Assembly (NCBI GenBank): GCA_964596065.1
Contig: CAZQSM010000001.1
Coordinates: forward strand, 69,818 to 133,817
Direction: 5' to 3'
Source of the DNA: an uncultured Chlorobiaceae bacterium
Lineage (GTDB): Bacteria > Bacteroidota > Ignavibacteria > UBA10030 > SZUA-254
DNA: 64,000 bases
A program made the translations under genes and the position numbers. Shown here in pieces: positions 1-64,000 of this stretch. The notes beneath the pieces are model-generated. The model had not been told where the DNA came from. It ran no database searches and was given only the letters and a program-made list of their open reading frames with translations. How positions within the stretch are numbered: position 1 is the stretch's first letter; each line of letters starts with the position of its first letter.

Positions 1-203
1 GCCCGCCTGCCGAGGGAGACGAAGAGGGCGACAAACCCGGTGAGGACGAATCCGACGATGCCGATCATCGCCAGTATCGCCTTGTTCATCCCGTCGATCA
101 TCGGGCCCTCCGCCTGGCCGTAGCAGGTCGGGCAGGCCTGCGAGGTCGCGGCCGCGCCGACGAGGCAGAGCGCGCAGACGATGGCCAGTTTCCTTCCGCT
201 CAT
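1..203 (-). CDS. Partial small secreted/membrane protein with CPTC motif; N-terminus in window, continues past the left edge
   Basis: ATG (revcomp) at 201-203 directly abuts the stop of the 200..415 ORF. The translation begins MSGRKLAIVCALCLVGAAATSQACPTCYGQ, then a hydrophobic helix. It is the last visible gene of the cox operon. It is absent from the ORF track because it is truncated. Confidence 0.35.
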   Translation of the reverse strand, partial: MSGRKLAIVCALCLVGAAATSQACPTCYGQAEGPMIDGMNKAILAMIGIVGFVLTGFVALFVSLGRR

Positions 204-415
204 CGCGTCCGCGGTCCCGCGAGTGTCCGTGTCCGGCGATAGAACCGGACGCCGTAGATGGCCATCCCGATGGCCGCGGAGAGTGAGAGGAGGGCGGACG
301 CGGCGCTGATGAATCCGCCCTCGTCGAGGAACCGGGAGCCGAGCCAGGCCGCGAACCCGACCGCGAGCGCGGCCGAGCAGGAGACGAACAGGATGTGAAA
401 AAATCTAAGGGACAT
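200..415 (-). CDS. Small two-helix membrane protein, hypothetical (cox operon-associated)
   Basis: 71-aa ORF, two hydrophobic segments. It overlaps the coxIV stop by 11 nt and is followed immediately by the next ORF start. Confidence 0.4.
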   Translation of the reverse strand: MSLRFFHILFVSCSAALAVGFAAWLGSRFLDEGGFISAASALLSLSAAIGMAIYGVRFYRRTRTLAGPRTR

Positions 416-713
416 GTTTATAGATGATCGGATCCGAGGCGGCGAAGAGCGGCAACCACATCAGGACCGCGAAAAAGATGGCGGTCAGGATGAGCGACGC
501 GTAGATCACCTTCTTCTCGGATATGAGGTGCATGAAATAGGATGCCACCAGTCCCGCCTTGACCGTGGCGACGACGAGCGCGACGATGATCGCCTCCCGG
601 ACCTCCAGGTGGAGGTAAGAGACGGCCACGGTGACCATCGTGAGGACGAGCAGCGCGGCGAAGACCGCGATGTACGTCCGGACGTGTTTCCTGATGTCGT
701 GAGCGTGATCCAT
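405..713 (-). CDS. ctaF: Cytochrome c oxidase subunit IV (prokaryotic CtaF/CoxD-like)
   Basis: About 102 aa from internal Met MDHAHDIRKHV, three TM helices, conserved FMHL...E region typical of bacterial COX4. It lies 10 nt downstream of coxIII. Confidence 0.65.
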   Translation of the reverse strand: MDHAHDIRKHVRTYIAVFAALLVLTMVTVAVSYLHLEVREAIIVALVVATVKAGLVASYFMHLISEKKVIYASLILTAIFFAVLMWLPLFAASDPIIYKHVP

Positions 714-723
714 GCCGGTTTCC

Positions 724-1314
724 TTAGAGTAAATAGAGGACTGGAAAGAGGAATATCCACACCAGGTCGACAAAATGCCAGTAGAGCCCCGCGACTTCGA
801 CCCGGTTGGTGAACCGCTCGGGGTCGGTTTTCCACATCCTGCTCCCGGGACCCCAGAGATACCCGTTCACGATCATGCCGCCGATCACGTGGAGGCCGTG
901 CAGCCCCGTGAGAGTGAAGTAGATCGCGTAAAATGTCCCGGTCGACGGGTAGAGATGGTGCTCGAACTTGGCCCCGTACTCGATCGCCTTGATGATGAGG
1001 AATCCGACGCCGAGGAGGAAGGTGAGCCCCATGTAGAGCCGGTATTTCGAAAACGATTGCATCTTGAGGGACGCCCACGACATCACCATCGTGATGCTCG
1101 AGCTGATCAGGACCACCGTGTTGAGCGTCGCCAGGGGGACGTTCAGGATCGAACTGCCGTGCGGCCACTCGGGCGCTCCGACCCTCAGGAGGATGTAGGA
1201 AGTGAAGAGCGCCCCGAACAGCATCACCTCGGAGGCGAGGAAGAGCCAGATCCCGAGTTTCGCGTTGTAGAGGCCGGTGTCGGGCCTGGAATCGGACGTA
1301 TAGGGGATATCCAT
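724..1314 (-). CDS. ctaE: Cytochrome c oxidase subunit III
   Basis: C-terminal 196 aa of ORF 724..2553, from Met MDIPYTSDS. Multi-TM, with GLHGLHVIGG and LYWHFVDLVW motifs characteristic of COX3. The upstream part of that ORF is an out-of-frame shadow over coxI. Confidence 0.85.
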   Translation of the reverse strand: MDIPYTSDSRPDTGLYNAKLGIWLFLASEVMLFGALFTSYILLRVGAPEWPHGSSILNVPLATLNTVVLISSSITMVMSWASLKMQSFSKYRLYMGLTFLLGVGFLIIKAIEYGAKFEHHLYPSTGTFYAIYFTLTGLHGLHVIGGMIVNGYLWGPGSRMWKTDPERFTNRVEVAGLYWHFVDLVWIFLFPVLYLL

Positions 1315-1325
1315 TGGCTCCTGCC

Positions 1326-3221
1326 TTACGATGAGTGATTTTGGGGCGTGAAGTCGGTCCCGGCGCCCGGGATGCTGTACTCGTAGGGGCCGCGGTGCAC
1401 CACCGGGACCACCGCGAAATTCCCGTGCGCCACAGGGGGCGTGGGCGCCGCCGACCAGTCGAGCGTCGTCGCGTGCCAGTGGTTCTCGCCGGCGGCCTTG
1501 CCCGAGCGGAGGCTCAGGAAGAGATTGACGATGAAGACGACCTGGAAGAGCGCCATCGCCCAGGCCCCGACCGACATCCACTCGTTCAGGTAGAGCACGT
1601 CGAGCGCGTGCGCGTACTGGGTCCCGCCGTCGTAGAGCCGGCGCGACACGCCCGCGAGGCCCTGGATCAACATCGGGAAAAAGATGATGTTCATGCAGAC
1701 GAACGAACCCCAGAAGTGGATCTTCCCGGCCCGCTCGTTCAGGACCCGGCCGGTCACCTTCGGGAACCAGTAATAGATGCCCGCGAAGAGCGCGAAAATC
1801 GTGCCCGGAGCCACGACGTAGTGGAAATGGCCGATGACGTAGAGCGTGTCGTGGAGCGCGATGTCCGACGAGGTGAGACCGAGTGGGAGGCCGGTGAGGC
1901 CCCCGATTCCGAACATCGGGAGGAACGCGAGCGCGAAGAGCATCGGCGTGTTGAACCGGATCGAACCGCCGTAGAGGCTCATCAGGAGGACCGAAAGGAC
2001 GATCACCGAGGGTATGGAGATGATCATCGTCGTGGTCTGGAAGAAGGTGCTGATGGCCGTTCCCATGCCCGTCAGGAACATGTGGTGGGCCCAGACGATG
2101 AACGACGTGAAGCCGAGGAAGATGACGGCGTAGACGAGCGATTTGTATCCCCAGAGCGGTTTCCGGGTGTTGTTGGCGATGACTTCCGCCACGATGCCCA
2201 TCGCGGGGAGGATCAGGACGTACACCTCCGGGTGGGCGAGGAACCAGAACAGGTGCTGCCAGAGGAGCGGGCTGCCGCCCCCGGTGTGCTGGAGGAGTTC
2301 GCCGCTGACCACGAGGCCTGAGGGCATGAAGAAACTGGTGCCCGCGAGTCTGTCCATCAGCTGCAGGACGCCGGCCGCCTCGAGTGGCGGGAACGCCAGC
2401 AGGAGCAGGAAGGAGGTGACGAACTGGGCCCAGACGAAAAACGGGAGCCGCATGAAGGTGAGTCCCTTCGCGCGCAGCTGGATGATGGTGACGATGAAGT
2501 TCACCGAGCCGAGGAGTGACGACGTGATCAGGAGGACCATGCCGAGGAGCCACACCGTCTGCCCCGTGGTGGCGATGTTCGAGAGGGGGGGATACGACGT
2601 CCAGCCGGAATTGGCAGCGCCTCCCGGGACGAAGAAGCCCGCGAGCATCACCACCCCGCCCCCGAAATAGACCCAGTAGCTCATCATGTTCAGTTTCGGA
2701 AACGCCATGTCGGGCGCTCCGATCTGAAGAGGCATGACGTAATTGCCGAACGCGCCCACGGCGAGGGGAACGACGCCGAGGAAGACCATGATCGTCCCGT
2801 GCATCGCGCCGAGCGAATTATAAAACTCGGGAAGCATGATACCGTCGGGCATCACCGCCTCGTCGGTCGCGAGCCAGTAGACCAGCCAGCCCATCAGCAG
2901 AAACGTCGTCCCGACGACCGCGTGGATCCCCGCCCGGAGGCGGGAGAACCCGAGGATGATCAGCCCGACGGCGCCGAACGGCAGCGCGAACCGGAGGGCC
3001 GGCATCGGCTGCTCGGGGTAGGCGAGCTGCCACCGCATCATCATCATGAGTGTGAAGCCGAACAGGAGGAAGATCAGCGACGTGAGCCCGTACTGGATGC
3101 CGATGACCTTGTGATCGATGGAGAAGACGTATTTCCGGAGGAAACTTCCCTCGTGGTGCCCTGCGCTGCCGTGGCCGCGGGCGGAGTGGTCCGCCGCGGC
3201 CCTCGAGTGGGGATCGCTCAT
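1326..3221 (-). CDS. ctaD: Cytochrome c oxidase subunit I (A-type heme-copper oxidase)
   Basis: 631 aa, 12+ TM. Motifs GGGSPLLWQHLFWFLAHPEVY (CuB His and cross-linked Tyr), WAHHMF (CuB His-His), GHFHYV (heme His). Confidence 0.95.
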   Translation of the reverse strand: MSDPHSRAAADHSARGHGSAGHHEGSFLRKYVFSIDHKVIGIQYGLTSLIFLLFGFTLMMMMRWQLAYPEQPMPALRFALPFGAVGLIILGFSRLRAGIHAVVGTTFLLMGWLVYWLATDEAVMPDGIMLPEFYNSLGAMHGTIMVFLGVVPLAVGAFGNYVMPLQIGAPDMAFPKLNMMSYWVYFGGGVVMLAGFFVPGGAANSGWTSYPPLSNIATTGQTVWLLGMVLLITSSLLGSVNFIVTIIQLRAKGLTFMRLPFFVWAQFVTSFLLLLAFPPLEAAGVLQLMDRLAGTSFFMPSGLVVSGELLQHTGGGSPLLWQHLFWFLAHPEVYVLILPAMGIVAEVIANNTRKPLWGYKSLVYAVIFLGFTSFIVWAHHMFLTGMGTAISTFFQTTTMIISIPSVIVLSVLLMSLYGGSIRFNTPMLFALAFLPMFGIGGLTGLPLGLTSSDIALHDTLYVIGHFHYVVAPGTIFALFAGIYYWFPKVTGRVLNERAGKIHFWGSFVCMNIIFFPMLIQGLAGVSRRLYDGGTQYAHALDVLYLNEWMSVGAWAMALFQVVFIVNLFLSLRSGKAAGENHWHATTLDWSAAPTPPVAHGNFAVVPVVHRGPYEYSIPGAGTDFTPQNHSS

Positions 3222-3270
3222 GATCTGTCCTGGTAAGGTGACGGGATTGGCGTCGTGATATCGGGGAGGA

Positions 3271-3978
3271 TTACTTTCCCTCGAAGCTGAAGTCGGCGCT
3301 CTTCGTCCCGGTCGCGGGGACGGAGACCTTCATCGTCCTGGTGCCGTATTTTTCGTGCCACGCTTCGATTTCGTAATCGCCGGCCGGCAGATCGGGGATC
3401 GTGAATGTGCCCGTCTCGCCGGACACGGCGTAGAAGGGATGGTCCATCACGCCGACGTAGGCGGCCATCCAGTTGTGGACTTCGCACTTGATCTTCACCA
3501 TCACCTCGGGGCTCGAAAACGACTGCGTCATCTTCATCCCCTTTTTCGGCTGGGCGATGTTGAACTGCTTGCTGTTCTTCGGTAGGGCGTGGACGTTGTG
3601 CAGCGTCTCGTCACTGTTCGTAATTTCGATTTTCTGGTCCACCATCACGCCGAACACGTGGGGGGTGTACTGGCAGCCGCTCTGGTCGAATTTCGCCTTT
3701 TCCTTCGGGGCGGGATATTTTTTCTTCGCGAGGCCGCTCTTGACGTAGACGAAGACATTCGCCAGGGTGCCGTTGGGGTTGATCACCACCTGGTCGGAAA
3801 CCACGTCCTTGCCGGCGTGCATTTTTTCGCATTTCTTGTCGGCCGTCATTTTGATTTTCACCGGGGCCGGCTTCGCGCCTTTGAAGGCGACTTTTCCTTC
3901 AATGGATCCGGCGAGGGCGGCGCCGGCGAACAGCGTGAGGGAGAGAATGAGTGCTGACGGGAACGAAACGTTCTTCAT
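3271..3978 (-). CDS. Secreted cupredoxin-like (putative type-1 copper) protein with C-terminal carboxypeptidase-regulatory-like beta-sandwich; occupies the coxII position
   Basis: Signal peptide MKNVSFPSALILSLTLFAGAALA. Candidate copper ligands H(NVH)...C-E-V-H-N-W-M, an amicyanin-like C-x2-H-x2-M pattern. C-terminal GTFTIPDLPAGDYEIEAWHEKYG resembles CarboxypepD_reg. No TM helices and no CuA (C-x-E-x-C-G-x2-H-x2-M) motif. Confidence 0.5.
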   Translation of the reverse strand: MKNVSFPSALILSLTLFAGAALAGSIEGKVAFKGAKPAPVKIKMTADKKCEKMHAGKDVVSDQVVINPNGTLANVFVYVKSGLAKKKYPAPKEKAKFDQSGCQYTPHVFGVMVDQKIEITNSDETLHNVHALPKNSKQFNIAQPKKGMKMTQSFSSPEVMVKIKCEVHNWMAAYVGVMDHPFYAVSGETGTFTIPDLPAGDYEIEAWHEKYGTRTMKVSVPATGTKSADFSFEGK

Positions 3979-4092
3979 GATGGTGGATCTCCTGAAATGA
4001 TGGAAGAAACCTGTTTTACCCAACTTCCGGGGTTGTCGCAACTGGATGACGGAAGCCGATAACGGCAGATCGAACAGCCTTTATAATATCAA

Positions 4093-4108
4093 ATAAAATC
4101 GATTTTAT
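4093..4108. promoter_or_regulatory. Perfect 16-bp palindrome ATAAAATCGATTTTAT in the AT-rich divergent cox/hppA intergenic region
   Basis: Read directly from the sequence. It lies in an AT-rich stretch (about 4075-4125) of an otherwise GC-rich intergenic region between divergently transcribed operons. Confidence 0.4.
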
Positions 4109-4266
4109 CAACCCCGGGGTCACGTCATGGGCGAACGGGGCGGGAATCGGGATCCCGGACGTCCGACTGTTGCCAATTCCACATTTTTTCATTAGATTCC
4201 TCCCTCTTATATATAGCCACTCTGGATCCTTCACCTCTTACCAACATTATTTAACTCGGAGTCTTT

Positions 4267-6414
4267 GTGGAACTCAGTATCACTCTCGGCTGCAGCGTTT
4301 TCGCTCTCCTCTTCGCGCTCTATCTCTCACGATGGGTCCTCCGCCAGGATGACGGCACTCCGGCGATGCGGACGATCTCCGATGCCATCCGGGAGGGCGC
4401 CGAGGCGTTCCTTTCCAGGCAATACCGGACCATCCTGCTCCTCACCGTGCCGGTGGCCGCGGTCATCTACATCCTCTACGCGTTCATCAGGCCGGCGTCG
4501 CCCCACGACGCCGTTCCGGTGTCCGACCTCGCCCTCTACACGGCGGGGTCGTTCATCTTCGGCGCGATCTGCTCGGGCGTCGCTGGGTACGTCGGGATGT
4601 ACGTCTCCATCCGGGCGAACATCAGGACAGCGTCGGCGGCCCGGACCAGCATCAACCGGGGCCTGCGCATCGCGCTGCGCGGAGGCGCTGTCTCGGGGCT
4701 GTTCGTCGTGGCGATGAGCCTCCTCGGCGTGGGGGGACTCTACCTCCTCCTCTCCAGGCTCGGGGTGACCGACCACGACATCCCGCTCCTGATCGTCGGC
4801 TACGGATTCGGCGCCAGCTTCGTCGCGCTCTTCGCCCAGCTCGGCGGGGGCATCTTCACCAAGGCGGCCGACGTCGGGGCCGACCTGGTGGGAAAGGTCG
4901 AAGCGGGTATCCCGGAAGACGATCCGCGCAACCCCGCGGTCATCGCCGACCTGGTGGGCGACAACGTCGGAGACTGCGCCGGGCGCGGTGCCGATCTCTT
5001 CGAGTCGACCGCCGCCGAAAACATCGGGGCGATGATCCTCGGCGCGACGCTCGCGGCGAACGCCCAATCCCAGATGGGGATCACCTTCGCCGGGGGGGTG
5101 GTAGGGGTAATGCTCTTCCCGCTCGTCGCGCGGGCGTTCGGGCTCCTCGCGTCGATCATCGGCGTGATGGTCGTGAAGACGACCGAGGACGGCGACCCGA
5201 TGGAGGCGCTGAACAAGGGTTTCTACCTGACGACCGTCCTCGCGGCGATCGGGTTCGGCGTCGGCTGTTACTGGCTCCTCGACACCCCCCAGGCCCCGCA
5301 GGCCTGGTGGCATTTCTGGCTCTGCGGCCTCGTCGGGCTTGCGACAGCGATGGCATTCGTGTACATTACCCAGTATTACACCGAATACAAGTATCGTCCG
5401 GTGAAAGAGATCGCAGTCGCGTCACAAACGGGGCCGGCCACGAACATCATCGCGGGGTTCGCCGTTGCGCTTGAGTGTACGGCGCTTCCGGTGATGGTCA
5501 TCTCCGCCGCCATCCTCAGTTCCTACCACATCGGGCTTTCGAGCGGCCTGCCGAACGCCGGGCTCTTCGGCACCGCCGTCGCGACGATGGGAATGCTCGG
5601 GACGGCGGCGTACATCCTCGCCATGGACACCTTCGGCCCGATCGCAGACAACGCGGGGGGCATCATCGAGATGAGCCAGCAGCCCGAGGAGATCAGGAAG
5701 AAGACCGACCGGCTCGACGCCGTCGGAAACACCACGAAGGCGCTGACGAAGGGATACGCGATCGGCAGCGCGGCCCTGGCGGCGTTCCTCCTCTTTTCAG
5801 CGTATCTTGACGAGGTCGAACACTACAATCCCGGATTCGACCGCGTCATCAACATCGCCGAGCCGGAAATCTTCGTCGGTGGACTGCTCGGGGCCATGCT
5901 CATCTTCCTCTTCGCGGCGCTCGCCATCAGGGCCGTCGGGAAGGCCGCGTACTACGTCATCAACGAGGTCCGCCGCCAGTTCAGGGAAAACCCCGGCATC
6001 CTCCAGGGCACCGTCAAACCCGACTACCGGCAGGCCGTGGATATCGTGACGGCCGGAGCCCTCAAGGAAATGGTCCTTCCGGGAATCCTCGTCATCGCGA
6101 CCCCGATCGCGGTGGGCGTCATTTTCAAAATGTTCGGACTCGGCGCCCAGGCAGTGGCAGCCATGCTGATGGTCGGCACGATGGCCGGTATCCTGGTGGC
6201 CACGCTGCTCAATAACGGGGGCGGGGCATGGGACAACGCCAAGAAGTTCATCGAGACGGGCGAGTACGGCGGCAAGGGATCGGACACGCACAAGGCCGCC
6301 GTCGTCGGCGACACGGTGGGTGACCCGTTCAAGGACACGGCGGGGCCCTCCCTCCACGTCGTCATCAAGCTGCTCAGCACGATCACGCTCGTGCTCGCGC
6401 CGTTTTTTCTTTAG
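4267..6414 (+). CDS. hppA: Membrane-bound proton-translocating pyrophosphatase, K+-independent type
   Basis: 715 aa, GTG start. Motifs GDNVGDCAGRGADLFES, DAVGNTTKALTKGYAIGSAAL (Lys in GNTTKA marks K+ independence), GDTVGDPFKDTAGPS. Confidence 0.95.
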   Translation: MELSITLGCSVFALLFALYLSRWVLRQDDGTPAMRTISDAIREGAEAFLSRQYRTILLLTVPVAAVIYILYAFIRPASPHDAVPVSDLALYTAGSFIFGAICSGVAGYVGMYVSIRANIRTASAARTSINRGLRIALRGGAVSGLFVVAMSLLGVGGLYLLLSRLGVTDHDIPLLIVGYGFGASFVALFAQLGGGIFTKAADVGADLVGKVEAGIPEDDPRNPAVIADLVGDNVGDCAGRGADLFESTAAENIGAMILGATLAANAQSQMGITFAGGVVGVMLFPLVARAFGLLASIIGVMVVKTTEDGDPMEALNKGFYLTTVLAAIGFGVGCYWLLDTPQAPQAWWHFWLCGLVGLATAMAFVYITQYYTEYKYRPVKEIAVASQTGPATNIIAGFAVALECTALPVMVISAAILSSYHIGLSSGLPNAGLFGTAVATMGMLGTAAYILAMDTFGPIADNAGGIIEMSQQPEEIRKKTDRLDAVGNTTKALTKGYAIGSAALAAFLLFSAYLDEVEHYNPGFDRVINIAEPEIFVGGLLGAMLIFLFAALAIRAVGKAAYYVINEVRRQFRENPGILQGTVKPDYRQAVDIVTAGALKEMVLPGILVIATPIAVGVIFKMFGLGAQAVAAMLMVGTMAGILVATLLNNGGGAWDNAKKFIETGEYGGKGSDTHKAAVVGDTVGDPFKDTAGPSLHVVIKLLSTITLVLAPFFL

Positions 6415-6558
6415 CACCATCGGGGGACGGGACGTCGCGGCCGTCATGGGACCGGGGCCGCGGATGGACCATCGATAAATCAACACCGTCCGGCGGGGAA
6501 GATCATCCCGTCCGTCCGGCCGCCGGTCCCTGATCACCCTCATATACGGTATGTTCTT

Positions 6559-7158
6559 ATGAACCACATCATCACATTCCTCCGTCGGTTCGTCGTCACG
6601 CTGTCGGCGGCCGTCTGTAGTCTCGTCCTCGCGGCCGGGTGCCAGAAACCGGCGCCCCCCGAACCCTCTCCGGTCGAGCGCGGGAAATATCTGACCACGC
6701 TGATGGGCTGCGAGGATTGTCACTCCCCGAAGGTGATGGATCCGAAGCTCGGACCGGTCCCGGATACGACGAAAACGCTCTCGGGCCAGCCGGTCGACGC
6801 CCCGGTCCCCCAATGGACCCCGGCGGACATGATGACCCGGAACAACGTCGCCTCCACCAACATGCATTTCACCGCCTGGGCGGGCCCCTGGGGGGTCAGT
6901 TTCACGGCCAACCTCACGCCGGACAAGGAAACCGGGCTCGGCGAGTGGACGGAGGAATCGTTCATCCAGGCGATCAGGACGGGTAAGCATCAGGGTCAGC
7001 CGAACGGGAGGGAGATCCTTCCGCCGATGCCCTGGCCGATGATCCGGCAGGCTTCCGACGCCGACCTGAAGGCGATCTGGGCGTACCTCCGGTCTATTCC
7101 GGCGGTGAAAAATCAGGTCCCCCTCCCCGTGCCCCCGCCGGAGGCACCCGCGAACTGA
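6559..7158 (+). CDS. Monoheme c-type cytochrome, lipoprotein
   Basis: Signal/lipobox LVLAAGC; single CxxCH (GCEDCHSP); 199 aa. Its stop overlaps the start of the downstream cupredoxin-like gene. Confidence 0.8.
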   Translation: MNHIITFLRRFVVTLSAAVCSLVLAAGCQKPAPPEPSPVERGKYLTTLMGCEDCHSPKVMDPKLGPVPDTTKTLSGQPVDAPVPQWTPADMMTRNNVASTNMHFTAWAGPWGVSFTANLTPDKETGLGEWTEESFIQAIRTGKHQGQPNGREILPPMPWPMIRQASDADLKAIWAYLRSIPAVKNQVPLPVPPPEAPAN

Positions 7159-7952
7159 TGGCCCCGGGCAACTGGGCCTTCCTGGCGCTCCTGGCCGGGT
7201 CCGTGTCACTCGGCGGTTGCGGCAGGGGAGGCGATGCTTCCCCTGCCCCTGGCGCGGTCCCCGCCCGTGAGGCCGCGGCATCCGGTTCACCTTCCGCGGT
7301 CGCCGGAAGCTTCAGCGGCAGGGTGGTATACGACGGCCCGCGCCCGGCACGCCAGAAATTACTCGTGGTGAAGGACGTCGAGGTGTGCGGAAGGATCGAC
7401 CACCGTGACGACCGGCTCGTGGTCGACGACCGTGGCGCCATCCGTTACGCCGTGGTTTCCGTCCGCGGCGTGGTCAAGAAGTCCAGCGCGTCAGCGGAAA
7501 CGGGCGAATATCTCCTCGACCAGCGCGCCTGCGCCTACGAGCCGCACGTGATCATCGTGCCGGTCGGACGGCCTCTGCGGATCCATAACAGCGACGGGAT
7601 CCTCCATAACGTCCATACCTACAGCACGCTCAACAGGCCGTTCAACCTCGCGCAGCCGAAGGGCCTCCGGATCCTCGAGAAGACGTTCGCCTTCCCGGAG
7701 CGGATCGGCGTACGGTGTGACGTGCACGGCTGGATGAGTTCCTGGGTCATCGTGGTGGAGGACGGCTATAACGCCGTGACCGATGAAACAGGCAGGTTCG
7801 ACATCCAGGGCATACCGCCGGGACGCTACACCGCCGTCTGCTGGCAGGAACAGCTCGGTGAACTCTCCGCCGAAATCGTCGTCGAGGGGGACGGCCCCGC
7901 GTTCCACCATTTTACCTACCACGCTCCGCCGGACCCCGCGGGGCTTAACTGA
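7158..7952 (+). CDS. Cupredoxin-like/CarboxypepD_reg-like lipoprotein, paralog of 3271..3978
   Basis: Shares NSDGILHNVH, C-A-Y-E-P-H-V and C-D-V-H-G-W-M patterns with the cox-linked paralog. Lipobox SLGGC. C-terminal TDETGRFDIQGIPPGRYTAV beta-sandwich motif. The tgATGg start overlaps the cytochrome c stop by 1 nt. Confidence 0.5.
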   Translation: MAPGNWAFLALLAGSVSLGGCGRGGDASPAPGAVPAREAAASGSPSAVAGSFSGRVVYDGPRPARQKLLVVKDVEVCGRIDHRDDRLVVDDRGAIRYAVVSVRGVVKKSSASAETGEYLLDQRACAYEPHVIIVPVGRPLRIHNSDGILHNVHTYSTLNRPFNLAQPKGLRILEKTFAFPERIGVRCDVHGWMSSWVIVVEDGYNAVTDETGRFDIQGIPPGRYTAVCWQEQLGELSAEIVVEGDGPAFHHFTYHAPPDPAGLN

Positions 7953-9492
7953 CCCTTTCCCCGGATTCGAGGCCGGCGGCGCGGTGCTGTACGGCTTCGG
8001 CGAGGTCCTCCGCCCTGATCGACGCCGAGCCGGAGAGGTCGGCGATCGTCCTTGCCACTTTCAGCACTCGGTTGTACGCGCGCGCTGAAAGCCCCAGCGC
8101 CGAGACGGCCGACCGCAGCAGTTCCGATCCCTCCCGGTCCGGCCGGCAATACTCCCTGATCGATGTTCCGTCCAGGTCCGCGTTGCAACGCGCCGGCCCC
8201 GCCGCGGCGAGCCGCCGCGTCTGGACCTCCCTCGCGCGGGCCACCCTGGTCCGGATGTCCGCCGAGGACTCGCCCCCGGAGTCGCCCGCCAGGTCCCCGT
8301 ATTTCACCGCGGGCACGTCGACGAGGATGTCGATCCTGTCGAGCAGGGGACCTGAAACCCTGCTCCGGTATCCGCGGACCTGGGAGGGGGTGCAGCGGCA
8401 GGCGCAGGTGGGATCGTCGCGGCGGCCGCAGGGACACGGATTCATCGCGCACACGAGGAGGAACCTGGCGGGGAACTCCACGGAGAGCTTCGCCCGGGAG
8501 ACGATGATGCTACCCGATTCCATCGGCTGGCGAAGGACCTCGAGGACGTTCCTGGCGAACTCCGGCAGTTCGTCGAGGAAAAGGACCCCATTGTGCGCGA
8601 GGGAGATCTCGCCGGGCCTCGGATGCGAACCGCCTCCCACGAGGGCGGTGTTGGAAATGGTATGGTGGGGGGCCCTGAACGGCCTCGTCGTGACAAGGGG
8701 GGTACCGGCCGGAAGCATCCCGGCAACCGAGTGGATTTTCGTCGTCTCCACCGCCTCCTCGAACGACATCCCGGGGAGGATCGACGGCATCCTCCGGGCC
8801 AGCATCGTTTTCCCGGAGCCCGGGGGCCCCACCATCAGGATATTATGTCCCCCGGCTGCCGCGATCTCCAGCCCCCGCCTGGCGTTCCCCTGCCCCCGGA
8901 CGTCGGCGTAGTCGGGCGGGGAGTGGCCGATCGCCGTTTCCCCCGTGGAACCGAAGACCTGTCTGTAGGGCTCCGGGCGCTCTGTGCCCCGGAGGAACGC
9001 CATCGTCTGCGCCAGGTTCGCCATCGGGTAGACGTCGAGACCTCGGACGAGGCCCGCCTCGGCGGCGTTCTCCTCCGGCACGATGACCCCCCGGAGCGAG
9101 CGGTCCCGCGCTTCCAGGGCGACGGGGAGGACTCCCTTGACCTTCCGCAACCGGCCGTCGAGCGCCAGCTCCCCGAGCAGGAGATAATCGGCCGCGCCGC
9201 CCGCCGGCGGATCTCCCACGGCGGTCAGGATGCCCACGGCGATCGGCAGGTCGAGCGCCGAGCCCTCCTTGCGGATCTCCGCCGGGGCCAGGTTGACGGT
9301 GATGCGCCATGTCGGGAACCTGAATCCCGACGTCTTGATCGCCGCGTAGACCCGCTCCCGGCTCTCTCGCACGACGCTGTCCGGGAGGCCGACGACGTTG
9401 AACATGCTGATCGTTGCCGCGATGTGCGTCTCCACCCTGATGATCCTGGCGTGAATGCCCACCGTCGCGCCGCTCAGTACGGTGGAGTACAT
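7945..9492 (-). CDS. comM: Mg-chelatase-like AAA+ ATPase ComM/YifB family
   Basis: Walker A GPPGSGKT, LFLDELPEF, C-terminal Cys-rich CPCGRRDDPTCACRC region. Start taken at Met MYSTVLSG (the ORF-track N-terminal extension is Arg/Gly-rich and unsupported). Confidence 0.85.
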   Translation of the reverse strand: MYSTVLSGATVGIHARIIRVETHIAATISMFNVVGLPDSVVRESRERVYAAIKTSGFRFPTWRITVNLAPAEIRKEGSALDLPIAVGILTAVGDPPAGGAADYLLLGELALDGRLRKVKGVLPVALEARDRSLRGVIVPEENAAEAGLVRGLDVYPMANLAQTMAFLRGTERPEPYRQVFGSTGETAIGHSPPDYADVRGQGNARRGLEIAAAGGHNILMVGPPGSGKTMLARRMPSILPGMSFEEAVETTKIHSVAGMLPAGTPLVTTRPFRAPHHTISNTALVGGGSHPRPGEISLAHNGVLFLDELPEFARNVLEVLRQPMESGSIIVSRAKLSVEFPARFLLVCAMNPCPCGRRDDPTCACRCTPSQVRGYRSRVSGPLLDRIDILVDVPAVKYGDLAGDSGGESSADIRTRVARAREVQTRRLAAAGPARCNADLDGTSIREYCRPDREGSELLRSAVSALGLSARAYNRVLKVARTIADLSGSASIRAEDLAEAVQHRAAGLESGERVS

Positions 9493-9642
9493 GATTTTTC
9501 CCGGGGGATCCACACCCCCAATCTCGGTCAATTTTATTCCCGGGGAAATGGGGAGATCACCCATTCGGGAGTCGCGGCCGGGATCTTTTTTGTGCGGGGG
9601 GGAATTGCTATATTCCCTGAAAATTCAAGACCCCTGACCACC

Positions 9643-12630
9643 ATGATGCGACAGAAGACCGTTTCCGACCGCGGGCTGCTGCTCCTCCCGATCCTGACCG
9701 CACTCCTCGCCGCCGCCCCCGCTTCAATGGCGCAGCGCCTATCCTCCTCCGTCGATCCGTTCATCGGCACAGGGGGACACGGACATACGTTTCCCGGGGC
9801 CACCACGCCGTTCGGCCTCGTGCAATTGAGCCCGGATACGCGGTACGAGGGATGGGACGCCTGCGGGGGTTATCATTACTCCGACACGACGATACTCGGA
9901 TTCAGCCACCTCCACCTGAGCGGGACGGGAATCGCCGATTACGGCGACATCCTGGTGACGCCAACCCTCCGCACGCTCGACTTTGCCCCGATGGCCGACG
10001 GGAAACCGTCGTACAGACACCGGTCGCCGTTCTCGCACGACGATGAAACGGCGTCGCCGGGATACTACAGCGTGCTCCTCGGGGACGGGGGGATCCGTGC
10101 GGAGCTGACTGCCACGCCGCGGTGCGGATTCCACCGGTACACGTTCCCGAAGTCCGATTCCGCCGCGATCATCCTCGACCTCCTGCACGGGCTCGGGCCG
10201 GACCGGGTGGTGGAATCGGCCATCCAGATCACCGGCAACAACGAAGTCACCGGCTACCGGCGGTCGTCGGGTTGGGCGAGCGACCAGCGGGTCTGGTTCG
10301 TCGCCGAATTCTCGAAGCCGTTCACCGGTTTCGGTACGGTGCGCAACGACACGATCCGCGCGGAATCACGCGCCGATACCGGGACGAACCTCCGCGCCTT
10401 CGTCACCTACCGGACGGGGCTTGTGGAGGAAGTCCTCGTCAGGGTCGGCATCTCGACGGTGAGCCTCGATGGCGCGAGGAAAAATCTGGCGGTCGAGATC
10501 CGCGACTGGGACTTCAACAAGGTGAGGGAAACGGCCGAACTCGTCTGGGAACGGGAACTAAGCAGGATCGTGGTGGAGGGAGGCGCGGCAAGGGACAAAA
10601 CGATTTTTTACACAGCGCTCTACCACTCGATGATCGCGCCCAACATCGCCAACGATGTGGACGGGAATTACCGCGGGATGGACATGGCAGTCCATTCCGA
10701 AAAGGGCTTCACGATGTATTCGGTCTTTTCCCTCTGGGACACCTTTCGGGCGCTCCACCCGCTGCTGACGCTGCTCGACCCGGCCCGGACCTCGGACTTC
10801 ATCCGCTCGATGCTTCGTAAATACGAAGAGGGAGGCGTTCTCCCGGTCTGGGAACTCGCCTCGAACGAGACGTGGACGATGATCGGCTACCATTCGGTGC
10901 CGGTCATCGCCGACGCCTATGCCAAGGGGGTCCGCGGATTCGATTCGTCGCTCGCGCTCGCGGCGATGAAACACTCCGCCGGACTCAACCGGTCCGGGCT
11001 CGACCGGTACCGGAACTACGGCTATGTCCCGGGGGACCAGGAGGGGGAGAGCGTTTCGAAGACGCTGGAGTACGCGTACGACGACTGGTGCATCTCCAGG
11101 TTCGCGGGCGCGCTCGGCGATGCCCAGTCGGCGGCCAAATTCGAGGAACGTTCCCAATATTACGTCAACCTCTTCGATCCGGCGACCCGATTCATGCGGC
11201 CTCGGATCAACGGGGGATGGGCCGAACCGTTCGACCCGAGGGCGGTGACGTTCCACTACACGGAAGCCAACCCGTGGCAATACACCTTCTTCGCGCCGCA
11301 CGACATCGGGGGGCTCATCTCCCTCTTCGGCGGCGAGGCGCCGTTCATCGAAAAACTCGATTCGCTCTTCTACGGTTCCTCCGGGACGACGGGCCGGGAC
11401 CAGGCGGACATCACCGGGATGATCGGGCAGTACGCGCAGGGGAACGAGCCGAGCCATCATTTCGCCTACCTCTACTCCCACGCGGGGGCGCCGTGGAAGA
11501 CGCAGAAGATCGTCAGGACGATCATCGATTCGCTCTATACCGACCGGCCCGACGGACTCTGCGGCAACGACGATTGCGGCCAGATGTCCGCATGGTACGT
11601 CTTCAGCGCGCTCGGGTTCTACCCCGTAACGCCCGGGACACCGCTCTACACGACGGGGACACCCGTCTTCCCCCGGGCCAGGATCAATCTCCCGAACCGC
11701 AGGACGTTCGTCGTCGAGGCGCCGGGTGTCTCCTCCGCGAACCGCTACATCCAGTCGGCCGCGATCAACGGACGAAGCATCGGGGGAATGACGCTTCGGC
11801 ACGACGTGATCGCCTCCGGCGGGGAGATCGTGTTCACGATGGGGCCGGGACCGAAGACGGACCTTCCCGGGGCGGGTGTCGTCTACTCCGAATACGAGCC
11901 GAAACGAAAAATCACCCCGGTCCCGTTTTTCACCACCCCGGTGAAGTCGTTCGTCGATTCGCTCACCCTCGGCATCGCCGGGTCCTCGCCCGGCGCGACG
12001 GTCTATTTCACGTCGGACGGCACCATCCCCAACTTTTCATCACCGGAATACAGCGGACCGCTGACGCTCGCGGGGACCACCTCCGTCCACGCGATCGCGG
12101 CGGCACCGGGGCGGTCGACGGGGGGACTGCTCTATGGCGAATTCGTGCGGCACGTGCCGCTCGGATCGGTGACGCTGAACGCCCGGTACAGCCCCCAATA
12201 CACGGGCGGGGGGGACAGCGCGCTCGTCGACGGCCTGAGGGGGGCCGCGGATTTCCGGTTGGGCGCCTGGCAGGGATACGAGGAGGTGGACCTCGACATC
12301 GTGGTCGACCTGGGGAGCGTAAAAACGGTCGACGATGTTTCCCTCGGCGTCCTGCAGGACAACAATTCGTGGATCTTCTTCCCGACCTCCGTCGAAGTTT
12401 CGCTCTCGGAGGAAGGGTTGAATTACGCCGCGCCGGTGATCGTCAGGAACGACATTTCACCGCGCGAACCGGAGGCCCGGGTGAAGGATTTCAACGTCCA
12501 CGTCGGCCCCGCGCGGGCCAGGTTCGTGAGGATCGTCGCGCGCAACATCGGCCGGTGTCCGGAATGGCACAAGGGCGCCGGCGGCAAGGCGTGGCTGTTC
12601 GCGGATGAAATCGTCGTAAGGACGCGTTGA
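9643..12630 (+). CDS. GH92 alpha-mannosidase (likely alpha-1,2) with C-terminal discoidin/F5-8-like domain
   Basis: Signal peptide MMRQKTVSDRGLLLLPILTALLAAAPASMA. GH92 signature DPFIGTGGHGHTFPGATTPFGLVQLSPDT. About 995 aa. The ORF-track entry 8593..12630 has a spurious 5' extension overlapping comM antisense. Confidence 0.85.
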   Translation: MMRQKTVSDRGLLLLPILTALLAAAPASMAQRLSSSVDPFIGTGGHGHTFPGATTPFGLVQLSPDTRYEGWDACGGYHYSDTTILGFSHLHLSGTGIADYGDILVTPTLRTLDFAPMADGKPSYRHRSPFSHDDETASPGYYSVLLGDGGIRAELTATPRCGFHRYTFPKSDSAAIILDLLHGLGPDRVVESAIQITGNNEVTGYRRSSGWASDQRVWFVAEFSKPFTGFGTVRNDTIRAESRADTGTNLRAFVTYRTGLVEEVLVRVGISTVSLDGARKNLAVEIRDWDFNKVRETAELVWERELSRIVVEGGAARDKTIFYTALYHSMIAPNIANDVDGNYRGMDMAVHSEKGFTMYSVFSLWDTFRALHPLLTLLDPARTSDFIRSMLRKYEEGGVLPVWELASNETWTMIGYHSVPVIADAYAKGVRGFDSSLALAAMKHSAGLNRSGLDRYRNYGYVPGDQEGESVSKTLEYAYDDWCISRFAGALGDAQSAAKFEERSQYYVNLFDPATRFMRPRINGGWAEPFDPRAVTFHYTEANPWQYTFFAPHDIGGLISLFGGEAPFIEKLDSLFYGSSGTTGRDQADITGMIGQYAQGNEPSHHFAYLYSHAGAPWKTQKIVRTIIDSLYTDRPDGLCGNDDCGQMSAWYVFSALGFYPVTPGTPLYTTGTPVFPRARINLPNRRTFVVEAPGVSSANRYIQSAAINGRSIGGMTLRHDVIASGGEIVFTMGPGPKTDLPGAGVVYSEYEPKRKITPVPFFTTPVKSFVDSLTLGIAGSSPGATVYFTSDGTIPNFSSPEYSGPLTLAGTTSVHAIAAAPGRSTGGLLYGEFVRHVPLGSVTLNARYSPQYTGGGDSALVDGLRGAADFRLGAWQGYEEVDLDIVVDLGSVKTVDDVSLGVLQDNNSWIFFPTSVEVSLSEEGLNYAAPVIVRNDISPREPEARVKDFNVHVGPARARFVRIVARNIGRCPEWHKGAGGKAWLFADEIVVRTR

Positions 12631-15600
12631 ACCGCAGGTCGTTCATCAGGAACGCCGGCGGGGCCGCCATCGCCGGCCTCGGGGCGTCCCTTCTCGCCTC
12701 CGACGCCGCGGCCGCCCGGGCGTTGTTCCGGGGAGACGCTCCCGCCCGGGTGGCGGTGTTGTTCGATCCGGGATTTCCGGGGGAGGAGGATTTCGGCCTG
12801 ACGAGGGAACAGCTGGCGGCCGGCCTTTCACGGTTCTCCGCGGTGTTTCTCTCCGCCGCGGAGCTCGAGGCGGGGCTGCCCGGCGGCGGTTACGCGCTCC
12901 TCGTCAATCCCTACGGTTCGGCGTTCCCCGTCGGCTCATGGAGGGCGATCCGGAGCTTCCTGTCCCGGGGCGGGAGTCTCCTGAATCTCGGAGGTGTGCC
13001 GTTCGCTGTCCCGGTCAGGAGGGAGGGCGCCGCCTGGGTCCGCGAAGTCCGGCAGACCGCCTACCACAAACAGCTTGGGATCACGGCGTCGTTCGTCGTC
13101 CCGGTCGGGCCGGGCACGACGATCCGGGAAGTCGGCGCCGGGAGGGAGGGTCAGGGCGTGGCGGAACTGATACACCCCATCCGCGTGCACGAATGCAATT
13201 ACCGTTTCACCTCCACGCGCGACTTTCCGCTCGAGGATGGAAGTTCCGGACAGCGCGACGCGACGATCACCGCGCTCGCCGGCGTCTTCACGGCAGCGGG
13301 CGACATGGTCGCCGTTCCCGTCGCGCTCGTCGAGCGGCGGCTGGGAGAATTCGCCGGTGGAAGGTGGGTCCTGGCGGCCTTCGGGGGAACGCTGATGGTC
13401 GGGGCGATCGACCGGCTGGCCCTGACAGCGATCGCGCCTTCCCGGACCGCCTCCATTCTTCCCTCGTTCGCCACCTACTACCCTGGAGAAACCCCCGCCC
13501 TCAGGGTCAGCGTCGTGGACGATCGCGAACCCGGTGCCCCGGACCCGGAGGGCGAATGGACGGTGACGATCACCGGCGACGGGGGCCGCTTCCGGTTCCG
13601 TACGCTGCTTGCCGGCGCCGATCTGAGGCGGGCCCTCACCTCCGTCTGGGTCATGCCGCGGGGCGAAGCGGGCCGGATGAAGCCCGGCTTCTACACGGTC
13701 GAGGGACGATTCACCCCCCGGCCGGACGGCGGCCGCCCGGCGGAAGAGCTCTCCTGCGTGAACGGTTTCTGGATCCATGACCCGGCCCTCTTGTCCGCCG
13801 GCGATCCCCTGACGGTCCGGGGTTCCCAGTTCTACCGGGACGGCAAACCCTACCCGGTCACCGGCACGAGTTACATGAGCGACGGCGTCCAGCGGAAATT
13901 CCTCTTCGAGCCGAATCCCCACCTCTGGGACAGGGATTTCCGGGAGATGAAGGCGGCGGGGATCAACATGGTCCGGACGGGGATCTGGACTGGATGGAAG
14001 AACGTGATGCTGGACGTCGGGAACGTGGCCGAATTCCCGCTGCGGGCGCTCGACGCGTTCATGCTCACGGCGAGGCACCACGACCTCCCCGTGATCTTCA
14101 CGTTTTTCGCCTTCCTGCCCGAGGCGTGGGGCGGCGTAAACCCATATCTCGACCCGCGCTCGGTCGAGGCGCAGCAGCGGTTCGTCTCCGCGATCTCGTC
14201 ACGTTACAGGAACGACCCGGGGGTGATCTGGGACCTGATCAATGAACCGTCGTTTTCCTCCCCCGACCATCTCTGGCTCTGCCGCCCGAACTACGACCGC
14301 CACGAAAGCGCCGCGTGGAGGGAATGGCTCCGCGGCCGGGCGTCCGGCGGCGGAACGGACGCAACCGGGCCGGCGGGGAACAATCGTGAACGGCACCGGC
14401 TGCTCGACGGGGAGGAGCCGGAGCTCCCGCCGATCGGGGATTTCCGCGACACGAACATCATCGGAGAACGAAAACCCCTCCGCGTCGGCGACTACCGGCT
14501 CTTCGCGCAGGAGATGTTCCGTCGATGGACACTCGCGATAGCCTCGGTCCTGAAGCCGGTGGCCGGAAGGAACCAGCTGCTGACCGTCGGTCAGGACGAA
14601 GGTGGGACATATGAACGCCCTGGCCCGCATTTCTTCGCCCCCGGCATAGACTTCACGTCGATGCACAACTGGTGGTTCAACGACGACCTCCTCTGGGACA
14701 GCGTCATCACCACGGTCGACGGGAAACCGAACCTGATCGGCGAGACGGGCGTGATGGTCTACGAGAAGGCGGACGGGAGCCCCCGGCGAAGCGAGGAGGA
14801 CGCGCGTGACCTGCTCGAGCGGAAACTGGCCGTGACGTTTGCCGCCGGCGGGGCCGGGTTCATCAACTGGCTCTGGAACAGCAATCCCTACATGGATTCG
14901 GAAAACGAGGCGGGGATCGGCCTGAAGCGCGCCGACGGCAGCCTGAAGCCGGAATTCGACGTGGTCAGGCAATACGCCCGGTTCTTCTCCGCGCACTCCT
15001 CGTGGCTGGAGGATCCCGCTCCCGCGGACGCGGTGATGGTGATCCCCCATTCCAACATGTTCTCGACGTCGAATTTCGCCACTGAGGCGACGAGGAACTG
15101 CGTCCGGGCGATGGAATACCACTGCCGGATCGGGCTGCGCGCCGTTTCGGAATACACGGTCGGGATACTGGCGGTCCCACCCCGGCTCATCCTCTTCCCG
15201 TCCCCCTCCGTGATCGACCGGGACGCCTGGGAGACGCTCCTGACGCTCGTCCGCGGGGGGTCGACGCTCCTCGTCACCGGCCCGATCGACTACGACCCCT
15301 ACCTGATGCCGGTCGCGAGGAGCGCCGCCCTGGGGATCGCGGGATCCACGACCGGCGTGGGAGCCGGGGAACATCTCCGGATCGGGGAGCGCGAATACCG
15401 GCTCGGCTTCAGGGGGGAGAAGATGCAGCGGATCGAAAAATTCGTTCCTTCCGGGGTTGGCGCTGCCGCCCCTTTCGTCGTACCGGCGGGGAAAGGCCGG
15501 GTGATCTGGTCCCCGCTGCCCGTCGAGGTTTCCGATTCTCTCGAGGCGACGGCCGCGCTGTACCTGTTCGCCGCGGACCGGGCGGGTCTTCCATCCGACC

Positions 15601-15839
15601 TCGACGGCGTCACCGACGACCCGTCGGTCCTGGTCCGGAGCGTCAGGTACAGTGACGCGCTGATGCTCGCGTTCATTTCGGAGGCGGCGGCTCCGAGGAC
15701 GATCGCCGGGAACCTGCGGGGGAGCGGTGCGGGGTTTTCGATCACGGTCCCGGCCGGACGCACCGTGATGAACCTGTATCGCCGCCGCGAGGGGACCCTC
15801 ATCGCCGCCCTCAACCCGTCGCTCGCCGACGCCTACTAA
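12627..15839 (+). CDS. TAT-exported clan GH-A (TIM-barrel) glycoside hydrolase, GH5/GH42-like; candidate beta-mannosidase/beta-glycosidase
   Basis: TTG start overlapping the GH92 stop. Twin-arginine motif NRRSFIRNAG. Acid/base-like WDLINEPS and nucleophile-like NLIGETGV. DFREMKAAGINMVRTGIW barrel signature. Specificity is not determinable by eye. Confidence 0.55.
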   Translation: MNRRSFIRNAGGAAIAGLGASLLASDAAAARALFRGDAPARVAVLFDPGFPGEEDFGLTREQLAAGLSRFSAVFLSAAELEAGLPGGGYALLVNPYGSAFPVGSWRAIRSFLSRGGSLLNLGGVPFAVPVRREGAAWVREVRQTAYHKQLGITASFVVPVGPGTTIREVGAGREGQGVAELIHPIRVHECNYRFTSTRDFPLEDGSSGQRDATITALAGVFTAAGDMVAVPVALVERRLGEFAGGRWVLAAFGGTLMVGAIDRLALTAIAPSRTASILPSFATYYPGETPALRVSVVDDREPGAPDPEGEWTVTITGDGGRFRFRTLLAGADLRRALTSVWVMPRGEAGRMKPGFYTVEGRFTPRPDGGRPAEELSCVNGFWIHDPALLSAGDPLTVRGSQFYRDGKPYPVTGTSYMSDGVQRKFLFEPNPHLWDRDFREMKAAGINMVRTGIWTGWKNVMLDVGNVAEFPLRALDAFMLTARHHDLPVIFTFFAFLPEAWGGVNPYLDPRSVEAQQRFVSAISSRYRNDPGVIWDLINEPSFSSPDHLWLCRPNYDRHESAAWREWLRGRASGGGTDATGPAGNNRERHRLLDGEEPELPPIGDFRDTNIIGERKPLRVGDYRLFAQEMFRRWTLAIASVLKPVAGRNQLLTVGQDEGGTYERPGPHFFAPGIDFTSMHNWWFNDDLLWDSVITTVDGKPNLIGETGVMVYEKADGSPRRSEEDARDLLERKLAVTFAAGGAGFINWLWNSNPYMDSENEAGIGLKRADGSLKPEFDVVRQYARFFSAHSSWLEDPAPADAVMVIPHSNMFSTSNFATEATRNCVRAMEYHCRIGLRAVSEYTVGILAVPPRLILFPSPSVIDRDAWETLLTLVRGGSTLLVTGPIDYDPYLMPVARSAALGIAGSTTGVGAGEHLRIGEREYRLGFRGEKMQRIEKFVPSGVGAAAPFVVPAGKGRVIWSPLPVEVSDSLEATAALYLFAADRAGLPSDLDGVTDDPSVLVRSVRYSDALMLAFISEAAAPRTIAGNLRGSGAGFSITVPAGRTVMNLYRRREGTLIAALNPSLADAY

Positions 15840-15847
15840 AAGGAGAA

Positions 15848-16840
15848 GTGATGAAACGAAGAACCTTCATCGGAGCTGCCGCGCTCCTCGGTTTGCCTGC
15901 CCGTTCCCTCGCCGGCAGGATGCTGGATCCGGGCGCCCGGACCCCGCGCGATCAGGGGGAGGGCGATGCCGGCGTCGTCGTCTCGACCTGGAATTTCGCG
16001 GGAGCTAGCGAAGCGGCCGGCGAAAGCCTCGACCGGGGAGCCAGCCCGCTCGACGCGGTCGAAGCGGGAATCAGGGTCGCCGAGGCGGACCCCTCGAATA
16101 CGAGCGTCGGCATCGGCGGCTATCCCGACCGTGACGGACACCTGACGCTCGACGCGTCGATCATGGAGGGGAACGGACGCTGCGGCGCGGTCGTCTTCAT
16201 GGAGGGGATCGACCACCCGATCTCGGTCGCCCGGCTTGTGATGGAACAATCGCCCCACGTCCTCCTCGCGGGCGACGGCGCCGCGCGGTTCGCGATGGAG
16301 CACGGGTTCGAGTCCAGGAAGAAACTCACCCCCGGCGCGAAACAGGCGTATCAGGATTGGCTGAAGGCTTCCGGTTACCGGCCGGCGCCGATAGGCCCGG
16401 AGAACCACGACACGATCGGCATGCTGGCGCTGAAAGGGGGGAAACTGGCGGGAGGTTGTTCGACGAGCGGGGCCGCCTGGAAGATGCACGGCAGGGTCGG
16501 CGACTCGCCCATCATCGGCGCCGGCCTGTTCGTCGATGACGCCGTCGGCGCCGCCACCTCGACGGGGTTGGGCGAAACGGTGATCCGGATCGCCGGCAGC
16601 GCTCTCGTGGTGGAGCTGATGCGGCAGGGACGGAGTCCGCGGGAAGCCTGCAGGGGTGCGGTGGAGCGGTTATACGAGAAACATCCGGAACTTCGGGCGG
16701 ACACCGGGTTTCTCGCTGCGTTCCTCGCACTGCGGAAAGACGGCGAAGTCGGGGCTTATGGCTTCGGCCCGGGATTCGAGTATGCCCTGTTCAGGCGGGG
16801 GGTGAAAACCGTGGTGAAATCAGAATACCTCAAGGTGTAA
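15848..16840 (+). CDS. TAT-exported N4-(beta-N-acetylglucosaminyl)-L-asparaginase / isoaspartyl peptidase family (Ntn hydrolase)
   Basis: TAT motif KRRTFIGAAALL. Conserved HDTIGMLAL (nucleophile Thr) and GAGLFVDD motifs of glycosylasparaginases. Confidence 0.8.
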   Translation: MMKRRTFIGAAALLGLPARSLAGRMLDPGARTPRDQGEGDAGVVVSTWNFAGASEAAGESLDRGASPLDAVEAGIRVAEADPSNTSVGIGGYPDRDGHLTLDASIMEGNGRCGAVVFMEGIDHPISVARLVMEQSPHVLLAGDGAARFAMEHGFESRKKLTPGAKQAYQDWLKASGYRPAPIGPENHDTIGMLALKGGKLAGGCSTSGAAWKMHGRVGDSPIIGAGLFVDDAVGAATSTGLGETVIRIAGSALVVELMRQGRSPREACRGAVERLYEKHPELRADTGFLAAFLALRKDGEVGAYGFGPGFEYALFRRGVKTVVKSEYLKV

Positions 16841-16926
16841 ACCCCGTACGTGGCATCTTGGCGTCGCAATTCGTATATTATCGCCGATTTTTTATCCCAT
16901 TCTGCCACCACCAGGACCCCGGCGCC

Positions 16927-19083
16927 ATGATCCCGATCCCCAGGTACCTCTCCCTGCCCGCATCGTCGCGATTGGGCCTTCTCCTCACAATCGTCCTGCT
17001 CCTCCTTCCCGGCCTCGGTGAGGCGCAGGGCCTGAAATATCCGGCGACGCTCAAATCCGGTCACGTCGACGAGTACTTCGGGACCACCGTCCCGGATCCT
17101 TACCGTTGGCTCGAGGACGACACGTCGGCCGCGACCGCCGCCTGGGTGAAGGCGCAGAATGAAGTCACGTTCGGATATCTCTCGAAGATTCCGTTCCGGC
17201 AGAAGATCAGGGACCGGCTGACCGCCATCTGGAACTACCCCAGGTACGGTTCGCCCTTCCGCGAAGGTGGGGCGTACTACTACTATAAAAACGACGGCCT
17301 CCAGAACCAGAGCGTGCTCTACCGGCAGGCGCACCCCGACTCGGCGGGTGAAGTCTTCATCGACCCCAACACCTTTTCCGAGGACGGCACCGTTTCACTC
17401 GGCAGCCTTGCGTTCTCCCGGGACGGGTCGAAGCTCGCCTACGGCATCTCCAGGAGCGGTTCCGACTGGGTGGACATCGTGGTGATGGACGCGGCAACGA
17501 AAACCGTCTCCGACACGCTCCGCTGGGTGAAGTTTTCAGGGATCTCCTGGTACGGCGACGGGTTCTTCTACAGCCGGTACGATGCCCCCGCGGACACCGC
17601 GAAAAAACTTTCCACCAAGAACGAATACCACAAAGTCTACTTCCACCGGGCCGGCACTCCCCAGGCGGCCGACGAACTCGTCTACGAGGATCCGACGCTC
17701 TCAGAGTATCTCTTCGGCGTCAGGGTGACCGAGGACCAGCGATTTGCCCTGCTCTCGGCCTCGAGGGGGAGTTCGCGGGGAAACGCGCTCTACTACAAGC
17801 GGCTCGGCGTGCCGGACGCCCCCTTTTCCCCCATCCTCGCCACCGTGGACGACCGGATCTGGGCGGTCGAGCACGTCGACGGCAAACTGATCCTTTTCAC
17901 GAACCGGAACGCGCCGAACGGAAAACTGATCCTGTTCGATCCCGACAAACCCGCCGAGGCCGATTGGAAGACGATCGTCCCGGAAAAAACGGAGGTCCTT
18001 TCGGGCGTCACATCGTCCGGAGGAAAGCTGTTCCTCACCTACATCAGGGACGTGAGCCACAAGGTGTTCGTGCACGACTTCAACGGCGTACCCGAACGGG
18101 AAATCGTCCTGCCGGTGCTCGGGACGGTGGGCGGATTCGGCGGGAAAAGCGACGACCGGGAACTCTTCTTCACGGTGACGTCATTCACGTCCCCGTCCAC
18201 GATCTACCGGTACGACGTCGCCTCCGGGGACTACCAGGTGTACCGGAAGACCGAGATCGACTTCGATCCCGACGCGTACGTCACCAAACAGGTCTTCTAC
18301 GCGAGCAAGGACGGGACCCGCATCCCGATGTTCATCACCCACCGGAAGGGGATGAAGCTCGACGGTACGAACCCGACGCTGCTCTACGGATACGGCGGGT
18401 TCAACGTCAACCAGATGCCGTCGTTCAGCGTGACGAGGCTGGCGTTCCTCGAGCAGGGAGGGGTCTTCGCCCTGGCGAACCTGCGGGGGGGCGGGGAGTA
18501 CGGAGAGAAATGGCACGAAGCGGGGATGAACCTGAACAAACAGAACGTCTTCGACGATTTCATCGCCGCGGCCGAGTACCTGATTGCGGAGCAATACACG
18601 TCGCCGGCGAAGCTCGCGATCCAGGGCGGGTCGAACGGCGGGCTCCTTGTCGGCGCCGTGGCGAACCAGCGCCCCGAACTTTTCAGGGTCGCCCTGCCCG
18701 CGGTCGGCGTGATGGACATGCTCCGGTTCCACAAGTTCACGATCGGGTGGGCGTGGGTCGCCGATTACGGATCGAGCGACGACTCTGTGCAGTTCAGGAA
18801 CCTCCTGTCGTATTCGCCGCTCCACACGATCCCGGCCGGCGGCGTATATCCCGCGACGCTCGTGACCACCGCCGACCACGACGACAGGGTTGTGCCCGCG
18901 CATTCTTTTAAGTATATTTCAGCCCTGCAGGACCGGTATCACGGTCCGAATCCCGTTCTCATCCGGATCGAAACGAAGGCGGGGCACGGGGGCGGCAAAC
19001 CCACATCCAAAATCATAGAGGAATACGCCGACATCTACGCCTTCACGTTTTTCAACATGGGCGTGACCCCGGTGTATCCGTGA
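16927..19083 (+). CDS. Prolyl oligopeptidase (S9A), secreted
   Basis: Signal MIPIPRYLSLPASSRLGLLLTIVLLLLPGLGEAQG. N-terminal beta-propeller plus C-terminal alpha/beta-hydrolase with GGSNGGLL (Ser nucleophile), the DHDDRV Asp and the GHGGG His. Confidence 0.85.
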   Translation: MIPIPRYLSLPASSRLGLLLTIVLLLLPGLGEAQGLKYPATLKSGHVDEYFGTTVPDPYRWLEDDTSAATAAWVKAQNEVTFGYLSKIPFRQKIRDRLTAIWNYPRYGSPFREGGAYYYYKNDGLQNQSVLYRQAHPDSAGEVFIDPNTFSEDGTVSLGSLAFSRDGSKLAYGISRSGSDWVDIVVMDAATKTVSDTLRWVKFSGISWYGDGFFYSRYDAPADTAKKLSTKNEYHKVYFHRAGTPQAADELVYEDPTLSEYLFGVRVTEDQRFALLSASRGSSRGNALYYKRLGVPDAPFSPILATVDDRIWAVEHVDGKLILFTNRNAPNGKLILFDPDKPAEADWKTIVPEKTEVLSGVTSSGGKLFLTYIRDVSHKVFVHDFNGVPEREIVLPVLGTVGGFGGKSDDRELFFTVTSFTSPSTIYRYDVASGDYQVYRKTEIDFDPDAYVTKQVFYASKDGTRIPMFITHRKGMKLDGTNPTLLYGYGGFNVNQMPSFSVTRLAFLEQGGVFALANLRGGGEYGEKWHEAGMNLNKQNVFDDFIAAAEYLIAEQYTSPAKLAIQGGSNGGLLVGAVANQRPELFRVALPAVGVMDMLRFHKFTIGWAWVADYGSSDDSVQFRNLLSYSPLHTIPAGGVYPATLVTTADHDDRVVPAHSFKYISALQDRYHGPNPVLIRIETKAGHGGGKPTSKIIEEYADIYAFTFFNMGVTPVYP

Positions 19084-19127
19084 CGATCCGTTCCAGACGC
19101 CATCATCTCCATCGCAGACGAGTGATC

Positions 19128-20801
19128 ATGAAAACCATCATATGCATCGGGTTGCTGATCGCGGCCCTTGTCCCGGGGTGCGCGACGAAAACCCCCGTCC
19201 CGGTCGTTCCGGAGTCCACGCTCGACCGTTACCTCTCCCAGTACGCGCCGTATGAAATGTCGTTCGACGCCTCAGCCTTCCCGGAGAAAGAGAAGCAGTT
19301 GTTGAGGAAACTGATCGAGGCCGCCCGGTACCTCGACACTGCCTACTGGATGCAGACATCGATTTACGGCCTCGGGCTGAGGGACAGCCTCGCGGCCCTG
19401 CCCGCGGATCCGCTCAGGACCAAACTCCTGACGCTCCTCAACCGGAACGCGGGGCCCTTCGACCTGCTCCGGCACGATTCAAGCTTCATCGGCACCGAAC
19501 ACCACTCCCCGGGACAGGAAATCTACCCGAAGGGGATGACCGCCGCGTCGTTCGACGCGTGGTACCTCACGCTCTCCGAAACCGAAGCGCAGGCGGCGAT
19601 GTCGCCCTATTCGGTCATCAGGGAGGCGGGCGGGGGAACGTACAAGTCCGTCCCGTACCACGTCGAGTACGCCCGATGGGTCGGGCCGATGGCGCGCCTC
19701 CTCAACGAGGCGGCGGACCTGTCCGACAGCGAGTCGTTCGCCAGGTTCCTCCGGTTGAAGGCGAAGGCGCTCCAGGACGACCGCTACTTCGACGCCGACA
19801 CAGCGTGGATCGAGCTGAGCGGCAACCGCTTCGACATCGTCTTCGGGCCGTTCGAGGTCTATTCGGACGGCATCAAGGGGGTGAAGGCCAAGTATGAGGC
19901 CAACATCGAGGTCGTCGACCAGGAGGAATCGCGGCGCCTCGATCTTTACAAGAAACACCTCAACGCGATGGAGCAGAACCTTCCCGTGCCGGCGGAGTAC
20001 AAGTCGAAAATCGAAGGCCTCACGGCGCAGTTCGTGATCGTCACCGACGTGATCCGCGCGGGCGAATCGGCCGCCGGGTACCAGGCCGTCGCCGCGAACC
20101 TTCCCAACGATCCCGAGGTCCACCAGAAGAAGGGGTCGAAGAAAACATTCTGGAAGAACATGTTCCGCGCCCGGTTCAATACGATCATCAGGCCGGTCAG
20201 CAACCGCCTCGTCCATCCCGAGCAGCTGCAGTACCTCTCCGACGAGGGGTTCTTCCAATTCGTCCTGATGCACGAAATCAGCCACGCGCTCGGACCCCGC
20301 ACCGTCAAGGTCGGGCCGAACGCGGGGATGCCGGTCAACAACGCCATCGGCCCGGAATATAACGCCCTCGAAGAGGCGAAGGCCGACATCGTCGGTCTCC
20401 ATTCGCTGATCTACCTGATGGACAGGAAGATCATCGACCGGAAGCGGGAGAAGGAGTACTTCGTCTCCTACCTCGGATCGCTCTTCAGGTCTGTGCGGTT
20501 CGGGCTGGGGGAGGCGCACGGAAAGGCGGCGGCCATCTCCCTCAACTACCTCGTCGCCAACGGCGGGATCATCTATGAGGCGTCGACCAAACGCTGGAGC
20601 ATCGATTTTCCCAATTTCCGCCAGGGCGTGGCGAAGCTCACCGCCGAACTGATCAGGCTCGAAGGCGACGGCGATCCGGTCAGGGTGAGGGAGTTCTTCG
20701 CGCGGTGGATCACGATGACCGATCCCTTGAGGGTGAGCCTCGCGGCGGTCGGGGACATCGCGATCGACGTCCTGCCGAAGTACTCGATCCGCTGGGAATG
20801 A
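19128..20801 (+). CDS. Secreted lipoprotein zinc metallopeptidase, DPP3/M49-like (HExxH...EEAKAD)
   Basis: Lipobox LVPGC. LMHEISHALGP then EEAKAD about 30 aa downstream, reminiscent of the M49 HExxGH/EExRAE arrangement. Family assignment is tentative. Confidence 0.5.
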   Translation: MKTIICIGLLIAALVPGCATKTPVPVVPESTLDRYLSQYAPYEMSFDASAFPEKEKQLLRKLIEAARYLDTAYWMQTSIYGLGLRDSLAALPADPLRTKLLTLLNRNAGPFDLLRHDSSFIGTEHHSPGQEIYPKGMTAASFDAWYLTLSETEAQAAMSPYSVIREAGGGTYKSVPYHVEYARWVGPMARLLNEAADLSDSESFARFLRLKAKALQDDRYFDADTAWIELSGNRFDIVFGPFEVYSDGIKGVKAKYEANIEVVDQEESRRLDLYKKHLNAMEQNLPVPAEYKSKIEGLTAQFVIVTDVIRAGESAAGYQAVAANLPNDPEVHQKKGSKKTFWKNMFRARFNTIIRPVSNRLVHPEQLQYLSDEGFFQFVLMHEISHALGPRTVKVGPNAGMPVNNAIGPEYNALEEAKADIVGLHSLIYLMDRKIIDRKREKEYFVSYLGSLFRSVRFGLGEAHGKAAAISLNYLVANGGIIYEASTKRWSIDFPNFRQGVAKLTAELIRLEGDGDPVRVREFFARWITMTDPLRVSLAAVGDIAIDVLPKYSIRWE

Positions 20802-20826
20802 CGACATTCAAGACAAGGAGCAACCA

Positions 20827-21978
20827 TTGAACATCGGAGTACCGAAGGAAATCGCGCCCGGCGAGACGAGGGTGGCGCTCACCCCGGCGGCCGTCAAAAT
20901 GATGGTCCGTGACGGACACCAGGTCCTCGTCCAGGCCGGGGCAGGCTCGTCGGCGCTGATTCCCGACGCGGAATACACGCAGGCCGGGGCGAGGGTCGTG
21001 CGTAATGCCGAGGAGACATACGGCGGGGCGGAAATGATCGTCAAGGTGCGTAGTCCGCGGCAGCAGGACGGAATCGACGAGGCGGGGCTGGTCCCGAAGG
21101 AGGGGGTCTACGTCGGGTTCCTTTCACCGCTCGGCGCGAAGGAGACGGTGAAGCGGTTTCTCGAGCGGAAGATCACGAGCTTCTCCATGGAATACGTCCC
21201 GCGCATCACCAGGGCGCAGTCGATGGACGCGCTCAGTTCGATGGCAACCATCGCGGGCTACAAATCTGTCCTGATGGCCGCCGACAGGCTGCACAAGATC
21301 TTCCCCCTGATGATGACCGCCGCGGGGACCATTTCTCCCGCGACGGTGCTGGTCCTCGGCGCGGGGGTGGCCGGCCTCCAGGCGATCGCGACCGCGAAGC
21401 GCCTCGGGGCCAGGGTCGAGGCCTTCGATCCGCGCCCGGCAGTGATGGAACAGGTGAAAAGCCTCGGCGCAACGTTCGTGGAGATGGAGATGCCTGCCGA
21501 CGCGGAAACCGCGGGCGGGTACGCGAAGGAGCTGTCCCCGGAGTTCATCAAAAAAGAGATGGAAGCGATCGGCTCGAGGCTCCCGAAGGCCGATGTCGTG
21601 ATCACCACGGCCCAGGTGTTCGGGAAACAGGCCCCGCTCCTGGTCACCGAGGCGATGGTCAGGATGCTCAAGCCTGGTTCCGTCATCGTCGACCTCGCCG
21701 CCGAGCAGGGGGGCAACTGCGAGCTCACCCAGGCGGGAAAGGACGTCGAACACCACGGCGTCACGATCATCGGGGCGGTGAACGTCCCGGCGATGATCCC
21801 GGTCGATTCCAGCCAGATGTACGCGAAAAACCTCCTGAACCTCTTCCAGTATCTCTACAAGAAGGGAACCGACGGCCCGGACTTCTCCGACGACATCCCG
21901 AAGGGATGCTGCATCACCCGGGGCGGAGAGATCGTCAACGAGTCATTCAAGGCCGCGTACGCGGCCGGAGGGCGCTGA
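20827..21978 (+). CDS. pntAA: NAD(P) transhydrogenase subunit alpha part 1
   Basis: MNIGVPKEIAPGETRVALTP...; Rossmann motif VLVLGAGVAGLQAIATAKRLGA. Confidence 0.9.
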   Translation: MNIGVPKEIAPGETRVALTPAAVKMMVRDGHQVLVQAGAGSSALIPDAEYTQAGARVVRNAEETYGGAEMIVKVRSPRQQDGIDEAGLVPKEGVYVGFLSPLGAKETVKRFLERKITSFSMEYVPRITRAQSMDALSSMATIAGYKSVLMAADRLHKIFPLMMTAAGTISPATVLVLGAGVAGLQAIATAKRLGARVEAFDPRPAVMEQVKSLGATFVEMEMPADAETAGGYAKELSPEFIKKEMEAIGSRLPKADVVITTAQVFGKQAPLLVTEAMVRMLKPGSVIVDLAAEQGGNCELTQAGKDVEHHGVTIIGAVNVPAMIPVDSSQMYAKNLLNLFQYLYKKGTDGPDFSDDIPKGCCITRGGEIVNESFKAAYAAGGR

Positions 21979-21979
21979 T

Positions 21980-22273
21980 ATGAGCGAAACATTGATGGTG
22001 TCCATTACGATCTTCACGCTCGCCACCTTCATCGGCATCGAGGTGATCTCCAAGGTGCCGCCGCTGCTCCACACGCCTCTGATGTCGGGGTCCAACGCCA
22101 TCTCGGGCATCACGGTGGTCGGCTCGCTCATCGCGGCCGGCGAAGGGCACGGGGAACTGAGCGTCGTCCTCGGGATGATCGCGGTCATCTGCGCGACGAT
22201 CAACGTCGTCGGCGGCTTCCTTGTCACCGACAGGATGCTGAAGATGTTCAAACGGGAACCAAAGGAAAAGTAA
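21980..22273 (+). CDS. pntAB: NAD(P) transhydrogenase subunit alpha part 2 (membrane)
   Basis: 97 aa, three TM segments, immediately between pntAA and pntB. Confidence 0.85.
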   Translation: MSETLMVSITIFTLATFIGIEVISKVPPLLHTPLMSGSNAISGITVVGSLIAAGEGHGELSVVLGMIAVICATINVVGGFLVTDRMLKMFKREPKEK

Positions 22274-22279
22274 ACCACC

Positions 22280-23674
22280 ATGGACATTTTCACATCGTTC
22301 GCCTATCTCGTCGCGGCAGTCTTTTTCATCATCGGGCTGAAACTCCTCAGTTCCCCGCGCACGGCGAGGACGGGAAATTTCACCGGGGCGCTGGGGATGC
22401 TCATCGCCATCGTCGTCACCCTGCTCGACCGGTCGATCCTGGATTACACGTTCATCATCACGGGCCTGGTGGCCGGGAGCGCCATCGGCGCGATCCTGGC
22501 GTACAAGGTCGAAATGACCGCGATGCCCCAGATGGTCGGCCTCCTGAACGGGTTCGGCGGAGCGGCGTCGACGCTCGTCGCCTACGCCGAATACCTCAGG
22601 ATGATGTCGGAGAGCTCCCCGCTGCAACCGGCCGGCACGCCGGACGTATGGGTGACGCTCTCCCTGAGCGTCCTGATCGGGACCATCACCTTCACGGGGA
22701 GCATGGTCGCCTTCGTCAAGCTCCAGGGACTGATGAAGAGCGCCCCCGTCCTCTACCGGATGCAGAAACAAACGAACGCGCTGATGCTGCTGGCGATGAT
22801 CGCGTGCATCGTCGCCTTCGTCGCCGACCCGTTCCAGGCGTGGCCGCTGCTGGCCATCCTGGTGATCTCGGCGGTCCTGGGGATCACGAGCGTGATCCCG
22901 ATCGGCGGCGCCGACATGCCGGTGGTCATCTCGCTGCTGAACTCCTACAGCGGCCTCGCCGCCGCGATGACCGGGTTCGTCATCAACAACAGCGTGCTGA
23001 TCGTCAGCGGGACGCTCGTCGGGACGTCCGGGATCATCCTCACGCAGATCATGTGCAAGGCGATGAACCGCTCGATCCTGAATGTCCTCTTCGCCGGCGT
23101 CGGCGCGGACTACTCCGGCGGCGCCACCGAAACCGTCGAGCGGACCGTGGTCCGGTACACGCCCGACGACGCGGCCTTCATCCTCGAAAACGCCCAGTCG
23201 ATCGTCATCGTCCCCGGATATGGCCTCGCCGTTGCGCAGGCCCAGCACGTCCTGCAGGAAATCGCCAACATCCTGACGACATCCGGCCGGAGCGTCCGGT
23301 ACGCGATCCACCCCGTGGCCGGCAGGATGCCCGGGCACATGAACGTGCTCCTGGCGGAGGCGAACGTCCCGTACGACCACCTCTTCGAAATGGACCAGAT
23401 CAACGACGACTTCCAGACCACCGACGTCGCGCTCGTCGTCGGGGCCAACGACGTCGTCAACCCGGCCGCGCGCTCAAAGAAGGAGAGCCCCCTCTACGGC
23501 ATGCCGATCCTGAATGTCGACCAGGCCGCGACCGTCATGGTGCTCAAGCGGAGCCTCAATCCCGGTTTCGCGGGGGAGGACAACGACCTCTTCTACGACA
23601 AGAAAACGATGATGGTGTTCGGGGACGCGAAGGGGACGCTCACGAAACTTCTCCAGATCCTCAAGCAGTCGTAA
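22280..23674 (+). CDS. pntB: NAD(P) transhydrogenase subunit beta
   Basis: 464 aa, N-terminal multi-TM domain plus C-terminal NADP(H)-binding domain (GYGLAVAQAQH). Confidence 0.9.
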   Translation: MDIFTSFAYLVAAVFFIIGLKLLSSPRTARTGNFTGALGMLIAIVVTLLDRSILDYTFIITGLVAGSAIGAILAYKVEMTAMPQMVGLLNGFGGAASTLVAYAEYLRMMSESSPLQPAGTPDVWVTLSLSVLIGTITFTGSMVAFVKLQGLMKSAPVLYRMQKQTNALMLLAMIACIVAFVADPFQAWPLLAILVISAVLGITSVIPIGGADMPVVISLLNSYSGLAAAMTGFVINNSVLIVSGTLVGTSGIILTQIMCKAMNRSILNVLFAGVGADYSGGATETVERTVVRYTPDDAAFILENAQSIVIVPGYGLAVAQAQHVLQEIANILTTSGRSVRYAIHPVAGRMPGHMNVLLAEANVPYDHLFEMDQINDDFQTTDVALVVGANDVVNPAARSKKESPLYGMPILNVDQAATVMVLKRSLNPGFAGEDNDLFYDKKTMMVFGDAKGTLTKLLQILKQS

Positions 23675-23721
23675 TCCGGCGCCGGGCCCGCCGCTCCGGA
23701 GTTCCCGCCGAGGCCCGCCCG

Positions 23722-23746
23722 GCGCGGCCCGGTACGGCCGTTTTTT
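23722..23746 (+). terminator. Rho-independent terminator after pntB
   Basis: GC hairpin (cggcccggtacggccg) followed by TTTTTT at 23741-23746. Confidence 0.55.
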
Positions 23747-23782
23747 GATTACCCCCCGAAATTCCGTATTATCATCCCCACG

Positions 23783-25915
23783 ATGCCGAAAAAAATACAC
23801 ACGACCGACCAGCTCATCGATCGCATCCGCGGCCTCGCGCGGAACCTCTGGTGGTCCTGGAACCCCCGCGCCCAGCTCATCTTCGAGGAACTCTCGCCGC
23901 TCACCTGGGAGGAGACCAGGCACAATCCCGTGGCGGTGCTCTCACAGGTCTCGGAGATGGAACTCCGGGCGTACCTGAACGACAGGGACTTTCGCGGGAT
24001 GGTGGTCCCGGTGCTCGAGGATTTCGACCGCTATATGGCCCGGAAGCCGTCGATTTCGCTCCCCCGCCGGTCCGGATCCTCCAGGCGCGGCGGTCCCGTC
24101 GCCTACTTCTGCGCCGAATTCGGACTGCACGAATGCCTCACATTTTATTCAGGAGGCCTCGGCATCCTCGCGGGGGACCATGTGAAATCGGCGAGCGACC
24201 TCGGGCTTCCGCTCGTCGCCATCGGGCTGTTCTACCGCCGCGGCTATTTCGAGCAGAAGATCGACGACGCCGGCCGGCAGGTCGAGGAATACCCGACCAT
24301 CGACCCCGCCCTGATCCCCGTGCACTCGGTCAGGGACGCCTCCGGAAAACCCGTCGTCAGGAGCGTCACCATCGGCACGGAGGAGGTGTTTTTCGAAACA
24401 TGGCGGGTGGACGTCGGGAAGTCCGTCGTCTACCTCCTCGACACCGATGTCCCGGAGAATTCGGAGCAGGCGAGGGGACTGACGTCGCTCGCCTACGGCG
24501 GCGACACGAACATGCGGATCCGCCAGGAGATCGTCCTCGGGATCGGAGGCGTACGGCTCCTGCGCGCCCTCGGAATCACGCCCGCGGTGTTCCACATGAA
24601 CGAGGGCCACGCGGCGTTCCTCACCCTGGAACTGCTGCGCGAGGAGATGGAGCGCACCGGCGACATCGCCGTGTCCGAGGCCTCCGTCCGCTCGCGCTGC
24701 CTCTTCACGACGCACACACCCGTGCCCGCGGGACACGACCGGTTCCCCAGGGACCTGATGGAAAGCACGCTGAAATCGCAGTGCGACGCGATCGGGATCG
24801 ACACCGACCGGCTGATGTCGTACGGGACCGCCGGGCCCGACGCCACCGGCCACGAATTCACGATGACCGTGCTGGGCCTGAAATTCTCCCGCGCGGCCAA
24901 CGGCGTCAGCAAGAAACACGGGGAGATATCGGCGATCATGTGGAAAGACCTCTTCCCGCGCTCGACCGCGAAGAACCCCCCGATCGGCCATATCACGAAC
25001 GGCATCCACATCCCGAGCTGGACGTCGCGCCGATCGTGGGAATTCTGGGAACGTCGGAACTCGCACAAGTGGAAGGACGAGGTCAGCCACCCCCGGTTCT
25101 GGGAGCATATCACCGACCCGAAGGTCGTCACCGACGAGGAACTCTGGTCGCTCCGGTACACGCTCCGCCGCGACCTGATCGAATTCGTCCGACGGCGGAC
25201 CCAGCAGCACAGGGTCGTCGGCGGCCCGACGGGGAAGGAGGCGCTCTACAACCTCCTCTCGTACGACACGTTGACCGTCGGCTTCGCGAGGCGGTTCGCC
25301 CCGTACAAGCGGGCGCCGCTCCTCTTCTCGGACATCGGCAGGGCCGTCGAGCTGTTCAACAACCCGGCGAGGCCCATCCAGCTGATCTACGCCGGGAAGG
25401 CGCATCCGCGGGACGGGGGAGGGAAGGACTTCATCCGCCAGATCACCGATTTATGCGCCCATCCGACCTTCCACGGCAAGATCGTCTTCCTTGAAGATTA
25501 CGACATCAACGTCGCGCGGTACCTCGTCTCGGGATGCGACATCTGGCTCAACACGCCCCGCCGCCCCCTCGAAGCAAGCGGCACCAGCGGACAGAAAATC
25601 GCCATCAACGGCGGACTCCACCTGAGCATCCTCGACGGGTGGTGGATCGAGGGATACAACCGCAGGAACGGCTGGGCCATCGGCGGGATCGACCCGATCC
25701 CCCGATCGAACGAGGAAGCCGACGCGGCGGACGCGGCGTCGCTCTACGACCTGCTGGGGAACGAGGTGATACCCCGCTTCTATTCCAGGGACACCACCGG
25801 GATCCCGAGAAAATGGATTGCGATGGTACGGAATTCGATGAGGACGCTGATCCCCGTCTTCAACACGCACAGGATGGTCACCGATTACGCCAGGAAATAT
25901 TATTTCCCGGGGTAA
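23783..25915 (+). CDS. glgP: Alpha-glucan phosphorylase (GT35, short bacterial/archaeal type)
   Basis: 710 aa. PLP-site region LEASGTSGQKIAINGG (compare EASGTSGMK). YFCAEFGLHECL N-terminal signature of alpha-glucan family phosphorylases. Confidence 0.85.
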   Translation: MPKKIHTTDQLIDRIRGLARNLWWSWNPRAQLIFEELSPLTWEETRHNPVAVLSQVSEMELRAYLNDRDFRGMVVPVLEDFDRYMARKPSISLPRRSGSSRRGGPVAYFCAEFGLHECLTFYSGGLGILAGDHVKSASDLGLPLVAIGLFYRRGYFEQKIDDAGRQVEEYPTIDPALIPVHSVRDASGKPVVRSVTIGTEEVFFETWRVDVGKSVVYLLDTDVPENSEQARGLTSLAYGGDTNMRIRQEIVLGIGGVRLLRALGITPAVFHMNEGHAAFLTLELLREEMERTGDIAVSEASVRSRCLFTTHTPVPAGHDRFPRDLMESTLKSQCDAIGIDTDRLMSYGTAGPDATGHEFTMTVLGLKFSRAANGVSKKHGEISAIMWKDLFPRSTAKNPPIGHITNGIHIPSWTSRRSWEFWERRNSHKWKDEVSHPRFWEHITDPKVVTDEELWSLRYTLRRDLIEFVRRRTQQHRVVGGPTGKEALYNLLSYDTLTVGFARRFAPYKRAPLLFSDIGRAVELFNNPARPIQLIYAGKAHPRDGGGKDFIRQITDLCAHPTFHGKIVFLEDYDINVARYLVSGCDIWLNTPRRPLEASGTSGQKIAINGGLHLSILDGWWIEGYNRRNGWAIGGIDPIPRSNEEADAADAASLYDLLGNEVIPRFYSRDTTGIPRKWIAMVRNSMRTLIPVFNTHRMVTDYARKYYFPG

Positions 25916-25926
25916 CCGGGGTCGGC

Positions 25927-27837
25927 ATGGACTCACTCCGCCATCTGAAGCTTCTCCACGAGGCGTTGTCACACCCCCAGGATCAGGTCCGGACCCGGAG
26001 GTACGCGATACCGGGGCGATGGTTTCCCACCGGCCACCGGGCCTCCCCGGCATCCCGTGATCCGTTCGCACTGTACGCGTCGGTAACCGGCGCGGTCCTC
26101 AATGCCGATCCCGTTCCGCTCTGCGGCTCCGGCCAAACGGGGGGAGGGTGGTGCAGGGAAGCGGTCGTGTACAATATGCTGGTCAGGCTCACCTGTGCCT
26201 ACGACCACGACGGCGACGGCGTCCTCGGCCTGCCAGTCAACGGCGACGGTTGGAGGGAGACCGGTTCCTTCCTGAAGGCGATCGCCATCCTTCCCTACAT
26301 CCGGTCCCTCGGCGCGAACACGATCCATCTCCTCCCGGTGCAGCAGATCGGAATGGACGGCAGGAGGGGGACGCTGGGATCTCCGTACGCCGTGCGGGAT
26401 CCCCTCGCGATCGACCCGTCGCTCGGGGAACCGAACACCGGCGTCCCGGCCATGACAGAGTTCGCCGCCTTCCTGGAAGCCGCACGGCATTCGGGCTTTC
26501 GCGTTATCGTCGAAATACCGTTAAGAACTCTCAGTAAAGACGCTGCCTGGGTTGAAGATAACCCGGAATGGTTCTATTGGATTCGATCCGACCGAAAATT
26601 CGCCCCGCCCAGGTTTGACCGTGAGGAGATAGCGGCTGCGACGCGGAAGATCGAGGCCGGGGACCGCGAGGGGTTGCCCCCCCCGTCAGCGGAATACCGG
26701 GGGATCTTCACGGCTCCGCCGCAGAGGGGTGCGGTGCGCCTGGATGGGGTCCGGTGGAGCGGCACTTTGCCGGACGGTCAAGGGGTCGTCGTCCCGGGCG
26801 CCTTCGCCGACTGGCCGCCCGACGACCACCAGCCGGTCTGGGACGACGTCACCTACCTGAAATTGTATCAGGACCCCCGGTTCAACTACCCGGCCTATAA
26901 CACTGTGAGGATGTATGATTCAAGCCTTCTCCATGGAGATTCAGCAACAGCAACATTGTGGGAAAAACTGGGATCCGTCGTAGCGGCGTACGCGGGGATG
27001 ACGGGGGTCGACGGGATCATGATCGACATGGCCCACGCGCTCCCGGAACCACTCGTACGCAGGCTCGTCGCCGGGGCGAGGGATATCAATCCCGGATTTT
27101 CCTTCTGGGCGGAGGATTTTTCGAGGACTCCCGGCCAGGTCAGTGTCGGATTCGACGCGGTCCTGGGGGGACAGTGGGCCTGCCAGCACAATCCGGTCGA
27201 TTTTGCCTCGATGCTCGATTGGATCTCCGGGACACCCCAACTGCTCCCGCACCTCGCGACACCGGAGACGCACAACACCCCCAGGGCCGCCGGCAGGAAG
27301 TGGGGCGCACGCTACTCCCGATATGCCTGGACGATCAGTTGTTTCATCCCCGGCATCCCTTTCATCCATTCAGGTTTTGAGTTATACGAAATCCGGCCGG
27401 TCAATACAGGACTTGGCTTTACCCCCCGGGAGCTCGCCTCGTTTCCAACTGAAGAACTTCCTCTTTTCAGTCCTCACGCTCTCTCCTGGAGTCAGGCAGA
27501 TGCGACGGTCGAGTGGGTGGCCCGTCCGCTCGGTATCAGGGCCCGATTCAACGATTGCATCCTCCCGGTCGTTGGGGCGGAATGCCGCATCGTCGACCCG
27601 GGCGACCGGCGCGTCCTCGCGTTCATCCGGTCGAACCGAAACTCGGGCCATTCCCTCCTGATTGTGGGCAACAGCGACCTGGAGCATCGTGTCGATTTCA
27701 CCCTCCGGGGGGTCACTCCCCGGGGCGGGTCGTGGACCGACCTGCTCTCGGGAGAATCGATCGGGGGTTTCCCCGGCGGCGTCAACGGGGGCCTCGATCC
27801 CGGCCAGGTCTTCGTCTTCGAACTGACGGGGTCCTGA
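25927..27837 (+). CDS. GH13 alpha-amylase-family enzyme
   Basis: GSFLKAIAILPYIRSLGANTIHLLPV, GSPYAVRDPLAIDPSLG, and catalytic region GVDGIMIDMAHALP. Start at Met MDSLRHL, 9 nt after glgP; the ORF-track 5' extension overlaps glgP. Confidence 0.7.
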   Translation: MDSLRHLKLLHEALSHPQDQVRTRRYAIPGRWFPTGHRASPASRDPFALYASVTGAVLNADPVPLCGSGQTGGGWCREAVVYNMLVRLTCAYDHDGDGVLGLPVNGDGWRETGSFLKAIAILPYIRSLGANTIHLLPVQQIGMDGRRGTLGSPYAVRDPLAIDPSLGEPNTGVPAMTEFAAFLEAARHSGFRVIVEIPLRTLSKDAAWVEDNPEWFYWIRSDRKFAPPRFDREEIAAATRKIEAGDREGLPPPSAEYRGIFTAPPQRGAVRLDGVRWSGTLPDGQGVVVPGAFADWPPDDHQPVWDDVTYLKLYQDPRFNYPAYNTVRMYDSSLLHGDSATATLWEKLGSVVAAYAGMTGVDGIMIDMAHALPEPLVRRLVAGARDINPGFSFWAEDFSRTPGQVSVGFDAVLGGQWACQHNPVDFASMLDWISGTPQLLPHLATPETHNTPRAAGRKWGARYSRYAWTISCFIPGIPFIHSGFELYEIRPVNTGLGFTPRELASFPTEELPLFSPHALSWSQADATVEWVARPLGIRARFNDCILPVVGAECRIVDPGDRRVLAFIRSNRNSGHSLLIVGNSDLEHRVDFTLRGVTPRGGSWTDLLSGESIGGFPGGVNGGLDPGQVFVFELTGS

Positions 27838-27848
27838 CAGGAGGGCGC

Positions 27849-28592
27849 ATGTGCGGACGGTTCACCATCACGACGGACAGGGTCGAATTCATCCTGAAGA
27901 AGTTCCACGCCATCCCTGCCACCGGTTTCAACGGGATCACGCCGCGGTACAACGCCTCCCCGGGGCAGCTTGTCCCCGCCATCGTCGCGAAGGAGGACGG
28001 GGTCCGATACCTCACCGACGTCCTCTGGGGCTTCGTCCCCCCCTGGGGGGAGGAGAAGGGGGAGGCGGGATACCAGATCAACATCCGCGACGATACGATC
28101 GCGCGCAACAAGTTCTTCCGGTCGCGCCTCCTCTCGGGCCGCTGCGTCCTCCTGGCGGACGGATTCTACGAGTGGCGGAAGCCGCCCGGCTTCGAGCACC
28201 TCCCACGCGGGAAGAGGCTCCCGAAGGGGGTACGGAAAGTTCCGCACAGGATCGTCCTCTCGGACCGCAAACCATTCGCCCTCGCCGGACTCTGGCGCAC
28301 TGTCGACATCAATGCAAAGCACGTCCTGACCGCGGGGATCATTACCACGTCCCCCAACGCCCTGGTCGCGCCGATCCATGACCGGATGCCGGTGATCCTC
28401 GACGACCGCGATCTTTCGCTCTGGCTCGACCCCCGCTCCGACGACTTCGACGCGCTCCACAGCCTGCTCGACCCATATCCCGCCGGGGAGATGGAGGCCT
28501 ATGCGGTTTCCGACGCGGTGAACAACAGCCGGAACGACGTCATCGCCTGTATCGCCCCGGCGGATGATCCGCCGGCTCCGCGGAAGCGTTGA
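27849..28592 (+). CDS. yedK: SOS-response-associated peptidase (SRAP / YedK / HMCES family), abasic-site sensor
   Basis: Begins MCGRFTI (catalytic Cys2 after Met1), about 247 aa, conserved SRAP core. True start 12 nt after the GH13 stop. The 3' end overlaps the convergent PolB gene by about 53 nt. Confidence 0.85.
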   Translation: MCGRFTITTDRVEFILKKFHAIPATGFNGITPRYNASPGQLVPAIVAKEDGVRYLTDVLWGFVPPWGEEKGEAGYQINIRDDTIARNKFFRSRLLSGRCVLLADGFYEWRKPPGFEHLPRGKRLPKGVRKVPHRIVLSDRKPFALAGLWRTVDINAKHVLTAGIITTSPNALVAPIHDRMPVILDDRDLSLWLDPRSDDFDALHSLLDPYPAGEMEAYAVSDAVNNSRNDVIACIAPADDPPAPRKR

Positions 28593-30912
28593 CCGCCGCG
28601 TCAGGCCACGCCACCACCGACTCCGGGGCGGCGACCCTCTCCGGCCGGCCGCCGCGACCGACCGTCGAACGCCTCCCGCCGGACCGGCGCCCATTCACCC
28701 CGTAGATCTCCGCGAGCTTCGCCCGGTCGTATCCGAACGGCGAAAGGAGGGTCTCCACCGCTTTCAATAAAAACTCGGTGTATTTTTCGATGTCGTACCC
28801 GTCCCAGTGCTGGTACGTGAGCAGGCTCTTGGCCTTCTGGGGATCGCGCCTGCCGCTCTGGTCCACGATGATGTAATCGATGACTTCGCCCGCCTTTACC
28901 GTCACGCCGAACGCCGCGAGTTCCCGCACCACCATCGCGCTCAGGTTGTTGGTGACATATTCGTCCGCCTCCTTCTGGACCCGACGGCGGAGCACGAGCT
29001 GTTTCGGGTCGGCGCGGCCTGCGCGCAGTTCGTTCAGGTAGAAACCAGCCTCGCGGATCAGTTCGGGGGCCCTGGCGGCGATCTCCCGGACGTCCTTCAT
29101 CTCCGACATCAGTTCCAGCAGCCGCGCCTGCATCGTCTTGACGAACCAGGGGGTGTCCTTGCGGCGCACCTCGATTCCCCTGGTCTTCATCTCGCCGTGG
29201 GCGTACCACCCCGCGTACTTTCCGGACGTGGGGATGCCGGGGTCGGTCTTCGATGAAGGGAAGAGGAGCCAGGTGTACATCCCCTCGAACGAGACGGTGA
29301 CGCCGACTTCGTCCCTGATCTCCTGGCAGAGCCTGAGGTACTCCTCCCGGGTCGCCCCCGGCTTTTTGAGCCAGAGGCAGTCGATGATGGCGTGCACCAG
29401 GTGAAAGCCGCCGGCCTCGGCGATTTCCTTCGCCCGCAGGAGCGCCTCGCGCGAATACGCGTTCACCGACTCGTGCGCCTCGATCCTCCCGAAGCGCGCG
29501 TTCTTGTACCCGAGGTAGCCGAAGCAGGTCACGAGCATCCACTTGAGCGCGTTCTGCCTCCGGTCATACTTCCGGTACTCGGCGAGGGTGGGGGCGTTCT
29601 TCCTGCGCATCTTGTAATACGCCCGCTTCTCGAGGACCGGTTTGAGCGTCGCCGGAACGATCCCTTTCCGCCGCTCGCAGATCGTGTATCCCAGCTCCGG
29701 CACCTTCCGGTTGTCGCAGCAGGGGCAGTTGATCGTCTCCGGGCTGATGTTGTGCAGTTCCATCAGGCTCGGGTACATGCTGGCGAAATCCAGCTCGGCG
29801 ACCTCCTCGTGGTATCCCATCTCGGGCATGAAGACCAGACCGCCCCGGTCGCTCAGCAACAGCTCGTCGGCGCTCTTGAAATCCTCGCCCTCCTTCTTTT
29901 CGGCGGGGATCAGGATGTTGTTCCGGTACGCGTAGCTCATCTGCATGCTGGCGAGCCCCGTGCCGATGGCCGCCCGGGACTGCTTCTGCATCGGGAGCTG
30001 GGTGAGGCGCGCCAGTTCGATCACCCCCTCGATGTCCGATTCCCCCATGATGAAGCTGTTCTCCGAGTCCATATGCCAGCGGCCGGCCAGCATGAAGGCG
30101 GCGTCGCGGTGGATGATCTGGCCGTAGGTCCAGTAGCTGCGCTCCTTCGTGGTGAAGTACTCCCGCGACCGGTCCCGGTTCAGCAGGAGCGGCACGCGGT
30201 GGCGCAGCGAAGCGTTCTGGATGGTGGGGAGGAGGGTGGCGTCGCCCCACGCCGTCAGGATGATGTCGGGGTCGTACTCGTGCAGGTGCCAGTTGAACGA
30301 CTCCAGGATCGACACGGCGTCTTCCCCCTCGAGCGCGTGGGTCGCGCCGTCGTAGTGCAGTTCGAGGTTCAGCGTCCGGAAGAACTTCGACGGGACGTCT
30401 GCCCCGCCGTTGGTGATCCGCAGGATCCTGAGGTCGGGGAGGGCGTAGTCCCGGGCGTCGAAGCTGTCGCGAACCCCGATGCGCTTCAGCGTCCCCGCGC
30501 CGTCGACGGTGAATTCGCAGCGCGCCAGGGGGAAGACCTGCCGGTCGTAGAGGTACATCTGCGCCACGGGGATGTTGCTGTTGTAGAACGCGAAATGGGG
30601 GAAGAACTTCTGCAGCGCCGAGACGCAGCGGTTGAACTGCAGGGGGTCCCGGACCGTGACCTCCTCCACCTGCCACGCCTGGCCGCTGAAGAGCTCCGTC
30701 TTCACCGCCGTCCCGAGCGTGACCGGCAGGCCGCGCACGAGCGCCGGGAGCCGGAGCGCGTCGCGCCGGTCGAGGCGGAGGTAGAACGAGGGGGCGAAGG
30801 GGTCGACATAACTGCGCGCGGCGCCGTTATCGTCGAGGAGCCAGACGGTCATCCCGCCTGCGACCGGATAGGCGTCGAAGAACCAGCCGTCAATCGTGGC
30901 CACCGGCGTCAC
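28540..30912 (-). CDS. Archaeal-type family-B DNA polymerase homolog with degenerate exonuclease and polymerase motifs (predicted catalytically inactive or impaired)
   Basis: 790 aa. Motif A LDFASMYPSLM intact. KxY region TRGIEVRRKDTPWFVKTMQARLLE strongly conserved. Exo I reads LRILRITNG (Asp/Glu replaced by Arg/Thr). Exo II reads DPDIILTAWGDATLLP (Asp to Leu). Motif B reads KWMLVTCFGYLGY (the NSxYG residues are altered). Motif C reads HAIIDCL instead of YxDTDS. Confidence 0.8.
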   Translation of the reverse strand: MTPVATIDGWFFDAYPVAGGMTVWLLDDNGAARSYVDPFAPSFYLRLDRRDALRLPALVRGLPVTLGTAVKTELFSGQAWQVEEVTVRDPLQFNRCVSALQKFFPHFAFYNSNIPVAQMYLYDRQVFPLARCEFTVDGAGTLKRIGVRDSFDARDYALPDLRILRITNGGADVPSKFFRTLNLELHYDGATHALEGEDAVSILESFNWHLHEYDPDIILTAWGDATLLPTIQNASLRHRVPLLLNRDRSREYFTTKERSYWTYGQIIHRDAAFMLAGRWHMDSENSFIMGESDIEGVIELARLTQLPMQKQSRAAIGTGLASMQMSYAYRNNILIPAEKKEGEDFKSADELLLSDRGGLVFMPEMGYHEEVAELDFASMYPSLMELHNISPETINCPCCDNRKVPELGYTICERRKGIVPATLKPVLEKRAYYKMRRKNAPTLAEYRKYDRRQNALKWMLVTCFGYLGYKNARFGRIEAHESVNAYSREALLRAKEIAEAGGFHLVHAIIDCLWLKKPGATREEYLRLCQEIRDEVGVTVSFEGMYTWLLFPSSKTDPGIPTSGKYAGWYAHGEMKTRGIEVRRKDTPWFVKTMQARLLELMSEMKDVREIAARAPELIREAGFYLNELRAGRADPKQLVLRRRVQKEADEYVTNNLSAMVVRELAAFGVTVKAGEVIDYIIVDQSGRRDPQKAKSLLTYQHWDGYDIEKYTEFLLKAVETLLSPFGYDRAKLAEIYGVNGRRSGGRRSTVGRGGRPERVAAPESVVAWPDAAVNASAEPADHPPGRYRR

Positions 30913-31174
30913 CGGGCGCTTCGACCGTCCGCACGTACTGCGCGGTCTCGAGGTATTTGATCTTCTTGTACTGCTCGAGCAGCATGCTCATGAAGATCGA
31001 TTCGAGCGGGAGTTCGCTCGCGATGAAGGCCCCGGCGGCCAGGTGGAGTTTCGGCGCGCGCCACATCTCGTCAAAGAGCTCCTGGTCTTCCTTCCGGAGG
31101 GCCCGCCGGAACTTGCTCCAGGCCTCCCTGTTCCGGTCGATGAGCAGCGTGAAGGTGTCGTTGTTGCGTCCCAT
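30890..31174 (-). CDS. Small hypothetical protein (94 aa) between the ImuA-like gene and the PolB homolog
   Basis: Balanced, helical-looking composition (REAWSKFRRALRKEDQELFDEMWR...). Overlaps the PolB start by 23 nt and the ImuA-like ORF 3' end by about 104 nt. An alternative start at Met37 (about 31066) would remove the upstream overlap. Confidence 0.4.
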   Translation of the reverse strand: MGRNNDTFTLLIDRNREAWSKFRRALRKEDQELFDEMWRAPKLHLAAGAFIASELPLESIFMSMLLEQYKKIKYLETAQYVRTVEAPGDAGGHD

Positions 31175-31880
31175 GAGGGGTGCTCCGTTGCTGGTTCGGT
31201 GTCTGGTGCAGGTCCCGGTGCAGGTCCTGGTCGAGGTAAAAGTCCGCGCCGTCGTGCCCCAGCAGCAGCGCCTCGTCCGCGCCGCGCCGCACCAGGCCGA
31301 AGAGGTCCGGTTTTCCCGGCGGGGCCGCCCGGCCCACGTCCACGTCGGCGATCAGCACGTGCGCGCCCCCGCGCGCGAGCGCCGCGAAGGTCCGCATCAC
31401 GCGGCCGAGGCTCTCCCGGCACTCGGAAGGCCTGACCTGCTCGTCGTAGTAGGTGTCGAGGAGGCCGGTCACGACGACCAGCGGGCAGGGGACGCGGGCC
31501 AGGAAACGGGGGAGCTTCGACGTGACGGCCTCCTCCGTCTGGAACGCCGTGAACGACCGGGTGACGTGGATCCGGGCCAGGGTTTCCTTCGGGGGGAGCC
31601 CGAGGAACGACGACAGCCGGGAAATGATATAGCTGTTGAAGCGCATCGATCCGTCGATGACGGCGACGGGGCGTTTCGAGGCGCAGGCGAACAGGAGGGC
31701 GGCCGTATAGACCGACGAGTGGCCGTGGAGCAGGTGGACCGCCCCCGGAAACCCCAGGAACCGGCCCGCGGCCGGGCCGAGGCCGGCAAGGGGCGTAAAA
31801 CGGGAGGATTCCGTCTGTCCGAAATATACCGGCGAATGCATCGGGAGGAGTGTGATTTGTTCTCCCGGATGATACGACAT
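31071..31880 (-). CDS. ImuA/SulA-like inactive RecA-fold protein
   Basis: The pattern SRFTPLAGLGPAAGRFLGFPGAVHLLHGHSSVYTAALLFACAS matches the ImuA-style degenerate P-loop region (no GKT/S). PLVVVTGLLDTYYDE is a Walker-B-like strand. The C-terminal about 50 aa are low-complexity. The true start may be Met14 (see promoter feature). Confidence 0.45.
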   Translation of the reverse strand: MSYHPGEQITLLPMHSPVYFGQTESSRFTPLAGLGPAAGRFLGFPGAVHLLHGHSSVYTAALLFACASKRPVAVIDGSMRFNSYIISRLSSFLGLPPKETLARIHVTRSFTAFQTEEAVTSKLPRFLARVPCPLVVVTGLLDTYYDEQVRPSECRESLGRVMRTFAALARGGAHVLIADVDVGRAAPPGKPDLFGLVRRGADEALLLGHDGADFYLDQDLHRDLHQTPNQQRSTPHGTQQRHLHAAHRPEQGGLEQVPAGPPEGRPGAL

Positions 31881-31897
31881 ATTTGTCGCATTGTCAA
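31869..31897 (-). promoter_or_regulatory. Sigma70-like promoter TTGACA-17-TATCAT overlapping the annotated ImuA-like start
   Basis: In gene orientation: TTGACA (revcomp of 31892-31897), a 17-nt spacer, then TATCAT (revcomp of 31869-31874). The -10 lies inside the first annotated codons, which suggests a leaderless start or a downstream start at Met14. Confidence 0.4.
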
Positions 31898-31928
31898 TAG
31901 ACGTACGATAAATTTGTCGTCGACAAAA
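31881..31928. promoter_or_regulatory. Candidate operator: ATTTGTCG repeats, including a 7-1-7 palindrome TTTGTCG-T-CGACAAA (31913..31927)
   Basis: ATTTGTCG occurs at 31881-31888 (in the promoter spacer, abutting the start codon) and at 31912-31919, 31 bp apart. The second copy forms a perfect inverted repeat with CGACAAA at 31921-31927. The surrounding region is AT-rich. Confidence 0.5.
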
Positions 31929-32067
31929 TGAGCGTAATTCGGGAAAAACGTGCCGTCGTGGGCGAAATGGAGCGGGAAGGGACGGTTCGGTGTGATGCGC
32001 GTCAACCGACGTAACGAAGCGAGCAGTTATTTTAATTTATTGAAAAAAAGATACACGACACCTTTGT

Positions 32068-32448
32068 ATGGGTACCCAGCAGTTACTCCTCATCATCGTC
32101 GGGATCATCATCACGGCCATCGGCATCGCCGTGGGTATCCAGCTGTTCGGCGCCTCGAGCACGTCGTCCAACAGGGACGCGCTGATCAACGACATCAACA
32201 ACCTCGCCGCCAACGCGAAGCAATACAGGACCAAGCTGCGGTCGATGGGCGGCGGGGGGGGGAGTTACGTCGGATATACCGTGCCGCCGAAGCTGGTGAG
32301 CAATGACGACGGGACGTTCAGCGCCGTGGTACAGGCGGCGAGCGTCGTGATCACCGGGACCTCCGCGCTCGGGTTCGGGACCGTGTCGGCCACCATCGAC
32401 ACCGCGGGAGCCGCGGGGAACTGGACCTACACGGGTCAGTTCCAGTAG
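32068..32448 (+). CDS. Small secreted/membrane-anchored protein with pilin-like hydrophobic N-terminus and Gly/Ser/Thr-rich body
   Basis: N-terminus MGTQQLLLIIVGIIITAIGIAVGIQLFGASSTSS lacks the canonical G-F-T-L-I-E prepilin motif. Preceded by an AT-rich promoter-like stretch (ttattttaatttattgaaaaaaagatacac). 126 aa. Confidence 0.4.
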   Translation: MGTQQLLLIIVGIIITAIGIAVGIQLFGASSTSSNRDALINDINNLAANAKQYRTKLRSMGGGGGSYVGYTVPPKLVSNDDGTFSAVVQAASVVITGTSALGFGTVSATIDTAGAAGNWTYTGQFQ

Positions 32449-32518
32449 CAGGTCCGCCGCGTCACCGGACCGGCCGCCGTTCCCTTGCCATCGACGGCCC
32501 GGTTTCGTACCTTGTGCG

Positions 32519-33379
32519 ATGCCCGGGGATGACATTCAGACGCACCTGCTTCACGCCCGCCTCCTCCGTCCGTTCTCCGGGCCGATCCTGCTGCTGCTCC
32601 TCCTCCTCCTCCTGGTCCCGCAACCGTTCCGTCTCGGCGCGCAGGTCCTCCAGACCGACATCATCTCCGCCTACCGCGATTCTGATTCCTCGGCCTTCAA
32701 CGCGCTGCTCCAGTTCAACCTGTCGCTGGAACAGCAGCTGAACACCGTCGTCAACCTCGGCGCCGGCGCCGACCTCCGGTGGCACGCAGGGGACGACGCG
32801 ATCATCCTCGGTTCGAAGGCGAAGCGGACGTACGCCGGCGACCTGCGCGTGACGAATTCCGGCTACGCCCATCTCCGGTACCGGCGCGACCGCGCCGCCC
32901 GGACGGGCGCGGACCTCTTCACGCAGTACCAGTGGGACGGGCCCCGCGGTATGAGGAGCCGCACCCTCCTCGGCGCGAACCTGCGGCACGGCGTTCTGAG
33001 GGATTCGACGCGATCGCTCGACGTCGCGGCGGGTGTGATGTACGAACTGGAGCGTTGGGGGTATGACGGGGTCGCGGAGCGCGACCGGCCGGCCGACCAG
33101 TCGGCGGTGAGCGTCCGCCAGCCCAGGATCAACACGTATGTCAGGTACCAGTCGGGGCTGACGGCGGGCGTCAGCCTCCTCGTGATGAACTACGTCCAAA
33201 CCCGGGTCGACGGCAGGTTCGACGAGCCGCGGATCGCGTCGTCGGCCCGGCTGATCGTCGACGTCACGGAGTCGGTCTCGCTCACCATCGCGTACAATTC
33301 GATCTACGATTTCGCCCCGGTGGTCCCCATCCGGCGCTTCTATTTCGACATCGCCAACGGCGTCGCGGTGCGGCTCTAG
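32519..33379 (+). CDS. Putative outer-membrane beta-barrel protein
   Basis: Leu-rich signal peptide (ILLLLLLLLLVPQPFRLGAQ). Alternating amphipathic beta-strand pattern, aromatic C-terminal region. Confidence 0.45.
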   Translation: MPGDDIQTHLLHARLLRPFSGPILLLLLLLLLVPQPFRLGAQVLQTDIISAYRDSDSSAFNALLQFNLSLEQQLNTVVNLGAGADLRWHAGDDAIILGSKAKRTYAGDLRVTNSGYAHLRYRRDRAARTGADLFTQYQWDGPRGMRSRTLLGANLRHGVLRDSTRSLDVAAGVMYELERWGYDGVAERDRPADQSAVSVRQPRINTYVRYQSGLTAGVSLLVMNYVQTRVDGRFDEPRIASSARLIVDVTESVSLTIAYNSIYDFAPVVPIRRFYFDIANGVAVRL

Positions 33380-33406
33380 AGCCCGACACCCGGGACAGCC
33401 GTGCGG

Positions 33407-34501
33407 TCATTGTGCCGCCGCGGCGTCCAGGGCCTCGCAGAGGCGTTTCACCCCCTCACGGAACATCACCGGGTCCCCGCCGAGGCCGATCCTGAACCGG
33501 TCGCTCATCCCGAAAAACCTCCCCGGCGTGATCAGCGTCTGCCGATCCCTGAGCAGATCGTCGCAGAGCCGGTCGACTCCGCCCGCCGCCAATTTCGGGA
33601 ACAACACCGTCCCGATGCCCGGATCGTAGCATTCGACGTCCGGTCGCGCCAGCAGGGTGGAGCGGGCGGTCGCGCGGTTTTCGTCAACGAGCGCCCGGGC
33701 TCGCGCCCGGATCCGTCGGAGGTTGGCGAACGCGACCACGCTCAGGCGCTCCGAGACGTGGGGAGGGATGCTCTCGAAGAGGTCCCGCAATCGCCAGATC
33801 GACGCCGCCAGTTCCGGGGAGGCCAGGACCCAGCCGCATCGGAGACCGCTCAGGCCGTACACCTTGGTGAGGCTGTTCGTCACGATGACGTTCCTCCCGA
33901 CGTGGGCCGCGCTCCGGTTCTCCCGGTCGAACGCCGATTCGAGGTACGCCTCGTCGACGAGCAGCCAGGCGGCACGCCGGTCGCATTCCGCCGCGATCGT
34001 CGCGATGACGCGGTCGTCCACCGGCGCGCTCGTGGGATTGTGCAGGTTCGTCAGCGCCACCAGGCGCGTCTTCGGACCGATGCGCCGGCAGACATCGTCC
34101 GGGTCGACGGCGAAATCGCGTTCGGGGCGCCGGGGAAATCGGCGGAGGATCCCCCCCAGGTACGCTGCCGTGGAGCTGATCAGCTCATAGCCCGGCTCCT
34201 CGAGGAGGATTTCGTCCCCCGGCCGCAGCACGGCGGCCATCGCCAGGTGGTTCGCCTGCGACGTCCCGAGCGCTGCCACGACGCGGGAGGAGGGGACTCC
34301 GGTATGACGGGCGATGGCTTCCTGGAGCGGACCGTAGCCATAGAAACTCTCACCCGTGATTTCCAATTCCTCGAGGCGAACGGGGAGGTCGCGAAGGGGA
34401 TAGTTCGCCACTCCGCTGGCTCCGATGTTGTACCGGGCGTGGATGTGGGTTTTCGCCCAGTGCATGTACTCTGACCGCATTGTTTGTCCGACGGTGGTCA
34501 T
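33407..34501 (-). CDS. PLP-dependent aminotransferase, class I/II fold
   Basis: 364 aa from Met MTTVGQTM. Contains SLTKVYGLSGLRCGW (PLP-Lys region) and the NLHNPT motif. The ORF-track entry 33407..35572 extends spuriously across the permease gene in another frame. Confidence 0.75.
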   Translation of the reverse strand: MTTVGQTMRSEYMHWAKTHIHARYNIGASGVANYPLRDLPVRLEELEITGESFYGYGPLQEAIARHTGVPSSRVVAALGTSQANHLAMAAVLRPGDEILLEEPGYELISSTAAYLGGILRRFPRRPERDFAVDPDDVCRRIGPKTRLVALTNLHNPTSAPVDDRVIATIAAECDRRAAWLLVDEAYLESAFDRENRSAAHVGRNVIVTNSLTKVYGLSGLRCGWVLASPELAASIWRLRDLFESIPPHVSERLSVVAFANLRRIRARARALVDENRATARSTLLARPDVECYDPGIGTVLFPKLAAGGVDRLCDDLLRDRQTLITPGRFFGMSDRFRIGLGGDPVMFREGVKRLCEALDAAAAQ

Positions 34502-34521
34502 GGTCCGGTATGGAATGGTGA

Positions 34522-35850
34522 TCAGGGGGGATGTCGTCCGGAGGCGGCGCGGCGCCAGTAGTAGTAGACCGGGACCCCGGCAGCGAGGATCCCGAGGCCC
34601 GCGAGCGTATTGAGGGGGTAGGCATACGCCGTCGTGACGACGATCGCGCAGCAGACGGCGATGAACCCGACGGTCGTGTAGGGATGGCCCGGTACGCGGA
34701 AGCCGCAGGGTAGCCCGGCGTCGCGCTTCCGGAAGACGAAAAGGCAGGCCGCCGAGAGGCCGAAGAAGATGAAATCGTCCGAGACGACGTAACTGAGGAT
34801 CTGTTCGTACGTACCCGACAGCGAGATCGCGATCGCCACGAACCCCTGGAGCAGGATGGCCGTCACCGGGACGCGGGTCTTCGGGTGGAGCGCCCCGACA
34901 TTCCTGAAGAAGAGGCCGTCTTCCGCCATCGCGTAATAGACCCGCGGCGAGGTCAGGATCCCCTGGCTCAGGAACCCGAGCGTCGATATGGCGATACCGA
35001 GCGCGATGACCGTGGCGCCGGTTTCCCCCAGGACGATCCTCATCACCGTGGAGGCCGGGGCCGGCGAGGCGGCAAGGCCGTCGGCGCCGAGCACGATGAG
35101 CGACACGACATTGACCGCGAGATAGAGCACGATGACTCCCGTGACGCCCAGGATCAGGCCCCGCGGGAGGTTTTTCTCCGGGGAGCGGATCTCGCCGGCG
35201 ATGAAACAGGCCGTCTGCCACCCCCCGAACGCGAACATGACGGGGACCATGGCTGCCCCGAACGAGGTCAGGAGGTCGAACGGGTCGGCCTCCCCAGTTC
35301 CGGCGACGGCGGCGAACCGGTTTTCGGGCGCCATCGCGAACCCCGAAACGACCAGGATGACGATCGCCCCGATCTTCAGGACCATCAGGGAACTCTGGAG
35401 CGTCCCCCCCATCCGAACCCCGAGGCAGTTGATGCCCGTCAGTATCGCGAGCGCCGCCGCCGCCAGGAACCATTCCCGTACCGGCATCCCGGTAAGTTCG
35501 ATCGTGTAGCGCGCGAACGTCATCGCCACCGCGGCGAGTCCCCCCGACGTGGAAACGAGGAAGAGCCCCCACCCGAAGAGAAAACCGAGGAGGGGATGGA
35601 ACGCCTCGCGGATATAGGCGTATTGACCGCCGACCGCGGGGCGCCTGGCGGCGAGTTCCGCGTAGATGAAGGCCCCGGTGAGCGCGATCGCCCCGCCGAA
35701 CGTCCAGGCGCCGAGGATCAGCCAGGGGGTGTCGACGATCCGGGCGACGACGTGGGGGTTCATGAAGATACCCGAGCCGATGATGCCGCCCATGACGAGC
35801 ATCGTGGCGTCGAACAGACCCAACCTGCGGGCGAAGCGTGGCTTTTCCAT
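34522..35850 (-). CDS. Amino acid permease (APC superfamily)
   Basis: About 442 aa, 12 TM, from Met MEKPRFARRLGLFDATMLVMGGIIGSGIF (GSGIF APC signature). The upstream in-frame extension is unsupported. Confidence 0.85.
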   Translation of the reverse strand: MEKPRFARRLGLFDATMLVMGGIIGSGIFMNPHVVARIVDTPWLILGAWTFGGAIALTGAFIYAELAARRPAVGGQYAYIREAFHPLLGFLFGWGLFLVSTSGGLAAVAMTFARYTIELTGMPVREWFLAAAALAILTGINCLGVRMGGTLQSSLMVLKIGAIVILVVSGFAMAPENRFAAVAGTGEADPFDLLTSFGAAMVPVMFAFGGWQTACFIAGEIRSPEKNLPRGLILGVTGVIVLYLAVNVVSLIVLGADGLAASPAPASTVMRIVLGETGATVIALGIAISTLGFLSQGILTSPRVYYAMAEDGLFFRNVGALHPKTRVPVTAILLQGFVAIAISLSGTYEQILSYVVSDDFIFFGLSAACLFVFRKRDAGLPCGFRVPGHPYTTVGFIAVCCAIVVTTAYAYPLNTLAGLGILAAGVPVYYYWRRAASGRHPP

Positions 35851-35922
35851 CCGTGGCGTGGAATATAAAGTTATTTTGTATCTTCCACCACTTTCACGTC
35901 GGTGCATCAACCAGGCAGGCCT

Positions 35923-37293
35923 ATGCAAACTCCCGGAATCCGGGATCTCATCCCGATCATCATCCTGACCGCCGCAATGTTGACCCCCGCGGGCGCCGCA
36001 CGACCATGGCAGGGTGGAGGCCAGGCGCTCGCCGATTCGGTCAGGGCGGAGTTCCTCCACTCATGGAACGCCTACAAACGGTACGCCTGGGGACACGACG
36101 CGCTGAAACCGTTGAGCAGGACGCCTCACGACTGGTACGGGGTCTCGCTCTGCATGACTCCCGTCGACGCGTTCGACACGATGGTGCTGATGGGCCTGAA
36201 AGAGGAGGCGAACGAGGCCAAACAGCTTATCTTCGACAGCCTGACGTTCGACCGCGACCTCGAGGTCCAGAGTTTCGAAATCACCATCCGGTTGCTTGGG
36301 GGACTCCTCTCGGCCTACCAGCTCGACGGCGACGCCAGGTTTCTCGGGCTCGCCGACGACCTCGGCGCCCGGCTGCTCCCGGTCTTCTCGTCAGCCACAG
36401 GGATGCCGTACCGGTACATCAACCTCCGCACCGGGGCGATCCGGGATTCGATCAACAACCCGGCGGAAATCGGGACCGCCCTGCTGGAGTTCGGGACGCT
36501 CGCGAAGCTGACGGGGAAGCGGGCATACTACGACAGGCCGAAACAGGCGCTCCGGTCGCTCTACGCCGCGCGATCGCCGATCGGTCTCGTGGGGACCTGG
36601 ATCAACGTCGAAACGGGGGAGTGGACCAACACCGGCGCGCACATCGGCGGGGCGATCGATTCCTATTACGAATACCTCCTCAAGGCGTGGCTCCTCTTCG
36701 GCGACCGGGAATGCCTCGACATGTGGCAGACGCACATCGCCGCGATCAACACCCATCTCGCCGACACGACGGCCGGCGGCCTCTGGTACGGCAGGGCGGA
36801 GATGGCCACCGGCAACAGGACCGCCACGCGCTTCGGCGCGCTCGAATCGTTCTTCCCGGCCGTGCTCTGTCTCGCCGGCGACACCGTCCGGGCCGCCCGG
36901 CTCCAGGAATCGGTCTACCGGATGTGGAACCTCCACGGAATCGAACCGGAGCAGATCGATTACGTGACGATGAACGTCACGTCTCCCGGGTACCCGCTGA
37001 GGCCCGAGATCGTCGAATCGGCCTACTACCTCTACCGGACGACCGGAAACCAGCGCCACCGCGCCATGGGGGAGAAGATCCTTGCCGACCTGAAAAAGTA
37101 TTGCAGGACCGAAGCCGGATACGCCCACCTCACCGACGTGACGACGAAGGAAAAGGGGGACGCGATGGAGAGCTTCTTCTTCGCCGAAACACTGAAATAC
37201 CTTTACCTCCTCTTCGCGCCGCCTGAAACGCTCGACTTTGGCACAACCATTTTCATGACCGAGGCGCATCCAGTACGAAAAACGTGGGATTGA
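35923..37293 (+). CDS. GH47 class-I alpha-1,2-mannosidase, secreted
   Basis: SFEITIRLLGGLLSAY, GAIDSYYEYLLKAW and ESFFFAETLKYLYLLF are classic GH47 signatures. Signal peptide from MQTPGIRDLIPIIILTAAMLTPAGAA. Confidence 0.8.
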   Translation: MQTPGIRDLIPIIILTAAMLTPAGAARPWQGGGQALADSVRAEFLHSWNAYKRYAWGHDALKPLSRTPHDWYGVSLCMTPVDAFDTMVLMGLKEEANEAKQLIFDSLTFDRDLEVQSFEITIRLLGGLLSAYQLDGDARFLGLADDLGARLLPVFSSATGMPYRYINLRTGAIRDSINNPAEIGTALLEFGTLAKLTGKRAYYDRPKQALRSLYAARSPIGLVGTWINVETGEWTNTGAHIGGAIDSYYEYLLKAWLLFGDRECLDMWQTHIAAINTHLADTTAGGLWYGRAEMATGNRTATRFGALESFFPAVLCLAGDTVRAARLQESVYRMWNLHGIEPEQIDYVTMNVTSPGYPLRPEIVESAYYLYRTTGNQRHRAMGEKILADLKKYCRTEAGYAHLTDVTTKEKGDAMESFFFAETLKYLYLLFAPPETLDFGTTIFMTEAHPVRKTWD

Positions 37294-37385
37294 TCCAGGA
37301 AGGCTCCCAAACTCCTTGCATAATCGGCGGGAAATGCATATATTTTGGCTGTAATTTCAACGAAGAACGCCGGATAGCGGGATGG

Positions 37386-37456
37386 AGCCCGTAGCTCAGG
37401 GGTAGAGCATCTGCCTTTTAAGCAGATGGCCGTTGGTTCAATTCCAACCGGGCTCA
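37386..37456 (+). tRNA. tRNA-Lys (anticodon TTT)
   Basis: Acceptor GAGCCCG/CGGGCTC. Anticodon stem TCTGC/GCAGA with loop CTTTTAA. T-arm GTTGG-TTCAATT-CCAAC. Discriminator A. Ends are +/-2 nt. Confidence 0.8.
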
Positions 37457-37464
37457 CGGATTTT

Positions 37465-37551
37465 GCGCGAGTGGTGAAACTGGCAGACACACCATCTTGA
37501 GGGGGTGGCGCCCGAAAGGGCATGCGAGTTCAAGTCTCGCCTCGCGCACCA
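37465..37551 (+). tRNA. tRNA-Leu (anticodon GAG), CCA encoded
   Basis: Acceptor GCGCGAG/CTCGCGC. Leu-type D-arm GTGGTGAAACTGGCAGAC. Anticodon stem CCATC/GGTGG with loop TTGAGGG. Long variable arm. T-arm GCGAG-TTCAAGT-CTCGC. Followed by T-run. Confidence 0.8.
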
Positions 37552-37564
37552 TTTTCAGCGTTTC

Positions 37565-37593
37565 TTGACTTTTTCAAGAGAGAGACGTATCTT
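37565..37593 (+). promoter_or_regulatory. Sigma70-like promoter TTGACT-17-TATCTT upstream of 37611 gene
   Basis: Read from the sequence: TTGACT 37565-37570, 17-nt spacer, TATCTT 37588-37593. Confidence 0.4.
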
Positions 37594-37610
37594 CCGGCCG
37601 GTACGGATAT

Positions 37611-38021
37611 ATGAGCATTCGACACATCATGCACCTGATCCTGGCGACTTTGCTGGTCGTTTCCGCGGGCATCGCGGACGTGATCCGGCAGGGGACGCTC
37701 CAGGCGACCAGCGACGGCGTCGCTGTCACCATCCGCTGGGTGTCCGACGATGAAAACGCGGTGGCCCTGTTCGAGATCGAGAGGCGCGGAGGCACCGACG
37801 GAGAATTCGCCCCCATCGGACACCTGGATCCGAAAGGCCCTTCCGTCTACGAATTCGTCGATAACTCCGCCTTCATGAAGGCCGGCTCGCTCTACCAGTA
37901 CCGAATCAGGATCTCCTTCAGCGACGGCCGGGCGCCGTACTACACCAACCCGCTGACGATCTCCCATACCGTCTCCGGCGTCAGGCGCACCTGGGGCAGC
38001 ATCAAGGCGATGTTCCGATAA
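37611..38021 (+). CDS. Small secreted hypothetical protein
   Basis: Signal peptide MSIRHIMHLILATLLVVSAGIA, 136 aa, no recognisable catalytic motif. Confidence 0.4.
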   Translation: MSIRHIMHLILATLLVVSAGIADVIRQGTLQATSDGVAVTIRWVSDDENAVALFEIERRGGTDGEFAPIGHLDPKGPSVYEFVDNSAFMKAGSLYQYRIRISFSDGRAPYYTNPLTISHTVSGVRRTWGSIKAMFR

Positions 38022-38098
38022 TCATCCGGCGTTCAGGCGGCGAAACCATTGGAGAGCGGGCGTTTTCGGTTCGCTCTTTTTTTTTATAGGCGGCACCG

Positions 38099-38683
38099 GT
38101 GAGTAAACCCATCATCCTGGCATCGGCCTCCCCGCGTCGCCGCCACCTCCTCCGCCAGATCGGCATGGCCTTCACGGTGGACGGGAGCAATGTCACCGAA
38201 GACGTCGACGACGGGACATCGCCGCAGGAGATCGTGGAGGAGCTTGCGTACCGCAAGGCGCTCGATGTGTCGCGGCGGCACCCGTCCGCCTACGTGATCG
38301 GGGCGGACACGATCGTCGTCCTCGACGGCGCTGTGCTCGGGAAACCGGCCGATCCCCCCGACGCGCTCAGGATGCTGCGGCTGCTCAGCGGCCGCACGCA
38401 CCAGGTCTATACAGGGTTCTGCGTCATCGAGACTCCGGGCGGCCGGTCGTTCCGCGATCACGTCGTGACGGATGTGACGTTCCGGAGATTGTCGGAGGTG
38501 GAGATCGCGGAGTACGTCCTCGGCGGCTCGCCGATGGACAAGGCCGGCGCCTACGGCATCCAGGACGATCGCGGGGCGATCTTCATCGAGCGGATCGACG
38601 GGTGCTTTTATAACGTGGTCGGGTTTCCGCTCGCCAGGTTCCACCAGCGGTTTTCGGAATTCAGGAAGAGCTCACATGGATAA
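38099..38683 (+). CDS. maf: Maf-like nucleoside triphosphate pyrophosphatase
   Basis: N-terminal [13 protein letters not shown] signature. About 194 aa. Confidence 0.85.
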
Positions 38684-39083
38684 AAAGATACGCGTGCTGA
38701 TCGCCAAAGTCGGGCTCGACGGCCACGACAGGGGAGCCAAGGTGATCGCGGCGGCGCTGCGCGACGCCGGAATGGAAGTGATCTACACGGGGCTGCGAAA
38801 AACCCCGGAGATGGTGGTCGAGGCCGCCCTCCAGGAGGACGTCGACGCGATCGGCGTCAGCCTCCTGAGCGGGGCGCATATGACCATCTTCCCCCGCATC
38901 CTGAAGCTGATGGTGGAGAAGGGGCTCAAGGACGTGCTCCTCTTCGGCGGGGGCATCATTCCCGAACCGGACATCGTCGCGCTGAAGAAGGCGGGCGTCG
39001 GCGCGCTCTTTACCCCGGGCGCCTCCACGCTCGACATCGCCGCCTATCTGAAGGACTGGGCCGGGCAACACCCTCGTAACTGA
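38676..39083 (+). CDS. Cobalamin (B12)-binding domain protein (methylmalonyl-CoA mutase small-subunit-like)
   Basis: [35 protein letters not shown] contains the DxHxxG B12-binding motif (DGHDRG). 135 aa. Confidence 0.75.
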
Positions 39084-39098
39084 CGCCCTACCGCGCCC

Positions 39099-41486
39099 TC
39101 AGCCGCCCCCCGTATCGAGCCAGATCGTCGGCTCGGGGGTGGACGCATCCTCGTCCCCTTCCTCCGACACGTCACCCCCCGAGGGTTCGACCTTTTTCGT
39201 GAGGACCAGGATGCCCCGGGGACTGAACCCGAACAGGTCCTCGGGCGAAAAGATCATCCTGAAATCGGCCGGGGTGAAAAAGGGCTCGAACTTCCTCGAT
39301 AATTCTTCGAGCCGTTTCAGGTAGAAGGGAATGTTTTCATCTGGGGCCACCGGATCCCACTCGGACGAGAGCCGGCAATTGGCGAAATTCTGCCCTGAGG
39401 GGTCGTTTCCCGTAATGTAGAACGCGACCTTCTCACCTTTCCTCCACTCCCCCAGGACCCTCAACGCCGCCTCGTAGGGGGCCGATTTGTTCCGTTTTTC
39501 CTTCTTCACCGCCTCCTGATATTCTTCCGGCCCGTCCCTGAGAGTCTCCGTCCTCGAAAAGTCCTCGACCTGGAGCTTGTTCGAGGAGATGTCCCTGTGG
39601 AGATCCACGTATTCTCGATGGAGCCCTTCGATGTCCCCACGCAATATCGCTTCGATGCAATTCCTGACATACTTCCTCCCGAACCTCTCGATGCTGCGGG
39701 AGGTGAGGGATGACCCCTTCAACGTGATTTTTCCGTCGTACCCTTCGAGGGCGTAATTTTTCGGTTTGTAGCTGAGCATCTTCCGGTAGCGGCCATTCAG
39801 GGCGAGCGAAATCCCCTCCGGGAGCGTGGATGCGATGCTTTTGACGAACCTGGACTCCTGCTCTTCCGTCCGGATGTTCGGCGGGGGGACGAAAAAGACA
39901 CCGTCGGTGTCGACCTCAACGACGGCGCCTTGTTTATCGACAATCGTCCGGATCAGTCCCCGGAGGAGTTCCTGGCCGCTTTTCGTGACCCGGTCGGCCG
40001 CGATGGTGTCGTTGAACAGGCCCCGGCCGTAACCGAGATATCCATAAAAAGAATTGATCAGAATCTTGAAAGAGGATTGAATGGCGTCGAGTTTGCCCTT
40101 CTCTGACAGGTCTTTGGCGGCCTTCATCTCCTTTTTCGCCTGAAGCCTCATCGTCGTCAATTCCCGGAGCAGCCCAGAAAATATACCGAGGGATTCGCTG
40201 TGGGGAGCGATCCCCTCGGTGAGCATCAGGGAGGGATAGAGCGATTCGACGTCGATGTCCAGGACGGGGCCGACGACACCGGTGAGGAACACGTCCGTGT
40301 ACCCGCCGGATGTCGGCCTGGTCGGCTCGGGTGACGGGACCGAGACGCGACGGCGGATGTATTCCCTGAGGAGGATCGACTCGATCTTCGTGGCGGAACC
40401 GTTGCGCGCGGCCGTCCCGTAGTTGAACGGGGTGAGCCTGGTGAGGTAAAAATGCGGTGGGGAGAGGAAGTCGCTCAGCTGCCGCGTCTCGTCGACGTCG
40501 TCGAGTGCGTACTCGGCGAGGAGGTCGGGTTCGTGGTCCCAGTGCCACGATATTCGATCGGGGTTGATGTACACGCGGTTTTCCCTCGCAAAACCAAAGT
40601 GTTGCGCCGCCTGCTTCAGGCCGTAACTCTCGAGTTTGCGCTTCGAATGGTCGTAGTTCTGGAGGAGTAGCCAGGTATCGATAATGTGCCGTCCGGGGAT
40701 GTCCAGGACCTGCACCTCCTGCGCCCGGTCTGTGCGCATCTGCCGCCCGTCGGTCGCCCTCATCCTGATCCCTTCACGGCCGAACTGCGGGTCCACCCCG
40801 TGAAGAGTGCAACGTCGCAGGATGTAGGGGAGGTCGAAGTTGTAGATGTTATGCCCCTCGATCACGTCGAAGTCCTTCTCCCGGATGACCGCGAAAAGCC
40901 TCCGGAGCATGTCGGGCTCGGAATGGGCGCGGCCGTCGAGGACCTCCCGGTATCCGCGGTTGTCCGAGAGGGCGATCAGGATGATCCGGTCCTCCGGCCT
41001 GGCGGGGTTGCTGAAACTCCGCGCCTGGGAGGAATATGTCTCGATGTCGAGCTGGAGGCGGTGAAGGTCGTCGAATTCCATCCCGCCGAAGAGCGTCATT
41101 CCGCTCTGAAGGAGGTACTGCGACACCGGATCGGTGCGCAGGAGGAGGGAGGGTACGTCCTGGAAGGAGCCGGCGCCGGCCTTGAGGCGGTCGTTGTGCC
41201 TCTCGATGACATGCCGCACGGCGTCCCACATCTCTGACCAGCGCTGGAAGGCCGCGAGAAAACGGTAGTAGTGGCCTCCGTCGAGCGTTTTCAGCCAGTG
41301 CTTTTTCCGGAAACCCTCGAGAAGCGTGGAGTCGGAGAGGTGGAAAAAGGGGAAGAATTCCTCGTCCCTCGCGACAACGCCGTCGGACGTCCGCTTGTAG
41401 AGGCGCATCCGGTCGTCCGCCACCGGATGCACCGCCAGGAGACCCGGTTCCGGATTATGCCCGTAGAGCAGCGATTGGTCGCTCAT
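39099..41486 (-). CDS. polB: Family-B DNA polymerase (Pol II-like) with intact 3'-5' exonuclease and polymerase motifs
   Basis: Exo I LQLDIETYS. Exo II GHNIYNFDLPYI. Exo III YALDDVDET. Motif A LDIDVESLYPSLM. Motif B KILINSFYGYLGY. Motif C VVEVDTDGVFF. KxY motif YKPKNYAL. 795 aa. Confidence 0.9.
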   Translation of the reverse strand: MSDQSLLYGHNPEPGLLAVHPVADDRMRLYKRTSDGVVARDEEFFPFFHLSDSTLLEGFRKKHWLKTLDGGHYYRFLAAFQRWSEMWDAVRHVIERHNDRLKAGAGSFQDVPSLLLRTDPVSQYLLQSGMTLFGGMEFDDLHRLQLDIETYSSQARSFSNPARPEDRIILIALSDNRGYREVLDGRAHSEPDMLRRLFAVIREKDFDVIEGHNIYNFDLPYILRRCTLHGVDPQFGREGIRMRATDGRQMRTDRAQEVQVLDIPGRHIIDTWLLLQNYDHSKRKLESYGLKQAAQHFGFARENRVYINPDRISWHWDHEPDLLAEYALDDVDETRQLSDFLSPPHFYLTRLTPFNYGTAARNGSATKIESILLREYIRRRVSVPSPEPTRPTSGGYTDVFLTGVVGPVLDIDVESLYPSLMLTEGIAPHSESLGIFSGLLRELTTMRLQAKKEMKAAKDLSEKGKLDAIQSSFKILINSFYGYLGYGRGLFNDTIAADRVTKSGQELLRGLIRTIVDKQGAVVEVDTDGVFFVPPPNIRTEEQESRFVKSIASTLPEGISLALNGRYRKMLSYKPKNYALEGYDGKITLKGSSLTSRSIERFGRKYVRNCIEAILRGDIEGLHREYVDLHRDISSNKLQVEDFSRTETLRDGPEEYQEAVKKEKRNKSAPYEAALRVLGEWRKGEKVAFYITGNDPSGQNFANCRLSSEWDPVAPDENIPFYLKRLEELSRKFEPFFTPADFRMIFSPEDLFGFSPRGILVLTKKVEPSGGDVSEEGDEDASTPEPTIWLDTGGG

Positions 41487-41513
41487 GCGTATCCGGCGCC
41501 GCGTTCAACCCGG

Positions 41514-42266
41514 TCATTTCTTCTCCATGAAGGGTTTGATCAGGTCGATCGGCACCGGGAACAGGATCGTGGAGTTCTTGTCGGCCGCGACCTCCGTCAG
41601 CGTCTGCAGGAACCTGAGCTGGAGCGCGATCGGGTTCTGGGCGATGACCGACGCCGCCTCGCCGAGTTTCTGGCTCGCCTGGAGTTCTCCTTCCGCGTGC
41701 ACCACCTTCGCCCGCCGTTCCCGCTCGGCCTCCGCCTGGCGCGCCATCGCCCGCTGCATCTCGGGCGGAAGGTCGATCTGCTTCACCTCGACGTTCGAGA
41801 CCTTGATGCCCCAGGGCTCGGTGTGCTCGTCGATGATGACCTGGAGCTGCTGGTTGATCTTGTCGCGCTGGGCGAGCAGGTCGTCGAGCTCCGACTGGCC
41901 GAGGATGCTCCTGAGGGTCGTCTGGGAGAGCTGCGACGTGGCGTACAGGTAGTTTTCGACGTCGACGATCGCCTTCGCCGCGTCGACGACCCTGAAGTAG
42001 ACGACGGCGTTGACCTTGATCGAAACGTTGTCCTTGGTGATGACGTCCTGCGGCGGGATGTCGAGCACGACGGTCCTGAGGCTCACCTTGACGATTTTGT
42101 CGATGAGGGGGATGAGGAGAATGAGTCCCGGGCCTTTTTCGCCGATCAACCGGCCCAGGCGGAAGACTACCCCGCGTTCGTATTCCCTGAGGATCCGGAT
42201 CGCGTTCGACAGGATGAGCAGCCCGAAGACCAGGATGACGATGAATAGCACGGACATTTGCTGCAT
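41514..42266 (-). CDS. SPFH/Band-7 (stomatin-like) membrane protein
   Basis: N-terminal TM ([20 protein letters not shown]), then an SPFH domain, then a coiled-coil Ala/Glu-rich region ([17 protein letters not shown]). Start taken at the internal Met; the upstream extension is Arg/Gly-rich. Confidence 0.85.
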
Positions 42267-42280
42267 GGGACCTCCGATGG

Positions 42281-43567
42281 TTAAGTATTCGACTTTTTCC
42301 GGACGATGAGGCGAAGGTTTTCGACGTTCTCGACGATGATCCGTTCCCCGCCGCGGATCTCCCCCCCGGAGCTCGCGGCGGACCAGATTTCGCCGTGCAC
42401 CCGGACCTGCCCCGCCGGGTTGAGATCGCCGATGGCGCTCCCTTCCTCGCCCAGGAGCCCCTGGGAACCGGTGGTGGGCTTCCGACCCTGGGCCTTCAGC
42501 CCCATACCGACCAGGAAGAGAAAGAACAGCGTGGTGGCCACGACCGACGCGACGATGACCTCCCACGAGAGCGAGACGACATCGAGCAGCGAACCGGTTT
42601 CGAAGAGCATCACCGACCCCACCGTGAGCGACACCACGCCGCCGATCGCCAGCAGCCCGTGGCTCACGATCTTGATCTCGAGCAGGAAGAGCACCACGCT
42701 GAAGAGGATCAGTCCCACCCCGGCGTAGTTCAACGGCAGCGTGTGGAGGGCATAGAAGGCGATGATGAGCGAAATGACGCCGACGATGCCGGGAAAGATG
42801 GCCCCGGGGTTGTAGAGCTCGAACATCAGGCCGTAGATGCCGAGCATCATGAAGATGTAGGCGATGTTCGGGTCGCTGATGATGTCGAGGAAGTTCTGCT
42901 GAAACGATTTCGCGATGCTGACGATCTCCGCGCCGCCGGTCCGGAGGGTGTCACGGCGTTCGCCGACGGTGACTGCGCGCCCGTCGATCTCCCGGACCAG
43001 CGACGGGACGTCGGCGGCGACGACATCGATCACCCGCTGCTTCAACGCCTCGGCCTCGGTGATCGAGACGCTCCTGCGGACCGACTCCTCCGCCCACCCG
43101 ACGTTCCGCTTCCGCTGTTCGCTGATCGACCGGATGAAGGCCGCGGCGTCGTTGGTCGCCTTCTCCGACATCACCGAATCCATCTGCTCCCCGATCAGGA
43201 CCGGGTGCGCCGCGCCGATGTTCGTGCCGGGCGCCATCGCGGCAACGTGTCCTGCCAGGGTGATGAACACCCCCGCTGACGCCGCCTGGGCCCCGGATGG
43301 GGAGACGTAGACGATCACCGGGAGGGGGGCCCCGAGGATATCCGAGACGATGCTCCGCGTCGACTTGAGGAGGCCGCCGGGCGTATTGAGGCGGATGACC
43401 AGGGCGGCGGCTCCGGCGTCGCGGGCGTCGGAGATCGAGCGGCGGATGTAGTCCGCCGACGAGGGGTTGATGGCCGATTCCACGGTGATCACGTGGATCC
43501 GCCCGCCCGCCGTCGGGGTACCGACTCCGGCGGTGGCCAGGAGGAGGAGGGCAAACAGCGTTTTCAT
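42281..43567 (-). CDS. nfeD: NfeD-family membrane-bound serine protease (stomatin operon partner)
   Basis: Signal [14 protein letters not shown]. ClpP-like domain ([18 protein letters not shown]), multi-TM middle, C-terminal OB-fold domain. The ORF-track 5' extension overlaps a tRNA gene and is rejected. Confidence 0.85.
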
Positions 43568-43624
43568 CGGGCCTCGTCGACCGATTGTGGGGAAGGGAAC
43601 CGTCCGGAGCCGGTTCCCGCGTCG

Positions 43625-43714
43625 TGGCGGAAAGGGAGAGATTCGAACTCTCGGTACCCTTTCAGGTACACACGCTTTCCAGGCGTGCCAGTTAAACCGC
43701 TCCTGCACCTTTCC
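43625..43714 (-). tRNA. tRNA-Ser (anticodon GGA), CCA encoded
   Basis: Revcomp reads GGAAAGG...CACGC-CTGGAAA-GCGTG (anticodon GGA)...variable arm GTACC-TGAAAG-GGTAC...CGAGAG-TTCGAAT-CTCTC...CCTTTCC-G-CCA. Confidence 0.8.
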
Positions 43715-43807
43715 GGGGATGTTCGATCAGCCCCGGGTGGGGTGGAGCCGATGGAGAACGGGGAAATATACTTGATATCCGCCGCATTTCAAAAATCACC
43801 CGGGGAC

Positions 43808-43842
43808 AAAAAAAACGCCCAGGTCGGGGGCGTGCCTGGGCG
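43808..43842 (-). terminator. Intrinsic terminator oriented for the minus strand (hairpin CGCCCAGG...CCTGGGCG followed by U8), with no annotated gene ending here
   Basis: Plus-strand A8 (43808-43815) then an inverted repeat 43816-43842. On the minus strand this reads hairpin then TTTTTTTT. Confidence 0.5.
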
Positions 43843-44077
43843 TCGTTGTAACCTGCCCGCGTCTATAGGGATAGCGCACGGACAGATATTGGGCTTACGA
43901 TTGTGAAGCGTTCGCAGTGTACCGAAACGACGACTCACTGTCAAGGAACGAAATATTAAAATTCTTTAATAATATTTTTTATAATGGTCTAATGAATTTG
44001 AGGATGTCTCTAAGAAATTTATTTTATTAAGGTTGTCAGACCCTCAACCATCCCGGACAACCAGACGAGGCAGCCAT

Positions 44078-45166
44078 ATGCGCACACCATCGATACTCAC
44101 CTTCGCCATCGTCCTCCTCGCCTTCCCGGGGGAGTGGCCATCTCCCGCGGTCGCACAGTCGGCCGTCGGTACCTACTCGATCGTGGCGAGGGACCCTGTC
44201 ACTGGCGATTTCGGGGTGGCCGTCCAATCCAAATTCATGGCCGTCGGGGCGGTGGTCCCCTGGGCGAAAGCCGACGTCGGCGCGATCGCGACGCAGGCGC
44301 TGGCGAACACGTCGTTCGGTCCGGAAGGACTCCGGATGCTTGCCTTCGGCTGGACCGCCCAGGAGGTCCTCGACTCGCTGATCGCGGCCGATCCTGGCAG
44401 GGAGGATCGCCAGGTCGGCATCGTCGATCCGCAGGGCAACTCCCTCGCCTACACCGGCACGAGGTGCCAGGCGTACGCCGGTCACCGGCTGGGTCCGGGA
44501 TACGCCGTCCAGGGAAACATCCTGGCGGGGCCCGCGGTCATTGACGGGATGGGGCTCGCGTACGAACGCACGCAGGGAGACCTGGCCGACAGGCTCCTGG
44601 CCGCGCTCGCCGCGGCGGAGAAGGCGGGCGGCGACAGCCGCGGCAGGCAATCGGCCGCACTGCTGATCGTCCGGGAAGGGGGAGGGTATGGGGGCCTGAA
44701 CGACCGGATGGTCGACCTCCGCGTCGATGACCACCCCGACCCGGTCGGGGAACTCACCCGGCTCTATGCCCTCTGGAACGGCACATTTCTCCTGGAGATG
44801 CGGATGGCCTCCGTCGCCCGCTTCAAGGTGAACAAGCAGTTCGCAGCCGCCGCGGAGGAGACCCGACGCGTGGTCGACGCGTTGAACGCGCAACTGCGCG
44901 ACCGTCCCGACGATCCCGAAGTGCTCAACCGCGTGGCGTGGATCCTCTCGACCAACGGTATCGCAAAGGAACGCGCGCTCGAGCTGGCCAAACGGGCTGC
45001 CACGCTCTCCCCGGGGGATCTGCGCATCATGGACACTCTCGCGGAATGCCATTTCCAGCTCGGTCAGGTTGACCGGGCGATCGCGATCGAATCCGAGCTC
45101 GTGGCGAAGGAACCCGCCAACGCGCACTACTGGAATCAGCTCCGGAAATTCAAGGGAACAAGATGA
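44078..45166 (+). CDS. DUF1028-family (Ntn-hydrolase-like) secreted protein with C-terminal TPR-like extension
   Basis: TYSIVARDPVTGDFGVAVQSKFMAVGAVVPWAKADVGAIATQA and RGRQSAALLIV are characteristic DUF1028 blocks. Signal peptide from MRTPSILTFAIVLLAFPGEW. Confidence 0.6.
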   Translation: MRTPSILTFAIVLLAFPGEWPSPAVAQSAVGTYSIVARDPVTGDFGVAVQSKFMAVGAVVPWAKADVGAIATQALANTSFGPEGLRMLAFGWTAQEVLDSLIAADPGREDRQVGIVDPQGNSLAYTGTRCQAYAGHRLGPGYAVQGNILAGPAVIDGMGLAYERTQGDLADRLLAALAAAEKAGGDSRGRQSAALLIVREGGGYGGLNDRMVDLRVDDHPDPVGELTRLYALWNGTFLLEMRMASVARFKVNKQFAAAAEETRRVVDALNAQLRDRPDDPEVLNRVAWILSTNGIAKERALELAKRAATLSPGDLRIMDTLAECHFQLGQVDRAIAIESELVAKEPANAHYWNQLRKFKGTR

Positions 45167-45305
45167 GGTGTGGAGGGTCCGGGGAGATTCCGGACCCCGG
45201 GGAGAACGGGGCCGCGACCGCGGACCTCCCTCGTCCGTGAATATATGCGTTGCATTTATCGGCAGAGTTCACTACCTTCTCTCTGTCAATTCGGCTCTGT
45301 TTCCC

Positions 45306-45395
45306 GGAGAGGTGGGTGAGTGGCTGAAACCAACGGTTTGCTAAACCGTCGTACGGGGTAAACCTGTACCGAGAGTTCAAATCTCTCCCTCTCCG
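45306..45395 (+). tRNA. tRNA-Ser (anticodon GCT)
   Basis: Acceptor GGAGAGG/CCTCTCC. Anticodon stem ACGGT/ACCGT with loop TTGCTAA. Long variable arm GTAC...GTAC. T-arm GAGAG-TTCAAAT-CTCTC. Discriminator G. No encoded CCA. Confidence 0.8.
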
Positions 45396-45433
45396 CTGCA
45401 AGGCACGTCCTTCACAGATCTCGCGAGCATCTT

Positions 45434-45456
45434 CCCCTGAAGGGGATTTTTATTTT
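45434..45456 (+). terminator. Rho-independent terminator after tRNA-Ser(GCT)
   Basis: Hairpin CCCCTGAAGGGG followed by ATTTTTATTTT. Confidence 0.6.
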
Positions 45457-45466
45457 ACTCCCAGGT

Positions 45467-46918
45467 ATGACGGCTCAGTCCCATCCCCGCGTCCGCTTCG
45501 CCCCGAGCCCCACCGGGTTCCTCCACGTGGGGGGTCTCCGGACCGCGCTGTACAACTACTTATTCGCCAAAAAAGAGGCCGGCACATTCATCCTTCGCAT
45601 CGAGGATACCGACCGGTCGCGATACGTCGAAGGCGCGGTGGACAACCTCATCGAGACGCTGAAATGGTCGGGACTCGATTACGACGAAGGCCCGGGGAAG
45701 GAAGGGGCCTGCGGCCCGTACACCCAGTCCGAACGGCTCGCGATCTACCGCGAACACGTCGAAGAACTGATCGCGAAACGACACGCCTACCATTGCTTCT
45801 GCGCTCCCGGGCGTCTCGACGAGATGCGCAAACAGCAGGAGAAGATGAAAATCGCCCCGAAGTACGACCGGCACTGCCTCAGGCTCGCGCCCGGGGACGC
45901 GGCCCGGCGTATCGCTGACGGCGTACCGGCCGTCGTCCGGATGAAGGTGCCTGAAAGCTCGAGCATCAGGATCGACGACATGATCAGGGGACGGGTGGAA
46001 TTCCAGAGCGACCGCGTGGACGACCAGGTCCTGTTGAAATCGGACGGCTACCCGACGTACCACCTTGCCAACGTCGTCGACGACCGGCTGATGGGGATCA
46101 CCCACGTGATCAGGGGGGAGGAGTGGCTCTCCAGCACCCCGAAACACGTTCTGCTCTACGGCTATTTCGGCTGGGACGCGCCGCAGTTCGCGCACCTTCC
46201 GCTCCTGCTCAACCCCGACCGGTCCAAACTGAGCAAGCGCCAGGGCGACGTGGCCGTCGAGGACTACCGCGCGGCCGGCTACCTCCCGGAGGCCCTCCTG
46301 AATTTCGTCGCGCTCCTGGGCTGGAACCCGGGCGACGACCGGGAGATTTTCAGTCTCGCGGAGCTCGTCCCGGAATTTTCGATGGCCCGCGTGGGGAAAT
46401 CGGGCGCCATCTTCAATGTCGAAAAGCTGCAGTGGATCAACCAGCAGCACCTGCGCCGGCTCGATCCGTCGGCGATCGCGGAGAAGGTCAAACCGGTCCT
46501 CCGGAACGCGGGAATCGAATGGGGCGACGGGGCCTACCTCGAACGCGTCATCACGATGATGCGCGACCGGCTCAACTCCTTCAGCGATTTCAACTCCTTC
46601 GCGCGCTATTTTTTCGCCGACCCCGACACCTACGACGAGGCCGCCAGGAAGAAAAACTGGTCCGGCCAGTCGGGCGCCCACCTCACGGCGCTGATCGGGA
46701 GGCTGGAAGCCGACGGAGACTTCACGGAAGCCGGCCTCGAGACGTCGCTCAAGTCGGTCGCCGGCGGGTTCGGGGTGGGGGCGGGGAAGATCATCCACGC
46801 CGTGAGGCTCGCCCTGAGCGGGATGGCCATCGGGCCCGGCCTGTACGAATTGATGATGATCCTGGGGAAGGAAACCGTGCTCCGGCGCCTCCGGAGGGCT
46901 GTGGATTCCCTCGGATGA
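45467..46918 (+). CDS. gltX: Glutamyl-tRNA synthetase
   Basis: The HIGH-type motif reads PSPTGFLHVGG. The KMSKS-type motif reads KLSKR. 483 aa. Confidence 0.9.
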   Translation: MTAQSHPRVRFAPSPTGFLHVGGLRTALYNYLFAKKEAGTFILRIEDTDRSRYVEGAVDNLIETLKWSGLDYDEGPGKEGACGPYTQSERLAIYREHVEELIAKRHAYHCFCAPGRLDEMRKQQEKMKIAPKYDRHCLRLAPGDAARRIADGVPAVVRMKVPESSSIRIDDMIRGRVEFQSDRVDDQVLLKSDGYPTYHLANVVDDRLMGITHVIRGEEWLSSTPKHVLLYGYFGWDAPQFAHLPLLLNPDRSKLSKRQGDVAVEDYRAAGYLPEALLNFVALLGWNPGDDREIFSLAELVPEFSMARVGKSGAIFNVEKLQWINQQHLRRLDPSAIAEKVKPVLRNAGIEWGDGAYLERVITMMRDRLNSFSDFNSFARYFFADPDTYDEAARKKNWSGQSGAHLTALIGRLEADGDFTEAGLETSLKSVAGGFGVGAGKIIHAVRLALSGMAIGPGLYELMMILGKETVLRRLRRAVDSLG

Positions 46919-46976
46919 GCGCCCGGCGCATGGTTTGCCTTTCGTCGGGCAATCGGATATATTTTCAGGTTCCGCC

Positions 46977-47345
46977 ATGCTGAAACCGGACGTCATCAGG
47001 ATCCGCAACGCCGTCTTCTACGCCTATCACGGCGTCGCGAGCGACGAGCAGAACCTCGGCGGAAAATTTGAAATCGACGTGGAACTCAGCGCCGACCTGT
47101 CGTCCGCACTCGAGAACGACGACCTGAAACGGACGGTGGACTACGAAAAGGTCTACGGCCTGGTCCATTCGGTCGTCACCTCGAAAAAATATTTCCTGCT
47201 CGAGGCGCTCGCCAACACGATTGCCAAGGGCATCATGCGTTCCTGGCCCGTCGTCGATTCCGTCGTGGTGCGGGTCCGGAAACCCCATCCGCCGGTGAAA
47301 GGGGTGGTGGACTACGTGGAAGTCGAAATATCAGAACATCGCTGA
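46977..47345 (+). CDS. folB: Dihydroneopterin aldolase
   Basis: IRNAVFYAYHGVASDEQNLGGKFEIDVEL is a typical FolB N-terminus. Start at Met MLKPDVIRI. Confidence 0.8.
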   Translation: MLKPDVIRIRNAVFYAYHGVASDEQNLGGKFEIDVELSADLSSALENDDLKRTVDYEKVYGLVHSVVTSKKYFLLEALANTIAKGIMRSWPVVDSVVVRVRKPHPPVKGVVDYVEVEISEHR

Positions 47346-47348
47346 GGC

Positions 47349-47870
47349 ATGATGCACCGCGTGCACCTGGGTCTGGGGTCGAATGTCGGTTCACGGTGGG
47401 AACAGTTGTCCGCCGCCGTCGCCGCCGTCGGGCAGATCGCCCGGATCTGCGCGGTGTCCCCCGTCTATGAGACGGAGCCCGTCGGCATGGAGGGAGCGGA
47501 CGATTTCCTGAACATGACGATGGAGATCGAAACCGTCGACGACCCGCCGCTGCTGATGGTGAAACTGAGGAAGATCGAGAAGGCCATGGGAAGAAAACCG
47601 TCGACGCACCATGGACCGCGGACCATCGACATCGACATCCTCCTTTACCGGGGGATGGCCTACGACGACGCCATCGTCCGCGTCCCGCATCCGCGAATGC
47701 ACCTTCGCCGCTTCGTCCTCGGGCCGCTCAACGACATCGCCCCGACGGCCCTCCATCCCACGATGGAGAAAACCGTCGGCTGGCTGTTCCGGAACTGCCG
47801 CGACACGCACCGTGTCACCCACGCCGGTTCGCTCCCCGAATCCGCATACGCGATCCCGGCTGACAGATGA
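47349..47870 (+). CDS. folK: 2-amino-4-hydroxy-6-hydroxymethyldihydropteridine pyrophosphokinase (HPPK)
   Basis: VHLGLGSNVG...PVYETEPVG...RTIDIDILLY HPPK signature. Confidence 0.85.
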   Translation: MMHRVHLGLGSNVGSRWEQLSAAVAAVGQIARICAVSPVYETEPVGMEGADDFLNMTMEIETVDDPPLLMVKLRKIEKAMGRKPSTHHGPRTIDIDILLYRGMAYDDAIVRVPHPRMHLRRFVLGPLNDIAPTALHPTMEKTVGWLFRNCRDTHRVTHAGSLPESAYAIPADR

Positions 47871-48541
47871 CGAACCGACTGGAGGAGCTGATCGGGGGGT
47901 CGAACATCCGGCACATCGCCATCGAGGGGGTGATCGGATCGGGCAAGACGTCGCTGGCGAAAAAACTCGGGGAACTGCTTCCCGCGAAGCTCGTCCTCGA
48001 GCGGTTCGAGGAAAACCCTTTCCTGGAAAAATTCTACGACGACCCCGACCACCACGCGTTCCAGACGCAGATGTTCTTCCTGCTGAGCCGCTACAAGCAG
48101 CAGCAGGAGCTCCTCCAGGCGGACCTCTTCCACCGGTACCTGATCACCGATTACATCTTCGAGAAGGACAAGATTTTCGCGTACCTCAACCTCGGCGACG
48201 ACGAGCTGAAACTCTACGAGACGCTGCTCGCGTCCATCGAACGGATGGTTCCCACTCCGGACCTGGTGGTCTACATCCAGGCGAGCGTGGAACGGCTTAT
48301 GGCGAACATCAGGGGCCGGGGGAGGCCCGTGGAAAAAAACCTCTCGGAGGAATACATCCGCGACCTCAACGAGGCGTACAATTACTTCTTCTTCCGGTAC
48401 AAGGCGGCCCCGCTCCTGATCGTGAACGCCACGCACATCGATTTCGTGAACACCGACAGCCATTACGAAGACCTCCTGATGGAAATCTTCAGGGAAAACC
48501 GCGCCCCGGTGGAATATTACAACCCGCCCGTCACCCGCTGA
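47867..48541 (+). CDS. Deoxynucleoside kinase family protein
   Basis: P-loop IAIEGVIGSGKTSLAKKL. ERF...NPFLEKFY and the RY LITDY motifs of the dNK/dCK family. Confidence 0.75.
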   Translation: MTNRLEELIGGSNIRHIAIEGVIGSGKTSLAKKLGELLPAKLVLERFEENPFLEKFYDDPDHHAFQTQMFFLLSRYKQQQELLQADLFHRYLITDYIFEKDKIFAYLNLGDDELKLYETLLASIERMVPTPDLVVYIQASVERLMANIRGRGRPVEKNLSEEYIRDLNEAYNYFFFRYKAAPLLIVNATHIDFVNTDSHYEDLLMEIFRENRAPVEYYNPPVTR

Positions 48542-48555
48542 AGGAAGGGAATGCG

Positions 48556-48747
48556 ATGCTACGGTTCCTCACGTACGCGATCCTCGCTTACATCGTCTGG
48601 AAACTCATCAAGCTGTTCGCCGCCGGGAGGGAGAGGGGGACTCACCGCCAGGACCAGCCGGTGGACTTTCCGCGCGACCAGGCATACAAGAACATCGAAG
48701 ACGCCGATTTTGAGGATATCACGGGCGACAAGGACAAACCTTCCTGA
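48556..48747 (+). CDS. Small single-TM membrane protein (63 aa), not a separate entry in the ORF track
   Basis: MLRFLTYAILAYIVWKLIKLFAAGRER..., preceded by a strong SD-like aaggaaggga 6-8 nt upstream. It is the tail of the longer track ORF 47611..48747. Confidence 0.4.
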   Translation: MLRFLTYAILAYIVWKLIKLFAAGRERGTHRQDQPVDFPRDQAYKNIEDADFEDITGDKDKPS

Positions 48748-48789
48748 ACCGGGGGGGGGCCGCGCGTTTCCCGCCCGGCGCCCGCCCGC

Positions 48790-49908
48790 GTGAATACCTC
48801 GAACCGGTGCGCGGCGATCGCCCTGCGCTCGCTGGGGCTGCTCCTCGCGCCGCGCCGCGTCCCGCCGATCCCGGAATCGCCCCGCGGCATCCTGGTGGTC
48901 CGCCAGCATGACCAGCTGGGGGATATGCTCTGCGTCCTTCCGACACTCCGCACGCTGCGCGAACGCTATCCCGGCGCCGAGATCACACTCGTGGCGAGCC
49001 CCGTCAATCACGACCCGATGGCCGGCCATCCCTGGTTGGGCAGCCTCCTCCTGTACGACAAGCGGGCCGGCCTGCTCGGACGTGAGGGGGGGGTGCGGGG
49101 TTTCCTGCGGCGACTCCGGAGCCGGCGCTACGACATCGCGATCGTCCCGTCCACCGTCTCGATCTCGCTGACGAGCGGCGTCATCGCCTGGCTCTCGCGC
49201 GCGCCGGTGCGCATCGGTCCGGGCCGGCTGGAACACCGTGAAAACCCGGGGAAATTCCTCTTCACCCATCCCGTCGACCTCGACTGGTCGGGGTCGCCCG
49301 CGAGGCACCAGGCGCTCCGAAACGCCGACATCCTCGCGCCCCTGGGACTCGAGTGCGCCGCCGGCCCCTCGCCCCTCGCCGTTTCGCCCGCCGAGGACGC
49401 GCGCGCGGCCGCGCTCCTGGCGCCGCTGCGTTCCGGCCACCCCCGGCTCTTCGGCATCCATCCCGGCGCGGCGAAAGCCGGAAACCGCTGGCCCGCCGAG
49501 CGTTTCGCCGACCTCGCGAAACGGCTCCACGCCGGATACGGGAACGCCCTCGTGGTGACCGTGGGCCCGCGGGACGAGGAGGTCGCCGGAAGACTACTTC
49601 CCCTGCTCGAGGTGCCCCACCTCGTCATCAGGAACGAGCCCATCAGGAGCGTGGCCGCGGTGATCAACCGGCTCGACTTCTTCGTTTCGAACGACACGGG
49701 GCCCCTCCACATCGCCGGGGCGCTCGCCCCGCCGGTCCTCGGGCTCTTCGGACCGACCGATCCGAAACAGTGGGCCCCGCTCGGGAGGAAGAACCACCAC
49801 ATCGCCTCGAAGGACGGGACGATCGGTTCACTCACCACGGACGAAGTCTTCCGGATGTGCGCGGTGATCATCTCCCTGGGCGGTCGGGAACCGGGCCGTA
49901 CCGATTGA
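48790..49908 (+). CDS. Glycosyltransferase family 9 (ADP-heptose:LPS heptosyltransferase-like)
   Basis: ILVVRQHDQLGDMLCVLPTL N-terminal GT9 signature. C-terminal FVSNDTGPLHIAGAL motif. Confidence 0.75.
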   Translation: MNTSNRCAAIALRSLGLLLAPRRVPPIPESPRGILVVRQHDQLGDMLCVLPTLRTLRERYPGAEITLVASPVNHDPMAGHPWLGSLLLYDKRAGLLGREGGVRGFLRRLRSRRYDIAIVPSTVSISLTSGVIAWLSRAPVRIGPGRLEHRENPGKFLFTHPVDLDWSGSPARHQALRNADILAPLGLECAAGPSPLAVSPAEDARAAALLAPLRSGHPRLFGIHPGAAKAGNRWPAERFADLAKRLHAGYGNALVVTVGPRDEEVAGRLLPLLEVPHLVIRNEPIRSVAAVINRLDFFVSNDTGPLHIAGALAPPVLGLFGPTDPKQWAPLGRKNHHIASKDGTIGSLTTDEVFRMCAVIISLGGREPGRTD

Positions 49909-49938
49909 TTTTGCCGTGCGTCTTCTGTATCTTTCGGT

Positions 49939-50904
49939 ATGAATCCAGTGATGCCGGCGGCGCCATCAGTCCCAACCGACGTCCCGATCGACCTTGAAGG
50001 CGCGATCAGGGAACTGAAAAAAGAACTGAACGCGGTCATTCTGGCCCATTACTACCAGGAACCGGAAATCCAGGACCTCGCGGATCTGGTCGGCGACAGC
50101 CTCGAACTTTCCCGGAAGGCGGCCGGGACCGACGCCGACACCATCGTGTTCGCTGGCGTCCATTTCATGGCGGAGACGGCGAAAATCCTGAGCCCCTCGA
50201 AGCGCGTCCTGCTCCCCGACCTGGACGCGGGCTGTTCGCTTGCGGAAGGCTGTCCGGCACCCGAATTCGAGGCGTTCCGCAGGCGATACCCCGGCCACGT
50301 CGCGATCACGTACATCAACTGCAGCGCCGAGGTCAAGGCGCTGAGCGACATCATCTGCACCTCGAGCAACGCCGAAAAAATCATCCGGCAGATTCCGCCC
50401 GGGCGGGGGATCATCTTCGCGCCCGACCGCAACCTCGGCGCATACCTCGTCCGGAAGACGGGGCGGGAGATGATCCTCTGGCAGGGGACCTGCATCGTCC
50501 ACGAGACCTTCAGCGAAAAGAAATTAATCGGCCTGCGCCTCGACCATCCCGCGGCGAAGCTCATCGCCCACCCGGAATGCGAGGCGGTCGTCCTCGACCA
50601 GGCCGACTTCATCGGATCGACGAGCGCCCTCTTGCGCCACGTCCAGGAGAGCCGCGACCGGGAATTCATCGTCGCCACCGAGGCGGGGATCATCCACCAG
50701 ATGGAGAAGTCGTGCCCGGGGAAGCGGTTCATCCCGGCGCCCCCCGAGGAAAGCTGCGAATGCAACCACTGTCCCTACATGAAACTGAACACCCCCGCGA
50801 AGCTCTACCGTTGCATGCTCGACCGTTCGCCCGAAATCCTCCTCGAACCGGAATTGATCGCCAGGGCCGCGAAACCGATCAGGCGGATGCTCGACATGAG
50901 CTGA
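49939..50904 (+). CDS. nadA: Quinolinate synthase
   Basis: [18 protein letters not shown]. Three Cys ligands in the NadA pattern ([25 protein letters not shown]). Confidence 0.9.
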
Positions 50905-50949
50905 CCGCCGCCGTTCGTCACCCCATCACACTGACCATATCGACAATCG

Positions 50950-53687
50950 ATGCAGACGGATACGTTCAAGACCAGATCCACCATCACCATCGGCGGCGTT
51001 GCGTTTGACTGCTTCGCGCTGAAGAAACTGTCCCGGCAGGACGCCGTGCGACGGCTCCCGGTCTCGCTCGGGATCCTGCTCGAGAACCTCCTCAGGCACG
51101 AGGGCTCCCCCGGCGTCACCCGGGAGATGATCGACGCGCTCGTCGGGTGGGACCCCGCCGCCCCCGCGTCGATGGAGATCGCCTTCATGCCGGCGCGGGT
51201 GCTGCTCCAGGACTTCACCGGTGTTCCGTGCGCCGTCGACCTGGCGGTGATGCGGGACGCGATGGTGCGGATGGGGGAGGACCCGCAGAAAATCAACCCG
51301 TTACAGCCGGTCGACCTCGTCATCGACCACTCGGTTCAGGTCGACCGGTTCGGCACCCCGGGCGCGTTTCAATACAATGCGGAGAAGGAATTCGAACGTA
51401 ACGGCGAACGGTACAGGTTCCTCCGGTGGAGCCAGCAGTCCCTCAGGAATTTCCGCGTCGTGCCGCCCGAGACGGGCATCGTCCACCAGGTCAACCTGGA
51501 GTACCTCGCACGCGTGGTGGCCACCGGGGAACGGGACGGGCGGCGGACCATCTATCCCGACACCGTGTTCGGCACCGATTCGCATACCACGATGATCAAC
51601 GGGCTCGGCGTGCTCGGGTGGGGGGTCGGGGGAATCGAGGCCGAGGCAGCGATGCTCGGGCAGCCGAGCTCGATGCTGATCCCGAACGTTGTGGGGTTCC
51701 GTCTCCACGGCTCGCTCCGGCCCGCCACCACCGCGACCGACCTCGTCCTCCGGGTGACCGAGATCCTCCGGAACAAGGGCGTGGTCGGAAAATTCGTGGA
51801 ATTTTTCGGACCGGGGCTCGGTTCGCTCACACTCGCCGACCGGGCCACGATCGCCAACATGGCACCGGAATATGGCGCCACGATGGGATATTTCCCGGTG
51901 GACGCACAGACGCTCGCCTATCTCCGGTTCACAGGACGCGACGCGGCCACGGTTGAAGCCGTCGAAACCTACTACCGGGCGCAGGGGCTCTTCCATGACG
52001 CCGATGCCCCCGACAGGCGGTACTCGGAAGAGATCGATCTCGACCTCGGGACGGTCACCGCGTGCCTCGCCGGACCGAAACGCCCCCAGGACCGCGTCGA
52101 GCTGACCCGGTCGAAAACCTCCTTCCGGACCTCGCTGGTCCGGATGCTCGATGAAACGCCGGGTGGGCCGGCGAGGGGGGGGGCCGACGGCTGGATCGCC
52201 GGCTCCGACTCACCCCGGCCGGAGTTCCTCAGGGAGGTCCGCGTATCGGACAATGGCAAGGGTTACTCCATCTCACACGGGTCGGTCGTCATCGCGGCGA
52301 TCACCAGCTGCACCAACACGTCGAATCCGTCGGTGATGGTCGCCGCGGGACTCCTCGCGAAGAAAGCGGTGGACAGGGGCCTCACCTCCAAACCATGGGT
52401 GAAGACGAGCCTGGCGCCGGGATCGAAGGTGGTCACCGAGTACCTCCGGGCGTCCGGCCTCGACGCGCCGCTCGATGCGCTCGGGTTCAACCTGGTCGGG
52501 TATGGGTGCACCACCTGCATCGGCAACAGCGGACCGCTTCCCGAACCGATCGCCAGGGCGGTACAGGAAAACGACCTGGTCGCGGTCTCGGTCCTCTCCG
52601 GCAACAGGAATTTCGAGGGCCGGATCAACCAGCACGTGCGTGCGAACTACCTCGCATCGCCGCCGCTGGTCGTCGCCTACGCCCTCGCGGGGACAATGGA
52701 CATCGACCTGCTCAACGACCCGATCGGCGCCGGGAAGGAGGGGTCGCCGGTCTTCCTCCGGGACATCTGGCCGACGCCCGACGAGATCGCGGCCACCATC
52801 AACGCCTCGCTGAAGTCGGAAATGTTCACCGGCACCTACCGGGGGGTCTTCGAGGGGGATGACGCCTGGAAGGCGATCGCCGTTCCGCCGGGCGAGCGGT
52901 TCTCGTGGGACGAGCGGTCGACCTACATCAGGCCGGCGCCATTCTTCGACGGAATGTCGCGGGAACCCGGACGGCTCTCCGACATCCCCGGAATGCGCGT
53001 GCTCGCGCTCCTGGGAGACTCGGTGACCACGGACCATATCTCACCGGCCGGATCGATCCAGGCCTCCGGGCCGGCGGGGAAGTACCTCATCGCCAACGGC
53101 GTCGACCCGGTCGACTTCAACTCGTACGGCTCCCGCCGCGGCAACCACGAAGTGATGATGCGGGGCACGTTCGCGAACATCCGGCTCCGGAACCTGCTCG
53201 CTCCCGGGACGGAGGGCGGGGTCACCATCCATCCCGACGCCCCCGCCCCTGTCAGCATCTTCGACGCGGCGGCGCTCTATCGGGTAACCGGGACGCCCCT
53301 CCTGGTGATCGCCGGCAGGGAATACGGCTCCGGTTCCTCCCGCGACTGGGCGGCCAAGGGGCCGAGGCTCCTCGGCGTCCGGGTGGTGCTCGCCGAAAGC
53401 TATGAGCGGATCCACCGGAGCAACCTGATCGGGATGGGCGTCCTGCCGCTCCAGTTCCGGGAGGGGGAGAACAGGACCACGCTCGGACTCACAGGGTTTG
53501 AAACGTACGATGTCAGGGGGATTTCCGACACGATCGCGCCGGGGACGATGCTCACCGTGGGCGTCCGGGGCCCGGACGGCACGGAACGATCATTCGAGGC
53601 CGTCTGCAGGCTCGACACCCCGATGGAAGTCGAGTACTACCGTCATGACGGCATCCTTCAGTATGTCCTTCGGGGGTTCCTGTCGAA

Positions 53688-53691
<4 letters not shown>
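50950..53691 (+). CDS. acnA: Aconitate hydratase A
   Basis: 913 aa. [13 protein letters not shown] and [12 protein letters not shown] Fe-S cluster Cys motifs. C-terminal swivel domain SRDWAAKGP. Confidence 0.95.
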
Positions 53692-55643
<1,952 letters not shown>

Positions 55644-55646
55644 TCC

Positions 55647-56054
55647 GTGCACGCGCGCCATGCCATTCCAGGAGCGATCGCCACCATCGTCCTCACCCTC
55701 ACCATCAGCCACTGCACACCGATGAACTACAAGAGCATTCCGGCCGCGGAGGCCGCGGCCATGATGAGCGCCGACACGTCCGTCATTCTCCTCGACGTCC
55801 GCACGCCGGAGGAATACGCCGGTGAGCTCGGCCATCTCAGGGGTTCGATTCTCATTCCCGTCCAGGAGCTCGCGGAACGCGTGGGCGAGCTCGACCCCCA
55901 CAGAGGGAAGGAGATCCTGGTCTACTGCCGCACCGGCAGGCGAAGCCTCACGGCGGCTGATATCCTTCAGAAAAACGGCCACACCGCCATCAACGTCGAA
56001 GGGGGGATGGTGGAGTGGAACGCCCTCAAACTCCCCGGTGTTGAACATCGTTAA
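55647..56054 (+). CDS. Rhodanese-domain sulfurtransferase, lipoprotein
   Basis: Active-site loop VYCRTGRRS (Cys-Arg-x-Gly-x-Arg). Lipobox TISHC. Confidence 0.7.
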   Translation: MHARHAIPGAIATIVLTLTISHCTPMNYKSIPAAEAAAMMSADTSVILLDVRTPEEYAGELGHLRGSILIPVQELAERVGELDPHRGKEILVYCRTGRRSLTAADILQKNGHTAINVEGGMVEWNALKLPGVEHR

Positions 56055-56163
56055 TGACCGGTCACGAGGGATCCACGACGATCCCTCACCGCGTCGAACC
56101 TTGGAAGTCTCAACGAGAAGTGGTATATTTCGTTCATATCATGCTGGTTAGGGCCTTTTTCTG

Positions 56164-57012
56164 ATGAATACCTTTAAAACCGTCGTCCTGATGAGCTCGA
56201 TGATGGTGCTCCTCCTCATCGTCGGCGCGTCGCTCGGGGGCGAACAGGGAATGATCATCGCGTTCGTCATCTCTCTCGCGATGAATTTTGGATCGTACTG
56301 GTTCTCGGACAAAATTGTCCTCCGCCTCTACCGGGCGACGCCCGCGACGGAATCATCCCATCCCGGCTATTACGCGGCGGTGGCGCGCCTCGCGTCACAG
56401 GCTGGCCTCCCGATGCCGGCGGTGTACGTCCTCCCCTCCGAGGCGATGAACGCATTCGCCACCGGCAGGGACCCTGAGCACGCGGCCGTGGCGGTCACCG
56501 AGGGCCTCCTCCGGACCCTCCAGCCGGACGAACTCGAGGGGGTGATCGCGCACGAACTCGCGCACGTCGAGAACCGCGACATCCTGACCGGCACCATCGC
56601 GGCCACGCTCGTCGGGACCATCACCTTCATCGCACGGATGGCGGGCTGGGCGGCGATCTTCGGCGGCGGGCGCGACAGGCGCGACTCGAACGGGTTCGCC
56701 GATCTCGCGATGCTGATCATCGCCCCCCTCGCCGCGGTGCTCATCCAGATGGCCATCTCCCGATCGAGGGAGTTCGCCGCCGACGCGGGCGCGGCCCGGA
56801 TCACCGGGAGGCCGCTCTCGCTGGCGAACGCCCTCAGGAAACTCGCCCAGGCCTCCGAACGGCGGGTCGCCTTGCCGGCGAATCCGTCGACGGCCCATTT
56901 GTTCATCGTCAACCCGCTCCGGGGAGGAGGAATCATGAAGCTTTTCTCGACCCATCCCCCGATGGAAGAACGGATCGAACGGCTCGACCTCATCGCCCGC
57001 GGCGGGGCCTGA
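56164..57012 (+). CDS. htpX: Protease HtpX (M48)
   Basis: [10 protein letters not shown] zinc motif. Four TM helices. 282 aa. Confidence 0.85.
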
Positions 57013-57013
57013 C

Positions 57014-57694
57014 GTGCGCCGCGCACCGCATCGGCACGCGGCGGTGTGGACCCTCCGGAGGATTTTCCTCCTCCTCGTCGTTTTCGGGGGCGCCGCGGCG
57101 GCGTCGGGATGCGGCTCCGGCCGGCAGGCCGCCGCTCCGGGGGATGGTCCGCCTCCGAATCTCACCGTCCTGAGGAGCGTGGTCGCCGACCTCGGGAGGT
57201 CGGTGGTCGATTCAGCGCTGCGCGCGACGGGGGATACCGTCAACCTCGACGTCGATTCTTCCGAGGCCTCCTGGATCGCCAGGGCGGAACTCGCCTCGGC
57301 CCTGGGGGCGGCCGGCATTCGCGTGGCGGTCGGGGCCCCGCCGACCGGTTCCCCGCGCGCGCGGTGGACCGTCAGGGGCCTGACGCTCGGGGTGGAGTAC
57401 AGGAACATCAGGAAGGACGGCCTGTTTTCAGAAGCCGTCGTCGACAGGATCGTCACGGCGACGTTTACGTCCGAGATCATCTCCGGGGGGAGCGTCGTCT
57501 TCGCGGGGACGACCACCGGGAGTGCGACCGATACCGTCGGGGAGAACCGCATCCCCGGGCTGGAGTCCGGTTCCGCGCAATTCACGCGGGGAGACGTTCC
57601 CGACCTCCGGTCCCTCGACCGCTTCATCGAACCGTTCGTCATCATCGGCGCGACCGGCGCCGCGATCCTCTTATTTTTTCAGGTGAGAAGTTGA
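57014..57694 (+). CDS. Hypothetical lipoprotein
   Basis: Lipobox AAASGC. 226 aa. Immediately upstream of bamD. No recognised motif. Confidence 0.4.
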   Translation: MRRAPHRHAAVWTLRRIFLLLVVFGGAAAASGCGSGRQAAAPGDGPPPNLTVLRSVVADLGRSVVDSALRATGDTVNLDVDSSEASWIARAELASALGAAGIRVAVGAPPTGSPRARWTVRGLTLGVEYRNIRKDGLFSEAVVDRIVTATFTSEIISGGSVVFAGTTTGSATDTVGENRIPGLESGSAQFTRGDVPDLRSLDRFIEPFVIIGATGAAILLFFQVRS

Positions 57695-58524
57695 ACCGAC
57701 AAACAGTGAAGTCCTTCCGCGCTCCGGGAACGGCCGCGGCCCTTGCGCTGGCGTGCTGCGTCGCCGGCTGGGCGTACGGATGCGGATCGTCCGGGGAGAC
57801 CGTGAATCTGGGGGCCGAGGAGCGGTTCGCCGCCGGAATGCGGCTCTTCGGGGAGGGGGACTACCTCGAGGCCATCGCCGAATTCGAGATCGTCAAGTTG
57901 CAGTTCCCGGGGAGCGCGGTGGCGGACGACGCCCAGTTCCACCTGGGGGAATCGCATTTCAACCGGGGCGAATATCTCCTCGCCATCGAGGATTTCCGCA
58001 CGCTGAAACGCAACATGGGCTCGAGCCCCCTCGTTCCGGCCGCGCAGTACAGGATCGGGCTCTGTTACTACATGCTCGCTCCCCGGTCCGAGCTCGACCA
58101 GACGTACACGAGGCAGTCGATCGATGAGTTCCAGGCGTTCGTCGAATATTACCCGCTCGACGAGCGGCGCTCCGACGCGGAGGAGAAGATCCGGGAGCTC
58201 AACGGCCGCCTCGCGAAGAAGATCTTCGAATCGGCCGAGCAGTACGTCAAGCTCGGGTATCACCGTTCCGCCGGGGTCTATTTCGATTTCGTGGTCCAAC
58301 AATACCACGACTCACCGTACGCCGAACCTGCCGCCCTTGGAAAAATCCAGACCCTCATCGACCGGAAACGATTCGACGAGGCGGGGGAGGAGATCGACCG
58401 GTTCGCCGAACGGTATCCGGACAGCCCGCTGAGGGCCCAGGCCGAGGGGCTCCGCTCCCGTCTCCCGGCGGGAGGCGGCAGCAGAAACAACCCGGCGCCG
58501 CCGGGCGGACCGGGAATCCAATGA
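57691..58524 (+). CDS. bamD: Outer membrane protein assembly factor BamD (TPR lipoprotein)
   Basis: TTG start overlapping the previous stop. Lipobox AGWAYGC. TPR repeats (AIAEFEIVKLQFPGS, LLAIEDFRTL). A 57046..58524 track ORF carries the same frame with a spurious extension. Confidence 0.7.
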   Translation: MNRQTVKSFRAPGTAAALALACCVAGWAYGCGSSGETVNLGAEERFAAGMRLFGEGDYLEAIAEFEIVKLQFPGSAVADDAQFHLGESHFNRGEYLLAIEDFRTLKRNMGSSPLVPAAQYRIGLCYYMLAPRSELDQTYTRQSIDEFQAFVEYYPLDERRSDAEEKIRELNGRLAKKIFESAEQYVKLGYHRSAGVYFDFVVQQYHDSPYAEPAALGKIQTLIDRKRFDEAGEEIDRFAERYPDSPLRAQAEGLRSRLPAGGGSRNNPAPPGGPGIQ

Positions 58525-58537
58525 GAGGGAGCCATCG

Positions 58538-59020
58538 ATGAAAAAAGGTAAACGCCTGGTCAGGGATTCGCATGTGGAGATGACGCAGCTGGTCCTCCCG
58601 AACGACACAAACTACCTCGGGAACCTCCTGGGGGGCAGGCTCATGGAATGGATGGACATCGCCGCGGCGATATCCGCCCAGCGACATTCGAACAGGGTCT
58701 GCGTGACGGCGGCGGTCGACAACCTGGTGTTCCACCAGCCGATCCGGCTCGGCGAGGTCGTCACGCTCAGGGCGGCCGTCAACCGGGTCTTCGGCACGTC
58801 GATGGAGGTGGGAGTGACCGTTACGGCGGAAAACCAGCTCACCGGCATCAGGAAGACGGCCAACACCGCGTACCTCACGTTCGTGGCGATCTCGGGGGGC
58901 GGGTCCCCCGAGAAGGCGCCTCCGATCCACCCGTCGACCGCCGATGAACGGCGTCGTTACAGACAGGCGCTGCTCCGCCGGAATTCCCGGCTGCAGCAAC
59001 GCCGCGCTCCCGGTCGATGA
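58538..59020 (+). CDS. Acyl-CoA thioesterase (hotdog fold)
   Basis: EMTQLVLPNDTNYLGNLLGGRLMEWMD is a typical YciA/BFIT-type N-terminal motif. Confidence 0.75.
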   Translation: MKKGKRLVRDSHVEMTQLVLPNDTNYLGNLLGGRLMEWMDIAAAISAQRHSNRVCVTAAVDNLVFHQPIRLGEVVTLRAAVNRVFGTSMEVGVTVTAENQLTGIRKTANTAYLTFVAISGGGSPEKAPPIHPSTADERRRYRQALLRRNSRLQQRRAPGR

Positions 59021-61287
59021 CGATCCCGGGAGCCACCACGCCGGGAGACCTCGCCGGCCTCCGCGCGACGGCAGGGATTCTGATCCTGTGCTCTCTCATT
59101 GCCGCCGGCGCGGCTCAGCCGGCCCGCGCCCAGTCCCCCGGGCTGGGGTTCGACCTCCGCACCCTCATCCACCTCGACCACGAGGCGTCGGTGCAGGTCA
59201 GGGGTGATTTCAGCGGGGACGGCGTCCCCGACATCGTCATCGCGGGACCGGGCCACATCACGCTTCTCGAGCAGAAAACCGGCTCGCACGACTGGAAGAT
59301 CATCAGGGGGGATGCCCCGCCGGAAGCGCCGCTGATGGCGGCCTCGGGCCGCCTCGACTCCGACTCTCGCGACGACCTCGTCCTCCTGTACGGGCCGCGA
59401 CCCACGACGCTCCGCATCCTCCTGACCGGGGCATCGAACCTCCCCGTCGGCTCATCCACGATCGAACTCACCGACGAGATCCGGCAGGTCACCATCGCGG
59501 ACATCAACGGCGACCGGCACTCCGATCTGTTGCTGTACGGGAAGAAAACGCCCGGGATCGTGGTATACACCGGCGACGGGAAGGGCCGGTTCACCAGCCG
59601 AGCGAACCTGTTCCCCGACATATCGGTCAGCGCGGCGGTTGTCTCGCAGCTCGACGGCAACGACCAGAACGACATCGCGCTGGTGGACTGGATCGGCAAC
59701 AGCGTCCGGATCTTTCCGGGCTTCGGCAATCTCTACTTCGGCGATCCGCACGTGTTGGCGTTCGATCAGGAGCCGACAGGGCTGGCCGTCGGTGACCTGA
59801 ACGGCGACAGGCTCCGCGACCTCGTCGTGGGTTTCGGCGAAAATCCGGGCTTCGCCGTTTACGCCGGGGACGGAACCGGTTTTTTTTCGGAATCCGACCG
59901 TGACTCCCTGGGCGGCCGACCGGAACGCATACGGATTGGCGACATCGATGGAGACACGAGAAATGACCTGCTGATGTTCATCCCCGGCACCGGATCGATT
60001 GTCGTACACTACCAGGACGCCTCGGGCCACTTCAGCCTCCGGCAGGAATACGCGACCGGGCCCGGGGCGTCGGACGTGACGTTCTTCCAGGATACGAGGA
60101 GGAAATACCTGAATGCGTCGATCCTCTCGCCGGCGGAGGGGGTCGTCAGGATCCTCCACAACCGTTCGGCTGTCGCGTCGCCGGGCGAGGGATTGACGTA
60201 CGCGTGCGGCAACGACCCATCCGACGTCGAGGTGGCGGACCTGAACGACGACGGGTGGGATGACGTCGTGGTGACGCACGGATCGGAACCGGTCCTCAAC
60301 GTCTTTTTCAACAACGGGGCGGGAATCCTGAAAGGACAGCGGAGTTATCATCTCCCGGTCCCGGCATCGGGGCTGATCACGCTCCCCGCCGGCGGGGTCA
60401 CGAACCATTTTCTCGCGCCCGGCGTCGACCGCCGGTCGATCTCCTACCTGGCGTTCGACGGCGCCGACCACCCCATGCCCGCCATCATGGTCCGCACGGA
60501 GGGGGAGATGGAACCGATCGACGGGCGGCGGGGACACCACGATTCGGTATTGCGGATCTACGCCCTCCGGCTGGCGGACGAGTTCCGCAGGGCGGCGCTG
60601 CTGGCCTTCGACCTCGCCGACCGGATCCGGTACGAGGAGATCGAGATCCGCCTCGAACTGCCGTCCCGCATTCTCGCGTCGACACCGCACGATTTCGACG
60701 GCGACGGACTGATGGACCTGGCACTGCTTTCCGTCCCGGACACGGTGTCCGGTTGGACACTGTCAGTCTACCTCCAGGGAACCGGCGGTTTCAGGTTTCT
60801 CCGTTCCATCCCGGTCCCGATGACCGATCCCCGCCCGTCCGGCGCCACGATGTGGGTCGACGACCTGAACGGGGACGGCTCCGAGGACCTGATCCTGAAC
60901 CTTCCGCCCCCCGGGGAGTCATTGATCGTCATCCTCGCGCGGGGGGACAGCGCGTTCGGCGAAGCCTCGACCATTCAGCGTGACGTGCGCCTACGGACCA
61001 GGAAGGCGCTGACCGTCACCGATTTCGATGGCGACGGCACCCCGGACCTGGTCTTCTCCAATCAGCGGACGGGGACCGTGCAGTTCCTCCCGGGCGACGG
61101 CGACGGCGGGTTCAGCGGCCGCGTGAACCTCACCGGCGCGAGGGGAGTCGGCAGTTTTGCCATCGCCGACCTCGATCACGACAGGGAGAAGGAACTGATC
61201 CTGACCAACACGGTCGATGGCGTCCTCAGCGTGAACTCCTTCCACCACCCGATGATCCAGCCGAGGAGGACCGGACGGCGTGAATAG
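59017..61287 (+). CDS. Secreted FG-GAP/VCBS-repeat beta-propeller protein
   Basis: Repeated DxNGDGxxDL motifs (DFSGDGVPDIV, DINGDRHSDLLL, DLNGDRLRDLVV, DFDGDGTPDLVF). Signal peptide. Confidence 0.75.
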   Translation: MTIPGATTPGDLAGLRATAGILILCSLIAAGAAQPARAQSPGLGFDLRTLIHLDHEASVQVRGDFSGDGVPDIVIAGPGHITLLEQKTGSHDWKIIRGDAPPEAPLMAASGRLDSDSRDDLVLLYGPRPTTLRILLTGASNLPVGSSTIELTDEIRQVTIADINGDRHSDLLLYGKKTPGIVVYTGDGKGRFTSRANLFPDISVSAAVVSQLDGNDQNDIALVDWIGNSVRIFPGFGNLYFGDPHVLAFDQEPTGLAVGDLNGDRLRDLVVGFGENPGFAVYAGDGTGFFSESDRDSLGGRPERIRIGDIDGDTRNDLLMFIPGTGSIVVHYQDASGHFSLRQEYATGPGASDVTFFQDTRRKYLNASILSPAEGVVRILHNRSAVASPGEGLTYACGNDPSDVEVADLNDDGWDDVVVTHGSEPVLNVFFNNGAGILKGQRSYHLPVPASGLITLPAGGVTNHFLAPGVDRRSISYLAFDGADHPMPAIMVRTEGEMEPIDGRRGHHDSVLRIYALRLADEFRRAALLAFDLADRIRYEEIEIRLELPSRILASTPHDFDGDGLMDLALLSVPDTVSGWTLSVYLQGTGGFRFLRSIPVPMTDPRPSGATMWVDDLNGDGSEDLILNLPPPGESLIVILARGDSAFGEASTIQRDVRLRTRKALTVTDFDGDGTPDLVFSNQRTGTVQFLPGDGDGGFSGRVNLTGARGVGSFAIADLDHDREKELILTNTVDGVLSVNSFHHPMIQPRRTGRRE

Positions 61288-62944
61288 GACAAGCAGTCGT
61301 GACGCAGGATCCTGTTCCATCCGCCGCCGGGGATCGTCCGTCGCCGTGATCGCGCTCATCGCGTCGATGCTTTCCCCCGGCGTCGCGGCGGGGGCGGAAC
61401 ACGGGCCCCGGTCGGAAGCCCTGCGGGCGCCCTCCGACAAATGCGGTCTGGCGTACAGGCTCGCCGAACGGGCGATGGCCGGCAGGGAGGAGCTTCCCGC
61501 GATCATGGTCGAGTCTGCCGCGAGGCTGGCCGCCCAGAAGGAGCGGATCATCGGCGCCTTCCGGCTCACATACGACACCGCCGGTGCCGACGCCCCCGCG
61601 ATGCTCGACCGGGACGGGGAGCGTATCCCCGGATCGCACGAGGAATTCGTCGACTCCGCGGGAGCGATACTGAATGATGTGTACGCCTATCAGACCGGCG
61701 TTCTCGGCTACCTGGACCCGATCCAGCCCGGGCAGGGGCCATACCTCGTCAACATTTTCCAGAATTCGTACTACGGCGAGACGGTGCCGGGGGCCAGGAT
61801 CGGCTTCTCGACCCCGGCGAGGTATCTCACGCACATGAACATCGACAATGATTTCCGGTCGTTTTACAGCAGCGGGATGAATGGCCTCCGGGTCACCGTC
61901 GCCCACGAATTCTTCCACGCGATCCAGTTCGGCTCCTACGGCTACTGGAGCAGCGACCTCTATTTCATGGAATTGACCTCGACGTGGATGGAGGACGTGG
62001 TCTATGACGGCGTCAACGACTATTACCAGTATCTCAGGGGCCCCGGCAGTCCCGGGGGATACGCGGCGAGAGGACATTTCGCGAAGCCCGATTTCTCCCT
62101 TGTGAGGACCGACGGGCTCACCGAATACAGCCGGGCGATTCTCGGGAAATTCATCGAAAAACAATATTCACCCGGGGTGATCCGGCGGGCATGGGAACTT
62201 GTCCCCACTCGGATCGCGGTCGACGCCCTCGACGCGGCCCTCGCCGAGGCAGGATCCTCGTTCCGGGAGGCATTCCTCCAGTGGTGCGTCTGGAACGCGG
62301 ATACGGGTCCCGACGCCGACACCGTCGCCCACTATCCGGAAGGGAGGGAGTACCCGCGCGTCCTCTCGAACGCCGTGGTGGACTATATGTCCCCGGGACG
62401 TTCGATCTCCGGCACGATCGGAACGACCTCGTCGACCTATTATCCGGTCACGGTCCGGGGAGCCGGCATGTCGGTGATCGTTGCCAACCTCCGGACGGCC
62501 GGCGCCCCCTCCACGGTGTCGTTCCGGTACGACATGGCCGATGCCGGGGACGCGTCGTTCAAGCGGTTGTCGAACGGGCTCTACGTGAGGCTGGACGTCC
62601 CCGACCCATCGAACTGGTCCACGATCGAAACCGCCCCGGCGCTCGTCGCTGGCGTCACCGCCGCGCCCAATCCCTTCGTCGATGGAGAGTCGCGCGCACT
62701 CGATTTTTACATCCCCGGGACCGCCCGGCCGGCCTCGGTGATCCTGACGGTGCTCGGCGTCGGGATGGAACGGGTATTCCACGGTCCGCTCGGGGTCCGC
62801 GACGACCTCTCCAGCGCGTTCGTCCAGGTCGCCGAATGGCGCCCCGCCGACGCGTTCAGCCGACCCCTCGCCAGCGGCGTCTACGTCTACGTGCTCACGG
62901 TGGACGGCGCCGACCACACCGGTAAATTTTCGGTCATCCGGTAG
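61280..62944 (+). CDS. Secreted HExxH zinc metallopeptidase with T9SS-type C-terminal sorting domain
   Basis: VAHEFFHAIQFG. The C-terminal about 90 aa read PNPFVDGESRALDFYIPG...ASGVYVYVLTVDGADHTGKFSVIR, matching the Por secretion tail pattern (NPF...SGVYFY...K). Confidence 0.6.
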   Translation: MNRTSSRDAGSCSIRRRGSSVAVIALIASMLSPGVAAGAEHGPRSEALRAPSDKCGLAYRLAERAMAGREELPAIMVESAARLAAQKERIIGAFRLTYDTAGADAPAMLDRDGERIPGSHEEFVDSAGAILNDVYAYQTGVLGYLDPIQPGQGPYLVNIFQNSYYGETVPGARIGFSTPARYLTHMNIDNDFRSFYSSGMNGLRVTVAHEFFHAIQFGSYGYWSSDLYFMELTSTWMEDVVYDGVNDYYQYLRGPGSPGGYAARGHFAKPDFSLVRTDGLTEYSRAILGKFIEKQYSPGVIRRAWELVPTRIAVDALDAALAEAGSSFREAFLQWCVWNADTGPDADTVAHYPEGREYPRVLSNAVVDYMSPGRSISGTIGTTSSTYYPVTVRGAGMSVIVANLRTAGAPSTVSFRYDMADAGDASFKRLSNGLYVRLDVPDPSNWSTIETAPALVAGVTAAPNPFVDGESRALDFYIPGTARPASVILTVLGVGMERVFHGPLGVRDDLSSAFVQVAEWRPADAFSRPLASGVYVYVLTVDGADHTGKFSVIR

Positions 62945-62952
62945 GCCCCGGG

Positions 62953-63603
62953 ATGCCGACGATCAACATCACCGCCGACCGGGTCCGGAAGGATTTCAAC
63001 AGGAGGCCGATATTCACCGGCGTCACCTTTTCCCTCCGGGAAGGGGACACGCTGGCGGTCTCGGGCCGCAACGGCTCCGGTAAATCGACCCTGCTCAAGA
63101 TCATCGCGTCGCTGCTTTCCCCGACGTCCGGTTCGGTCACGCTGACGGCTGACGGCCTCGAGATCCCGGACAGGATGAAGTTCACGCGCATCGGCATGGT
63201 CGCGCCGTATCTCCACGTCTACGAGGAGTTCTCGGCGCTCGAAAACCTCCAGATCATCGACCGGATACGGGGCGGGACGCGCACCACCGGCGACTATGAA
63301 CGGCTGCTCGGCATGGTGTCCCTGGGACAACGGAAGCACGACCACGTCAGGACGTTCTCGTCCGGGATGAAACAGCGGCTGAAATACGCCCTCGCGTGGA
63401 TGCACCGGCCGGCGCTGCTCCTGCTCGACGAACCGCGGACCAACCTCGACGCGGAGGGGATCGCGATGATGCGGGACCTCTTCGAGGAACAGCGGGCCAC
63501 CGGCATCACCATCATCGCCACCAACGAACAGGACGACGTGGACCTGTGCGCCTCGAACATCTCGATCGGGACCGGGCCCGGGGGAAGGGGAGGGACGGCG
63601 TGA
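62953..63603 (+). CDS. ccmA: ABC transporter ATP-binding protein, CcmA-like (heme exporter)
   Basis: Walker A GRNGSGKST. Signature FSSGMKQRL. Walker B LLLLDEP. 216 aa. Confidence 0.75.
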   Translation: MPTINITADRVRKDFNRRPIFTGVTFSLREGDTLAVSGRNGSGKSTLLKIIASLLSPTSGSVTLTADGLEIPDRMKFTRIGMVAPYLHVYEEFSALENLQIIDRIRGGTRTTGDYERLLGMVSLGQRKHDHVRTFSSGMKQRLKYALAWMHRPALLLLDEPRTNLDAEGIAMMRDLFEEQRATGITIIATNEQDDVDLCASNISIGTGPGGRGGTA

Positions 63604-64000
63604 AGGCGGGGGGCTTCATCGGCATCACGGCGGCGGTGTTCCGGAAGGACACGGCCTCGGAGCTCAGGACGCGGTACGCGCTCAACGCGCTCTTCCTCTT
63701 CACGGTGACGACGCTCTCCATCATCCTTTTCTCTTTCCAGTCGGCGAAGGTCCCGACGCAGGTCCACGCCGGGCTCCTCTGGGTCCTCATTTTCTTCGCG
63801 GCGATGTCGGGCCTCTCGCGGACGTTCATCACCGAGGAGGACCGAGGGACGATCCTGCTCCTGAAGCTTTCGACGATTTCCACCCCGGTGTTCTACGGCA
63901 AGCTCCTGTTCAACGTACTGCTGCTGCTCGCGCTGACCGCGGTCCTGACCGTCCTCTACGCACTCGTGGTCCCCGGGTTCGCCGTGGCGGGCGTCTGGAC
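63600..64000 (+). CDS. ccmB: Heme exporter protein B (CcmB-like ABC permease), 3'-truncated by window
   Basis: GTG start overlapping the ccmA stop. Multi-TM. FRKDTASELRTRYALNALFLF resembles the CcmB N-terminus. Confidence 0.65.
   Translation, partial: MKAGGFIGITAAVFRKDTASELRTRYALNALFLFTVTTLSIILFSFQSAKVPTQVHAGLLWVLIFFAAMSGLSRTFITEEDRGTILLLKLSTISTPVFYGKLLFNVLLLLALTAVLTVLYALVVPGFAVAGVW

What the first reader, a model, noticed from the sequence alone, without database searches (positions are those of the whole stretch)
31869..31930. Candidate operator: ATTTGTCG direct repeats 31 bp apart plus a TTTGTCG-T-CGACAAA palindrome interlaced with a near-consensus sigma70 promoter
In a roughly 67% GC genome the 50 bp upstream of the ImuA-like gene are AT-rich. 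They contain ATTTGTCG at 31881-31888 (inside the spacer of a TTGACA-17-TATCAT promoter, abutting the start codon) and again at 31912-31919. The second copy is the left arm of a perfect 7-1-7 inverted repeat (31913-31927). A repeat sitting in the promoter spacer plus one upstream palindrome is a typical repressor-operator geometry. The sequence does not match the LexA boxes I know (CTGT-N8-ACAG, GAAC-N4-GTTC, TGTTC-N4-GAACA and others). It may be a lineage-specific SOS operator or a dedicated regulator site. The -10 element lies inside the annotated first codons, so the gene may start at Met14 (31841) or be leaderless.
Basis: seen in the sequence. Interest (0 to 1): 0.6.

Follow-up and report, generated by a model that had tools for sequence, protein, structure and literature searches.

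The report
SOS-type operator of a PolB2 polymerase operon
The AT-rich stretch is a strongly conserved promoter with two repressor-binding palindromes, probably the DNA-damage (SOS) switch of an error-prone polymerase operon in Ignavibacteria-like bacteria, and its box sequence has not been published as far as I could find.

Summary
The repeats, the 7-1-7 palindrome and the TTGACA-17-TATCAT promoter are all at the stated coordinates.

What is conserved is a 16-20 bp palindrome, (AT)ACGACA-N4-TGTCGT(AT), present twice with centres 31 bp apart:
- O1 (31874-31889) fills the -35/-10 spacer.
- O2 (31905-31920) lies upstream of the -35.

This promoter-plus-operator design is near-identical in 24 related loci with 43-81% protein identity.

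The gene is not imuA. The operon is the published iRadA-PPB2-PolB2 "PolB2 mutasome" operon, and iRadA starts at Met14 (31841).

A metagenome scan found the same box in the same promoter position upstream of other PolB2 operons, dinB, DUF72 and small genes.

The likely binder is a ~216-aa repressor with a phage-CI-type HTH and an S24 self-cleaving peptidase domain (a "non-canonical LexA"). Its gene sits inside box-controlled PolB2 operons in two loci and next to them in two more. In 7 of 7 loci it has boxes in its own promoter.

The half-site equals the Caulobacter DriD (WYL) box, but spacing and geometry differ.

Main gap: the repressor gene was not found in this window, and binding is untested.

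The parts
31874..31889 (.). Operator O1. It is a 16-bp palindrome (minus strand GCGACAAATATGTCGT; with flanks, 31872-31891 reads ATGCGACAAATATGTCGTAT). It occupies the whole 17-bp spacer, and its last three bases (TAT) are the first three of the -10.
   Evidence: Scores 22.0 bits. GACA-N4-TGTCGTA is exactly conserved at this position in 21 of the first 23 loci, the window included, and in 3 further close relatives and two TF-linked loci.
31905..31920 (.). Operator O2. It is a 16-bp imperfect palindrome (minus strand ACGACAAATTTATCGT) at about -60 to -41, with its centre 31 bp upstream of O1.
   Evidence: Scores 25.3 bits. The ACGACA arm is conserved at a fixed 31-bp offset in the orthologous loci. 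In metagenome promoters of this type, the upstream half-site lies at 31-32 bp in 17 of 39 cases.
31921..31927 (.). Extra half-site CGACAAA. At most it is a weak third box (31920-31935).
   Evidence: Scores only 8.6 bits. It is absent from L001-L005, L160, L162 and L163.
31892..31897 (-). -35 hexamer TTGACA.
   Evidence: Invariant in 21 of the first 23 loci.
31869..31874 (-). -10 hexamer TATCAT. The transcription start is predicted near 31862, which gives a leader of about 20 nt (inferred).
   Evidence: TAT is invariant, and the hexamer is TATCAT, TATACT or TATCTT in relatives.
The true start is the ATG at 31841.
   Evidence: No Pfam or NCBIfam hit. One homolog carries a precomputed Rad51 domain. 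Frame analysis supports the start. The family is described in PMC11791011.
30890..31174 (-). PPB2 (DUF8156, PF26485), a 94-aa protein with the conserved MGRNNDTF N-terminus.
   Evidence: Present in 22 of 23 loci. PF26485 is precomputed on its homologs and is named DUF8156. PMC11791011 describes the 'MGRT' motif.
28540..30912 (-). PolB2, a B-family polymerase with no hit to the exonuclease domain. The exact start codon is uncertain.
   Evidence: PF00136 at 5e-37 with no DNA_pol_B_exo1 hit. NCBIfam PRK05761-type PolB at 6e-116.
27849..28592 (+). SRAP gene (abasic-site protection), convergent on PolB2. It is a conserved neighbour with no box of its own.
   Evidence: PF02586 at 3.5e-56. Convergent in 8 loci and in L160, L162 and L163.

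Best explanation
The region 31869-31920 is the promoter-operator of the iRadA-PPB2-PolB2 translesion ('PolB2 mutasome') operon.

Proposed mechanism:
1. A dimeric repressor recognises the palindrome ACGACA-N4-TGTCGT.
2. One dimer on O1 covers the whole -35/-10 spacer and the first bases of the -10, which excludes RNA polymerase from an otherwise near-consensus promoter.
3. A second dimer on O2 sits three helical turns upstream on the same face of the DNA. It probably binds cooperatively and tightens repression.
4. The most likely repressor is a ~216-aa protein with a phage 434/P22-C2/CI-type HTH and a LexA/UmuD-type S24 self-cleaving domain, that is, a non-canonical LexA.
5. After DNA damage, RecA-ssDNA would trigger its self-cleavage and de-repress the operon, together with dinB, DUF72 and the repressor's own gene.

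Shown:
- the sequence anatomy;
- deep conservation of the promoter and both boxes;
- the same box in the same promoter position upstream of DNA-damage genes elsewhere;
- linkage of the repressor gene to the operon;
- boxes in the repressor's own promoter;
- intact S24 catalytic and cleavage residues.

Inferred:
- that this protein binds the box;
- cooperativity between O1 and O2;
- RecA-dependent cleavage;
- damage induction;
- the presence of the repressor in this organism.
For: Conservation:
- 21 of the first 23 loci, the window included (43-81% protein identity, GC 39-64%), carry exactly TTGACA-N4-GACA-N4-TGTCGTA, with a second ACGACA box 31 bp upstream.
- Three further close relatives and two TF-linked loci carry it as well.
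- Information content drops to background immediately outside the -60 to -7 block.

Chance:
- Only these two sites in 64 kb score at least 20 bits.
- The pattern is expected 0.19 times.

Regulon. Many hits share the design TTGACA|box|TATnnT. Downstream genes include:
- iRadA/PPB2/PolB2 operons in L046, L051, L055, L092, L109, L122, L136 and L142;
- the Y-family polymerase DinB in L094 and L125, with the same box (downstream of both divergent -10s) in L084;
- DUF72 in L108 and L124.

Regulator:
- The HTH_XRE+S24 gene lies inside box-controlled operons in L055 and L136.
- It lies 1-2 kb from the cassette in L155 and L157.
- In 7 of 7 independent TF loci, all 12 GAC-W6-GTC boxes found in 56.7 kb lie in the TF's upstream region.
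- The catalytic Ser and Lys and the (A/G)-G cleavage site align with those of LexA and lambda CI.
- The C-terminal half matches solved LexA and UmuD structures, and the N-terminal half matches 434 and P22 C2 repressors.

Literature:
- PolB2 operons are induced by DNA damage in archaea, and their bacterial neighbourhoods are enriched in lexA, SRAP and DUF72 (PMC11791011).
- CI-type S24 repressors run the SOS response in Bacteroidetes (PMC8565304).
Against: - No repressor gene was found in the 64-kb window, nor within about 4-8 kb on either side of the operon in three close relatives. Its presence in this organism is therefore assumed.
- No binding, cleavage or expression data exist.
- The published non-canonical LexA motifs (GGA-N5-TCC, CTAA-N5-TTAG, TTAC-N5-GTAA) are different.
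- The half-site is identical to the box of an unrelated regulator, DriD.
- No recA or uvr gene was seen among the box-associated genes.
Confidence: 0.72

Rival explanations
1. The boxes are bound by a DriD-like wHTH-WYL regulator that senses ssDNA directly, so control is SOS-independent. Here it would act as a repressor, as the WYL proteins BrxR and CapW do, or as a combined repressor and activator.
For: - The DriD consensus is ATACGAC-N7-GTCGTAT with an AT-rich centre. The DriD authors themselves allowed gaps of 6 or 7 when searching homologs (PMC10853764).
- The sites here read ATACGAC-N6-GTCGTAT, for example in L001.
- DriD controls DNA-damage genes and has a DriD box in its own promoter, positioned so that the authors suggest negative autoregulation.
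- WYL repressors exist.
Against: - The spacing is N6, not N7.
- DriD boxes sit where the -35 would be, in promoters that lack a -35. Here the -35 is consensus and the box fills the spacer.
- A motif search found no WYL-like gene in any held locus. This was a crude regular expression only.
- An S24 repressor gene, not a WYL gene, is the one linked to the operon and preceded by boxes.
Confidence: 0.08
2. A canonical LexA (winged-helix plus S24) of this lineage binds the boxes, which would make this simply another divergent LexA box.
For: - One related locus, L020, has a canonical lexA directly upstream of iRadA, overlapping it by 4 nt. It passes the NCBIfam LexA equivalog cut-off at 159.8 bits against 110.95.
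- lexA is enriched near bacterial PolB2 operons.
- LexA motifs are known to diverge widely.
Against: - L020 is one of the two orthologous loci that lack the ACGACA box. Its lexA promoter carries a different palindrome, TGTATAA-ATTA-TTATACA.
- No canonical LexA is encoded in the window.
- Every box-containing locus that also carries an S24 gene has the CI-type protein.
Confidence: 0.08
3. The conserved block is only a strong promoter (UP element, -35, spacer, -10), or the binding site of some other dedicated local regulator, and has no link to DNA damage.
For: - The AT-rich O2 lies where an UP element would be.
- Only one operator pair occurs in the 64 kb.
- No regulator gene is in the window.
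Against: - Sigma70 promoters do not require a dyad-symmetric GAC...GTC in the spacer, yet both arms are invariant across 39-64% GC genomes.
- The same box recurs upstream of dinB, DUF72 and the S24 repressor gene itself.
Confidence: 0.07

Closest known systems
Non-canonical (phage-CI-type HTH + S24) LexA regulons of the Bacteroidetes (Sanchez-Osuna et al., NAR 2021, PMC8565304)
   Same: - The repressor has the same architecture.
- It is autoregulated through palindromic boxes in its own promoter.
- Several promoters carry two boxes.
- The regulon is centred on translesion polymerases and includes SRAP-type neighbours.
- It occurs in lineages where the canonical LexA is absent or replaced.
   Different: - The motif is ACGACA-N4-TGTCGT (GAC-N6-GTC). 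It is not GGA-N5-TCC, CTAA-N5-TTAG or TTAC-N5-GTAA.
- The host is an Ignavibacteria-like lineage, which that study does not mention (0 occurrences).
- The main target is the PolB2 operon, which that study does not mention either.
DriD box of Caulobacter crescentus (WYL activator; PMC10853764, PMC13004042)
   Same: - The 7-base half-site ATACGAC/GTCGTAT is identical.
- The centre is AT-rich.
- It controls DNA-damage genes.
- DriD also has a box in its own promoter.
   Different: - The gap is N6, not N7.
- The box sits in the spacer of a consensus promoter (repression geometry). It does not replace a missing -35 (activation geometry).
- The linked regulator is an S24 repressor, not a WYL protein.
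iRadA-PPB2-PolB2 'PolB2 mutasome' operon (Timinskas et al., CSBJ 2025, PMC11791011)
   Same: - The gene order is iRadA-PPB2-PolB2.
- PPB2 has the conserved MGR(N/T) N-terminus.
- The PolB has no hit to the exonuclease domain.
- SRAP, DUF72 and lexA-like genes lie in the neighbourhood.
   Different: That work describes proteins and neighbourhoods only. The word 'promoter' does not occur in it. The cis-regulatory element described here adds to it.
Lambda-type cooperative operators and double SOS boxes
   Same: Two dyad-symmetric sites lie on the same DNA face for a CI/LexA-like S24 repressor, and one of them overlaps the core promoter.
   Different: The centre-to-centre distance is 31-32 bp, about 3 helical turns. 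By my recollection the distance between lambda OR1 and OR2 is about 24 bp. Cooperativity here is inferred, not shown.

Membership tests
SOS-type operator of an S24 self-cleaving repressor | A dyad-symmetric site overlaps the core promoter of the regulated gene. | tested here: met
   O1 fills the 17-bp spacer and shares TAT with the -10.
SOS-type operator of an S24 self-cleaving repressor | The same motif occurs in the repressor's own promoter (autoregulation). | tested here: met
   In 7 of 7 HTH-S24 loci from relatives, boxes lie only in the TF upstream region. This could not be tested in the window organism, where the TF gene was not found.
SOS-type operator of an S24 self-cleaving repressor | The motif recurs upstream of DNA-repair and translesion genes. 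| tested here: met
   It precedes PolB2 operons, dinB (IMS family) and DUF72. recA and uvr genes were not seen.
SOS-type operator of an S24 self-cleaving repressor | The repressor binds the site and is cleaved on RecA activation, and the genes are induced by DNA damage. | not testable with these tools
   This needs EMSA, a cleavage assay and transcriptomics.
Non-canonical LexA of Bacteroidetes (PMC8565304) | The repressor has a CI-type multi-helical HTH plus an S24 domain with catalytic Ser and Lys and a cleavage site. | tested here: met
   Precomputed Pfam hits are HTH_3, Phage_CI_repr and Peptidase_S24.
Non-canonical LexA of Bacteroidetes (PMC8565304) | The binding motif is GGA-N5-TCC or CTAA-N5-TTAG. 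| tested here: not met
   The motif here is ACGACA-N4-TGTCGT. The strings CGAC and GTCG do not occur in that paper.
Canonical LexA box | The site matches a published LexA motif, and a winged-helix LexA is present. | tested here: not met
   The site matches none of the motifs listed. There is no LexA hit in the window. The linked TF scores 68 bits against the 110.95-bit LexA equivalog cut-off, and only its C-terminal half matches.
DriD (WYL) box | The half-sites are ATACGAC/GTCGTAT with an AT-rich centre. | tested here: met
DriD (WYL) box | The gap is 7 bp, the box occupies the -35 position of promoters that lack a -35, and a wHTH-WYL regulator is present. | tested here: not met
   The gap is 6 bp. 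A consensus TTGACA is present and the box lies in the spacer. No WYL-like ORF was found in the held loci, by regular expression only.
imuA-imuB-dnaE2 mutagenesis cassette | ImuA is followed by ImuB (an inactive Y-family polymerase) and DnaE2 (C-family polymerase). | tested here: not met
   The first gene has no Pfam or NCBIfam family hit. The downstream genes are DUF8156 and a B-family polymerase.
iRadA-PPB2-PolB2 operon | The gene order is inactivated RadA-like gene, small PPB2 with an MGR(N/T) N-terminus, then a PolB lacking an active exonuclease. | tested here: met
   Exonuclease inactivity is inferred only from the missing exonuclease-domain hit.

The most novel reading that the evidence does not exclude
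ACGACA-N4-TGTCGT is a previously undescribed SOS box. It would be read by a further clade of phage-CI-type 'LexA' proteins in Ignavibacteria-like and other uncultured lineages. Its regulon would be built around the archaeal-derived PolB2 mutasome, dinB, DUF72, small coiled-coil proteins and toxin-antitoxin modules. The half-site has converged on that of the unrelated ssDNA sensor DriD. This raises the possibility that two different damage sensors, an S24 repressor and a WYL factor, can read the same DNA word.
Probability: 0.55. Interest if true: 0.6.

Novelty: new variant of a known kind. Interest (0 to 1): 0.55.

Why it matters
- It would supply the missing cis-regulatory element for the bacterial PolB2 mutasome operon, which so far has been described only at the level of proteins and gene neighbourhoods.
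- It would extend the non-canonical LexA type of SOS control to Ignavibacteria-like lineages, with a new binding motif.
- It would give a simple search pattern (TTGACA|ATACGAC-N6-GTCG|TAT) for reconstructing the DNA-damage regulon of lineages that are mostly uncultured.
- The PolB2 operon is controlled by the ACGACA box in most loci and apparently by a canonical lexA with a different palindrome in L020. A third palindrome sits in the spacer in L022. This would be a clear case of convergent rewiring of SOS control around one horizontally acquired operon.

Tried and rejected
The 8-mer and the 15-mer are not enriched in the window. The 7-1-7 palindrome is not conserved.
- **Extra operator sites in the window.** The only other GACA-N4-TGTC is at 56306. 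It lies inside the htpX-like coding sequence, where it encodes SDKIVL, so I treat it as chance.
- **PPB2 as an operon-encoded DNA-binding autoregulator (ribbon-helix-helix idea).** The AlphaFold model is all-helical (pLDDT 69) with no PDB fold match. The protein is a published polymerase partner.
- **Bacteroidetes-type -33/-7 promoter (TTTG / TAnnTTTG) as the explanation for the TTTG repeats.** What is conserved is TTGACA and TATCAT at 17 bp.
- **An RNA element.** There is no credible Rfam match. The hairpins formed by the palindromes lie upstream of the predicted transcription start.
- **Balneolaeota LexA motif (TTACACATATTTTWTACATA).** It is different.
- **Looking up the window's own contig through P0001.** The protein is not on record.
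- **Searching for the repressor next to the operon in close relatives.** It is absent within about 4-8 kb on either side.
Full report
**1. The observation**

ATTTGTCG lies at 31881-31888 and 31912-31919. TTTGTCG-T-CGACAAA lies at 31913-31927. On the minus strand, TTGACA (31897->31892), 17 bp and TATCAT (31874->31869) match the consensus at 11 of 12 positions, and this is the only promoter-like site in 31500-32300.

The 8-mer occurs 3 times against 1.67 expected, and the 15-mer with up to 3 mismatches occurs 3 times against 2.2 expected. The window is about 64-65% GC.

**2. What the gene and operon are**

The minus-strand ORF 31071-31880 has no Pfam or NCBIfam family. Its homologs come from Bacteroidota, Ignavibacteria and 'Chlorobiaceae' MAGs. 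The database copy (P0001, 256 aa) starts at Met14, which is 31841.

Two further genes follow it:
- A 94-aa gene at 30890-31174 has an invariant MGRNNDTF N-terminus and is present in 22 of 23 loci. Its homologs carry PF26485 (DUF8156).
- A B-family polymerase at 28540-30912 has no exonuclease-domain hit.

This is the published iRadA-PPB2-PolB2 'PolB2 mutasome' operon. That operon was acquired from archaea, where it is damage-inducible. Bacterial neighbourhoods are enriched in lexA, SRAP and DUF72 (PMC11791011). An SRAP gene converges on PolB2 here (27849-28592) and in relatives. The cassette is therefore not imuA-imuB-dnaE2.

**3. The real anatomy, from phylogenetic footprinting**

I fetched 22 orthologous loci with 43-81% identity to iRadA and 39-64% GC. 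Their upstream regions align without gaps. With the window, 21 of 23 loci contain exactly TTGACA-N4-GACA-N4-TGTCGTA, preceded at a fixed 31-bp offset by a second (A)CGACA-W4-T(A/T)(T/A)C box. Three further close relatives and two regulator-linked loci show the same design. Conservation drops to background just outside about -60 to -7.

The unit is a palindrome, (AT)ACGACA-N4-TGTCGT(AT).
- O1 in the window is 31874-31889. It occupies the whole spacer, and its terminal TAT is the start of the -10.
- O2 is 31905-31920.

The 7-1-7 palindrome is one arm of O2 plus an extra half-site (31921-27). That half-site scores only 8.6 bits as a third box and is absent from all eight close relatives.

Parsed correctly, the sites are highly non-random:
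- CGAYAWWWWTGTCG is expected 0.19 times and is found at both sites, and 0 of 100 shuffles reach that number.
- Only these two positions in 64 kb score at least 20 bits.
- The one other GACA-N4-TGTC, at 56306, lies inside an htpX-like coding sequence.

**4. The start codon**

The ATG at 31880 lies inside O1. It is out of frame with the conserved start in L002, L003 and L004, where the leader carries 10- or 20-nt insertions. The close relatives use GTG at the position of 31841. The -10 is therefore upstream of the gene. The predicted transcription start is near 31862 with a leader of about 20 nt, which is an inference.

**5. The box elsewhere**

The extended half-site gave a pattern with 14 specified bases, ATACGAC-W6-GTCGTAT. 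Many hits have the same design, TTGACA|box|TATnnT, often with a weaker box 31-32 bp upstream (17 of 39 cases).

Genes downstream include:
- eight further PolB2 operons, some preceded by a Zn-ribbon gene and DUF72 (L046);
- the Y-family polymerase DinB (L094, L125), with the same box also shared by divergent dinB and XRE-family promoters in L084;
- DUF72 (L108, L124);
- a family of 61-65-aa coiled-coil proteins, in some loci next to a DUF3276/PurA-like gene;
- Panacea/SocA genes.

This gene set looks like a DNA-damage regulon.

**6. The regulator**

tblastn with LexA, lambda CI and UmuD against all held DNA found two things.

First, a CI-type HTH + S24 protein (215-217 aa) lies inside box-controlled PolB2 operons, at different positions in the two loci. 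In L055 it is upstream of iRadA, and in L136 it is downstream of PolB2.

Second, a canonical LexA lies directly upstream of iRadA in L020. L020 is one of the two loci without the box. Its lexA promoter carries another palindrome, TGTATAA-ATTA-TTATACA.

The CI-type protein belongs to a tight family. There are 722 homologs, the top 120 are 71-98% identical, and they come from Bacteroidota and Ignavibacteriales MAGs. JGI often labels them 'repressor LexA'.
- Its catalytic Ser and Lys and its (A/G)-G cleavage site align with those of LexA and CI.
- Its C-terminal half matches solved LexA and UmuD structures, and its N-terminal half matches 434 and P22 C2 repressors.
- It fails the canonical LexA equivalog cut-off.

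I examined seven independent loci that encode it. In these, all 12 GAC-W6-GTC boxes found in 56.7 kb lie in the gene's own upstream region. The typical module has two parts. ACGACA-N4-TGTCGT lies in the spacer of a leftward DUF72 or iRadA promoter. TTGACA-N4-TGTCAT overlaps the -35 of the repressor promoter, 32 bp away. The cassette is 1-2 kb from the repressor gene in L155 and L157.

Three things therefore hold together: the motif sits in the repressor's own promoter, it sits in translesion-polymerase promoters, and the repressor gene is linked to the regulated operon. That is the standard comparative-genomics signature of a LexA-type regulon. Non-canonical LexA proteins of this architecture are documented in Bacteroidetes, with different motifs (PMC8565304).

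**7. The DriD resemblance**

The half-site is identical to the Caulobacter DriD box, ATACGAC-N7-GTCGTAT, which also has an AT-rich centre. Among DNA-binding-site papers in the searchable library, only the DriD papers pair these two strings. Three things differ here:
- The gap is 6 bp.
- The promoter has a consensus -35 and the box lies in the spacer. DriD boxes replace a missing -35 and activate transcription.
- No WYL gene was seen in any held locus, although only a crude regular-expression search was run.

I keep DriD as a minor rival and as a notable case of convergence.

**8. Mechanism proposed**

A repressor dimer on O1 occludes the spacer and the -10 of a near-consensus promoter. A second dimer on O2, three helical turns upstream, probably binds cooperatively. 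DNA damage leads to RecA-stimulated self-cleavage of the repressor and de-repression of the PolB2 operon. The anatomy, conservation, regulon content, linkage and autoregulatory boxes are shown. Binding, cooperativity, cleavage and induction are inferred.

**9. Gaps**

The repressor gene is not in this window and is not within about 4-8 kb on either side of the operon in three close relatives. The window's own contig could not be looked up. No experiment bears on binding. recA and uvr targets were not seen, but the scan required a perfect box and was truncated.

**10. Verdict**

The element is real, is far above chance and is a conserved promoter-operator. The parsing of the repeats, the gene name and the likely regulator need correcting.

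Against the literature I could search, the operon and the repressor architecture are known, and the box sequence and its link to the PolB2 operon are not. I rate it a new variant of a known kind, of moderate interest.

Noticed in passing
window 39099-41486 (-): A second B-family DNA polymerase (795 aa), this one with an exonuclease-domain hit (PF03104 plus PF00136). L017 also carries a paralog. It may belong to the uncharacterised 'G3' PolB group that one study found in all Chlorobi species it analysed (PMC12926913).
   Followed up: partly
window 31842-31868 (-): The predicted 5' leader can form a hairpin, CGGGAG...CUCCCG, that ends directly at the start codon. The complementary arms are also present in L001. 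There is no Shine-Dalgarno sequence.
   Followed up: no
window 31071-31174 (-): The iRadA ORF overlaps the PPB2 start by 104 nt in another frame. Relatives show overlaps of 0-31 nt. The PolB2 paper reports iRadA-PPB2 fusions and internal ribosome-binding sites.
   Followed up: no
window 56307-56320 (+): A perfect GGACAAAATTGTCC palindrome with the GACA-N4-TGTC core lies inside an htpX-like coding sequence, where it encodes SDKIVL. It is probably chance.
   Followed up: yes
window 32068-32448 (+): A divergent 126-aa gene with a hydrophobic N-terminus resembling a pilin (MGTQQLLLIIVGIIITAIG...). It has no Pfam hit but is conserved as the upstream neighbour in close relatives (L160, L162, L163).
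   Followed up: partly
L020 4190-4260: A canonical lexA overlaps iRadA by 4 nt. Its promoter carries a perfect 7-4-7 palindrome, TGTATAA-ATTA-TTATACA, over the -10. This is a candidate canonical LexA box for that Chlorobiaceae-labelled MAG.
   Followed up: partly
L022 about 4880-4920: The Zixibacteria PolB2-operon promoter has a different palindrome, AAACAAATGTTT, in the TTGACA/TAGTCT spacer. This would be a third operator type in the same position.
   Followed up: no
L029 4020-4090; L068 3500-3565; L110 1450-1545; L137 4650-4740: The identical 20-mer ATACGACAAAAATGTCGTAT occurs as 3-5 iteron-like tandem copies at about 23-bp spacing on phage- or plasmid-like contigs that also encode a DnaB-like helicase. 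The binder is unknown.
   Followed up: no
L023 6073, L028 212, L031 1076, L036 1868, L081 205: The same promoter-plus-box design precedes toxin-antitoxin-like genes: a likely HicA/HicB pair (judged from the sequences alone) on IMG/VR contigs, and SocA/Panacea-domain proteins (Pfam hit).
   Followed up: partly
L039, L057, L059, L060, L077, L089, L091, L098, L126, L147: A family of 61-65-aa coiled-coil proteins (...EYRKV.SMLSMMEKGT...) lies directly downstream of a perfect box. In three of the loci a DUF3276/PurA-like gene lies divergently on the other side of the box. These proteins could be damage-induced small effectors, such as cell-division inhibitors.
   Followed up: no
L157 1317-1945: A MazE/PIN toxin-antitoxin pair is inserted between PPB2 and PolB2 inside the operon.
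   Followed up: no
L046 1579-2733: In a second lineage (54-59% GC) the box-controlled operon begins with a 79-aa Zn-ribbon protein and a DUF72-like gene, ahead of iRadA-PPB2-PolB2. A YIP1-like membrane protein is transcribed divergently.
   Followed up: partly
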